A DNA stretch of 64,000 nucleotides, from positions 90,458,001 through 90,522,000 of the forward strand of contig CM126203.1 of assembly GCA_052327205.1 (NCBI GenBank). Reading direction: 5' to 3'. Of the stretch, positions 1 through 64,000 are shown in pieces; positions within the stretch are counted from its first letter, which is position 1, and the number at the start of each line of letters is the position of its first letter. The DNA comes from Somniosus microcephalus (lineage: Eukaryota). Made by a program: the position numbers and the translations under genes. The notes below the pieces were generated by a model. That model worked only from the letters and a program-made list of their open reading frames with translations, was not told the origin of the DNA and did not search any database.

Positions 1-2950
1 GAAAAACAAAAGTGACAGGCAGAGAAATCAAGGCTTTAAATCAAACATGGTCACAGTAAATAATAATTCTAAAAGATCTAAGAGCGTTAAAAAAACAAGC
101 CTGAAGGCTTTGTGTCTTAATGCGAGGAGCATTCGTAATAAGGTGGATGAATTGATTGGGATTACAGAAACATGGCTCCAGGGTGGCCAAGGCTGGGAAC
201 TCAACATCCAGGGTTATTCAATATTCAGGAAAGATAGGCAAAAAGGAAAAGGAGGTGGGGTAGCATTGCTGGTTAAGGAGGGGATTAACACAATTGAAAG
301 GAAGGATATTAGCTCTGATGATGTGGAATCTGTATGGGTAGAACTGAGACATACCATGAGGCAGAAAACGTTAGTAGGAGTGGTATATAGACCTCCAAAC
401 AGTAATGCGGAGGTCGGGGATGGCATTAAATGGGAAATTAGAGAAGCGTGCAATAAGGGCACAGCAGTTATCATGGGTGACTTTAATCGACATATAGATT
501 GGGCTAACCAAATTAGTAACAATACTGTGGAGGAGGAATTCCTGGAGTGTATACAGCATGCTTTCCTGGACCAATATGTCGAAGAACCAACTAGAGATCA
601 GGCCATCTTAGACTGGGTATTATGTAATGAGAAAGGATTAATTAGCAATCTTGTTGTGCGAGGCCCCTTGGGTCGGAGCGATCATAATATGATAGAATTC
701 TTCATTAAGATGGAGAGTGAAATAGTTGACACAGAGACTAGGGTCCTGAATTTAAATAGACTACGATGGTATGAGGTGCGAGTTGGGTAGGATTGATTGG
801 GGAATGTCACTCAAAGGGTTGACGGTGGATGGGCAATGGCAAACATTCAAAGATCGCATGGATGAACTGCAGAATTTGCTCATCCCAGTTTGGCATAAAA
901 ATAAAACAAAAAAGGTGACTCAACCGTGGCTAACAAGGGAAATTAGGGATAGCATAAGATCCAAGGAGAGGACATATAAATTGGCCAGAAAAAGCAGTAA
1001 ACCTGAAGATTGGGAGCAGTTTAGGATCCAACAAAGGATGACAAAAGAATTAATTAAGAGGGGGAAAATAGAGTATGAGAGTAAGCTTGCAAGGAACATA
1101 AAAACTGACTGTAAAAGCTTTTATAGATATGTGAAGAGAAAAAGATTGGTGAAGTCAAGCGTAGGTCCCTTACAGTCAGAATCAGGGAATTTATAATGGA
1201 GAACAAAGAATTGGCAGACCAATTAAATACATACTTTGGTTCTGTCTTCACAAAGGAGGACACAAATAACCTCCCAAAGATGTCGGGGAACATAGGGCCT
1301 AATGACAGGGAGGAACTGCTAGAAATCAGTATTTGTAGGGAAATTGATGGGATTGAGGGCCGATAAATCCCCAGGGCCTGATAATATACATCCTAGGGTA
1401 CTTAAGGAAGTGGCCCTAGAAATAGTAGATGCATTGCTGGTCATCTTCCAAAATTCGATAGACTCTGGAGCAGTACCCATGGATTGGAGGGTAGCTAATG
1501 TTGCCCCACTGTTCAAAAAGGGTGGTAGAGAGAAAACGGGGAATTATAGACCGGTAAGCCTGACATCGGTAGTGGGGAAAATGCTAGAGTCCATTATAAA
1601 AGATGTAATAGCAGAGCACTTGGAAAAAAGTGACCAGATCGGACAAAGTCAACATGGATTTACAAAAGGTAAATCGTGCTTGACTAATCTACTGGAATTT
1701 TTTGAGGATGTAACTGGTAAAATAGATAAGGGAGAACCAGTGGATGTGGTGTATTTGGATTTTCAAAAGGCTTTCGATAAGGTCCCGCATAAGAGATTAG
1801 CGTGTAAAATTAAGGCACATGGGATTGGGGGCAAGGTATTGACTTGGATAGAGAACTGGTTGGCAGACAGAAAGCAAAGAATTGGAATAAACGGCTCTTT
1901 TTCCGAGTGGCAGGCAGTGACTAGTGGGGTACCGCAGGGATCGGTCCTTGGACCCCAGCTATTCACAATATATATTAATGATGATCTGGACGAGGGAACT
2001 AGATGTAATATCTCCAAGTTTGCAGACGACACAAAGTTGGGTGGGCGTGTGTGCTGTGAGGAGGATGCTGAGAAACTTCAGTATGATTTGGACAGGTTGG
2101 GTGATTGGGCAGAAGCATGGCAGATGCAATATAACGTGGATAAATGCGAGGTTATCCACTTTGTTGTCAAAAACAGGAAGGCAGATTATTATCTGAATGG
2201 CAATAGATTGGGAGAAGGGGAAGTGCAACGAGACCTGGGCGTCCTTGTGCACCAGTCACTGAAAGTAAGCATGCAGGTGCAGCAGGCGGTTAAGAAGGCA
2301 AATGATATGTTGGCCTTCGTAGCGAGAGGGTTTGAGTACAGGAACAAGGATGTCTTGCTGCAGTTATACAGGGCCTTGGTGAGACCACATCTTGAGTATT
2401 GTGTGCAGTTTTGGTCGCCTTATCTGAGGATGGATGTTCTTGCCATGGAAGGAGTTCAACGAAGATTCACCAGGCTGATACCTGGGATGGCAGGAATGAC
2501 GTATGAGGAGAGATTGGGTCGATTGAGCTGGTACTCGCTGGAGTTTAGAAGAATGAGAGGGGATTTCATCGAAACTTATAAAATTCTAACAGGACTGGAC
2601 AGACTAGATGCTGGAAGGATGTTCCCGATGGTCGGCGAGTCCAGAACCAGGGGTCGCAGTCTAAGGATAAGGGGTAAGCCATTTAGGACAGAGATGAGGA
2701 GGAATTTCTTCACCCAGAGAGTGATGAACCTGTGGAATTCTCTGCCAAAGAAGGCAGTAGAGGCCAATTCATTAAATATATTCAAGAAGGAGTTGAATAT
2801 ATTTCTTAAGGCTAAAGGGATCAAGGGATATGGAGAGAAGGCAAGAACAGGGTACTGAATTTGGATGATCAGCCATGATCTCATTGAATGGCGGAGCAGG
2901 CTCGAGTGGCCGAATGGCCTACTCCTGCTCCTATCTTCTATGTTTCTATG
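1..2950 (+). mobile_element. CR1-clade (HER1-like) LINE, ORF2 region to 3' end, running off the window start
   Basis: ORFs 47-790, 771-1196 and 1344-2858 carry APE endonuclease motifs (GITETWL, MGDFN, SDH) and RT motifs (QHGF, LDFQKAFDKV, GVPQGSVLGP, FADD). The 3' UTR ends in TTCTATGTTTCTATG at about 2950. Confidence 0.95.
47..2858 (+). pseudogene. LINE ORF2 (APE endonuclease + reverse transcriptase), frameshifted
   Basis: Three consecutive ORFs in different frames cover APE, linker and RT; small deletions relative to the sister copy at 15-18 kb. Confidence 0.9.
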
Positions 2951-3117
2951 AAATAGGTCCTTCCTATCCACATTATCTAGGCCCCTCATAATTGTAGGCC
3001 CCTCATAATTGTATACACCTCAATTAAATCTCTCCTCAGCCTCCTCTGTTCTAAAGAAAACAACCCCAGCCTATCCAATCTTTCCTCGTAGCTAAAATTC
3101 TCCAGTCCTGGCAACAT
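2951..3117 (-). mobile_element. Older CR1 LINE fragment (RT C-terminal region)
   Basis: Minus strand encodes MRGLDNVDRKDLF, resembling MRGIDRVDRKELF in the 34-36 kb copy; includes a tandem duplication of AGGCCCCTCATAATTGT. Confidence 0.75.
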
Positions 3118-3437
3118 GATGGGCATGGAATGCATAGTTTCTCTGAATAGGTAAATATCTCATTTCCTTTAGTCCAGGGAGCTGAAGTTAGCTAAGCTAT
3201 GGTCTAGAGATCCTGAAGTATGCTCAGGTGTCAGATTGCCAGGTCTGCCATGGAGCATTGACTTGGTTCCAATCTTCCATCATCATGCGTAACATCTTGG
3301 AACCAACTTAACCCCAAGGAGACCCTGCTTAACACCCCCAGGTAGAATTCAGCAGACAGTGTCACACCTATTTGCTTCCAACTGAATTGCAATTAAGTGA
3401 GAGTTCTTCAAACAACATGTGAAAAAGAGTATATCAT

Positions 3438-4199
3438 GGCCCAGTAATTCGGGTCCCAATGCGTGAGTACGGACGGAGTACTCACGCGTGGACCCAATGG
3501 AAGTGCCGGAATCTTGCATGCACTACGCATGCGCGGGAAACCGGCACTTCCAATCCTCTGAACCAAGGGGTTCAGAGGTCAAACACGTGCGCGCGGGAGT
3601 CTGCGCGTGCGCGTTGAACTTCCTTTTTTTTCAGGTTTTAACATGCGGGTAAGTCTGTGCATTTTAGAAATGTAAAAGGCAGCCGTAAGGACTTCATTTT
3701 CAAAGGTAAGTGGTCAATTATTTAAAATTAAAACATTTTTTCCACAGGTTTTTACTTTTAAATACTTTAAAGCAAGGTAAGTTTATTTTTAGCCCCGTTT
3801 TTTTATTTAAAAATTTTTTTCAAAAATTTAAATGTTGGTTTAAAATAGTTATTTAATGTCATTTATAGTTTATTTACAAAGTGTGATTTAAAAAAAAAAT
3901 TATTTGAAGGTAAAGTACAGTTTTACAGCCTCAGCATTTATACGTTTTGACAGGTCTATCTGTGAAGACTTATGAATGGAGCATTCCCTGCTCCGATTGG
4001 CTGCCTGTTGCTCACGTGATCCCAGGGCACGCTTCGCACTAACTACGCCCCTGGAACACGCCAGCATAGCGCGCCGGCCTCTGGGACAGGCCTCGGAGAG
4101 CAATTCCACGCAGGCCAAGAGGTCAACTGCCGGCACGCTAGGTAAGTGTAGGTCGGGGGCTTGCACCCGCGGGAAGCCCCCAACCCGAATTTCTGGGCC
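3438..4199. mobile_element. Non-autonomous DNA transposon (MITE), Harbinger-type GGCC termini
   Basis: TIRs GGCCCAGTAATTCGGG / CCCGAATTTCTGGGCC (one mismatch); GC-rich arms and AT-rich centre; internal similarity to 43020-43702; flanks CAT/ATT. Confidence 0.8.
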
Positions 4200-4314
4200 A
4201 TTAAATATAGGCATTTCTCATTTTAACCTTTCTGCATGGATTAATGGAAGTATTGTGTTTGTATATCTGTTAGGCTAGTGCCGGTACACAGAGGTAGTAT
4301 AAGACTGGAAGGGG

Positions 4315-4650
4315 GAAGCTCCCCTGATGGACCAGCTGGTTAAAGGGATGGGTAGCTGAGCCAAACAAACTAGGAAGGTCCCAGGTTGAATCTCTGGTTT
4401 GTGCTGTGTTAGGTAATCTCAACCAGGATGCTACAATGAGCCTCAGCACCTCCTGGGTGAGGGAAGGAAAAAGTAACCAGGGTTCCCACTCTTGATCGCT
4501 ATCCAACAACCCCTGCAGGAAGTCTACCTTGTGGATGTCATGTGAAGACAGGCTCAAACTTACCTGTTGTGTTTCCCCCACAGTGGAATAGCCTGCCAAC
4601 ACTCACTATTTAGGCTCATTCATGAATAATAGGCACTCAGGTAAGGTAAC
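4315..4650 (+). mobile_element. Old tRNA-derived SINE, family unassigned
   Basis: Degenerate B-box-like CCCAGGTTGAATCTC then a body; a related inverted fragment lies near 29650-29800. Confidence 0.5.
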
Positions 4651-4691
4651 AGATGGGATGTGGGGAGGAAACTGACAGAAAGGAAAACAAT

Positions 4692-5334
4692 GGCCCGGAA
4701 TTTGTGGTCAGCAGCGAAGTGAAGGCGTTCACCGCTGGCTCCGAAGTACGCTCCGCACAGGGAACGCGCAATCCCTGTGTAGAGGACTTCAGGTTTTCCG
4801 ACCTGGAATTCAATTCAACAGAACTTAATGGGGATCCACTTGTGCGAAGCGCTGTGACATCAATAGGCTCTGTGACATCAATAGGCTGTCTAAGCGGCCA
4901 ATCAAAAGGAAGAATTCTCACAGACAACGAACAAGGAAGTGCATAAGCCCTTAAAATTCTAACTTTTTTTAAGTTTCTTATTAAAATGGACAAATTTTAC
5001 ACTGCACAGCCCTTAACATTTGTTTAGCAGTCAATACGCTGTTAAAACTCCAGTTACATCTAATCCCTTTGGGTCTACCTTTTAGTGGGGAATTTAACAG
5101 CATGCTTACTGTGGAAGAGTTGAAGTTTTCATCAGTTTCAATGATTTACGAGATTTCACTGATTGTCGGCTCTGTGGGGGAGGGGCGCACAGCGCAGCCA
5201 GTTTCGGAGTCGTCATTGACAGACCACAACTTCAGGCTTCCATGCACCAAATACCGAAGTTGCGGTCAGTTTCAAAGGCAGTATGACCGCGTACTCTGAA
5301 CGTACACCGTCATACCGACCGCAAATTCAGAGCC
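4692..5334. mobile_element. Harbinger-type MITE
   Basis: Imperfect TIRs GGCCCGGAATTTGTGGTC / GACCGCAAATTCAGAGCC with a 3-bp TSD AAT (4689-4691 and 5335-5337). Confidence 0.8.
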
Positions 5335-5833
5335 AATATATTTTTTAAATGACTTGGCCAAATTCTTTGTGCTTTAGAAGGGGTTACAGCCACTTGCGTT
5401 GGAGTCATCTGAGATGGGTGCAGCAATAGCAGAACATTTCTGGGGAATGCAATAGTTTGAGCCTCCCACCCAAGGCTATTTAAAAACTGTAGCAGCTCAG
5501 CAGTTTGTCTTCTGATCACAGAATCCAGGACATTTTTCACCTGCAGACAAGCCACTTTAGGCATTTTAGTCATGTCGTTGTTGAGGAAACTCATCCATGA
5601 GACAGAAGACTGCCAGAGTCCAATGGCCTGCATATCTTCCAACCTCTGGTCCAGCTAATCAGAGGCGCAAGCCACAGAAATCAGGAACACCTGTTACCGG
5701 CTGTGTGCACCACATCAAATCTGCCAATTTGCAATCTGTTTGTATTCATTTACTCTGGCTCTCAAAATGATTTAAATGATTGCATCTTTTTTTTTCCAGC
5801 TCCATTAAAGCTTGCAGTTTCTTTTAACATCAA

Positions 5834-6540
5834 GGCCTAGAAATTCGGTGGCGCCCCGTTCGCCTGGGTGCCAGAATTTCCACTCCGGACGGAGCCGATT
5901 GCGCCAGCGCGATATTCAGTTTCAGCGCCCCAAACAGAAGCGGGGCGCTGCTCAAGGCGCCCCGCGTCCCTCTTGGGGCGCTGAAACTGAATATCGCAGC
6001 GCAACGTGCCGCAGCGCCACACGCTGCGGCACGGCGCACTGCGGTACTGCAGGCCTTCCTCCCCTTCTTAAAGGGGAGGGGCCTGCACCGGCGCGATCTC
6101 TGATCGCGAGTGCCGGCAAAAGAGTCTGGCACCGAGGAGAAGTGCCGGGCTCTTGGGACACAGCCAGCACTGCCCGGGGAGGGGATCAGGAGGCCGGGGA
6201 TGGCGGCGCGAGGAGGTGCTGGCAGGCGGCCAGCGAAAAAAATGGCTGCCCCGCACCTCCCCTTTAATTAGCGCCACTACTGCCACAGGTAGGCCCCCCT
6301 GAACCGGTCGCGAATTGCGACCAGCGCTACGGGGGGGGGGCACGACCTAATATCGCATTCGGGGCGGTAGCAGGGCGCTGCGCACACCGATGGTGTCATC
6401 GGTGGAGGCACAGTGCTACAGGCTAACGCCGCCATTAGCGCCCCGCTAAATTTCGTGGGAGGTATGGCCAGTGGCGCTAAAACCACTAAGTGCCCTCTTT
6501 AGGCGCTAACTGGTGGCGCAGCCCACCGAATTTCTAGGCC
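5834..6540. mobile_element. Harbinger MITE related to the 52499-56996 element
   Basis: Perfect 18-bp TIR GGCCTAGAAATTCGGTGG; 3-bp TSD CAA (5831-5833, 6541-6543); many AGCGCC/GGCGCT motifs. Confidence 0.9.
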
Positions 6541-8224
6541 CAAATGTCTTTTCAACAAAGGCCTTTTAGACAATTTTGTGTATCAGATATTACTATGACA
6601 AAACACACAGTGAAGGGAAATGATAGCAAACCAGTTTGAAATTATTTTTTAATAATCTCACCAACGGTGGCGTGATTTCCAGGGACACAAGACTACACGG
6701 CGAGTAAGCACTGTCCTATAAATAGCTGTAAAATGTATAATTTAATTTGGACGGGAAGGTCCGCTGCACAAGTCAGTCACACAAAGCCGCTTGGTTGCTA
6801 TTATTGTCAGTCTCCAGAACACAACTGTTACTGTATTGGTGTGGGTCATGCACCGAGGGGCAAGTTACTTATGTCAGTGACTAAAGGCTATATAGTATCA
6901 AATATAATATGTGAATGTTTGGCTCCAAAACGTCTTAATATGCATCCAGCAAAATGACACACAAATCAGCGCCAGCTGTTGGGTCTACGAAGTTGTAGGC
7001 ATCGCCCTACATGCTATTCTGGGTCCTTAAGGATGGTAATAGTACATTCCTGCGATCTCCGAGCAAAAAATGACCACCTCCAACCTCTGAATCACACCCA
7101 AACCAAAACGATACCTGCCAATCAATAACTCCCACATGATGCATCATATTCTGGCAGTTGTAGTCCTGCTTCTTATCTTGTCAGTGAAGGATCCGTAGGA
7201 GGAACTCGCAGTTGGAATGAAAATTAAAAGTTCATTGTTATGATGGTCTCCAAATTCAGGAAGATTAGTGCTCAGAAATGGATAATTTCCTACCTATTTG
7301 AACCTTTGGTATGGACAGTACGTATTAGAGCTTTACCCTAACAATGTGCAATACCTGACCAGTATGACCAGTACCATCCCACTTACATCTTCCATGCACC
7401 AACTATCCTCAAGAGGATCTAATGGAGAGGCAAGAACAGTGCTCTAATAGATGTTGCCCAATTGGACAAGCTAAAACTGCAGTTTAGTTAGAGTTTCTGC
7501 CTATCAAGATGATATTTTCTGTTGTAATGATCAACTTGTGGGTTTGGGAAATTTAAATGCATGAATGAGACTGCCTTTGAACAAAATATTAAATGGAATT
7601 TTCTAAATAGCCCTTACAAGTGAAGAATTGGTTTTTAATGCATTAATTAGTATCAGTCAAAACTATTCAGCACTGGCATCACGGAACAGAAGCTGATCTT
7701 AACGGCTGACAACAAATTCTGTTTAAAAGAAGTTTACCTTCATTAATACTGTTTTTTGGGCTCCAATTGGATTGCAGTCTGCCTTCGACTAGACATTATA
7801 ACATACTTCAATCACTTCTGCAGCCCTAGGGAGAATAGCGCATTGATATAGTCCTCAGTGAAATCTATGCAGTATTTTCTGTATCTTTGAATGTATTTTT
7901 GTGTCATTAGAAAATTACATTAAAAATTGAAAAGCTTCCACAATTGCATTTTATTAAACATGCTGTGCTTAATGTGCATAAATGATGGTGTGATAGCTTC
8001 AAACTTTAATTATACTTATATGGACTTAAAGAAGAAATGTGGAGTTAATTCTGTATTTTCTGGATTGTTCACACTGATTTCACGTTCCGGTGTATGTTAA
8101 TATGATTCTCAGCAAACTTTGCCGTAAGTTTCTGGTTACACGTTGCAGAAAATTCTGGGTCAATCAGCAGAGGACTGACAAGAGGTAGAGGAATGGAGAC
8201 TGCTTGTCATACTATTCATATGCT

Positions 8225-8385
8225 TGACATTAGTGAACCAGTTGGGTTTTTACGAGAATCCCACATGGTCAGTTTTACTGATATCAGCCTTTGTTTCAAA
8301 TGCTCAAACTGCTATTGTAGGATTTGAATTTACATTCTCTGGATTACTAGTCCAGTAACATAACTACTACACGACCAAACCCCCA
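8225..8385 (-). mobile_element. Degenerate tRNA-derived SINE head
   Basis: Minus strand reads GTAGTAGTTATGTTACTGGACTAGTAATCCAGAG...AATTCAAATCC, an A-box/B-box-like arrangement. Confidence 0.5.
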
Positions 8386-9843
8386 TTCAATTTACTGAAT
8401 GCTACATAGAGACAGTTTTTAACTGCCAAGAGCTTCTTCACACAAACACATCTGATACACACACATCAAACACACACACACACAAACATTGGCCTATATT
8501 TTCAACTTGTTAAAAAATAAAACTACCTCATGATCTTTAAACAATTGTCCCTGTTCACACTTTTTGTCAGTCTAGTGTTAAGGGTTTGCAGCCTTACAAT
8601 ATCTGTTAATCAAAGCATTTGCCCTATGGCAGAGACAACCAGATCAATACGAACTGCACCTCACCTACATTCCTGTATGAACTCTTAAAGCTGACTGGCT
8701 TGTCAGCTTCATATTGCCACTGAAAAGTCCCCATGGGTTGTTTTGGTAAATAAAACCGCAGACGTACACCTGTCAGTCAAAGATGTGCTAAATACGCTTG
8801 TTGGATGTAAGATGACTTCTAATGGCCTAAAAATTAAGCCAGGTCACTCTGAGCTATTGAGCAGGATAGGATCAGAATTTCATGTCAAGGATAAAAGTCA
8901 GATTCAAAGACAGCTATAATGTAAACTTGTCAACAGCAAGGTAGCACTGAGATTATGGTGCGTGGAACTCATGTAAACTTCCTGAATAAGCCAAAAATGT
9001 TTGCATGTAGGGAAACAAAAACTCAATTGTATATTTTCTTTAAATTGTCTTCAGATACTAACAAAAGGCTTCAGCTCATCTGGTGGGGAGGATGTTATAA
9101 TGGGGTACCGACACCTGCCTGCTGATATTTAATACTTATGCTCAACAGTGTGGCCTAAATATTGGGCTGCGACCAGTTTTGGGCACGCGAAGGACATACT
9201 TCATGCACGCCTGCTCAGAAGAACAAGATAAAACAGAAGACAGCGTGAACGGTGCAGGACATTACCGTAAGTCTCCTGGCCAATTTTAACTGCCCGCCCA
9301 GTGTCGACCGGGAGGGTAGGGTTAAGCTCGCCCCTTTGGTATGCCCCCCCAAAAAATTGCTTTTTAAAGAGCATACTTAAAATTTGTAAGTACAAACATT
9401 AGTGATAGTAGGCAAACACAAACACTAAGGATAGGTACTAAATTTACCACAGCTAACACAAGTCATGTAGGTTGCATTTTGTGGCTTAACATCTCCTCAT
9501 TTTCTTTCTGCTCTCCTTCAGTGAAGAGAATAGGATTGACTTGGTCATAGGAAACTTCACACTATTAATGCTGCTCTCTGAGATGAGGCAGCAGGTAGTT
9601 TTATTCAATTATAACAAGGTAGACATTAGTTTTTAAACTTTACTGTCTTTCAAAGTGAGCAACTGCCACTCAGTAGGAGTACTTTAGACTTTGTGCAATA
9701 ATGTAAAACAGGTGATAGTGGATTTTTTTTCCATTAACTTCAATATAAATAAAAATTGGGAGGGATGTAAGACGGGCTGCTGAAGCTGCCAATTCACTAT
9801 CAGCCGTTTTACACTATCGCATGAATTCAAAATCTACCCCACT

Positions 9844-10232
9844 GTGTCAGCCTTGGCTCAGTAAATTTACTCACGTCTCTGAGACAGTGGGTTGTGGTTT
9901 CAAACTGTGCCAGAATTTGAACACATAACCTATGTTGTTATTTCAGTACAGTACTGGGGGAGTGCTAGATTGCCAGAAGTGCTTCCTTTTAGATATGGTA
10001 TCAAATAGAGGTCCTGTCTGACCCTCAGCAGATGTAAAAGATCCCTGGCACTATCTGAAGAAAAGCAGCAGAGATATTCTGATTAAAATTTTTCGTTCAA
10101 CCAGCACCACCAGTGTTTGCTACAAAACAATAATAACTACACTTCAAAAGTAATTTATTGGCTGTAAAGCACTTTGGAGCATTCTGAGGGCATGAAAGGC
10201 AGTATATGAATGCAAATTATTTAATTCTTTCT
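9844..10232 (+). mobile_element. SacSINE1/Deu-domain SINE, degenerate
   Basis: tRNA-like head GTGTCAGCCTTGGCTCAGT, central GATGTAAAAGATCCCTGGCACTAT and L2-like tail; homologous to copies at 44177, 46138 and 62816. Confidence 0.75.
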
Positions 10233-10380
10233 TATCGATCTATAAATAAAAACAAGATAAGATAGTAGCAACTGGAAAATATTTGCAATAAAATAATTTT
10301 GAAATTATTAACTGCATGAACAATTTTCAAATAATCTTTTCACCAAACTCAAAGACTTGCTATTTGTGAAATATTTACTG

Positions 10381-10800
10381 CAACAACAACAACAATTTCA
10401 ATTATGTACAGCAGCTTGAATGTAGAGAAATGTCACAAGGCACTTCACTGAGGCTGTCATCAGAGAAAGATGGAGGATGAGACAAAAAACATATAAGGAA
10501 GGTGACCAAAAGCTTGGTCAAAGAGATGGTTTTTAGGAGAGTCTTAAAGGAGAGGACAGTGGCGACACAGGGGGATGGAGAGGCTTAGGGAGGGAATTCC
10601 AGAGCACGGGGCCTAGACAGCTGAAGGCACAGCCACCAATTGTAAGGGAAAGGGGGGGGGGGGGGGGGGGGCTGGGGAATACATAAGAGGCCAGAGTTGG
10701 AGGAACGCAGAGTTCTGGGAGGCATGTAGTAGGACTGTATGAGGTTACAGAGGTTGGGAGGGGTGAGACCATGAGGGATTTAAACACGAGCATGAGAATC
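10381..10800 (-). mobile_element. L2-clade LINE 3' fragment
   Basis: (CAA)n tail; minus-strand translation IGGCAFSCLGPVLWNSLPKPL resembles an L2 ORF2 C-terminus; shares GGTGACCAAAAGCTTGGTCAAAGAG with the 19801 copy. Confidence 0.75.
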
Positions 10801-11744
10801 TTTCCCTTACCCTATTAATTCTTTGCCGTATTGTGAAAAAGATGACAATTGCAAAGATTCCCTGACCAAGCAGCACCTAAAGCTCCAGATCAGTACCTGC
10901 TTTCCTTGGGACCACAAGTCCATTCCTTTGCTCAGAAATGATATCTACGGCGTGGATGGCATTGGCTATGTAAACAAATCAAACTCAAGTTCAAACCTGC
11001 ATTTCTTTACATTAAAAAAACTGCTTCCATCAGATGGCATCTTGTATTTGTTTTTAGTGATTCGGTGTTATATAAAAAGCAAAATGCTTCTCAGAAAGAA
11101 ATATCTTTTCCATTTTCAAATTTTTGTGTATACTTCAGTGCAACACAATGTGAAATGTGTTATTGTTTTGTACTCATAGTTTGCACTTTGTACTTTAAAA
11201 AAGCATACTTTAGTGCTCAGTGAACCAGCTTCTGTGTAGTGCATGCTATCCTTCAGCAACATGCATGTCTTCCCAACCAACAAACCCCCTCATCCACTCT
11301 CTACCTTGACACTCCCTTTCCCCTTTGCCCCTCTCATCTGTCTGCTTCTTCCAACTCCTTTCCCTCTGGGAATTAAATGCTTCAAACAAATAAAAATAAT
11401 ATTACAAGGGGAAACTGGAGCTTTGACATTGAAAATGACACTGTATATTTTGTTTATCTGTACCTTCAAGCAGCTCGTTCATTTATTTATTCAATATATG
11501 TAGAGCCTGAACTTTCTTGGGTTATCCTGATCTCCCATCGTAACTTCAGCGGAAGGTTGGTGGAACTCCCAGAGAAATGGGATAAACGACTGTTTTCAGT
11601 TGTTTCTCCGAGTACTCCACCAATCTCCAGGTGAAATTATGGTTGGAGATTGGGGCAATCCAGGCTGAAATTCAGGAACATTCTGTACATATGTTAGTCG
11701 ATGTCCTGTGGCGCTGTATAGAGCGAGTCAGGTCACACAGGGCT

Positions 11745-12200
11745 AGAGGATGCAAGGATAATTGAACTAAGGGAGGAGAGGACACGGGTGGAAGAGGGAG
11801 AGGGAAAAGGCATTAAGGGAGGGCAGAGAGGGAGAGAGAGTGCGAGGGTGAGGATGAGAGAGGGAATGGGTTGAGGTGAGCAGGAGGGGGAGACGAGAGG
11901 ACGGTCAGGGGAGAGGGGGGGAAATTGACAGAGGGAAAGAAGTTGGAAGAAGCAGACAGATGAGAGGGGCAAAGGGGAAAGGGAGTGTCAAGGTAGAGAG
12001 TGGACGAGGAGAGGAAAGATGAGGGGCAGAGGGAGAGTCAAGGAGATATGAGAAAAGCTGAGAATTGGGAAGAGGAAAATAGGAGAGGAGAGGGGAGAAG
12101 GGCAAAGAGGGTGAGGAGGAGATGGGGCAGAGAGGAGTAAGAGAGGGGAGAGGTGGGGGAGGAGGCACAGATAATGAGGGAAGCCTTTGGATGATGCCAC
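11745..12200 (+). repeat. Polypurine (GA-rich) low-complexity tract
   Basis: Almost exclusively G/A on the plus strand with no strict period. Confidence 0.8.
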
Positions 12201-12489
12201 AATCAGAGAGAAGGGGGTGATTTTCTCCACAGAGGTAGGGGGTACTGGCGGGAAATTTCACCTCAGCAGGGTGGGAGTGAGTTTCTCCGAAGGGTAGGGG
12301 CTGCAAGGGAGCCATTTTCTCCTCTGTGGTGGGGAGAGCAACATGTTCATTTTGACCTTAGGGGAGGTGGGTGACCGGGTTTTCCCATTATCTGGGTGGC
12401 AGGGGTTGGGACACAGATGGAATGCCTCCATTCACCAACTGGACATTTCCCAGTTTTGGGATCATACCTCTCGTCCACACTTTAAAACT

Positions 12490-13085
12490 TTGGGGAAGAT
12501 TTTTGGTTCAGGCCCAAAACGGGCCCGATATTGGCGGTGCGCCCATGGTGCCTACTCAAAGCCACAGTTGGGAGGCCGGAACCATTTTCAGGTCTGGACC
12601 TCATTTTAATTTAAACATCAACCTACATTGGAGCCAGCCAGCATGGTTTGGGGTCGAGGAGTGGGGCGTGGATCCTAGGGTGGGGGGTGAAAATGGGCCG
12701 GCAGTGGGCCAGCACATTTTTGTAGAGCCAGGAGGAATATGAAGGCTCCTCCTGGCCCCATAAAAATCTTTAGAAAAAGAGAAACTTACCTTTTCGGAGC
12801 AGCTTTCGGCAGCCTCTTTAAGGACTGCTAATAGGCCTCTCAATATCTGGAAAAAGTGGGACCAGCATGCACTTCGCTTGCTCCACTCATTTATCCATGA
12901 AAATTGCAATGGGGGACTATTTTGGGTGGAAGTGCTGGCTGCCCGTTCATAAGCCATGCCTGAAAATTGAATCAGGTGAGTAAATGGGTGCACAAGATGA
13001 CCGCCAGGTTTTCCTCTGCCAGTCTCCATTTTTGAGGTGAGAAGCCGTGAACCGGCAGTGAAAGGCCCCTTCATTTCACGGCCAG
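12490..13085. mobile_element. Degenerate MITE-like element
   Basis: GGGGAAGATTTT start and ATTTCACGGCC end; internal GAGCCAGGAGGA / AAACTTACCTT motifs shared with 27833-28290 and 17940-18070. Boundaries are approximate. Confidence 0.45.
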
Positions 13086-13765
13086 ATATGCTCACAGGTG
13101 GAAAATTACTTTCCCCGATGTTTTATTTTTCCATCCGATAGGGGCCAGAGGCCAGAAACTCAGCAGCGACTGAAGTCAATCATTTCCTTCATCTTTCGCC
13201 CCTTTCTTGAGAAGGTGTGTTTTTCTCAGGATGCAAATGGACTGTAGTTTCTGCCATCTGCCAGATTCATTCCTCAATGGTTACCGTTTCAGATATATTG
13301 GAATTGGAATCTGATCTATTTGCCCCCCCACACCCTTTAGCATGCAACCCTGCTGTGTTGTACACTTATACACAATGTATCCTGTTGTCTTTTAGTCTGT
13401 ACCAATGATCCAGTTGCACAATGAGTTTAACATCTGCACAAAAACAGTGGCTATCTTTCTTTATATAATACATTCATAAATTAACCTGGGAATTTTTTCA
13501 CACGGCTCAATCTTGGGACACGGGGAGGAAATTCAACCTCATTTCACCTGATTTTTGGGTGAAGAATTAAGGCTGGAGGGATGAGCTTTGGATCGCGATC
13601 TCTCACTCCTGATCTCCCCGGAAGTGCAGCAGCTGCAAAATGGGAAGCTGGCCACTTCCAAATGTGCAGTGCGCCCGCCCGCCTGAAACAGGCATTAGGT
13701 GCCGAGTGCATGCAACTCGGACTCCTAAAGCCATTTTTAGGATCCTGATGCAAAATTGGTGAGCA

Positions 13766-16700
13766 ACATAGAAACATAGAAGATAGGAGCAGGAGTAGGC
13801 CATTCGGCCCCTCGAGCCTGCTCCACCATTCAATGCGATCATGGCTGATCATCCAAATTCAGTACCCGGTCCCTGCTTTCTCCCCATACCCCTTGATCCT
13901 TTTAGCCATAAGAAATATATCCAACTCCTTCTTGAATATATTTAACTAGCTGGGGAGCCCCGCGTTGCGAGGGCAATTTTGGGGCGCTTGGTCTCCCTGC
14001 CCCTGTGTGTCCCCCCTCTCCCTGTCATGTCCTCTCCCTGTCCTATCCCTCCCTCCCCTCCTCTCCCTCCCCTCCCCTCTCTCCCTCCCCTCCTCCCCCC
14101 ACCCCTCCCCTCGCCCACCCCCACCCCTCCCCTCTGGCCCCTCCCCCTGCCTAGCGCCGGCGCGGTTGGGTTCTGAGGCCGGGACGGACCGGAGCTGAGG
14201 TCCCCCGCGTATCGCGCGGCTGATGGACGGCCGCTGCGGTCAGTGCGGGCGGCGTATGCGCGGTCAGTGCGGGCGGCGCATGCGCGGTCAGTGCGGGCGG
14301 CGTGAGGCGGCCCGCGGGGAGCAGGCAAGGGCGGCTTGGCGGCCGTTAGCGAGCGGGAAACTTCGGGCGGCCCGCCCACGCTCCGTCCGCGACACCGTGA
14401 AACCTGAGAGGGGGAAGTAGAGAGAGACAGAGAGGGAAGAGGAGAAGGAGAGAGAGGGAAGAGGAGAAGGAGAGAAAGAGAGGGAAGTAAGAGAGAGAGA
14501 GAGAGAAATTTTTTGAGCTTCAGGCCCCGAGTCCCCCCTGCGCGAGGGTGAGGAGGAGGGGGGGGTTGCTAAACACAATATAAACCTCAAATAAATTGTT
14601 AATTAATTCCCTAACACATAATTCAAATATTTACCTTAATTCCCTAACACACTGAAAGTGTGGGGAAAAAATTGTGAAAAATCAAGATGGCGGCCACTCA
14701 CCTCGGTTCAGAAGGATAAGGCCCGCCCACACATGACCGGTCAGGTCACCGAAGCGTAGGATTGGTCAATCGTCGAGTCACTCGACACTCAACTGTAGGA
14801 AGGAACCCGCCGTCCGATTGGTCGACCTCGACGTCAAACAGTCGCTAATGAGATGCTAATGAGCGGAAGGCTGAACGTTTTTCGGATACCGCGGGCGCGG
14901 TTTTTGTCCGGCCAAAACGTAAATACGCCTATGACCGGTCCGGAATCGCAAGCTTTCTTTTGAGGCAACGCGCGCGTCGGTACGCTCTGTAACTTTCAAA
15001 CGTATAGAGAACAGACAGACAGACAGACATCGGGACAGACAGAAGAGCTCTTTTATATATATAGATGAATTGGCCTCTACTGCCTTCTGTGGTAGACAAT
15101 TCCACAGGTTCACCACTCTCTGGGTGAAGAAATTCCTCCTCATTTCTGTCCTAAATGGCTTACCCCTTATCCTTAGACTGTGACCCCTGGTTCTGGACTC
15201 CCCAACCATCGGGAACATCCTTCCTGCATCTAGTCTGTCCAGTCCTGTCTGAATTTTATAAGTTTCAATAAGATCCCCTCTCATTCTTCTAAACTCCAGT
15301 GAGTACAAGCCCAATCATCCCAATCTCTCCTCATATATCATTCCTGCCATCCCAGGTATCAGCCTGGTGAATCTTCGCTGAACTCCTTCCATGGCAAGAA
15401 CATCCTTCCTCAGATAAGGCGAACAAAACTGCACACAATACTCAAGATGTGGTCTCACCAAGGCCCTGTACAACTGCAGCAAGACATCCTTGTTCCTGTA
15501 CTCAAACCTTCTCACTACGAAGGCCAACATACCATTTGCCTTCTTAACCGCCTCCTGCACCTGCATGCTTAGCTTCAGCGACTGGTGCACAAGGACACCC
15601 AGGTCTTGTTGCACTTCCCCTTCTCCCAATCTATTGCCATTCAGATAATAATCTGCATTCCTGTTTTTGCCACCAAAGTGGATAACTTCACATTTATCCA
15701 CATTATATTGCATCTGCCATGCTTTTGCCCAATCATCCAACCTACCAAATCATCCTGGAGTTTCTCGGCATCCTCCTCACAGCACACACGCCCACCCAGC
15801 TCTGTGTCGTCTGCAAATTTGGAGATATTACATCTAGTTCCCTTGTCTAGATCATTAATATATATTGTGAACAGCTGGGGTCCAAGGACCGATCCCTGCG
15901 GTACCCCACTAGTCACTGCCTGCCACTCGGAAAAAGACCCGTTTATTCCAACTCTTTGCTTTCTGTCTGCCAACCAGTTCTCTATCCAAATCAATACCTT
16001 GCCCCAATCCCATGTGCCTTAACTTTACACACTAATCTCTTATGCGGGACCTTATTAAAAGCTTTCTGAAAGTCCAAATACACCACATCCACTGGTTCTC
16101 CCTTATCTATTTTACCAGTTACATCCTCAAAAAATTCCAGTAGATTAGTCAAGCACGATTTACCTTTTGTAAATCCATGTTGACTTTGTCCGATCCTGTC
16201 ACTGTTTTCCAAATGCTCTGCTATTACATCTTTTATAATGGACTCTAGCATTTTCCCCACTATCGATGTCAGGCTTACCAATGTGTAATTCCCCATTTTC
16301 TCTGTACCACCTTTTTTGAATCGTGGGGTAGCATTAGCTACCCTCCAATCAATGGGTACTGTTCCAGATTCCATCGAATGTTGGAAGATGATCAGCAATG
16401 CATCTACTATTTCTGGGGCCACTTCCTTAAGTACCCTAGGATGTAGAGTATCAGGCCCTGGGGATTTATCGGCCTTCAATCCCATCAATTTCCCTAACAC
16501 CATTTCCCTACAAATACTGATTTGTTTCAGTTCTTCCCTTTCATCAGACCCTATGTTCCCTGACATCTCTGGGAGGTTATTTGTGTCCTCCTTTGTGAAG
16601 ACAGAACCAAAATATGTATTTAATTGGTCTGCCATTTCTTTGTTCCCCATTATAAATTCCCCTGATTCTGACTGCAAGGGACCTACGCTTGACTTCACCA

Positions 16701-17935
16701 ATCTTTTTCTCTTCACATATCTATAAAAGCTTTTGCAGTCAGCTTTTATGTTACCTGCAAGCTTACTCTCATATTCAATTTTCCCTTTCTTAATTAATCC
16801 CTTTGTCCTCCTTTGTTGAATCCTAAACTGCTCCCAATCTTCAGGTTTACTGCTTTTTCTGGCCAATTTATATGTCCTCACCTTGGACCTTATGCTATCC
16901 CTAATTTCCCTTGTTAGCCACGGTTGAGTCACTTTTTTGTTTTATTTTTATGCCAAACTGGGATGAACAAATTCTGTAGTTCATCCATGCAGTCTTTGAA
17001 TGTTTGCCATTGCCTATCCACCGTCAACCCTTTGAGTGACATTCCCCAATCAATCCTACCCAACTCGCACCTCAGACCATCATAGTTTCCTTTATTTAAA
17101 TTCAGGACCCTAGTCTCTGAGTCAACAACTTCATTCTCCATCTTAATGAAGAATTCGATCATATTATGATCGCTCTGACCCAAGGGGCCTCGTGCAACAA
17201 GATTGCTAATTAATCCTTTCTCGTTACATAATACCCAGTCTAAGATTGCCTGATCTCTGGTTGGTTCCTCGACATATTGGTCCAGGAAACCATCCCGTAA
17301 ACACTCCAGGAATTCCTCCTCCACAGTATTGTTACTAATTTGGTTAGCCCAATCTATATGTAGATTAAAGTCACCCATGATGACTGCTGTGCCCTTATTG
17401 CACGCTTCTCTAGTTTCCCTTTTAATGCCATCCCCAACCTCCGCATTACTGTTTGGAGATCTATATACCACTCCCATTAATGTTTTCTGCCTCATGGTAT
17501 TGCTCAGTTCTACCCATACAGATTCCACATCATCAGAGCTAATATCCTTCCTTACAATTGTGTTAATCCCTTCTTTAACCAGTAATGCTACCCCACCTCC
17601 CATTCCTTTTTGCCTATCTTTCCTGAATATTGAATACCCCTGGATGTTGAGTTCCCAGTCTTGGCCACCCTGGAGCCATGTTTCCGTAATCCCAATCAAA
17701 TCATATTCGTTTACCTCTATTTGCGCAGCTAATTCATCCACCTTATTATGAATGCTCCTTGCATTAATACACAAGGCCTTCAGGCTTGTTTTTTTAATGC
17801 TCTTAGACCTATTAGAATTATTATTTACTGTGGCCATGTTTGATTTAAACCGTTTATTTCTCTGACTGCCACTTTTGTTTTTCTCCTTCCTATCTTTTGC
17901 TTTTATCCTTGTTTCCCTTTCCTCTGTCCCCCTGC
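13766..17935 (-). mobile_element. CR1-clade LINE (complete ORF2 span, disrupted), split by a Helitron
   Basis: ORFs 16929-17957 (APE), 15991-16932, 15641-15994, 15315-15740 and 14856-15314 (RT). The 3' end continues at 13766-13945 beyond the insertion. Same subfamily as 1-2950. Confidence 0.95.
13946..15065 (-). mobile_element. Non-autonomous Helitron (1120 bp)
   Basis: Minus strand starts TCTATATATATAAAAG and ends CTAG; imperfect GC hairpin GCCCTCGCAACGCGGGGC just before the end; inserted between A and T with no TSD, and removal restores the LINE sequence GAATATATTTAATGAATTGGCC; (CTGT)n near the 5' end. Confidence 0.9.
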
Positions 17936-18779
17936 AAATGGGTGGAGCATGAGCCAAGCAGCCTAACCAGTGGTCCTTAAAAGAGGCTGCTCACTAAAGA
18001 TAAACAAACTTTTTAATAGTTTCATTTCTGTGGAGCCAGAAGGAGCAGAAGTGCTGTTGGCGGAATCTAGATTCAGTTTGTTATAAGGTATAAAAGGTAG
18101 TACCAGACTAGCTTTACTCAGAGAATCTCTTATTTAAATTGCTATGTGATTATAGAAAAAAAATGAGTTGTTGGAAGCATGAATATTGCTGTTAGTTTGG
18201 TTTGGATCATATGCTTCTTGTTCCAAAGTCTCATAGCCCTATGTTGTGCTTTGGACATGCTGTGAGACTTTGGATCTTTACACTAGAATTATATATTCTC
18301 TTGTTCTATCCCAGCCTATACGTATCTGCACATTGCCTTTAAAAAAAATTCTTATGCATGTTGATTGGCTTAATCTTGTCTGAAGAGTTTGACAGTTACA
18401 ATCTTATACTTAAGTTTGTTATTGTTCCAAGAGTATTATTCTGCTTTATTTCAGGTGAATTTTATCTCTTTCTTTCTATTTTACATATCTTTCTGTATAT
18501 TTTGTTGGGGTTTACTGTTGCATGCTATTGCTATGTAACTCCAAAAGTTTCAAAAGCAAAACATGTTAACAAAAATGATTGGCCATAACATTGTTACCAT
18601 TCTTTTGGGTATATTTTCCTCTGCGTAATGCAAAAGAAAAATGCCTTGAAATTCCATGGGGGTTCTCTCAGTTTCCCATTGTAACTTTGGGAGACTGGGA
18701 GAACACCCACTGAATTTCTACGTCAAATTATTTTAGCAAACTATTATTAAAAACCAGAGATAATTAGTAAAAGCAATGT

Positions 18780-19400
18780 ACAATAGCAGAATACTGCGGA
18801 TGTTGGAAATCTGAAATAACAGAAAATGCTGGAACCTCTGGACTCAACATCGAGTTCAACAATTTCAGACTATAACCTCTGCCCCTATTTTTTCAGGCAG
18901 CTGTTGATGATTCTGTGTGGCGACACGCCACCACTGGACATAATCCGCTCACGGCGGCACAGACAGTCTAAGCAGAAGCCCCCAGCCGGGGGCCCTTTCC
19001 TCCTGCAACTTGTTTCCCGCAGGGACAGGCTGCCGGGAGCACTTCCTGTCTGGGAAGTATTTAAGTGGATGCGCGGGCTTTTCTAGTTCCTGTTTGTCAT
19101 GTGGTTGGAATAAAGCAGTTGTGTTTTCAATAGCTCTGGTCTCGACTCCCACGTTTGCCGCGGTATCTCAACATCTGCAACATTTCACCACTCCTGCCTT
19201 CCACCCTATCACAGACCGTCCCTTTTGTCCTTTCCTCCCCTCCCCCCGTTCCCTGCCCCTATACCTGCTTAAAATCTGTTACATCTCCAACATTTTCCAG
19301 TTCTAACGAAGGGTCACAGACATGAAACGTTAACTCTGTTTCTCTCTCCGCAGATGCTGCCTGGCCTGCTGAGTGGTTCCAGCATTTTCTGTTATTTCAG
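18780..19400 (+). mobile_element. Penelope-like element remnant with inverted terminal segment
   Basis: 18780-18833 is an inverted copy of the element's 3' end; GGACTCAACATCGAGTTCAACAATTTCAG (GLNIEFNNF) resembles a Penelope ORF C-terminus; mutated hammerhead core at 19299-19335; flanking repeat AGTAAAAGCAATGT / AGTAAAATCAATGT. Confidence 0.7.
18916..19173 (+). mobile_element. Solo LTR (258 bp) nested in the Penelope remnant
   Basis: TGTGG...AACA ends; 4-bp TSD TCTG (18912-18915, 19174-19177); TATA-like GTATTTAAG followed by AATAAA. Confidence 0.8.
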
Positions 19401-19993
19401 TAAAATCAATGTTTTGTTTACACAGAGGACAATTGTGTTAATATTCCAGCAATCATGCAATGAATGACAGAAAAGAAATAGAACAATTAAGGTGGATTTA
19501 CTTCAGTAGAACAGATCAGTATCATGGTGTCTCCAGCTGCACAGCTGTAAAGTTGGGAAGTGCTCATTACGACTCAGCAATTAAAATCATGACTGAAGAT
19601 CTTTCAGGCAAGGATCACATGCTAAGTAGACTTGTCACTAGTTTGAGGGCTAGAAAGGACTTCTTTGCTAAGTTTTACCATTTTTAACCTATATGTGCAA
19701 GAGCATACATGTTGTTCAATGTTAGAGGGTGGCCACCATTTCCAGACAGTGTTCTTCAAGGCATCACTGGGTTACTGACAGACCCCTCTGGAGATGCTCA
19801 ACAACAACAACTTGTATTTATATAGCACCTTTAACGTAGTAAAACGTCCCTTGGCGCTGCACAGGAGTATTTTAAGACAACAAATTTGACACCGAGCCAC
19901 ATAAGGAGAAATTAGGGCAGGTGACCAAAAGCTTGGTCAAAGAGGTAAGTTTTAAGGAGTGTCTTAAAGGAGGAAAGGGAGGCAGTGAGGCGG

Positions 19994-20253
19994 AGCAAAT
20001 AGAGATGGTATTTGCCGGTTCGATTATGATGCCTTAATAGCATGTTTGCAGGTATTGATTACTTATGCCTGACCAGCAGAGGTCATGTGACCGAGACAAG
20101 CAAGGCAGTTCAGTTTAGTTTCAGTTTCATTCTAGATGCATCACTAGCAGGGTGTCTCCTGAAATGCTGTATAAAGAGTTGAACAGACTTTAGATTAAAA
20201 CTCATTCTCTTTCATAAATGTCTCGTCATTGAACCCACAAAGAAATCAATACA
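19994..20253 (+). repeat. 5' LTR (lacks the first 12 bp)
   Basis: Matches 24501-24760 with 5 substitutions by manual alignment; ends TACA. Confidence 0.95.
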
Positions 20254-20267
20254 TGGTGTCAGAAGTG
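20254..20267 (+). other. Primer binding site, tRNA-Leu type
   Basis: TGGTGTCAGAAGTG directly after the LTR is complementary to the ...CACTTCTGACACCA 3' end of vertebrate tRNA-Leu. Confidence 0.8.
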
Positions 20268-20378
20268 ATTGAAAGAGATGAAGAGAAAAAATCCGAAGTT
20301 AAATCAGCTCTCCACAAATTAGCAAGCCAAAAGAGAACATCGTTGCTTACCATTGGAGAATAGCTAACGAAGTGAAAA

Positions 20379-23300
20379 ATGGAAGGTTTACACCCACCGG
20401 CGACGCTTCAGTTGACAGGTAATGTGGCTGAAAATTGGAGAAGGTTCAAACAACGTGTGGGGTTGTATTTATCAGCAATCGGAGCTGACGAGAAAAGTAA
20501 TGAAAGGAAATCGTCACTGTTCTTACATGTCGTGGGTGATGAAGCGCTGGAGGTGTATAATAACTTCACATTCGCTGCTAATGGAGACAAAATGAAGCTA
20601 GATAAAATAATGGAACATTTGAGGCCTACTGCATACCTAAATGTTACGTGACGTTTGAGAGGCACAGATTTTTCACATGTGTACAGAAAACGGGTGAGAC
20701 TATTGATCAGTATGTGACTGAACTGAGAAACAGAAGCAAATTGTGTGAATTTGGGGGGCTGACAGACTCGCTGATAAAAGACAGACTGGTGTGTGGTACT
20801 CCAGATAATGGTCTAAGGGAAAGACTGCTAAGAGAGCAAGATCTAGACCTGGGAAAAGCCATAGCACTGTGTAGGGCTACAGAGACTGTGAAGTCGCAAG
20901 CAAAAGAGCTGTTCAGTGATAGTAGCTGCATCGTGGATGCAGTGAGTAAGAACGGACACAAACCGGTTAACAAAAAGAGCGCCAATGTGAAAAAAGAGGC
21001 GTGGCCAGCGAACGAAAATGAAAGGGACAATCGAAAGTCATGTAGTCGATGCGGTACACAGCATCCACCAAGAAAGTGTCCAGCGTATGGTAAAACATGC
21101 AATAGTTGCAACAAAAACAACCATTATGCCCGTTGCTGCAAGAACCAAGTGCAACAAAGCAAGGTCCATGCAGTAGATGAAAGCGACATAGAGGAGTTCA
21201 ATGTAGATGTTGTGTCTGAAAACAAAAAAGAAGAAAGAGACTGGATGTTGACACTAAAAGTGAATGACATACACATTCCATTTAAATTGGATACTGGAGC
21301 ACAAGTTAATGTGATATCAGAGACTGATTTTAAGAAAATTAGACCCAGACCAAAGATACATGGAATAAAAGTGAAAGTGACAGGATACTCAGGTACTGAT
21401 ATACCAGTGAAAGGAAGATGCATTGTCAAAGTAACACACAAGGACAGAGAGCACGCGCTAGCATTAATCGTGGTGCCAAAGGATGTGCAAGCCATACTAG
21501 GTTTAAAAGCCTGTGAGAGACTGAACCTGGTAAAGAGAGTCCTCGTTGTGGAAAGCGAAGGAGAGACAGTCTATGGTGAACTCATGAAAGAGTACAACGA
21601 CCTATTTAAGGGTCTAGGCTGCCTGCCAGGAGAACACACGATCAGAGTAGATAAAAGTATGACACCGGTCATACATCCATGCAGAAAAGTCCCGTTTGCT
21701 CTTCAAAAGCAACTGAAGGCAGAGTTGGACAGGATGGAAAGCCTGAACGTGATTCGGAAGATAGATGAGCCAACTGAGTGGGTGAGTTCCCTCGTCGTAG
21801 TGGACAAAAAGAATGGAAAGCTCAGAATTTGCCTGGATCCAAGAGATCTAAACAGAGCAATAAAGAGAGAGCACTTCAAGCTTCCTACACATGAGGAAAT
21901 CATGGCACAGTTTGCAAATGCAAAGTATTTCAGCAAGTTAGATGCATCATCAGGATTTTGGCAGATGAAATTGGACGAAGCAAGTTCAAGACTGTGCACG
22001 TTCAACAGTCCATTTGGCAGATACAGATTCCTAAGGTTACCATTTGGCATTGCCTCAGCTCCTGAAGTGTATCACAAAACTATCCATATGATCTATGAGC
22101 ACCTGGAGGGAGTTGATACATCAATGGATGACATCATAGTATGGGGAACCACGAGAACTGAGCATGACGAGAGACTGAAAAAAGTGCTGGAAGCAACAAG
22201 GAAAACAAACCTGAAGCTGAATAGAGAGAAATGCCAGCTCGGGGTGACAGAACTGACATTCGTGGGAGATATCCTTAGCAGTGAGGGCATCAGACCAGAT
22301 CCCAGAAAGGTGTCCGCCATTGAGAATATGCCAAAGCCACAATGCAAAAAGGACGTGCAGAGGTTTAATGGAATGATCAACTACATGGCGAAATTCATAT
22401 CCAACCTCTCAGAAAAGATGGCGCCACTGAGAAGACTAACTGAAAAGAACATAGAATGGGAATGGAATCATGAGCATGAGAAGTCATGGAGCGATCTAAA
22501 GAAACTGCTCACAGAGGAACCAGTTCTGAGGTTTTATGACCCAGCGAGACCCATCAAGATATCATCAGATGCATCACAGAGTGGGCTCGGTGCCGTTCTT
22601 CTGCAACAATATGACTACTGGCAACCTATTGCATATGCATCGCGCTCAATGACAGACGCGGAGACGCGATATGCTCAAATAGAAAAGGAGCTGCTCAGCA
22701 TCACATACGCCTATGAAAGATTTCACCAGTTTGTGGCAGGACAAGCAATCAGTGTAGAGACTGACCATAAGCCCTTGATTGCATTGTTCCAAAAGCCACT
22801 AAATAGCTGTCCGCTTAGAATACAAAGAATGATGATCAGGCTGCAACGCTATACACTGAATGTTGCGTACACACCAGGTAAACTGATGTATACAGCAGAC
22901 ACGTTGTCCAGAGCTGTTGGCCCAAGTGAGCCCGCAAACACCACAATGGATGAAAAAGTGAACGCCTACGTGGACATGATCACAAGTGCACTGCCCATAG
23001 CAGATGTAAAAATGGAGCTCATAAAGACTGAGACAAACAAAGATGAAACAATGAGACGACTGAGAAAAAGCATCTTGGATGGATGGCCCAACATGAAGCA
23101 AGACTGCTCACCTGACATGGCAGAGTACTGGAACTGCAGGGCGGAACAATCAGTGGTCGAAGACATCATCTACAAAGGAAGTAAAATAGTTATCCCAAAG
23201 AGTCTGAGAAAAGATATGTTAAAAAAGATCCATGGAGGACATCTGGGAATCGAAAAGTGTAAGAAAAGAGCACGAGAGGTGATGTACTGGCCACGAATCA

Positions 23301-24271
23301 ACCAAGATGTGACAAATGAGGTGTCAAACTGCACAATATGCCTGAAATATCGAGCAAGCAATCCGGTAGAACCACTAAAGCCACACCCAGCGCCAGACAG
23401 ACCTTACCAGAAGGTAGGCGCTGATCTATTCGTATGTCAAGGGAAGGACTATCTTGTAGTCACAGACTATTACTCCCTGTATCCAGAGGTTTGTAGACTG
23501 TACACCATCACTGCAGATGCTGTGATAACATGTATGAAAGCCATATTCTCCAGACATGGCGTGGCAAGCGAGGTCTTCACAGACAACGGACCCCAGTTTT
23601 ACAATGCAAGTTTCTGACACTTTGCCAAAGAGTGGGACTTTGTCCACACAACGTCAAGTCCTCACTTTCCACAGTCCAATGGTCTAGTGGAAAAATCGGT
23701 CCAGACAGTGAAAAGACTGATGTACAAGGCAAAAGACAGTGGAACTGACTTCTACCAGAGCATGCTTGTATACCGCACAACGCCGCTCGAGTGTGGTATG
23801 TCACCAGCCCAACTCCTGATGGGACGTCGGCTAAGGTCAAACCAACCCATCCCGGAGAACCTCCTGAAAACAAAAGAGGGGGAGAAAGTGAGGAAGTTCA
23901 AAGAACAACAGAAAGAAAAGCAAAAGTACTACTATGACAGAGGAACACAAAACCTACCTGAACTCCACACTGGTGACCAAGTAAGGTTGAAAGACAAAAC
24001 AAACACATGGACTCAGAAGGGAACTGTCCTGAGTGAAGTTCAACCAAGATCATACACCATTCAGACAGATGAGGGTGCTGTTCTGAGAAGAAATCGTCGA
24101 GATCTTCTGATGGGACCAGCCACAGCAGGTCAAGAGACTGATACTGTTGAACAACCTGATCACACAGCTGAGAAACCATCATCTGAGTCAACAACACAGA
24201 TTCAAGGACAATCAATCAGAAAATCCTCAAGACACGTGAAGCCTCCTGAGAGACTCATTGAGCAAATTTAA
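20379..24271 (+). pseudogene. Gypsy gag-pol polyprotein with one frameshift and one premature stop
   Basis: Two CCHC knuckles, protease LDTGA, RT SMDD, RNase H DASQSGLGAVL, integrase HHCC and DNGPQF. One T is missing near 20618-20620; in-frame TGA at 23615-23617, with ORF 23687-24271 in the same frame. Confidence 0.93.
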
Positions 24272-24488
24272 GGACTATTGTTATAGAAGGAAGTAATGTT
24301 ATCTTATTCTTTCTTCAAGTTCTAGTGTATTTACATATTTCATGTGAACACACAAAGCAAGGTTAAAAAACCTTGATCATGATAATGATAATGTAAGTTC
24401 ATTAAGTGTTACAGTTAAAATGCAGATTAATACAAAGAAAACATGTTGTTAGTTAAAAGTAAAATACTTTTGTTTTAAGAAAGGGAGA

Positions 24489-24760
24489 TGTAATGATATC
24501 AGCAAATAGAGATGGTATTTGCCGGTTCAATTATGATGCCTTAATAGCATGTTTGCAGGTATTGATCACTTATGCCTGACCAGCAGAGGTCATGTGACCG
24601 AGACAAGCAAGGCAGTTCGGTTTAATTTCAGTTTCGTTCTAGATGCATCACTAGCAGGGTGTCTCCTGAAATGCTGTATAAAGAGTTGAACAGACTTTAG
24701 ATTAAAACTCATTCTCTTTCATAAATGTCTCGTCATTGAACCCACAAAGAAATCAATACA
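24489..24760 (+). repeat. 3' LTR (272 bp)
   Basis: TGTA...TACA termini directly after the polypurine tract. Confidence 0.95.
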
Positions 24761-26633
24761 GCGGAGAGGTTTAGGCAGGGAATTCCAGAGCTTAGGGCCT
24801 AGGCAACAGAAGGCACGGCCACCAATGGTTGAGCAATTATAATCAGGGATGCTCAAGAGGGCAGAATTAGAGGAGCGCAGATATGCTTCGATAATCATCT
24901 TTCCAAAAAGCTAACTGTTCCCATAAAATGAGAGAAGTGTTATCAAAATACAGAAATAAAAGGTATTGTGACTGCAGTCTTACTCTGGGTACCTTGCTGC
25001 TCTCTACAGTTGTTGTAAGTGAATACAGATTGCCATTTGACTACTTGAATGCAATAAAACATTAAGATCATCCCGTTTTTAACACGGGCACAGTCTTTGT
25101 AATGTGGAAGGAGCTGAACCAAAACAGTTGCATGTCTCTCCAATTACAATGTCACACCTAAGTGGCACGATGACATTTCAACCCAAATTACATAATTGTG
25201 CCAAGTGTTTTGCAGAGAAACAAAAACTACTTTTGAAAAAGTCCAAGCTCCTTTAAACCCCAGACTAAAAGATTAAAGAAACACTTTTAATTTTGTTCAA
25301 ACACTGACACCTGGCTGCAACTACATCCTACTTACACAAATACTTGTTCTTGAGAAGTTTGGATGCTCTTCTGATAGGCTTTCCCTGTGTTTGATTTTCA
25401 CACAATATTCATTTTCTGATATGGGCTACATTCACTTCTGTTTTGGCCAAGATGTGATATGACAGTTTTATAAACAGCCTTTGGAGGGACTCTTCCAAGA
25501 GCTATAAAGAGTTTGTGGTGAAAGGTAATCACTGTGGCCCTTCGCGTTAGCCCTGGGGTCACTCTTTCCTTGTTATGTGCTGTTAGTTATCAGCTGCATA
25601 TTTCCATTCGGTGTTGTAAAAGAGCATTACAAGGAGCTGACAGATCAGATATATACCCTTTTTTTATGAGCACCTCCAATATATAAACATATAGGGGGTC
25701 AAATGAAGGCATCAAAAGAATATAAAAATAAATTAACAACTAGGATATAATGACTCAAAGATAATAAAACTATAATAATGTACAGAAACCTGATTCCTTA
25801 TAACTTGATCAGCCCAAAGACGGAGATTGAACACTGCCAGTTGCATTGCTTTTAGTCTGAAGCCAATTTAAATTTGTATCAGGCAGGGCTACAATATTTG
25901 CTTCAGGCACATGAATGCACTATCTGCAGACCAGATCTTATTTTTGAATAAGGTTGCAGGATCCAAACCAAAAACAAACAGATGCTTCTGGCCATTTCCC
26001 ATTTCAGTAATCCTTTACTTGGCCACATTATTAACTATCTTCCAGCATTTATGACAAGTAGCAAGGAATGTGTAAGAGCTATTCTACACTCATTCATCAA
26101 TATTAAAATGATCTGCTTAACTGATACTGCCGCTGCTTATGTAACACCACACTTTATAGCTTCAATCATTTGCTGACTTTATGCCTCTCCTTTCCCCCTC
26201 CTCACCCCCACCCCCCAACTTTACTCCTTTTTGAATAGAAGGGCTCACAGGGTTTTACTAACACTCTGTGTTACACCAAGATAAACACCACAAGACCAGG
26301 TAAAGGTATTACGTTTCTTTTGAGTCGGAAAGTTCATTGTTTTTTGTGGCAAATTTGAAGGCCAGAAAAAAAATGAAGAAAATCAAAAAGGATTTTATCC
26401 ACATACAATTGTGGCTTATGTGACTTGAGTTATGAAATGTCTAATAAGGTTCTTAGATCTCTTAGCATTAGCTCTCAAAGTTGCATTTGCTAAGAAATGT
26501 CAAAAAATATTCATTTTAGTCCTTATTCATCTTCTAATCCTTGAACCAAATATGTAAATCATGAAAATTCAGAGTCAGTGGTGCTTACTGGGCTGTGTAC
26601 AAAGAATCCTCTACAGGTAATTTTAAACATACT

Positions 26634-27270
26634 GGCCTAGAAATTCAGTTGGCGCCGCGCCAGGGCTTTAGCGCCGGAAAGTTAGCGCCGGCGCTAAGTC
26701 CCCCTGCGCGCGCCAAAAATTCAGTAGCGCCGCGCCCAAACGGCTGCCGGCGCTACTGAAGGGTGTTTGCGCCTGAAAACTGGCGCTACGCGCCGCATTG
26801 CGGCGCTATTCCGGCGCCCGATGCGGTGCGGCAGGCTCGGGAAGTGCAGACCTCCTCCTTCAGTTAAGGAGGAGCTGCCTGCACCCGCCCTCGCAGCCGA
26901 GAAGCATCTGTTCCGCGGGGGGGGGGGGTGGGGGAGTCCGGGGAGGGAGGTGCGGGCAGGCGGCCGGCGGGAAAGCGGCCGGCCGCCGCTCCACCTTTAT
27001 GCGCCGGCTCAAAGTCATGTAAGACTCTGTTGCCAGAGTCTTAGTTGCGGCTGCCACGGGCGAGGCGGCCGCAACTGAATTTCGGCGCTGGGGCCCGTCG
27101 GCATGGCAACCGGGACGCTGCGCACACCAATGACGTCATCGGTGCCGGCGCAGCGCTACCGGTCTACCGCCGATTCCAGGGCCCCAGGGAATTTTTAAAC
27201 TGGCCATAACTCCGGCGCTAGGCCCTCCAGCGCCCCAAATGGGGCGCTAGGCCTACTGAATTTCTAGGCC
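26634..27270. mobile_element. Harbinger MITE with TIRs identical to the two-gene element
   Basis: 16-bp TIR GGCCTAGAAATTCAGT at both ends; flanks ACT/AAT; dense TAGCGCC/GGCGCTA motifs. Confidence 0.9.
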
Positions 27271-27832
27271 AATGAACCTTTACCAGTAACCTAGAATGAT
27301 GTTTTAATCTGTTGTAATGCCCAGAGTCAGGTACACACAGACTTTCTCTTTTCCTTCTTTCTGCTTTTTAAAGTATTTCCTCTGTCTCTCCTTTCTTGGT
27401 TCTCCCCTGTTCCATGCAGCTTTCCCAGCCAAGAGGACAGGCAGGAAAGCTGTCCGCCTTCTGCCAATCTGAAGCCGCCTACTAGGAGGTTAAAGGAACA
27501 GTTTGGGGGTATTTTTTCTCTAATTTTCCTTTCCTCCTTTCAGCAGCTCTTCACAAAGGTTTGGCAAAGAGCCAGAAATGAATGTGTGGAGGATCATCTA
27601 TTCAAACCCATGTCTCACCCACTCTGTAGTGCAACCCAGTGGAAACTCCAACTACATTCTACCAAGCCAACATTTTCTTAAATGAACTTCAGTATTACTG
27701 TGGACGTCAGCTTCCACAGTGCATTTATTAGGGGCACAAGTGCATCCGTGGTTGCTAGATGTCCAGTGTGGGGCAGTGTGAGTCCCTTGAGGAGGGATAT
27801 GCATTCTTGCTCCCTGTTTGTAATCAGCCCAT

Positions 27833-28290
27833 GGGGTAAAAATTCAAGCAGCGCACATCCAAAGCAAGAGGCCCGAGGATCACTAGAAATTGGTCCTCGG
27901 GCCTCAAGTGAATAATTGTGGCGAGCCTCCACAGGCAGCTAACCCGATGGGCAAGGCCAATGTCAGGCCGCTTACCTCGCCTGCACTGGCCCTCAGGTAA
28001 AGTCCCAGGAGGGGGTTTGGAGTGGGCTATGAGGGTGGGTGGGGGGCGGGGTGGGGGGGGAGCGGTGATTGCAACTCCTGTGGAGTTGGGGGAACACTCT
28101 GGCTCTTCCTGGCTCCACAGGAAGGTTATTTTGAAAAAACAAAATTTTAAAAACTTACCTTTGGTTGGCCGGTTATGGGGCCACTGAAGATTCTTGAGCG
28201 AGGCAGGCCTGACACCTGCCCAGTTCTTCAGTGACCAATTTGTCAAAGAGGTATTGTAAGGGGCTCGGGACACCTAAAAAATAGGTGGAG
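27833..28290. mobile_element. Degenerate MITE-like element
   Basis: GGGGTAAAAATTC start; internal CTTCCTGGCTCCACAG and AAACTTACCTTT shared with the 12.5-13.1 kb element. Boundaries are uncertain. Confidence 0.4.
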
Positions 28291-28795
28291 GGGCAGGAAA
28301 TTGAGGAACGGCAGCACTTAGAGGAAAGGACCTGCTCAGACTCATTTTTGTTAGCAGATTTTGACATGTTGAACAGGCATTGAAACATTGACTGTTTACA
28401 GCCATCTTAACTCTGCCCCAATTTAAGTCTAAGTGATCACATCTCATTACAAAGAACCTCTGAAGAGAAGCACCAATAATTTTTCCTTTCAACAGCTCAG
28501 GCAGGGAATATGATGCAGCCATGTCTCAGTGATAACTTAGTCGAGCAGCCAGGGGAGCAGCTGTCCCATTCAACCAGAACAAATGTCCAAGCCTTTATTT
28601 GTTTGTACAGGTATTCAGTAATCAAGCCAAGATAACCTCCTGTTGTGCTCTCTTTGGACAGGACACAAGAGGTCAGGGAGCCCAAAGAAGAAATAAATCA
28701 TATGTGGCAGAGCCACCAGGGGACTCTGATCTAATGTACATAATTATCTTTAACAAATTATTAGCTACAGAATGAATCTGTATCTTTGTTCATAT

Positions 28796-29070
28796 TATTG
28801 CATGTACATAGCGCGGTCCCTTTAAGAATGAGACCAAATGCGATGACGTCATCACGTTGATCATGTGATCCTCCAGCGGCGGGAAAACGTGATGACGTCA
28901 GGCTGGGGAGCCGCCCTAGCCAGTCCTCGTGGAGCCAGCAAGGAGTACAGACCTGTAATTTAGTTCTCCTGTGTTTTCATGTTAAACTCTGTTGAATAGT
29001 ATTAAACATCGTTTGTTTGATAGACTGACTCGACCTCACTCCTTTAGTTAGGAATCTAGCCATTCCTACA
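28796..29070 (+). mobile_element. Solo LTR (275 bp)
   Basis: 5-bp direct repeat CATAT (28791-28795, 29071-29075); TATTG (likely mutated TGTTG)...TACA ends; ATTAAA at 29001; two TGACGTCA sites. Confidence 0.65.
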
Positions 29071-30073
29071 CATATACTCGTTCACTAACTATGCATTGTG
29101 GTTATAAGAAAGGTGAGAGATGGCAGTAATGTTTGGTTTTGTTAAAAAGTGTTTCCCAAATTCTATATTGTAACTTGGTCAAAGCATTATTTGTAAGTTT
29201 TGCTCACTATCTTGATGTACAATTTATGATACAAGCACCTTTGCTAAAAGCCCCTGTGCATTTTGTTAGATTTGTTCCTACTTGACTACTATAAACTTTG
29301 GAACTCAGATCCTTATTTTACTAGGATATTAAGCATAAGCTCCAGACTGAGCTCCAAATCCAAAGCTACCCAAATTGGAGCAGTTTGAGCTAAATTCCTA
29401 AATTCTGGAATTGAGCCAGTTCAGTCAGAAGGTAATTTTAACTTAACCCTCCCGATAGGAACTGATAGGATGGGACCGGCCGGCCGTTTTATACCCTGCT
29501 CCATTTTACTTTCCACTGACTTCAACGGAAAGTGAAATCGGGCGGACTATAAATTGGGCAGCCGATACAATCCTGTCAGTTTCCCTCTGGACAGGTTAGG
29601 TTGAAATCACTCCACTAAAAGTTCAGATCTGCCTGTCCTTTTGGGAGACAAGACTGTAGTGTCTCTACTGCTGTCCCAGCTGTGATCCACTAACTCAGCA
29701 GAAACCCAGGGACTGAACCCGAGACCTGATGATGTGTGAAAATCTCACCTGGACTCCGTAGTGTGCACGACATTGCTCTGTTTGAGCTGTTCCACCCAGT
29801 TTAAGTGGTTGATGTTTTTACCTGTTTTACTTACCCAAATGAAACTGCTCGATACTGTTTGACTAACACTAAGAAGTACATAGGAACACCTATATACATA
29901 AGAACCGCTAGCATTTTAGGGAAAGTGTTTTCCCTTCAATTCAGCATGGACTTCAGATATCGATTGTTAGGAACTCAATTTCAGATCATCCAAATCGGAG
30001 TCCAAATCAAAGTCCAAACGTATTCAAAGGACATTTATTCTAGGCACCAGCATAAAGGAGCCTCTTTGTCAGT

Positions 30074-30215
30074 TTTTCCAGTTCTGACGAAGGGTCATCG
30101 ACCTGAAACGTTAACTCTGTTTCTCTCTCTACAGATGCTGCCTGACCTGCTGAGTATTTCCAGCATTTTCTGTTTATATTTCAGATTTCCAGCATCCGCA
30201 GTATTTTGCTTTTGT
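30074..30215 (+). mobile_element. 142-bp Penelope-derived insertion
   Basis: 12-bp TSD CTCTTTGTCAGT (30062-30073, 30216-30227); homologous to 19293-19400. Confidence 0.85.
30080..30116 (+). ncRNA. Putative minimal type I hammerhead ribozyme motif
   Basis: AGTT-CTGACGA-A-GGGTC-ATC-GACCT-GAAAC-GTT-AACT: CUGANGA and GAAA cores, helix II, 4-bp helix I and palindromic ACGT for helix III. Confidence 0.6.
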
Positions 30216-31667
30216 CTCTTTGTCAGTGAGTTCAGCTGTACAGCACTAGCTGGTATTTCATTTCATATCTGGTGGATCATTCCAAAAGCAAACCAATACA
30301 AGATTCTTACCAGACACAACTCAAAGTAAAACTAAAGACTAAAATTGCTCCTTTTCCAAAAAAGCATGCGTGTTTCCTTCTTGTTAATTTCATTTAGACA
30401 AGCTCTGAGTTGTGAAGTATTCAGTAAGGACACACTCTGAGAAATGGGACTAGAGATTCAAGATTTGGCACTTCTTGTTCAGGCATTTGGACTATACACA
30501 AAGTTTATGAAAAGGCCTTGAAGTAAGCTCAGATGTTTTCCTAAGATTACTCTCTGCAATAGCTGACCTAACCAAAACAATCATCTTCACAGCTGATTTA
30601 AACCACGCTGTTGTTGCACATTACTGAACACGTGAACTCCCTGACTCCATTCAGCAGCTGGCACAGTTTGACTGCGGATTCCAAAAAAAAGTCACACTTG
30701 TGAAATGCTGTTGAGTGCGTTAAACAATTATTAGCCCACTGGCAACAACAGCCAAAACTTGCAATACTTGCTTATAGTCAGTCTTAAGTATTCACTCATG
30801 AGGTTAGTCGTTCCAAACAAGACACTGTCCAACATGCAATAAAGACTAGATCTGATGCACATTAAATTATTGAAACAGCTTAATGCAAAGCTGTTTGTGG
30901 GACCTTGCTGTGTGCAGATTTATAACCATGTGTCACTATTGTGATTCCATTTCAAAAGTAATCCAGTGGTAGTAAAGCACTCTGGGGTGTCTGAGGATAT
31001 GATAAAGTGCTATATAAATGCAAGTTCTTTTTTATAATTTGGAAATCTTACTCAGAAAGGGTACAAAGATGGCTGGCATGAGAAATGGAAAAAAATCATA
31101 CTTTTTCAATGCAAAAATATGCTAGATGTCTTAAATTTTAAGTTCATATCATACTGATTAATCTTCTACCAAACTGACAACCTGTACAATCACAAAATAA
31201 TACAGAACACTAAGGAGAGATGTGGGTGGTACCAGACCAGTGAATCTTGAAGAACACGTAACTAGTCAGTGAGGAAACATATTGCAGCACTTGGATCAAG
31301 ACTTTAGTCCAAGAGAATGTATAAGAATGGCCCAGGCATTTTCATTTTGGATCCGGTATGCATAACATTGGCACAGATTTCGTTGTACTACAATTAAGCA
31401 AGTCGGCCAATTCAGGGAGCTGTCCACCCTGCTTCAAACAGCAGCTGGTCTTTGTCCATAATAAGGCTGCAAATTTAACAAGAATTAACACGTCTAGGAA
31501 TTCTTATTTTGCTGAGCTATGGTGCTTTGATGAGCATGTGTTTTACTGGGCAGGCTGTTGTTTGTATGAAAAGTAACACAAGTATTTCTTTGAAGTTTCA
31601 TATCACCGTACTAGCGCAGTGCCGAGTTAAGACTCCTTAACTGAGTCTTAACTAAAGTGCTGTATAA

Positions 31668-31782
31668 TTGTAAGGGAAAGAGCAGGAGAGTGGGACTAAT
31701 TGCATAGCTCTTTCAAAGAGCCAAGGCACAGGCATGAGGGGCCGAATGGCCTCCTTCTGTGCGGTAAGATTCTATGATTTTT
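31668..31782 (+). mobile_element. CR1 LINE 3' tail fragment
   Basis: GGGCCGAATGGCCTCCTTCTGTGC...GATTCTATGATT, the shared CR1/HE1 3' terminus. Confidence 0.7.
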
Positions 31783-33679
31783 TTAAAATTTAGAAATCTT
31801 ACTCAGAAAGGGCACAAACATGGCTGGCATGAGAAATTGAAAATAAATCGTACTGTTTGGGCAGTGAGTGCTTTTCTGAGTCTGAGGCATGCTGTGGAAA
31901 CAAGTACAGGAAGCTTTCCACCTCACCAATACTGTATCTGACCTGGGAGGTTGGCACTGGTGGCCAAAAGTAGAGAAAAAGACATCTCTCATGTCAGTAA
32001 GTACAAATGATTCACCAAAAATAAGCAAATCAAAATCAGCAATACTGAAAAGTTCACATCAGAATTTTAAAGGAAGTGAGCAGTGAGCAAGAGAGTGAAG
32101 TTAGACTAGTACCTCATGTGGAGAAAAACATTGGTGCAGACTTGATTAGCTTAAAGATCTATTTTTGTGTTATAACATCCTGTGGGGCTGAACATCTGGA
32201 AGTCCCACTCTGCTGGCGCAACAGAACAGAACTCCAAGCCTTGACCATAGAACCTGTCCCATGGGTGAGCTGGAGGCTCTTCTTGGACTGAAGAAGCAAC
32301 AGCTAAAAAAACCTTCTATAGATTACCCTTATTTTCAGAGCTTCTGGAGCCTTTACAAAGCCTTAACGGAACTCTTTCCAGCTCTCAGTTGGCCAGCATT
32401 CCATTGAGGCCTTACAAAGGAGGGCTGGGCAGAATTCCTGAGGTAGACCGGGCCCCATGATTCTACGTGCTGCCAGTATGTTTGCAATGCCACTTTCAAA
32501 TATTTTCCCCAGTGATTTCTATCAAATTCAGTCTCTCTCATCCTTACCTTCCATATCAGTAAACATGGTACACTATTAGGGCAGCTGCAACTGAGTACTA
32601 GAATGCACAGCTTCATCAGTGAGTCACCAAGCTGGTTCCCAGCTCATCTCTGGCTCAGTCTATTGTTTTGCACATTGGTCTGTGGTGCTGTGCAATTATA
32701 TTTTCTTCAGGGTACAATTGGAAGCTTCATTCTGACCTGACCAGCTGGAATCCGACAAGGCATCCGACGATCTCTCGCCATAACTTTGGCAGAAGATCAG
32801 CAAAACCCCGGTAAAACAGCGTAAGCGGCCGTCTATGCTGTTTCTCCAGGGTTTCCGACGATCTTCCGCCTAAGTTTTTAGGGTAGAGTGTATCAATTCC
32901 AGGTGTGTGCATGTTGTGTATTCGTGGTGGTGCACTGCACTCTTCACTTGGATTCTGTGACTGCCTGGAACCCGTGAGTGAAGAATGGAGGGCAGTACAG
33001 AAACCTTGCACCTTGGAAATAACGGATAAAACTCAGATTTTTTGTAAACTACCAAGAAATGATTCATTTTTGTTTCAGTTGTGTGTGTCTCCCAGGGATA
33101 TGAGGTGTATCAAATTTTCACACGCACTCAAATTTAAATACAGTTAGAATTGTTGTAGTTGACCGAGCAGATATCAAAAAGTTGTAGTATGATGATTGCT
33201 TCTTGGGAAATAACCCGCTTAAAAAGGATTGATAAAATAAGATCCAAAATTTACTGCTGGAGATCAGATAAAAGCTGGAATCACTGACCTTTTACAGTAC
33301 ACAAATGTCACAGACTTAAAGCGAGAGGAGAAAGGTTAACAAAATGAAATTTTACAAAATGATTCTGAATGATCATAGACATAGAATATAAAAAAACATT
33401 ATATTTTAGAGCTTATGTCAATACTGAACATAAAATCAATAGAAGATCATGGTTGGAATTTTAATTTGGAGGCAGGTAGGGCGCGGGGAGCTGGAAAGTG
33501 ATCGGGAAACCTGGGAGAACGGGTTTCCCATAGGCCCTGCTGAATTTAATGGCAGGGCCTGATTAGCATTTCAAAGCACTGATTCCCGCCTGTAGCCAGC
33601 CAGGTGGAAAGCCTGGCTGGCTGTCAGGCGAGTAGGCCTGTGGCGCAAGACCGCAGAGAGGAGGGAGGGAGGGAATGGG

Positions 33680-34300
33680 GTTGGAGGCCGGAGGAGGATC
33701 GGGGTCGGAGGTCGGAGGAGGATCGGGGTCGGAGGAGGATCGGGTTCAGAGGGGGGAGGCCAGATGAGTATCGGGGTCGGAGGGGGGAGGTCAGAGGAGG
33801 ATCGGGGTCAGAGGGGGGGAGGCCAGAGGAGGATTGGGGTCGGAGGAGGATTGGGGTCAGAGGGAGGAGGCCAGAGGAGGATTGGGGTCGGAGGAGGATT
33901 GGGGTCAGAGCGGGGAGGCCAGGGGGGGATCGGGGTCGGAGGAGGATCGGGTTGGAGGATCGGGTCGCAGGAGGGAGGCTGGAGGAGGATCGGGGCCGGA
34001 GGAGGGAGGCCGGAGGAGGATCGGGGTCGGAGGAGGATCGGGGCCGGAGGAGGATCGGGGCCGGAGGGGGGAGGCCAGAGGAGGATCGAGGTCGGAGGAG
34101 GATCGGGTCGCAGGAGGATCGGGTCGCAGGAGGGAGGCTGGAGGAGGATCGGGGCCGGAGGAGGGAGGCTGGAGGAGGGTCGGAGGGAGGAGGCCGGAGG
34201 AGGATCGGGGTCGGAGGAGGATCAGGGCCGGAGGAGGATCGGGGTCGGAGGAGGACCGGGGTCGGAGGGCGGGAAGCCGGAGGAGGATCGGGACTGGAGG
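33680..34300 (+). repeat. G-rich minisatellite, left part
   Basis: Tandem variants of the 17-mer GGAGGAGGATCGGGGTC. Confidence 0.92.
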
Positions 34301-36293
34301 AGAATGGATTAGGAAAAAAAGGGGGGCTTTTGGCAGATACAAAGGACTAAAGACAGAGGAAGCCCTAGAGGAGTATAAAAAGTGCAGGGGGATACTTAAA
34401 AAAGAAATTAGGAGAGTGAGGAGGGGCCATGAAATAACACTGGTGAGCAAAATAAAGGAAAATCCTAAGGTGTTTTATAAGTATATTAAGGGCAAGAGGA
34501 TAACTAGGGAAAGAGTAGGGCCCATTAGGGACCAAAGTGGCAATCTGTGTGTGGAGCCAGAAGATGTAGGTGGAGTTTTAAATGAATTTTTTGCATCTGT
34601 GTTTACTATGGAGAAGGACAATGTAGACATAGAAATTGGGCAGGGGGACTGTGATATACTTGAACATATTAGCATCGAGAGGGAGGAGGTAATAGCGGTT
34701 TTAGCAGGCTTAAAAGTTGATAAATCCCCAGGCCCGGACGAGATGTATCCCAGGCTGCTGTGTGAGGCAAAGGAGGAGATTGCAGGGGCTGACACAAATT
34801 TTCAGAACCTCTCTGGCCAAAGGGGATGTGCCAGAGGACTGGAGAACAGCTAACGTAGTACCATTATTCAAGAAGGGTAGTAGGGATAAACCAGGGAATT
34901 ACAGGCCAGTGAGCCTAACATCAGTGGTAGGGAAATTATTGGAAAAAATTTAGAGGGACAGAATTAGTCTCCACTTGGAGAGGCAAGGATTAATCAGGGA
35001 TAGTCAGCATGGCTTTGTCAAGGGAAGATCATGTCTGACCAATTTGATTGAATTTTTTGAGGGGGTGACTAGGTGTGTGGATGAGGATAGTGCAGTGGAT
35101 GTGGTATACATGGATTTCAGTAAGGCTTTCGATAAAGTCCCGCAGAGGAGACTGGTCAAGAAGGTAAGAGCCCATGGGATCCAGGGTGCCTTGGCACATT
35201 GGATCCAAAACTGGCTTAGTGGCAGAAGGCAGAGGGTGATGGTCGAAGGTTGTTTTTGTGACTGGAAGCCTGTGTCCAGTGGGGTACCGCAGGGATCGGT
35301 GCTGGGTCCCTTGCTGTTTGTGGTCTACATAAATTATTTGGATGTGAATGTAAAAGGTATGATCAGTAAGTTCGCAGATGACACGAAAATTGGTGGGGTG
35401 GTAAATAGCGAGGAGGGTAGCCTCAGTCTGCAGGACGATATAGATGGGTTGGTCAGATGGGCGGAACAGTGGCAAATGGAATTTAACCCTGAAAAGTGTG
35501 AGGTGATGCATTTTGGAGGGACTAACAAGGCAAGGGAATACACAATGAATGGTAAGACCCTAGGAAAGACAGAGGATCAGAGGGACCTTGGTGTGCATGT
35601 ACATAGATCCCTGAAGGCAGTAGAACAGGTGGATAAGGTGGTTAAAAAGGCATATGGGATACTTGCCTTCATTAGCTGAGGCATAGAATATAAGAGCAGG
35701 GCGGTTATGATGGAGCTGTACAAAACGCTGGTTAGGCCACAGCTGGAATACTGTGTGCAGTTCTGGTCGCCACACTGTAGGAAGGATGTGATTGCTTTGG
35801 AGAGGGTGCAGAGGAAATTCACCAGGATGTTAGCTGGGCTGGAGCGCTTCAGCTATGAAGAAAAGACTGGACAGGCTGGGGTTGTTTTCCTTGGAGCAGA
35901 GAAGTCTGAGGGGGGACCTGATTGAGGTGTACAAAATTATGAGGGGTATAGATAGGGTAGATAGAAAGGAACTTTTTCCCTTAGTAGAGGGGTCAATAAC
36001 AAGGGGGAATAGATTCAAGGTAAGGGGCAGAAGGTTTAGAGGGGATTTGAGGAAGAACTTTTTCACCCAGAGGGTGGTTGGAATCTGGAACTCACTGCCT
36101 GAAAGGGTGGTAGAGGCAGGAACCCTCACAACATTCAAGAAGCATTTGGATGAGCACTTGAAATGCCATAGCATACAAGGCTACGGACCAAATGCTGGAA
36201 AATGGGATTAGATTAGACAGGGCTTGATGGCCGGCGCGGACGCGATGGGCCGAACGGCCTCTTTCTGTGCTGTATAACTCTATGACTCTATGA
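34300..36293 (+). mobile_element. 5'-truncated CR1 LINE of a second subfamily
   Basis: RT ORF pieces (end of 33834-34853, 34717-34953, 34975-35679, 35707-35925, 35855-36211); ACTCTATG repeat tail. Confidence 0.95.
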
Positions 36294-37020
36294 GGGTTGG
36301 GGTCGGAGGAGGATTGGGGTCGGAGGAGGATCGGGGCCGGAGGAGGGAGGCCAGAGGAGGATCAGGGTCGGAGGAGGATCGGGGCCGGAGGAGGATCGGG
36401 GATGGAGGGTGGGAAGCTGCAGGATCGTGGATGGAGGGCGGGAAGCCGGAGGAGGATTGGGGTCGGAGGAGGATCGGGGTTGGAGGGCGGGAAGCCGGAG
36501 GAGAATTGGGGTCGGAGGGCGGGAAGCCGGAGGAGGATTGGGGTCGGAGGGCGGGAAGCCGGAGGAGGATTGGGGTCGGAGGGCGGGAAGCCGGAGGAGG
36601 ATTGGGGTCGGAAGGCGGGAAGCTGGAGGAGGATTGGGGTCGGAGGGCGGGAAGCCGGAGGAGGATTGGGGTCGGAGGGCGGGAAGCCGGAGGAGGATCG
36701 GGGATGGAGGGCGGGAAGCTGCAGGATCGTGGATGGAGGGCGGGAAGCCGGAGGAGGATCAGGGTCGGAGGGCGGGAAGCTGCAGGATCCTGGATGGAGG
36801 GCGGGAAGCTGGAGGAGGATCGGGGTCAGAGGGCGGGAAGCCGCAGGAGGATCGGGGACGGAGGGCGGGAAGCCGCAGGAGGATCGGGGACGGAGGGCGG
36901 GAAGCCGGAGGAGGATCGGGGTCGGAGGGGAGGAAGCCAGAGGAGGATCGGGGTCAGAGGAGGGAGGCTGGAGGAGGATCGGGGCTGCAGGGGGGAGGGG
37001 AGATCGGAAGGGTCGGGGAG
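36294..37020 (+). repeat. G-rich minisatellite, right part
   Basis: 17-mer plus GGAGGGCGGGAAGCC 15-mer forming a 32-bp compound unit. Confidence 0.92.
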
Positions 37021-40000
37021 TGTCCGCTATGGGGGTTTGGTGAGGCAGAGACTCTGGATTCAGCAGGTAAGTGGAAAGGCTTTTACCTCCTGGATCCAGC
37101 AGTCCTCGTCTCCTTTTAGCTGTTGGGTTTCCCGAGGCCTGGGATGCAGCTTCATTATAATATTTAAATAGGCGACCCGCCTCCTGGGAGCGGGTTGGCA
37201 GCCCACCCCGTCCCACCTCTGTTAAAACCGGAAGTGGGCGAGTTGGAGACGGGTTGGGGTCGGGATTCAGTTTTTTAACTCTTTAACATCCCACCCGACG
37301 CCAACCCACCCGTTTTTGGGGGTTAAAATCCGCCCCCCCCCCCATGACTCAGTAATGTAACAAGCCTGCATGCTAGCAGATTTCGTAACAGGCTTTAGCC
37401 CCTAGTAATACAGGACTTGTACGTAGACTGGGCATTGAGAGCAATAAAGGAACATTATTTATATCTGTTAGAATTGTCCACATAAATATTTTGATCTTAT
37501 TTATGATCTTAAAAAAATTGAGGACTCTAAGAAGAAAATAGTATCCACTTGATCTTGAAAACCAGTGATGAAAAATCAATGGGAAATTAAGGAACTACTT
37601 TTAATAAGAAAATGAGAGACAAATAATTACAATCAAATAATGTGAATATGACCAGGGTCAGCTCAGCATTCTCAGTTTCTTAACCTCCACCGAGCAAAAA
37701 TAAAATGAAACGTTTTGTAATTTATTTTGCTATTGCCTTTAATGTGTCTAATACAACCCCATGCTGTGAAATAAATGACAGTCATAAGTACAACAGGAAG
37801 ATATTCTGGTGACTCTGCTCAAGTTGTACTCTATAGTGACAATCATGGCCCAAGTGCCCTCGCCTTGGACTGCGAGGCTGCGAACCAAAGGGCCTGAGTT
37901 TGCATCCCTGAGTTTAAAATCAAGTACACCTTCCTTTAGCTCATTGTTGAGCTTGAAGGAGCCTTTCATGGGTGCAAATTTCTGACCAGAGGAAGGGATA
38001 ATTGACAAATCAATTCTATCCCCCCCACCAACCCCCCAGAAGTACACCTTCTGTTAGACATTTATCAAACACTTTAAAAGAGTTTCTTGGGGAAGCTTTC
38101 CTATACAGACTGTACCACCAAAAAGGGCTCTGCATTGCAAACTGCAGCAATGCGACTTCACTACAGCTACTGTTTGCACACGTCATTAAAGTAGCAATTT
38201 AAAGGAACAGTATCCCTGACTATGGCAGAATGAGATGAATGTTTAACCATAGAGACTTAAAATGATATTGTGTTATATTAACATGCAAAGTGTTAACATA
38301 TTTGAATTACTTTGTCCGATATTTTAATAGAAGCAATAGCATATGGGTTAATGTCTGTTAAAATATCAAACAAAGGAATTTTCTACCAGTGCATTAACTG
38401 CTCATACATTAATATTGCACAGTTTAATTTCTAGGCCAAGTTTATCAGCTCAGCTTTTTATATAATATTGAAGAAAAAAGACTCGCTCTTGTTGTAAAAG
38501 AAAAGTCCCCGAGTCAAAGTGACCCACAGGTCAGAATATCAAATCTTGCATGAAAGGATCCTGAGCAATAACCCATAAAGAAGGGCAAAGGGTAAACTAT
38601 GCCGTTCAAGGCCACTTCTGGGGACAACTCTGTAAAAAACAGGTGTTCCTTTAAGGATTAGGGAATTACATTTAAAGCTTCTGGGTCCAAACACACAAAC
38701 AGGCTGGAGGCTGTCTGGGACATGGACAGTGATCTTACCTTGCTGGCTGACAAAGTTTAAATTTTTGGGATTATGCACAACATCCCATATAACCAAAGTA
38801 AATTTAGTACAATGTTTCTAAAGGGACATCATGACAAACGATGCCTCTTACTGGATTCCTTTCAGCGTGGGACCTTCAGCAAATCACTGGCCGTTTATGA
38901 ACAGTGTTAAGCAGTTTCTGTTTTAGCAGTGAAATGAAATAACCCACAGTCAAGAAGCAATGTGAAGAATCATATAAAAATACACAAAGGAATCTTCACT
39001 GTGCAGAGGTACACATGACTTGTCCATTAGATAAGATGGTAAAAAAGACGATACTATAATATTACTGTAACAAATCACATTACAAGCTAGATCCTGAAAC
39101 TTAAGTATCAACGTTTGGTGTTGGCGGTTGGGTCAAATTATAATTTGCAGCTGAGGGCAACTGACCACAAGAAGATTAACAGATATGTTTGGGAAACAGG
39201 AGAAACCTTCACATCAGAGAGTTACTACTAGGGTAGAAATTCCCTTGGGTTGTAGTGCAATATATTAGCTTGATTCCCACAGTTCCGTTTCAAAGGCTGT
39301 TAAGATAGTGGTGGTCTCCACAAACAGCACCAATCTAAAGTTTCGAATTTAGTCTAAGCAACAAGCTGGACTAGTGCCGCGCCATAGTGAGGCCTGAGGG
39401 GGTGTCTGTGCGTGTCTCCCTGTTGTTCACTATCTATAGCTTTCTCTTGCCTTTATTTCTTCCTCTAGGGCATACACATCATTCACTTCCTTCTGTTTTA
39501 GTGTCCCTCTTGAATGCTTCACATTTGTTCACATTCTTTCCCTCTTTCTCCTTTATAAGCCATCGGTATTAGCATGCACTGTCCTTCTCTCTCCTTCTAG
39601 GCGAACTGCATCAGCTTAATTATTTCTCTCCATTGCACACACCAATTTAGCCCATATGTGCTCTTTCTCCCTCCGATATACACTGAAATAATAAAACTCT
39701 CCCACATATTACATAGACTGACACAGAATATACAGCACAGAAATAGGGCATTCGCCCAACTAGTCTGTGTTGGTGTTTATACTTCCCATGAGTCTCCTCC
39801 TATTCCATCTACATCATATTAGTGCACGTGCACTTACTCTGTCACACCCGTTTGTCTCCTGTATATACCGCAATTGAAAGAAAGATTTGCATTTATATAG
39901 CGTCTTTAAATATTTAATGAAAAAGAATAAATCACTACAGCAAAGTCCTCCAGTAGCTAAATTAAAAGTTGTTATAGCTGTATCACTCACTTTGAGAAAG

Positions 40001-40225
40001 CTGCCCCTAGATAATGAACCAGACAGAGATGGTGATGGCACTGAACTCCACTTGCTAAAGTCTGCCCTCTCTTCACTGGAGTGTGCAAAATGAAAACTGA
40101 ATGACTACAGTACATAGTCAGAATACATTTGATCAAGTAACAATTTCTGAAATACATGCAAAGATTCAAAGATGAAAATCCATCACTTGCGATTCACAAA
40201 GGAACATCGAACCTGCTCCGCCATT

Positions 40226-42308
40226 CATAGAAGATAGGAGCAGGAGTAGGCCATTCGGCCCCTCGAGCCTGCTCCGCCATTCAATGAGATCATGGCTGAT
40301 CATCTAAATTCTGTACCCTGTTCCTGCCTTCTCTCCATATCCCTTGATCCCTTTAGCCTTAAGAAATATATCCAACTCCTTCCTGAATATATTTAATGAA
40401 TTGGCCTCTACTGCCTTCTTTGGCAGAGAATTCCACAGGTTCACCACTCTCTGGGTGAAGAAATTCCTCCTCATCTCTGTCCTAAATGGCTTACCCCTTA
40501 TCCTTAGACTGTGACCCCTGGTTCTGGACTCCCCGACCATCGGGAACATTCTTTCAGCATCTAGTCTGTCTAGTCCTGTTAGAATTTTATAAGTTTCGAT
40601 GAGATCTCCTCTCATTCTTCTAAACTCCAGTGAATACAAGCCCAATCGACCCAATCTCGCCTCATACGTCATTCCTGCCATCCCAGGTATCAGCCTGGTG
40701 AATCTTCGCTGCACTCCTTCCATGGCAAGAACATCCTTCCTCAGATAAGGCGACCAAAACTGCACACAATACTCAAGATGTGGTCTCAACAAGGCCCTGT
40801 ACAACTGCAGCAAGGCATCCTTGTTCCTGTACTCAAACCTTCTCGCTACGAAGGCCAACATACCATTTGCCTTCTTAACCGCCTGCTGCACCTGCATGCT
40901 TACTTTCAGCGACTGGTGCACAAGGACGTCCAGGTCTCCTTGCACTTCCCCTTCTCCCAATCTATTGCCATTCAGATAATAATCTGCCTTCCTGTTTTTG
41001 ACACCAAAGTGGATAACCTCGCATTTATCCACGTTATATTGCATCTGCCATGCTTCTGCCCAATCACCCAACCTGTCCAAATCATCCTGGAGTTTCTCGG
41101 CATCCTCCTCACAGCACACACGTCCACCCAGCTTTGTGTCATCTGCAAACTTGGAGATATTACATCTAGTTCCCTCGTCCAGATCATTAATATATATTGT
41201 GAATAGCTGGGGTCCAAGGACCGATCCCTGCGGTACCCCACTAGTCACTGCCTGCCACTCGGAAAAAGAGCTGTTTATTCCAACTCTTTGCTTTCTGTCT
41301 GCCAACCAGTTCTCTATCCAAGTCAATACCTTGCCCCCAATCCCATGTGCCTTAATTTTACACGCTAATCTCTTATGCGGGACCTTATCGAAAGCCTTTT
41401 GAAAATCCAAATAAACCACATCCACTGGTTCTCCCTTATCTATTTTACTAGTTACATACTCAAAAAATTCCAGTAGATTAGTCAAGCACGATTTACCTTT
41501 TGTAAATCCACGTTGACTTTGTCCGATCCGGTCACTTTTTTCTAAGTGCTCTGCCATTACATCCTTTATAATGGACTCTAGCATTTTCCCTACTACCGAT
41601 GTCAGGCTTACCGGTCTGTAATTCCCCGTTTTCTCTCTACCACCCTTTTTAAACAGTGGGGTAACATTAGCTACCCGCCTATCTATGGGTACTGTTCCAG
41701 AGTCTATCGAATTTTGGAAGATGACCAGCAATGCATCTACTATTTCTAGGTACCCTAGGATGTAGATTATCAGGCCCTGGGGATTTATCAGCCCTCAATC
41801 CCATCAATTTCCCTAACACCATTTCCCTACAAATACTGATTTCTATCAGTTCCTCCCTTTCATTAGACCCTATGTTCCCCGACATCTTTGGGAGGCTATT
41901 TATGTCCTCCTTTGTGAAGACAGACCAAAGTATGTATTTAATTGGTTTTTCCAATTCTTTGTTCCCCATTATAAATTCCCCTGATTCTGATTCACCAATC
42001 TTTTTCTCTTCACATATCTATAAAAGCTTTTACAGTCAGTTTTTATGTTCTCTGCAAGCTTACTCTCATACTCTATTTTCCCCCTCTTAATTAATTCCTT
42101 TGTCCTCCTTTGTTGGATCCAAAACTGCTCCCAATCCTCAGGTTTACTGCTTTTTCTGGCCAATTTATATGTCCTCTCCTTGGATCTTATGCTATCCCTA
42201 ATTTCCCTTGTTAGCCACGGTTGAGTCACCTTTTTTGTTTTATTTTTATGCCAAACTGGGATGAACAAATTCTGTAGTTCATCCATGCGATCTTTGAATG
42301 TTTGCCAA
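40226..42308 (-). mobile_element. 5'-truncated CR1 LINE, same subfamily as 1-2950
   Basis: ORF 40304-41731 (475 aa RT) and upstream linker pieces 41679-41969 and 41969-42286. Confidence 0.95.
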
Positions 42309-42331
42309 TAAGATCAATAAGATCATGGCTG

Positions 42332-43015
42332 CACATTTGTAAAATTAGCCCTGTGATGTTGATGGGATCTCTGGAGTATTAGGCCAAGGTCTGCAGCAAG
42401 GGGAAGTTCTCGAGTTGGGGTGGGCTTTGCTGAAACGTAACCAGTATCAATGTCCTTGCACAGAGGGTAAATAGGACACAGGGAAGGAATTAAGTTAGTA
42501 AGGCAAGGGGAGGGGGCAGTGCTGGGCAGGTGAGGAGTTAATAATAAGTACAGTGCAACAGCAAGCCTGTCTAAAATAGTAAGATTGCTGAGGGGCTATA
42601 GAGAGATGTACCCAAGAACAATAGGAGAAAGGTTATGAAGGAGGATAATTGGGAGAAGAAAATAGAAGGGAAATAAGCATGAATTGGATAGGGTTACAAT
42701 GTTTATATGGAAGTGTGCAAGGTATTAGAAATAAAGTTGGTGATGTAGTGGCACTAACTAGAATTAAATATTCATGGCTATAGAATTCTCAGGAGAGACG
42801 GAGAAGGAAAAACGGGAGGGTGACAGTAATAATTAAGGACATGATTAAAGCTATAGAAAAAAACCATTTTTTAATCAATGGTAGTGCTCAGTGTGTGTTC
42901 CAGAATTTTCTGTTTTTATTTCAGATTTCCAGCATCCGCAGTACAGTATTTTGCTTTTGTGCTCAGATGGATCCTGTCTGGGTGGAGTTAAGACAAAGTA
43001 AAGGATTGGTTAACA
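42332..43015 (+). mobile_element. Heavily decayed CR1 ORF1/ORF2-junction fragment, with a short Penelope end at about 42895-42960
   Basis: Remnants such as GATCCTGTCTGGGTGGAGTTAAGACAAAGTAAAGG (VWVELR) and AGAAATAAAGTTGGTGA resemble the APE N-terminus. Confidence 0.5.
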
Positions 43016-43019
43016 CAAT

Positions 43020-43702
43020 GGCCCAGATATTCCGATCCCTACGGGTGTGTACGCGCTGAAAACCGGCATTTCTGATCTGTCAAGAATCCTCTTGACAGAT
43101 CGGACGCCTGCCCTGGAGAAGGGCCTCTGTGGGCGGATAGTTCCGCTTTCTGGAGACCCTCCGCCCGCAGAAAACCCTTAGAAACCTTATGCCTGGTAAA
43201 AGCAGGCGTAAGGCCTGCTTTTACCAGGATAAGAGTTGAAGAAAAGTAAAAAAAGAAAATTTTCACTGATTTATTTAAAAATACTTTTAAAAAGGTAAAT
43301 TTATTTTTAGCCCCGTAAAAAACTTTAATTATTTTTTTCAAAAAATTTAATTTTTGTTTAAAATATTTAATTTATTGTAATTTCAACTCATTTTAAAAAT
43401 GTGATTAGAAAAAAATGTATTTAAAGTTTTTGGGGTGATCCCCATTCATATATTTGACAGGTCTTCCTGTCAAGTGTATGAAGGGAGATTCCCTTCTTTG
43501 ATTGGCTCCCCTTGGCCCACGTGGTCCCAGGGACGCTGCAAACTACATGCGACTCTGGGATACGTGGGCCCTGCACACTTGGAGTTTGGAGAGGCCCAGG
43601 ATTGGAAGTGTGTGTGTCCTGGGAGCCCTCAGGTAAGGGCGTAGATTTTTCCAGATCGCGGGCCTCCGCACGCGGGAGGCCTGCGATTGGAAAATATAGG
43701 CC
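43020..43702. mobile_element. Harbinger-type MITE related to 3438-4199
   Basis: Degenerate TIRs GGCCCAGATATTCCGATC / GATTGGAAAATATAGGCC; shared TTTGACAGGTCT...GATTGGCT...CACGTG.TCCCAGGG block and AT-rich centre. Confidence 0.75.
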
Positions 43703-44176
43703 ATTAAAATTGAGGGACAAAAAAAAATCATGCAGGCCACAAATCGGGTGCACTAAACTCCATGCCTAAATCATAAAATCCTAAATCCTAAAATAGTTCC
43801 AGTTGCACAGGTAAGGATGGTCTTCTGTGCTGCAATTTCTTATCACATTATGAAAACTGTAATCTAATGGAGAGGTTCAGAGGTTGCCATAAATAGCAAG
43901 ATCAAAATAAAACCCATTTAGAATTGTCAATTCAACTTTGGCATTAGGTTTAGATATTCTGCCATTTGCCTATGATTATATATCTAATTTAGATATTTCA
44001 TTTAAATAATTTAAATATTAAATTTTGCAAGCCTGCACTCCCAGCATCAAACTGGAAATGCAGGTCAGAAATAGTTCTACAACACAGTAACCCTGATTCT
44101 CCTGCCCATGCTCCCATCTAGATGATGACTAGAGCTGTACACTTTGCACAGAGTGCAATTATTTTGCAGGACGTGA

Positions 44177-44605
44177 GAAAGAAAGTTCTTGCATTTATAT
44201 AGCGCCTTTCACAACCTCAGGATGTCCCAAAGTGCTTCACAGCCAATTAAGCACTTTTGAAGCTTAGCCAATTTGTGCACAGCAAGCTCCCACAAACAGC
44301 AATGTGATCATGACCAGAAAATCTGTGTTAGTGATGTTGGTTGAGAGATAAATATTGGCCAGGACGCCAGGAAGAACTCCCCTGCTCTTCTTTGAACAGC
44401 GTCATGGGATCTATTACATCCACCTGATGGGAAGACTCGGTTTAACACCTCATCTGAGACTGCACCTCCGACAGTGCAGCACTCCCTTAGCATTGCACTG
44501 GAGTGTTAGTGTGGATTACATGCTCAAGTCACTGGAGTAGGACTTGAACCCATGACCTTCTGACTCAAAGGCAGGAATGTTACTAACTGAGCCATGGCTG
44601 ACACC
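44177..44605 (-). mobile_element. SacSINE1/Deu-domain SINE, full length
   Basis: Minus strand begins GGTGTCAGCCATGGCTCAGT with B-box GGTTCAAGTCC and ends GGCGCTATATAAATGCAAG plus (CTTT)n. Confidence 0.85.
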
Positions 44606-46137
44606 TGTGAAGCTCTACAACGTTAGGGACCTGATGTATTTTTCACTGAACTGAGTTTTGGTGAGCAGCGTTGCTGTAGTATGCATTGCTGTGTTATGTA
44701 TCTGTGTATGTCTGTAGTGATAGTGTTCAGTAAAGGCCATCATGCTTAACTGCCATGGGGATTGCGACATGCGAGGTTGGTAAAATCAACTTGCACGGTT
44801 AGAATCTGGACTATGATCACAATCCTGAGTCTCCAAAACTTGTATCAAAGTGTCACTAAACACTGATGGGCATTCTCCGTCTCCGGGATGAATGCAGCTA
44901 GCAGAGCAGGACTGCACTTATATTGCTTAGCATGTGTCAGGCACTGTCAGAGAACTGGTTTGTTCTGGCATCACACTGACAGCATGGGCTAGGTACCAGA
45001 TGCGGGCTTGAAGAGCGACACTGAATATGTTTTTACTGAGCAGAAGGGACGTGGAAGGAATGACCTGGGTGACCATTTAACACATGCTTCTAACTAAAGA
45101 ATGTTAACACGGCTCCCTACTCATCGTACGTTAAAAGGGAGTTCGTCACATTTAACCATTAGGTTATGAAATATAACCCAATGGCATATTAATCAATATC
45201 AAATTACCTTTCCATGGGTCAAAGCCCCTGCTTAAAACAATAGAGTGAAATGAAGAAGCTGTGAACATTTACAAACGCATCAGCAGGGAATGATGGATGT
45301 TCTGATGCACATTAGACTCGCACTGAGACCTTAACATTTTTTCTTAGTAGATAAAAGCATAGGTACCACATAGCCTTGTGTGTGGATAAATAAGGAAAAA
45401 TAAATTAACGGCATGAGATGAAAAGGTGGGTGAGCAGCAGTGAAGTGCGTTTTGCATGAGATTAATGTAATAGAAAGGCTGCTGAAATGCAATAATTATG
45501 CCATTTAATTTTTCCGCTGCAGATTCTAAAGACTCCACTGACTTCACCTCCATCAGCTTGCTCTTCGGTTGGAGCTCTTGTGGGGGAGAGCCTTGACTTA
45601 TCCCGTGTATGCTTTGAGTATTGGAACTTAATGGCTGATTCTGCAATCCAGCGCTCGCGGTGGGAATGATGCTTGCAGGGAACGCATCTCAAGCAATTGG
45701 ACCCTCAGCCTGTGATCTTCTTTCAATTAGAATTCATGAAAGGAAAATCACTGGCGCATTAGATTATGGAATCACTCCTTCAGAATGCAATTGAAAACTT
45801 ACTGATAAACAATGATGAATGAATTTTTGGAGGCATTTATTTGTATGTGTGCAGTGATGTCATATCTTCTTCAATAAAAGGGATGGTGGAGATAGCTCCT
45901 TGGGTGGGCAGACAACTCACTGGTAAGATTTACTTTTATTAACTCAGAAGTAGCGATCATACACCCTGCCTGGACCCTTCAGCTTCCTCTGAATCCTGGT
46001 GTACCATCACTGCCATCAGCATTCATTCATGTACACTGCTTGCATACGCTATACGCATATATGTTGGTGCTCCTAGATTCAGAAAAAGGAGTATAAACTG
46101 GCTGACAGAAGTGAGGCCCATTGAGCATGTTGTTCTG

Positions 46138-46428
46138 AGTTTCGGATGAGGCGTTAAACCGAAGCTCTCTCAGGTGGCCGTAAAAGATCCCATGCACTAT
46201 TTTGAAGAAAAGCAGAGGAGTCCTGGTCAATATTTATCCCTCAACCAACATCAGTAAAAACATTATCTGGTCACTATCACATTGCTGTTTGTGGGACCTT
46301 GCAGTACGCAAAATGGCTGCCGCATTTCCTACATTACAACAGTCCTTCAAAAATCCTTCATTGGCTGTAAAGCACTTTGGGAAGTCCTGTGGTCATGAAG
46401 GGTGCTATATAAGTGCAAGTCTGTCTTT
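46138..46428 (+). mobile_element. SacSINE1/Deu-domain SINE, 5'-truncated
   Basis: GATGAGGCGTTAAACCGA...GTAAAAGATCCCATG...GCTATATAAGTGCAAGTC. Confidence 0.8.
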
Positions 46429-47649
46429 GAGTTGCATCACGGGTGTGGCGAATGATTTATTATCGCTCATATTCACTCAGAAAGCAGCACTTTCCGAGGC
46501 TCTGGAATTAATTATACAAAACTGCAATAGTGAGGCAACAAATTATGGAAGTATAGAAAGTTGCACCTTGAGGGTAATTTCCATTTTGGGCGGGGCTGGA
46601 ATCACAGAGTGAAGTAACAGCACACTCCAGAGAAGCTACAATGTTTCACTGTCAATGTCATGTTTCCGTTCACTCCAGTGAATCAAAGTGAAGCTGATTA
46701 TTCTGTCTCGGCTCAGTTTTGTACAAGCAATTTTATGCAACTCATGTTGATCTTAAAATGATGATTCATATTAGGTGGTTTCAATTTTCACTGTAGTACT
46801 GCCAGAATTTTTCTTAAAACATTGCCTAATCCCAATCAAAAGCCAGTTTTTATTACTCCAAGCAGCTTTTAACTTGACTTCTGTTAACTTGAAGTATGTG
46901 AATGCCCATTAAATCAAGAAAGATACAGGGAGTGATTTCTCCAGATGGCAGGCATTTAGACCCTGTAGATGTGCTTTGATCCATATTGCCAAACCCCTCC
47001 AATTTTGTAGCCCACTGGATTTTGGTCCAGGAAAGCACTCGCTCAAATATGGGTGGTCGGGGTCAGTGTTGAGTGCACGTTAATTGAGCAGTAACGTCCT
47101 CAAAATGGGGCCGGTAGCCTTACCGCCACGTTAACATCGACGATGGGGCCTGCTCCATTTTAAAAGGGGCTTATTGCTGTCATAAAAATCACGGCAGCTG
47201 GGAACACGGTGGGTTGGAACCAGGAGGTAGAATTTTCAAATTTTAACCCCTCCCACACACCATTCTCGTTGGGCGAGGGGGATTAAAATCCTGACCTGAA
47301 TGTGGCTGCTCATCTTTAATTTTCCTTTATTGTCTGGACTGCCTCTAAAAGTAGGACAGTAGGCTACCTACAGCCAAGTCACAATTATTTCAATTCTGGC
47401 TGTGCAGGAACAGTGACAATGGGGTTGGCCAAAGGATTTTCCAGATGATTAAGAATGAGAAAGATCATATTTTCTTGAAGTTCATTAATCATGGAGTTGT
47501 TGAAAAGCTGTGAAAGAAATGGCATCTCATTCTTCAAAGTACAGACAGTTTTATAGAAGCCAACATTCCACCAGAGGAAGCAGGTATGCCAAATGCAATC
47601 TCATCAAAGCACAGTTCACACAGGATGATACCAATAACATGCCCAGGTA

Positions 47650-48142
47650 ACAAAGAAACATAGAAACATAGAAGATAGGAGCAGGGGTAGGCCATTCCGC
47701 CCCTCGAGCCTGCTCCGCCATTCAATGCGATCATGGCTGATCATCCAGTTTCAGTACCCGGTCCCTGCTTTCTCCCCATACCCCTTGATCCCTTTAGCCT
47801 TAAGAAATATATCCAACTCCTTCTTGAATATATTTAATGAACTGGCCTCCACCGCCTTCTGTGGTAGAGAGTTCCACAGGTTCACCACTCTCTGGGTGAA
47901 GAAATTCCTCCTCATTTCTGTCCTAAATGGCCTACCCCTTGTCCTTAGACTGTGACCCCTGGTTCTGGACTCCCCGACCATCGGGAACATCCTTCCTGCA
48001 TCTAGTCTGTCCAGTCCTGTCAGAATTTTATAAGTTTCAATGAGATCCCCTCTCATTCTTCTAAACTCCAGCGAGTACAAGCCCAATCGACCCAATCTCT
48101 CCTCATACGTCATTCCTGCCATCCCAGGTATCAGCCTGGTGA
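47650..48142 (-). mobile_element. CR1 LINE 3' stub flanked by a 101-bp direct duplication
   Basis: ORF 47751-48122 is the RT C-terminus; AGAAACAT repeat tail; flanks 47549-47649 and 48143-48243 are direct repeats. Confidence 0.92.
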
Positions 48143-48675
48143 TTTTATAGAAGCCAACATTCTACCAGAGGAAACAGGTATGCCAAATGCAATCCCAGCA
48201 AAGCACAGTTCACACAGGATGATACCAATAGTGTGCCCAGGTACTTGCTTAAATGCTCAACTTTGACAGATCTTCTACCAATATTATCTCCAAGCTATTT
48301 AAGCATAAAAGAAAAACAGAAAAAAAGAAAATCAGCTCTTTTAAAAGCTCAAAATAGCAACAATGAATAAAACTTTAACCAGCGTCCCTTTCAACAAAGT
48401 TATCTGTTACAATTCAATTTGGAGAGCCTAGTGATGGGAGGGTGACTTTTTATGGAGATTAATAATTTACAAAAGGAATAGAATACATAAGGTGCTCTTT
48501 AAGGGGTCTCCAAAGATCAAGTCCATTTAAGAGCATGTTTGAATTTCCCCTCCCAGTTCATGGGGCATAATTCCTGTCAACATGCAACAGTTCCTTTTAT
48601 TAAGTATTTTTATTACGTTTTTTTTCCTAATCTGCTTGATTTATGGTGATATTCGTCTCTTTCATTCTATACCTC

Positions 48676-49380
48676 AGGCTACAAATTCGGGGGCTTAACG
48701 CCACCCGTTACCGGCAAAAAATGGTGAAAGAGCAGCGGCAGACACTCTTTCCCCAGCTGTTGGCGGGTCTCGCAGTGTCTATTTTGGTCCGCTCCGTAGC
48801 GCTGCCGGTAAGTATTAGCGCCCTGCAAAAGAAAATGGCAGATTGGTGACGTCATGCCAACTTAACTTCACCATGGCCAACTTCAACCCTAGCGCTGAGT
48901 TCAGCACTGGGTCCTAAGCACGCCAGGGAAACCCAGTGTGTAAAGCGACTGACAGGCTCTGTCAGCACCTCTTAAAGGGACACACACATTTCTCAGGTAA
49001 ATTTGCATTTAAGTTTTTGGACTGTTTTTTTTTTAATTTTATTGAAGTATTGGCTTGCTGCAATAGATGTTAAAAGTTTTTTAAGTGTGCAGGGGGTGCT
49101 GCTGGAGGGATACAAGGTTCCAGGCAGTAAAGGAAGGCCTCTGAGAAAACAGAAATTGCTGCAAATACTCAACAGGTCAGGCAACATCCGTGGAGAGTGA
49201 AACAGAATTCGCGTCTCAGGTCGAGATGCTGCCTGAGCTGCTGAGTATTTCCAGCATTTTATGCTGGCATTTTAGATTTACAGCATCTGCTCGCAGAGGG
49301 AAGAGGAAGACACAGAGGAGGTTAACTTGAGTTGCCGGTGACAGCGGCGATTTTGTTGGCATGCACAAACTTCCCCCCCT
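48676..49380. mobile_element. Harbinger deletion derivative related to 59695-61860
   Basis: About 450 bp collinear with 59865-60320 (GTGACGTCA, CTTAAAGGGACACACACAT, CAGGTAA, AAGGAAGGCCTCTGAGAAA and an embedded inverted repeat). Confidence 0.65.
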
Positions 49381-49851
49381 GAAGTTTGTTAGTTGTCTGA
49401 GAAAGTATCATTTTCTTTATGTTTTTTGCATTGTCCTGGATCTACAGTTACTCTTAAAAACAAATGACTTCAGAGCAGCTACAGCGAAAATCAATTGTGA
49501 AAAGCGGAAATCTGTGGCAGATAAATAGTTAGTTACAGATATCTTTGTTGAAAGGACCACTGGTAAAACTTCCTGTTTGGTGAATCTTTTATTTGCTTGC
49601 AAGTTATTTCACAAGCCCTATCTTTTTCCTCTTGAAATACAAGCATGGCACAAGTACAGTTCACCATAGTCAAGAAATCTATGTTAATATAGGTGGACTA
49701 GATGGATTAAAGGCCTCCTTCTGCCTGAAACTGTTACGATGTAACACCTGTTAAATCCGTCACAACTAATATCGTCACTGCACATCATCATTATAATTGG
49801 GAGCAAAGCAGAAAATATGATGCAATCATTATGGTTTTGATGTTTCAGTGT

Positions 49852-50811
49852 CCAAACCATCATCAACACCTTCACCGAAGTGTATGAGAGCATGGGCCTT
49901 ACACTAAACATCCGTAAGACAAAGGTCCTCTACCAACCTGCCCCCGCCACACAGTACTGCCCCACGATTATCAAAATCCATGACAAGGCCTTGGACAACA
50001 TGGACCACTTTCCATACCTCGGGAGCCTACTGTCAACAAGGGCAGACATCGATGACGAAGTCCAACACCGCCTTCAGTGTGCCAGTGCAGCCTTTGGTCG
50101 CCTAAGGAAGAAAGTGTTTGAAGACCAGGACCTCAAGCCCGGCACCAAGCTCATGGTCTACAGAGCAGCAGTGATACCCGCCCTGCTGTATGCCTCAGAG
50201 ACATGGACCATGTACAGCAGGCACCTCAAAGCACTGGAGAGGTACCACCAATGCTGCCTCTGCAAGATCTTGCAAATCCATTGGCAGGATAGGCGCACCA
50301 ATGTCAGTGTTCTCGCTCAGGCCAACATCCCCAGCACTGAAGCTTTTACCACGCTCGATCAGCTCCGATGGACGGGTCACATGGTCCGCATGCCCGATAT
50401 GAGACTCCCAAAATAAGCGCTCTACTCGGAGCTCCGGCACGGCCAGAGAGCCCCAGGTGGGCAGAGGAAACGCTTCAAGGACACCCTCAAAGCCTCCTTG
50501 AAAAAGTGCAACATCCCCACTGACACCTGGGAATCCCTGGCCCAAGACCACACAAAGTGGAGGAGAAGCATCCGGGAAGGCGCTGAACACCTCGAGTCTC
50601 TTCGCTGGGAGCAAGCGGAAGCCAAGCACAAGCAGCACAAGGAGCGCACGTCAACCCAAGCACTCCACCCGCCCGCCCCTTCAACCACCGTCTGCCTCAC
50701 CTGTGACAGAGAATGTAGGTCCCGCATTGGACTCATCGGTCACCTCAGAACCCATTTTTAATGTGGAAGCAAGTCATCCTCGGTTCCGAGGGACTGCCTA
50801 AGAAGAAGAAG
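49852..50811 (+). mobile_element. 5'-truncated RTE-clade LINE
   Basis: ORFs 49880-50416 and 50498-50761 (GLTLNIRKTKVL, FPYLGS, C-terminal CxxC...HLRTH finger); (AAG)n tail; 13-bp TSD GATGTTTCAGTGT (49839-49851, 50812-50824). Confidence 0.92.
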
Positions 50812-52114
50812 GATGTTTCAGTGTTGTATCATCGCATTCCTCTGAATATACAGCATTCCTCTGAATATACAGTATTGCTTTAATGTACTTTTCAGAAGGT
50901 TAAAGTGTCCCTTTATTGTAGATAAGTCAATTACTGTATTTGAAAATGCCCAAATGCATTGTTTCTTTGTATTTAGTAGTTTAGGATACACATAGGGAAA
51001 TATTATGGGGAACCATTACATAGAAACATAGAAAAATAGGAGCAGGAGTAGGCCATTCGGCTCTTCAAGCCTGCTGCCCCATTCAATATGATCATGGTTG
51101 ATCCTCTATCTCAATATCATATTCCCGCTCTCTCCCCATACCCCTTGATGCCTTTTGTGTCTAGAAATCTATCTATCTCCTCCTTAAATATATTCAATGA
51201 CTTGGCCTCCACAGCCTTCCACAGGTCCATTACCCTCTGAGTGAAGAAATTTCTCCTCATCTCAGTCCTAAATGTCCTACCCCGTACCCTGAGACTGTGA
51301 CCCCTCGTTCTAGACCCCCCAGCCAAGGGAAACATCCTCCCTGCATCCAGTCTGTCTAGCCCTGTCAGAATTTTATACGTTTCAATGAGATCCCCTCTCA
51401 TTCTTGTAAACTGCAGTGAATACAGGCCTAGACGACCCAATCTCTCCTCATATGACAGTCTTGTCATCCCAGGAATCAGGTGAACCTTCGCTGCACTCCC
51501 TCTATGGCAAGTATATCCTTTCTTAGGTAAGGAGACCAAAACGGCACACAGTACTCCAGGTGTGGTCTCACCAAGGCCCTGTACAACTGTAGTAAGACAT
51601 CCTTGCTCCTGTACTCAAATCCTCTTGCAATGAAGACCAACATGCCATTTGCCTTCCTAACTGCTTGCTGCACCTGCATGTTTGCTTTCAGTGACTGGTG
51701 TACAAGGACACCCAGGTCCCTTTGTACATCAGCATTTCCCAATCTATCACCTTTTAAATAATACTCTACCTTTCTGTTTTTCCTACCGAAGTGGATAACT
51801 TCACATTTATCCATGTTATACTGCATCTGCCATGTATTTGCCCACTCGCTCAACTTGTCTAAATCGCCTTGAAGCCTCTTTGCATCCTCCTCACAATTCA
51901 CAATCCCAGCTAGTTTCGTGTCGTCAGCAAACTTGGAAATATTACATTTGGTTCCCTCATCCAAATCATTGATATATATTGTGAATAGCTGGGGCCCAAG
52001 CACTGATCCCTGCAGTACCCCACTAGACACCACCTGCCACCCGGAAAAAGACCCATTTATTCCTACTCTGTTTCCTGTTTGTTAACCAATTTTCAATCTA
52101 TGCCATTATGCCAT

Positions 52115-52478
52115 GGGCAGCACGGTGGCATAGTGGTTAGCACTGTTGCCTCACAGCGCCAGGGACCCAGGTTCGAATCCGGCCTCGGGTGACTGTCTGT
52201 GTGGAGTTTGCACATTCTCCCCGTGTTTGCGTGGGTTTCCTCCGGGTGCTCCGGTTTCCTCCCACAGTCCAAAGATGTGCGGGTTAGGTTGATTGGCTAT
52301 GATAAAGTGACCCTTAGTGTTAGGGAGATTAAATACGTGGGGTTACGGGGATAGGGTGGGATATGTGTTGGTGTAGGGGTTACAGGGATTGGGTGGGATA
52401 TGTGTCGGTGCAGGCTCGATGGGCCGAAATGGCCTCTATCTGCACTGTGGGGTTTCTGTGATTTCTGTGATCTGTGAT
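52115..52478 (+). mobile_element. HE1-type V-SINE
   Basis: tRNA-like head (TGGCATAGTGG, GGTTCGAATCC), V-domain TGTGGAGTTTGCACATTCTCCCCGTG...CCTCCGGGTGCTCCGGTTTCCTCCCACA, CR1-derived tail GGGCCGAAATGGCCT plus TTCTGTGA repeats. Confidence 0.9.
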
Positions 52479-52859
52479 TATATTACCCCCAATCCCATGG
52501 CCTAGAAATTCAGTATCGCCATGTTTGGGGTGCTACAGCCGGGCGTTTGCTAAATTTAGCGCCCGGCGCAACTTAGCGCCACCTTCGCCGAAATTGAGTT
52601 CCATCGCCCCAAGAGGTTGCTGCTGCGCTAAAGCAGGCGATGCACGACTATCACAAGGCGCTAAGCCGGCGAGCCGAGGCGCTAACACCGAGGGCGGGCG
52701 CAGCGCAGGTGCGGCGAGTTGCTGATTGAAGGCAGACACGCTGGCGCCGGTCAGCTCTTAAAGGGGGAGGGTGGACTTGTTTGGCTGCCATGCCCTGCAC
52801 ACTGCAGCCCTGAAGCAAGACCTGACCATTGTTGGATCATCATTTCTACGCCAAGGACC

Positions 52860-54995
52860 ATGCAGAAGGCTAGGGAACGAGCGGAGCGCTTCAGCGAGGG
52901 TGCCCTGAGGCTACTGGTTGACGCAGTAGAGCGCAGGCGACCTGTCCTCTTCCCTGACAGTGGGAGGAGGCCGCTTCCCAGTGAATACCGAAAAGCCTGG
53001 AGGGAGGTGGCGAACAGGGTGACCACCAACAGCATGGTTGCCAGGACTCCACTTCAATGCAGGAAAAAGTTCAACGACCTCACTCGGGTTGTCAGGGTGA
53101 GTACCCTTTCCACTATCCTGTTCATCCCTGCATGTGCACCTCAGTTTCTGGCCAAAGGGACCTGAAAGCCCCAATGCCCAGCCCTCATCCAAGAGCTATG
53201 GGATTCTCATGAAAACCACTTGCACATTCAGCACTTTACACACTGTCAGGGCTATTCCACCATGGGAGGCAGTACAGGCAAGATGAGGGCTTGACACTGT
53301 CAGGGCTATTGCACCATGGGAGGCAGTGCAGGCAAGATCAGGGCTTGACACTGTCAGGGCTATTCCACCATGGGAGGCAGTGCAGGCAAGATCAGGGCTT
53401 GACACTGTCAGGGCTATTCCACCATGGGAGGCAGTGCAGGCAAGATCAGGACTTGACACTGTCAGGGCTATTCCACCATGGGAGGCAGTGCAGGCAAGAT
53501 GAGGGCTTGACACTGTCAGGGCTATTCCACCATGGGAGACAGTGCAGGCAAGATCAGGGCTTGACACTGTCAGGGCTATTCCACCATGGGAGGCAGTGCA
53601 GGCAAGATCAGGGCTTGACACTGTACTTAGAGGCCATCCTTTCTCTTGCAGGGCAAGCTGGCCCACAATCGCAGGCAGCAGTGACGGACCGGGGCAGGCC
53701 GTCCTGACCTGAAAGAGTTCAATGACCTGGAGCTGCGTGTGGCGCGCATTGTGGCAGGCCGGCTGATTGGCCCCATCACCAGTGGCGATGCCGACCCTGT
53801 TCTGGACAGCAATGGTAAGGTCATCACCTTTTTGACCTCTCTCTTTCCACTTGTGCCTCACACCAGCATCCTTTGCCACTATCGAACCAATGCAGTGCAT
53901 AGCAGCACTCATGCCTCCCTCGCTGCCGCCCTGTCCTCGCTCTAAAGCAACTTTTGTGCCTCCCTGCTTTCAGATGCTGATTCACCAGGTGAGGAGGCAG
54001 GCCCTCAAGATGCCACTGTCAGTGATTCTGAATTCGAGGAGGAAGAGGAAGCCGGCCCATCAGTGCCACCCTCAGCCGAGGCAGCCCATGGCCATGATGG
54101 GGACATGTCTTCCCTGGAGGGGAGCAGGGGGGAAGGGTCTGAGGAGAGTGAAGCTCCGGGGCCCAGTGGGCTGCAGCAACGCGGGAGGGGTGGGGAAGCT
54201 CGGCGGTCTTCTCCCCGGAGGGTGAGTGCAGCCTCCAGTCCTGCTACGGTGAGCGCAGAGGACGTGCGGCTCCTTGGTGAAATGGGCGCCCAGGCTGAGT
54301 GCAGGCACACTGAGCTCATGGCTGCATTGGCAAGGATGCCTGACTCCATAGAGTCACTGGCAAGAAGTGCTCAGGAATTCATGGCAGCACAGGCCAGGAG
54401 TCTGCAAGAATTCAGTGCAGCACAGGCCAGGAGTCAGCAGGACTTCGCTGCATCACAGGCGGCTTCCAGCCAAGTGCTCAGTCGTGCCGTGCATTCACTG
54501 GCTGGTCTGATGCAGACACAGATCAGGGCCACATGGGCACTAACTGCTGCCACCCTTGCTGCATTGGCCAGGCAGCGCTGGGGCCCTCGCTGCGCCGCAG
54601 CAGCCCAGCAGTCTGTGCTTCAGCAGATTGCTGCGCATGCTGCAGTGCTGGCCCGTGCGAGTGCCAGTGTATCAGCTGACCAGGGAGTGCCTGTGCTCTG
54701 TCAGGTTGGCAGCATTCCTGCAGCCAACACTGTCACTCCTCCACTGCAGCTGCCACCACCCATAGGACAGACTGCTGCCGCCCAAGCAGAGTTGAAGCAG
54801 TCAGCAGCCGGGCCATCCAGGCCCAGAGCTGGTCCAGGCCGTCCCCCAAGGGCATCTGGTGTCTCACCATCTGACCCTCAGCAGCCTTCCCCCAGCCTTG
54901 CTGCAGCCACTGGGGTCCCATTGAGGAGGAGCTGCAGGGCGGGAAGGGGCCATTCGCGGAAGCGAGGCGGATCACCCTCACAGGGGAAAAAGTAG
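52860..54995 (+). pseudogene. Harbinger Myb/SANT-like DNA-binding protein; predicted exons 52860-53096, 53652-53814, 53974-54995
   Basis: Exon 1 has RFSEGALRLLVDAVE...AWREVANRV...RTPLQCRKKFNDL; GT-AG sites (GTGAGT, TTGCAG, GTAAGG, TTTCAG) join in phase; exon 2 has KLAHNRRQQ*RTGAG with one TGA at 53682-53684; 473 codons in total. Confidence 0.85.
53238..53625 (+). repeat. 54-bp minisatellite, about 7 copies, in Myb-gene intron 1
   Basis: Unit CACTGTCAGGGCTATTCCACCATGGGAGGCAGTGCAGGCAAGATCAGGGCTTGA. Confidence 0.95.
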
Positions 54996-55359
54996 AAGGT
55001 GTGGCCAAATGTTGTGTTTATATATGAAGGCCGAGAATTTTTTTTAATATATGAAGGCCGAGACTGTTGTGTTTGTTTTTTATATGAAGGCCGAGGGTCA
55101 TGGTCATTTTTGTTTAACTATTTTTTTCATTTTCTGAAGGTTGTGAGAGCCAGTTATGTCTCTGACTGTTTTTTGGGGGGTTTATCTGAATTAGTTTGTC
55201 ATGCGGGAAGGGCACAGAGTTTGCACAGTAAAAAATTTTCTTTAATCACATTGTCCATGTTTGCACTTTGAACTATTTGTTGCCTTGACCGGCTGAGGGC
55301 TTGTGGGGTGGCTCCATTCATGTTCTTTCATTGGCACAAGCCATTCCCTGCGAGGGGGC

Positions 55360-56484
55360 CTAGAACCGAGTTGCAATAAGCCGCCGACGGACGGCCCTTG
55401 CACTTTGTGCCTCCCTCCCGTCTTGGTGCTCCTCCTCCTCCTCCTCCTCCTCTGGTGGTCCTCCAATATCTGCTGGCAGTGGCTGAGTCCTGACGATAGC
55501 CAGGTTGTGCAGCATGCAGCACACTACAATGAAATGGGAGACTCGCTCAGGCGAGTAATGTAGGGCTCCTCCGGAACGGTCCAGACAGCGGAACCGCTGC
55601 TTGAGCACACCGATTGTGTGCTCAATGATGTTCCTGGTAGCTTGATGGCTGTCATTGTATCACTCTTCAGCAGGGGTGCTGGGCGCACGGAGCGGGGTCA
55701 TCAGCCAGGTGCACAAAGGATAGCCTTTGTCCCCGAGAAGCCATCCTCGTGGGTGAGCCTGGGCTTCGAAAATGTCTGCCACAGAAGTCTGGCGCAGGAT
55801 GAAGGCAAATTGGCTGCTGCCTGGAAAGCGGGCATTGACAGCAAGTATGAGCTGCCTGTGGTCACACACCAACTGGACGTTGAGCGAATGGTAGCCCTTC
55901 CGGTTGCGGTAATCCTCGGCATTCTCTAGAGGTGCCCCCAAAGCCACATGCGTGCAGTCAATGGCGCCCTGGACCATGGGGAAGCCCGCTATTCCTCCAA
56001 ATCCCATTGCATGCTCTTGCTGCTTGTCCAGGGTCATGGAGAAGGAGATGTACTGACGTCTCCTTCTGAAAAGGGCATTGGTCACCTGGCGGATGCAGAA
56101 ATGTACCGCGAACTGGGAGATGTTGGCAATGTCCCCAGTAGCAGATTGGAAGGAGCCGGTAGCATAGAAGTTGAGAGCCACCATCACCTTCACTGCCACC
56201 GACAGAGACGTCCTGCTCCTCAGCTGTGGCTGCAGATCTCTGCAAAGCAGGTGGCAGATCTCAGTGACCATCTCCCTTCTGAATCGCAGCCTCCGAACAC
56301 ACTGCTCCTCAGACTTGTTCAGATATGAGAACTGCTGGCGGTATACCCTGGGTGGGTAAGGCCTCCTGTGCCGACGCCTGTTGGCCCTTCTCCGCCTGGC
56401 CATGACTGGCACTCTCTCATGGTGTCTCTGAGCCCTTTGAATTCAATGCAGTAAGCCAACGTTTCCATCCATTGCAGCCCCCAT
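55360..56484 (-). pseudogene. Harbinger (HARBI1-like) DDE transposase with two in-frame stops
   Basis: One frame from ATG 56484; motifs FYATGSFQ, GAIDCTH, NRKGYHSLNVQLVCD, GDKGYP, RNIIEHTIG, LKQRFRCL, CCMLHN; TGA at 56443-56445 and 55660-55662. Confidence 0.93.
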
Positions 56485-57372
56485 TATATGTGGCGACTCA
56501 AGGCTATGGCACTGAAAGTTAAATCCAAGTGCAAAGCTCTGGCCTGAAGCCAGAAGTACCTGTGCGAGTGCTGAGTCAAAGCAGAAAGCTCTCTCCCTTT
56601 GTCTCTCTCCAAATATCCGTCTCTCACACAGAAGGATTGTCACAAAATGGCTGCCACTTTTAATGCAGGAGGAGTCCCCTTTAAATAGCGCTCCCCGCGC
56701 CCCGCAGCAACTGGGAACCATTCCCCTCTACCAGTCGCTGGGGGCGCCAGGCGCACAGAAGGCCGGCACCACTGAAGTTCTGGTTCGGGGCGCACCAAGG
56801 GCGTTGCACCATGAAATGACGTCAGGATCTGCACGCGCAGCTGAGTGGGCGCTGCGGTTTAGCGCCACCGCTAAATCTTGAGTGAAGTTCGCAAGAGGCG
56901 CAGATCGCGTCACACCCGGGCGCTAGCCGCTTAGCGCCCCACTTCTCCTCCTCCTAAGGCGCTAGCGGCTGGCGCTAACAACTGAATTTCTAGGCCCATG
57001 TGTTTTAATTTTGCACACTAACCTCTTAAATGGGACTTTATCAAAGGCCTTCTGAAAATCCAAATACACCACATCCACTGGTTCTCCCTTATCTATTCTA
57101 CCAGGTACATCCTCAAAAAACTCCAGTAGGTTTGTCAAACACAATTTCCTGTTCATAAATCCATGTTGACTTTGTCTAATCCCGTTGATATTTTCTGAGT
57201 GTCCTGTTATCACATCCTTTATAATAGACTCTAGCATTTTCCCTACTACTGATGTTACCCGCACCCTCCTTTCATACATCTCACTATTCTAACAGAAACT
57301 GTTACATCAAATGTGCAATGAAATCAGAGTGACAGAAGGTAGGCTATGATTACACCTATCAATAACTGCAAT

Positions 57373-57920
57373 ATTGTGCAGTTTTGGTCACCTTATCTGA
57401 GGAAGGATGTTCTTGCCATGGAAGGAGTTCAGCGAAGATTCACCAGGCTGATACCTGGGATGGCAGGAATGACGTATGAGGAAAGATTGGGTCGATTGGG
57501 CTTGTACTCGCTGGAGTTTAGAAGAATGAGAGGGGATCTCATTGAAACTTATAAAATTCTGACAGGACTAGACAGACTAGATGCAGGAAGAATGTTCCCG
57601 ATGGTCGGTGAGTCCAGAACCAGGGGTCACAGTCTAAGGATAAGGGGTAGGCCATTTAGGACAGAAATGAGGAGGAATTTCTTCACCCAGAGAGTGGTGA
57701 ACCTGTGGAATTCTCTACCACAGAAGGCAGTAGAGGCCAATTCATTAAATATATTCAAGGAGTTGGATATATTTCCCAAGGCTAAAGGGATCAAGGGGTA
57801 TGGGGAGAAAGCAGGGACCGGGTACTGAATTTGGATGATCAGCCATGATCTCATTGAATGGCGGAGCAGGCTCGAGGGGCCGAATGGCCTACTCCTGCTC
57901 CTATCTTCTATGTTCCTATG
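57373..57920 (+). mobile_element. CR1 LINE 3' stub
   Basis: ORF 57346-57828 (RT C-terminus) and TTCTATGTTCCTATG tail. Confidence 0.92.
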
Positions 57921-58371
57921 TAATATATAAAGTGTCACCATTGCTTCAGAAAGTCCACTTGTGTTGCAAATTATAACATTCTTCAGAGGGAGGAGGGTGG
58001 AGGCTTCATTAAAATGTCAGGAACTGTAAGCTTTCACTATAGTTCAGAGATTAAATTGAAAATTTGTTTATGATAATGTTGTTACAACTGCAAGGCCATT
58101 GAGGGTTTCCCAAACTAGAGTTTAGAATCCTTCCACCTACAGCAAGCAGATGGATCTGCTCTACATGACATGGTCATTAATACACTTGAACTGGGCAGAG
58201 CACTTGACTAAGAGTAAGCTCCGAGTTGAACCGTTAACCTCTGGAGGGGCCTCCATGTCTAAAACAAACCACTGAAGAAAACGACATTAGCAGTAGTCCC
58301 CTATAATCATTCGAGCATTAATGAAGACATTTTTATGTTCTTTGGAGCTGTGATACTGCAGTGCCACAATA

Positions 58372-58820
58372 AAGGTAGACTATCCTTTATCCGAAAACCT
58401 CGGGACCAGCCGTGTTTTGGTTTTCGGAGAGTTTCGGATTTCGGAAGGTGGGTCGGCAGGGGTCCGCGGGGGGGTCGGCGGGGGGTCGTGCGCACGGCCC
58501 CCCGCGGACCCCCGCCGGCCCCGACCCCCGCCGACCCCCCCGCGGACCCCCGCCGGCCCCGATCCCCGCCGACACCCCCGCCGACCCCCCCGCGGACCCC
58601 CGCCGGCCCCAACCCCCGCCAACCCCCCCGCCGACCCCCCCGCCGGCCCCGACCCCCGCCGACCCCCCCACCGACCCCCCCGCGGACCCCCGCCGGGGCC
58701 GACGGGGGATCTGCGAGGGGTCGTGCGCACGACTTACGCTGGACTTACGCTGACCGAAAAAACCTTCGGTTTTTAGAGGGTTTCGGTTTTCGGAAGTCCG
58801 GATAAAGGGTAGTCTACCTG
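58372..58820. mobile_element. Tc1/mariner (Tigger/pogo-like) MITE with internal GC-rich repeats
   Basis: TIR (C)AGGTAGACTA(C/T)CCTTTATCCG, TA at both flanks, subterminal TTTCGG repeats; termini resemble my recollection of Tigger4/MER46-type ends. Confidence 0.8.
58455..58730. repeat. C-rich minisatellite of about 38 bp with an inverted G-rich copy
   Basis: CCCCCCGCGGACCCCCGCCGGCCCCGACCCCCGCCGAC units preceded by their reverse complement. Confidence 0.85.
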
Positions 58821-59694
58821 TATTTTCTGATGCAATCTTAAATGTAGCTTTATAAGTTATATTGGTCTGCTCATGTAGTGCTTTTCTCGTTACCTCCCCC
58901 CACACCTCATCCACAATTATTGGCCAGAGGAGGGGGAGGCCTCTGCCAGTACAGCTCTGTGAATGGCTGTTTAGAGATACTTGAGAGGGGCTGGGGTGGC
59001 TCTCCGCCTGACTTTACCTCCAGGGGTCCATCTGGCCTGCGCCCGGCAACATAGCTGGCAGGATTCACCATGTGGGAGCTGTTGGTAATAAGCCGAGTCC
59101 TAGCAGAGCTCCAACAATTTGCAGCACTGCCCAGAAAACCCTCTTTCTCCAATCTCTCAAAGTGTTAAGTTACTTTAATAAAGGATATCGCACAAATTAT
59201 AAATTCAGCTTACAAACCATCAGCTGTTTGGACTGAGCTGTGCTCCCACAGGGCGCTGAAAGAGAACTGGTTGCAGACTTGATGCTAACATCAGCCAAGG
59301 AAATACTTGTCTGGTGATAAAGGTAACAGGAGTCTTGAAACATGATTGCAGGGATAAATCAGAAAAAGAAGATACATGAGTATGTAAAAAGGTCATTTAT
59401 CTAAGTGGAGGGTGATAAATGTAGAAGTAAAATGAAAGGATTGATGGCATCCTGCAACATCAGCACTGTCAATAGGTCAAGAGATGTTTTGGTGCTAATT
59501 ACTATCAGGAGAATTACAATGTGACATCCCTAATTGCTAAAATAACATAACACATACCTAGACTCTGGTGCCATTGTGTTCCAGACTCCTCCATGACATC
59601 CAACACCAATCTTGTTCTATGCTCTGCTAAAGCCAGGAAGCTTGCCTGCTTAGAAAATTGTAATGGCCTTTAACAAAGCTGTATTTAACAGTAA

Positions 59695-61860
59695 GGCCCA
59701 GAAATTCCCTACCTTAACGCACGAGTTAGCGATGCAATCCTGGCAAAAAATGGCGGCCACCACTCTAACGCCCTTCTCTGGCGCGAGACTCGGCGGCTGC
59801 CATTTTGGTGAGTGCCTTAGCGCAGCCGATCGCAGCGCTGGTCCTGGAGATGCAAATATGGAGAGTGTGACGTCACTTCACATCGCGCTCTGCGAACTTG
59901 GATCTTAGTGCTGAGTTTAGCACTGAGTCCTAAGCTCGCACTTAAAAGCGAGCATGCAACAGACTGACAGAATCGCTCTCAGCACTTCTTAAAGGGACAC
60001 ACACATCTTTCAGGTAAGTTTGCATTTAATTAGACTGGATTTTTTATATTTTATTGAAGTAGTGGTGTGTTGCAATACATGTTAAACATTTTTTAAGAGT
60101 GCAGGGATTGCTGCTGGATACTTGCAAGGCCTCGGATAGGAAAGGAAGGCCTCTGAGAAATCAGAAACTGCTGGAAATACTCAGCAGGTGAGGCAGCATC
60201 TGTGGAGAAAATGTCCATGTCTCGGGTCAAGATGCTGCCTGACCTGCTGAATATTTTCACCGTTTTATGCTGTCATTTCAGATTTACAGCATCGGCTCAC
60301 AGAGGGAAGAGGAAGTCGCAGAAGAGGACTATGTCGAAGAGGAGGACACAGAAGGAAGGAAGGATGCAACCCAGACAGCCGCTTTCTGGTCAGATTATCC
60401 GGGATGGAATAATCCGCCTCCATTACCAGTGACCACAAACCCAATTCCCCATCAACATTGTCCCACACCTTACCTTTCCTCTGTTACTGACCATCACAGC
60501 GTCCTCTTGGCTACAATGCTGAAATAAAAGCCACCACAAAGCAAACTTTCCAATCCAACTTTATACATCTATCCATCCAATATGACATGAAGAAATCAAC
60601 TCATCACCCTTATGCATTCTCTTAATGACTGTCTTGTGTGTGCCTTTGCCTGTCCTGCTGATGTCACACAGTGCTACCCCAGTGGCTACAGCATGGCTGG
60701 TGGAAGGCTGCTGACTTTCAGTGGGGGACACTGCAAATGGCCTTGCAGGTCGACCTTGAGGAGCTGGTTGCTGGGATGTCAAATCAAGTGACGGTGTTTC
60801 TTATTCTTCTTCTTCTTGGTCAACCACTGGCTGGGCAGGCTGCATTTCTTGGGTGTGTGAATTGAGGAAGGCACAAAGGTGGAGGTGTGGTGAGGGGAAG
60901 GCAGGACAGAAAGAGGTGCATGCCAGAAGGAGGATACCAGCATCTTGTATCCTTTCAGCCCTGCCGCTGGCCAAGGGCTCAGCCATGCCCCTGCCAAGAA
61001 TGGCCAGCACCGTCTCCTCCAAGGAGGTGAGGTGAGGCTAGGAATGGGAGGTGTGCCTCGTGTTTGGTAGAGATTGTTGGTTGGTGAGCGATGGGGGGGA
61101 GGGTGGGGGGTGTCGTGCATTGAGCAGTGTGTGAGGCTAGTGATGCAGTTGGTAATTGACGGCATTTGAAGATGCATTCACTGACCTTGACCACTGGTCT
61201 GAGGTCATGAAGCTTCTTTGGGCACTGGAGCCAGGTGGTCGGGGGGGGTGGGGGGGGAAGTGACACTGCTGGCAGTGATGGCCTCGGTGATGTGGTCCCA
61301 CATCCTTCTTTCTGCAGGGCCTCCTGGGCCTTGTGGGTAGAGGACTTCTCTTGCAGTGTTGACCCTCTGCACAAAGCTGGAGTGTAAGGCCCTGGGTGTC
61401 CCTTCCCTGGCTTGCTGAGCATTTTTTCCATTTTTTAAGGTGCGGAAGGTAAATCAGCTTTAAGAGCTGAAGACTCCCATTTGGGAATTCATTTTAATGT
61501 AATTTTTTTTTCAGAAGGCAGTTGTGCTGTAAGTGCCAAAAACTGCCTATTTTTAAATGATTTTTTTTCATCTTAGAAGGCAATTTACCTTTAAGGGACC
61601 AAAGTGCTCTCTAAAATGACAGCCTTGCTTTAAGAGAAGGCTGTACTTGCTGCAATGGCGCTATGGCCACGCTTCATTGGGCCTCCTGCCAGGACCAATG
61701 CCACCAAAACGGCCTTGCACTGTAAGTTTAGTGCTGGGCTAATGTTAATTAGCAACCAGCACCAATTTACCGGTCCTGCCAGCACCATCAATTTCAGCGG
61801 CTGTTAACTCAGGCCCACGGTGGCACCGGCAGGTTTTTAGCGATTTCCAATTTCTAGGCC
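59695..61860. mobile_element. Decayed, internally deleted Harbinger element
   Basis: Ends GGCCCAGAAATT / AATTTCTAGGCC; minus-strand relic LQCPKKLHDLRPVVKVS matches LQCRKKFNDLTRVVRVS of the intact Myb exon 1; plus-strand acidic relic near 60300-60400 resembles the transposase tail. Confidence 0.8.
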
Positions 61861-62815
61861 TTAAATTTAGGTGAAGAAAACTAAACTGCCCACAATACAT
61901 ATGAAAAATTTAAATTGGGAAATACCTTTTGGAAAAAGTTAACAGGCCTCAGTAAATATTTATATATTTAAATATTTTGTGGGCAGTGTGTTGGTCAGTG
62001 TTGTATGCTGAAGTATTTTTTTGCGCTGTGACAGTGTAATGTTTATTAGCATAATATTACTAATAAAAGCTTACCAATGATTGACTAAAGGGGATGCAGC
62101 AATTTCTAACATGTCGATAGCTTGGTGAACATGAGCTAGGAAGAATAAGATTATTATGTCTTTATATTTTTTAAAACAATGCACTTCTGAGGAGATAATT
62201 TACTTACAAGTGATATCCTTCAGCCAGTCACTTTACAATCCAAGGGAAAAATAACGTTTTTTATTGACCCAAATGAGAAAGCTCAGATTTGATCAAATAC
62301 TACTGGTTCCACTCCAGTATGCTACATTACTTTAGCTCTCTCAACTTATGTCTTTGCAACATGACAGAGCACAAACACAAAATACCTGTCCTGTGACTAG
62401 AAGTCCACCCTGGGAGCTTGCTGCTGAAATTCTCATACTTACACATTTGAGATAGTGGCCTAGAATTTCCCTGGGACCTGGAGCGGAGTTCCAGGGTAAA
62501 CAGGGCAGAAGAGGACTGGCGGGGGTGGGAAAACAAAGTGGTGGGGGGAGGTGGAGGGATCCAGCAATGTTGGATCTCTGCTCCAAGGTTGCGGGTGAGC
62601 AGGCATTCCAGGGTGTTAATGAAGGCAGAATTCTCAGAATTCCTTGCTGATACAATACTTTAATCTCTTCCCAAAATAAAGTGCGCAGAACACCGTCACA
62701 TATACTAGGGACAAGTAACAGCCAGTTACATCAAATGCTTGGTGCATTTGATTGGGCATTTTTGCATCTCAATCTGACAATAAATCTGTCCAAGACGTTA
62801 ATATTTCTCTCTCCC

Positions 62816-63157
62816 TGGCGGAGATGCCATCTTTCAGATGAAACATTAAACCGAGGCCCTGTCTGCCCTCTCGAGTGGACATAAACGATCCCATGGCACT
62901 ATTCAAAGAAGAGCAGGGGAGTTCTCCCCGGTGTCCATGCCAATATTTGCCCCTGAACCAACATCACTAAAAAGGTTATCTGGTCATTTATCTCATTGCT
63001 GTTTGTGGGGGCTTGCTGTGTACAAATTGGCTGCCATGTTTCCCACATTACAAAAGTGACTACACTTCAAAAAGTACTTTGTTGGCTGTAAAGCACCTTG
63101 GGCATCCTGAGGTCATAAAAGGTGCTATATAAATGCATGTCTTTCTTTCTTCTTTTC
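62816..63157 (+). mobile_element. SacSINE1/Deu-domain SINE, 5'-truncated
   Basis: GATGAAACATTAAACCGAGGCCCTGTCTGCCCTCTC...GGTGCTATATAAATGCATGTCTTTCTTTC. Confidence 0.85.
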
Positions 63158-63159
63158 TC

Positions 63160-63860
63160 CCACCTTACTCCCAACTCCATTTACGGGGATCCAGGAGGTA
63201 GAGCTGGAGGAGCCGCAGCCCTTGCTCTTGACCAACAGGTTCGAGGTTCTTACTCCCTGTGGGGACAGGAGCAGGGACTGCAGGGAGGATGAGCAACCTG
63301 GCCACAACACCGTGGAACGGGGGGCCATTCAAGAGGGGGGAGTAAATAGAAATGTTGTAGTGGTAGGGGATAGTATTATTAGGGGGATAGATAGAGTTCT
63401 CTGCAGCCAAGAGCGAGAGTCCTGAAGGCTGTGTTGCCTACCCGGTGCCAGGGTTAAGGACATCTCCTCTGGGCTGGAAAGAAACTTGCAGTGGGAGGGG
63501 GTGGATCCAGTTGTCGTGGTCCATGTTGGTACAAACGACGTAGATAGGACTAGGAAGCCGGTTCTGTTAAAGGAGTATGAGCAGCTAGGGGTCAAATTAA
63601 AAAACAGAACCTCAAGGGTAATAATCTCTGGATTATTACCTGAGCCACGAGCGAATTTGGCTAGGACAAATAAAATTAGAGAGTTAAATGCGTGGCTCAA
63701 AGACTGGTGTGGGAGAAATGGGTTTTGCTTCCTGGGACACTGGCACCAGTACTGGGGCAGGAGGGAGCTGTTCCGTTGGGACGGGCTTCACTTGGCCAGT
63801 GCTGGGACTAGAGTCCTGGCGGATCATATAACTAGGGCTGTAGAGAGGGCTTTAAACTAA
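63160..63860 (+). pseudogene. CR1 LINE ORF1 (SGNH esterase-like domain) with a premature stop; the element continues past the window end
   Basis: TNRFEVL, VVVGDSIIR, HVGTND and DGLHL motifs; ORFs 63222-63425 and 63486-63860 are in frame across a TGA. Confidence 0.88.
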
Positions 63861-64000
63861 CTAGTGGTGGGGAGGTTCCTAGAGAGCAAATAATAAAAAT
63901 GACGACAGAGAAGGTCATAGACTTAGGTAGCAGTGGGGAAATTAAAAACCAGAGTGTGTCAGGAAGGGGCAGAAGGTATGGAGTAAAAGGTAAAGTAATA

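Follow-up and report, generated by a model that had tools for sequence, protein, structure and literature searches.

The window analyzed here is a 64,000-nucleotide stretch of the Somniosus microcephalus genome, and between positions 52499 and 56996 it contains a Harbinger copy of 4,498 bp with two convergent genes, one for a DDE transposase and one, with three exons, for a Myb-like protein. The element is bounded by 16 bp TIRs (52499..52514 on the forward strand and 56981..56996 on the reverse strand) that are 100% complementary, and is flanked on each side by a copy of CAT (52496..52498 and 56997..56999). The uninterrupted insertion site, in which CAT is present just once, is present at exactly 49 places genome-wide, against 0 for the control, and because of these empty sites the duplication of CAT is proven; the perfect TIRs and CAT TSD described in an earlier note on this DNA are thus confirmed. 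The host sequence is a LINE on the reverse strand, whose reverse transcriptase frame is split into a downstream part at 51476..52498 (RVT_1 profile positions 111-200; E=1e-11) and an upstream part at 57000..57288 (profile positions 12-96; E=1.2e-06, slightly below the curated cut-off). The downstream part is also interrupted at about 52118-52479 by an insert that, by eye, we take to be SINE-like. A search of Rfam gave no match.

Inside the TIRs lie two subterminal arrays of GGCGCTA(A) motifs, at 52529..52685 and 56685..56978, which are putative binding sites for the Myb protein; GGCGCTAA is the repeated subterminal motif of the family. The subfamily majority sequence has five exact 7-mers on the left, five on the right and none internally, a best-7-mer count of 10 that is attained in 4/500 shuffles, and the window copy retains four on the left and five on the right. 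A T-rich spacer (54996..55359), with 27-33 bp repeats at 55012-55098, separates the two convergent stop codons. The 16 bp TIRs are below the usual length of 25-50 bp (PMC9179366) but within the range of 5-1042 bp given in a passage of PMC4482050.

The Myb gene is transcribed rightwards. Exon 1 (52860..53096) encodes a Myb/SANT-like trihelix domain (PF13873, E=8.4e-09; 35.7 bits against a cut-off of 21.7), and is followed by a predicted GT..AG intron (53097..53651) that homologues cross gap-free at the exon 1/2 joint, and in which seven 54 bp tandem units lie at about 53230-53624; the number of units varies from 1 to 10 among 29 copies. Exon 2 (53652..53814) contains the only premature stop of the gene, a TGA at 53682-53684 where 21/28 sister copies have CGA. 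The second predicted intron (53815..53973; GT..AG, phase 1) has its GT and its AG in 28/28 other copies each, and exon 3 (53974..54995) is open, encoding an acidic stretch, an Ala/Gln-rich region and a basic tail, with 33-nt coding repeats near 54354-54460. There are no frameshifts, and relative to the majority of the 28 other full-length copies the protein carries 26 missense changes and one codon deletion. Eight non-CpG changes are bunched within 100 bp of exon 2 (p=0.01 uncorrected), a cluster that is not significant once corrected for 29 copies. Gene conversion as its source was considered and rejected: there is no donor in 111 copies, and the best genome match is 95%.

The transposase gene (55360..56484) is a single leftwards-transcribed exon of 374 codons with a strong match to PF13359 (DDE_Tnp_4; E=3.9e-35, 121 bits) and a lesser one to PF04827 (36 bits); a search of solved structures returned only four chance matches with E of about 0.5. 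The frame is interrupted by TGA at 56443-56445 and at 55660-55662 and has no frameshift. The earlier note was right that this is a two-component PIF/Harbinger element with two frameshift-free genes. The residues D176, D252 and E288, present in 99, 98 and 81 of 120 homologues, are all retained. The window copy differs from the majority of the 28 other full-length copies by 16 missense changes, which brings its protein changes beyond the stops to 43 over the two genes, and alters the homologue-conserved residues T101, P149, R183, H225, D226 and Q309.

Two of these alterations are the QF of GSSQFAFIL, where HD had been noted as usual, and comparison with 71 other copies bears this expectation out: 66 have HD, four HN, one HG and none QF. 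The replacement, at 55808-55810, is a private three-base change, so that neither a subfamily trait nor one-base CpG decay accounts for it. The three stops, all TGA and all present as reported, were attributed in the earlier note to CGA-to-TGA decay. Other full-length copies, sought there for a consensus, do exist, and the consensus has sense codons at all three positions, although CGA (Arg) is found only at 53682 and 55660. The codon at 56443 is TGC (Cys) in 70/71 copies, and the stop in the window results from a TGC-to-TGA transversion. CpG decay is otherwise dominant: 47/51 of the window changes at CpG sites are C>T or G>A, the rate being 12.0% compared with 1.5% elsewhere, and the two CpG stops recur as TGA in 6/71 and 2/82 other copies.

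The family to which the element belongs is large: its left end is matched exactly at no fewer than 1,476 places in the genome and its right end at 1,395 (23-nt queries; control 0). It comprises several subfamilies together with a 1.38 kb non-autonomous deletion form. All 117 transposase matches scored, the window included, are at least 90% identical. The window copy is 2.6% diverged from its subfamily majority, ranks 24/29 in closeness to it, and has a total divergence above the family median, the median divergence from the majority being 2.1%. A tree of 59 copies is star-like with end branches of 1.2-4.8%, the closest pair among 29 copies is 3.0% apart, and among the copies compared (about 120 read) there are no near-identical pairs at unrelated sites. 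Of 20 copies chosen because their left ends were the best, two are rearranged, and the remaining 18 diverge by 1.7-2.6% from the majority outside that end. A hidden young subgroup was also sought using one near-majority left end as the query and was rejected, the best other copy matching at 98% and the elements diverging again by about 2% over the rest of their length. The copies read are about 120 of several thousand, many of them chosen by likeness, and a rare recent subgroup may therefore exist. The description of the family as fairly young holds only as a percentage (the median of 2.1%), and the copies compared give no indication that the family is moving at present.

Among 77 full-length copies the transposase frame is open in 29 and the Myb frame in 10, and in two (L198 and L192) both are open, so that better natural copies than that in the window exist. 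An autonomous, potentially active element would have both frames intact, whereas the window copy has three stops and QF in place of HD; it is more worn than most of the full-length relatives examined, and is therefore an ordinary copy. Its earlier description as near-intact and repairable is overstated, since this does not set it apart from other copies, given its rank, its altered conserved residues and the open frames of L198 and L192.

The pattern of changes differs between those private to a copy and those that are shared. For private non-CpG changes dN/dS is 1.00 in the transposase (72 copies), 1.09 in Myb exons 1-2 (78 copies) and 1.08 in exon 3 (68 copies), and for changes common to at least four copies it is 0.19, 0.24 and 0.67, respectively. 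The difference is significant for the transposase (Fisher p=9e-08) and Myb exons 1-2 (p=8e-06), whereas for Myb exon 3 the evidence of selection does not reach significance (p=0.22, 68 copies). Since private changes are neutral and shared ones selected (0.19-0.24), this comparison of sequences indicates that the source elements were functional and that the genomic copies are now decaying neutrally.

Perfect 3 bp TSDs flank 75/89 two-ended elements, and 4 bp TSDs flank none. The target is a 15 bp palindrome, A-R-A-S-A-Y/NWN/R-T-S-T-Y-T, of which the central three bases are duplicated, and positions -7 to +7 about its center carry more information than the background. A four bases to the left and T four bases to the right of the TSD are jointly present at 58/74 sites; the center is NWN at 70/74, WWW at 49/74 and CWG at only 2/74. 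In PMC2836001, as excerpted, a palindromic preference of 15 bp is given for vertebrates. The element thus combines TIRs and a 3 bp TSD, a DDE transposase of the Harbinger/IS5-like class, a second gene that is Myb/SANT-like and an extended palindromic target, as do PIF/Harbinger elements in the broad sense. A passage of Han et al. 2015 (PMC4482050) divides the PHIS groups by TSD into PIF/Harbinger (TWA), Pangu (ANT), NuwaI (CWG) and NuwaII (C|TNA|G), and the 74 sites include 10, 13, 2 and 3 of these classes, respectively. Assignment to narrow-sense PIF/Harbinger, NuwaI or NuwaII is accordingly rejected, and no single PHIS TSD rule in that passage fits the shark family, although the two-gene layout and 3 bp TSD agree with both PIF/Harbinger and Nuwa as described there.

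Another close parallel is seen with Harbinger3_DR of zebrafish, reportedly the subject of Sinzelle et al. 2008. Both have two genes, of which one encodes a DDE transposase and the other a protein that is Myb-like, and a repeated subterminal motif, and in both the genomic copies are defective and the majority sequence is open. The transposase motifs GAIDCTH, GSxHDxFI, WLLGDxGYPL and RCLDxSGG are common to the two by eye (PMC9179366 supplement), as is a 3 bp TSD within a 15 bp palindrome; the shark flanks match the half sites AAACAC...GTCTTT, taken from an excerpt of PMC3016246, at 3.73/6 positions compared with 1.78 at control offsets. They differ in that the shark target center is a relaxed NWN rather than CWG, and we list as further differences the 474-residue shark Myb protein, the 33-nt coding repeat and the 54 bp intron repeat. 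The best homologues come from sharks and rays, where they bear the name 'putative nuclease HARBI1' (in Pristiophorus, Heptranchias, Narcine, Mobula, Carcharodon and others), the top one being 72% identical to the majority transposase over 305 residues. The family nests with these in a clade of 24 rows (support 98/97) in a 33-row tree, and the long MG-starting amino end of the HARBI1-named proteins is also predicted for the majority transposase. No homologue approaches 90%, so that none of the 2,557 scored candidates represents the family.

Two public raw RNA runs, chosen by species label and perhaps from another species than that of the window, contain abundant family RNA (10,004/16.7 million and 15,309/14.4 million reads). 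Assuming the usual type of strandedness for the library, the reads lean towards the sense strand of the transposase, read depth in Myb intron 1 equals that of the exons, and among the 12 joints listed for the two runs there is no spliced Myb joint. In run X8, possibly from another species, reads have the family base and not the window base at 56161 (7/7) and 56315 (6/6). Logan contigs of three runs contain the family and are too short to tell whether this particular insertion is shared.

We consider, with a probability of about 0.9, that the element belongs to a large PIF/Harbinger family with two genes and is a broken copy of full length, inserted in a LINE, likely dead and decaying neutrally. 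That a few intact masters instead keep the family moving slowly, the window copy being a recently disabled member, seems improbable. L198 would be a candidate for such a master, since it has a TSD and perfect TIRs, its two frames are open, and it keeps the GT/AG sites and D176, H225, D226, D252 and E288, and given the numbers of open frames two loci could supply proteins to a family whose RNA exists; yet L198 diverges by 1.9% from the majority, and conserved residues are altered in it, W260 (108/120 homologues), G110, V180, L182 and R297. Further against mobility are the lack of near-identical pairs at unrelated sites, private dN/dS of about 1, and RNA in which none of the 12 listed joints is a Myb splice and intron 1 is as deep as the exons.

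There is very little reason to think that the window copy is under domestication or retained for one gene, as with HARBI1, NAIF1 and MSANTD1-4. These belong to the same two protein classes as the products of the shark element, but excerpts of PMC9392472 and PMC9710019 describe each of them as a single host gene that is conserved and subject to purifying selection, whereas the window copy is TIR-bounded, with stops and neutral private changes. The absence of frameshifts from both genes, the cluster in Myb exon 2 and the derivation of conserved shark and ray genes from the same clade would fit retention; early stops in both genes (codon 14 and codon 90), intact TIRs and TSD, divergence above the family median and the X8 reads with family bases (from a run that may be of another species) argue against it. 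Several of the HARBI1-named proteins form short-branched cross-species groups resembling host genes, unlike the multi-copy shark element with its TIRs. Least credible of all is that assembly errors in an intact element produced the stops and QF: three adjacent substitutions are indeed rare and private, but the differences are spread element-wide with the CpG pattern, all other copies bear a similar load, and the same two CpG stops are found in other copies.

For the broken copy favored here, we propose that the source Myb protein, as is suggested by Harbinger3_DR, likely bound the arrays next to the two TIRs, thereby recruiting the DDE transposase to the element ends, and that the transposase inserted into the 15 bp palindrome, duplicating its central three bases, as the target sites show. 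Several subfamilies and the 1.38 kb non-autonomous form spread at about the same time, as the copies compared show, after which movement likely stopped. Since its insertion the window copy has gained, as its private differences show, two CpG stops, the Cys-to-stop transversion, the replacement of HD by QF and some forty further changes to the proteins. Its ends are likely still mobilizable by proteins from another copy, the window copy itself supplying none, and, with the family as a whole to draw on, the reconstruction of a working element is likely feasible.

The window copy alone matters little, and the family, which is large and well preserved, with an open majority, a target rule that can be measured and a partner that is non-autonomous, is good assay material. 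A rebuilt Harbinger3_DR is shown to be active in excerpts of PMC3016246, PMC2836001 and PMC9710019, so that the gain would be comparative rather than a new mechanism. We tentatively suggest, while thinking it somewhat less probable than the contrary, that the subfamily majority represents a working elasmobranch Harbinger that kept the six-base palindromic flanks of the Harbinger3_DR type with a relaxed central triplet, and that TSD groups such as TWA, CWG and TNA are not lineage markers. If this is true, partner swaps with Harbinger3_DR would show which protein picks the target, and vertebrates would have yielded a second Harbinger tool, one less restricted in its targets. Harbinger-like elements were called absent from sharks or from the elephant shark in two surveys (PMC9179366 and, as excerpted, PMC4482050, where sharks are said to lack PHIS elements altogether), one of which urged testing other cartilaginous fishes. 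Two-gene PIF/Harbinger elements are a known kind, and their occurrence in sharks has been mentioned in print before, the superfamily being given one line each in two shark genome papers (PMC8455134, PMC12498223).

The Harbinger element, delimited by its terminal inverted repeats and the flanking target site duplication, occupies positions 52499-56996. Its 16 bp ends are perfectly complementary and CAT flanks it on either side; an unoccupied target with a single CAT is present exactly 49 times genome-wide (control, 0), so the duplication is three bases and the earlier note's account of the termini holds. The element is inserted in a minus-strand LINE and interrupts its reverse transcriptase frame, such that a profile search places profile positions 12-96 to its right and 111-200 to its left. 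The same LINE carries an insert at 52118-52479, 20 bases left of the transposon, which by eye looks SINE-like. The DDE transposase gene (minus strand, 56484 to 55360) has 374 codons and matches PF13359 (E=3.9e-35). On the opposite, plus strand, the Myb gene is predicted to consist of three exons, at 52860-53096, 53652-53814 and 53974-54995, separated by GT/AG introns; exon 1 matches PF13873 (E=8.4e-09), and the joint of exons 1 and 2 is spanned without gaps by eleven shark and ray homologues. A 90 bp stretch at 60676-60765 is 77% like a portion of Myb exon 3 on the opposite strand, and may be a low-complexity likeness. The gene layout matches that of PIF/Harbinger elements in three reports (PMC9179366, PMC9710019, PMC2836001), and the window copy is a new instance within this already known class.

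The three TGA stops, the QF pair and the absence of frameshifts in both genes are all confirmed on re-reading, and the stops have two kinds of origin. All three had been ascribed to CGA-to-TGA decay, which fits two of them: the codon at 53682 (Myb) is CGA in 21 of 28 sister copies (36 CGA, 24 CAA, 17 CTA, 2 TGA and 3 other among 82 copies of all subfamilies), and that at 55660-55662 (transposase) is CGA in 58 of 71 copies, CAA in 7 and TGA in 6. At 56443-56445, also in the transposase, CpG decay is ruled out, as the codon is cysteine TGC in 70 of 71 copies (TAC in one) and changed by transversion. The QF pair is found in none of 71 copies, 66 of which encode HD as had been anticipated, and reflects a change of three adjacent bases, 55808-55810. 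The H and D are conserved in 98 and 84 of 120 homologues, respectively; the D presumably binds metal, in line with HARBI1 annotation.

Relative to the majority sequence of the 28 other full-length copies, the window copy differs at 2.61% of sites, with 12.0% divergence at CpG sites (47 of 51 changes are C>T or G>A) and 1.52% elsewhere; the corresponding medians across copies stand at 2.15%, 9.0% and 1.36%, and this copy ranks 24th of 29. Apart from its stops, the transposase carries 16 missense changes, several of which fall on residues conserved among 120 homologues (T101 in 99, P149 in 75, R183 in 83 and Q309 in 95), and the Myb protein has 26 together with one lost codon. Mending four sites would not recover the source element, and the description of this copy as near-intact and repairable is overstated. 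Positions 53687-53786 in Myb exon 2 contain eight non-CpG changes within 100 bp, mostly private to the window copy among 111 copies, and a search for a donor of this cluster found none.

Better copies are present elsewhere. The rebuilding envisaged in the earlier note depends on other full-length copies, and 77 two-ended elements of at least 3 kb were surveyed, a sample biased toward well-kept copies; the transposase frame is open in 29, the Myb frame with its splice sites in 10, and both in 2. One copy, L198 on contig C30, has perfect terminal repeats, a TTT duplication, both frames open, all splice sites and the acidic residues, and is also altered at conserved W260, G110, V180, L182 and R297. 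Another, L192, carries a 2.2 kb insertion at the Myb start.

Substitutions private to one copy were compared with those common to four or more, using non-CpG changes only and excluding alleles in two or three copies. Private changes have dN/dS values of 1.00 (transposase), 1.09 (Myb exons 1-2) and 1.08 (exon 3), whereas the shared changes give 0.19, 0.24 and 0.67; the contrast is strong for the transposase (p=9e-08) and Myb exons 1-2 (p=8e-06) and not significant for exon 3 (p=0.22). Both proteins were therefore under selection while the lineages moved, and copies have decayed neutrally since insertion. A tree of 59 copies has terminal branches of 1.2-4.8%, and the closest pair among 29 copies is 3.0% apart. 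When copies were selected for the best left ends, 18 of 20 were back at 1.7-2.6% over the remaining sequence and the other two are rearranged. The near-identical pair L187 and L188 is likely a segmental duplication, since the two share the same flank and lie 86 kb apart. Movement of the family appears to have ended. The family is fairly young in percent divergence, as previously proposed, but only in percent: with a mutation rate borrowed from another species, the epaulette shark (7e-10 per base and generation; 95% interval 1.4-14.1e-10; PMC10587355), the 1.36% non-CpG median would correspond roughly to some 2e7 generations, and at least 1e7.

Insertion follows a target rule. A perfect 3 bp duplication is present in 75 of 89 two-ended elements, none of these 75 having a 4 bp duplication, and 74 distinct sites yield the palindrome A-R-A-S-A-Y / NWN / R-T-S-T-Y-T, in which 89% of half sites carry A at the fourth base beyond the duplication. 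Left and right halves do not clearly differ (lowest p=0.04 among six positions), and the window copy's own right half is perfect, GTGTTT. The zebrafish element Harbinger3_DR integrates into AAACACCWGGTCTTT (PMC3016246); the half sites of the present family match this target at 3.73 of 6 positions (1.78 at control offsets), but only 2 of 74 have the CWG centre. Host repeats are insertion hot spots, since they spell the preferred palindrome, both in a flank sequence (cattaagacac AAA) common to the independent insertions L142, L153 and L174, of which L142 and L153 belong to different subfamilies, and in a GACTCTAT-type microsatellite that holds several insertions (the hot-spot set also includes L135, L158, L166 and L173). 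In L065 and L151 the end triplets, TTT and AAA, are reverse complements rather than duplicates, the pattern expected after an inversion between two copies. The majority sequence carries five GGCGCTA motifs close to either end and none internally, and a best 7-mer reached as high a count in 4 of 500 shuffles. The Myb protein of Harbinger3_DR binds a subterminal 9-mer (PMC9710019), and by analogy these repeats are likely Myb-protein binding sites, from which the protein may recruit the transposase.

Searching the 6.45 Gb genome with the terminal 23 bases gave 1,476 exact hits for the left end and 1,395 for the right, counts that include sister subfamilies. When the two end lists for contig C1 are compared, 29 of its first 100 left ends are paired with an exact right end no more than 15 kb away, and the true number of elements is thus likely several thousand. 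The copies read comprise 39 ranked by transposase likeness, 60 from the C1 list (24 of them picked for both ends being exact), and one extension together with 20 chosen for the likeness of their left ends. Those on C1 belong either to the subfamily of the window copy, at about 94-98% to its majority, or to sister subfamilies, at about 80-93%. Ten two-ended C1 elements of 1,373-1,387 bp (L133, L136, L139, L140, L143, L145, L155, L156, L175 and L177) share an internal deletion, and this 1.38 kb form is non-autonomous and spread by itself. Its junction falls in two similar stretches of about 20 bases, one at the Myb start (about 52849) and one midway through the transposase gene (about 55965). 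A 54 bp repeat in Myb intron 1 (53230-53624) varies from 1 to 14 units among copies, and a 33-nt in-frame repeat in exon 3 (54354-54460) mostly gives 1 to 6 probe matches, with 29 in L135. A 760 bp short element, L181, adjoins a much more divergent relative (about 68%) whose terminal repeat is similar, and, going by this neighbour, more distant Harbinger families have these ends too.

The proteins nearest in sequence, none above 72% identity, come from sharks and rays and are annotated as putative nuclease HARBI1. A 33-row tree, 32 rows of which were picked from 120 listed hits for species coverage, places the family among sawshark rows within a shark-and-ray clade, and nothing pointed to horizontal transfer from beyond sharks and rays. 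The host is probably itself a shark or ray. Several HARBI1-named shark and ray proteins form short-branched groups across distant species (P0013/P0016, P0033/P0037, P0014/P0020/P0057 and the P0004-P0019 group), and one Myb gene (P0121-P0131) is nearly unchanged across sharks and rays; judging from these sequences, they are likely separate domestications from this transposon clade. Han et al. report PHIS elements as absent in sharks (PMC4482050), a survey by Etchegaray et al. was negative for elephant shark and called for more species (PMC9179366), and the whale shark and grey reef shark papers both list the superfamily (PMC8455134, PMC12498223). Among titles and the openings of abstracts, no detailed description of a shark Harbinger family was found; such families may be named in the supplementary repeat tables of those two papers, in subscription papers, or in Dfam or Repbase.

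Two raw RNA runs were selected on their species label, which is shared with a DNA holder of the family; that species may differ from the window's. In one run 10,004 of 16.7 million reads fall on copy L065, and in the other 15,309 of 14.4 million, on both strands and mostly at 90-95% likeness. The 12 joints listed include no predicted Myb intron, and read depth over intron 1 is like that over the exons, a pattern more in keeping with read-through transcription of many embedded copies than with element mRNA. The deletion junction of the 1.38 kb form is represented by 24 and 12 reads. At 99% likeness, the public sequencing run X8 has the family base, not the window base, at 56161 and 56315.
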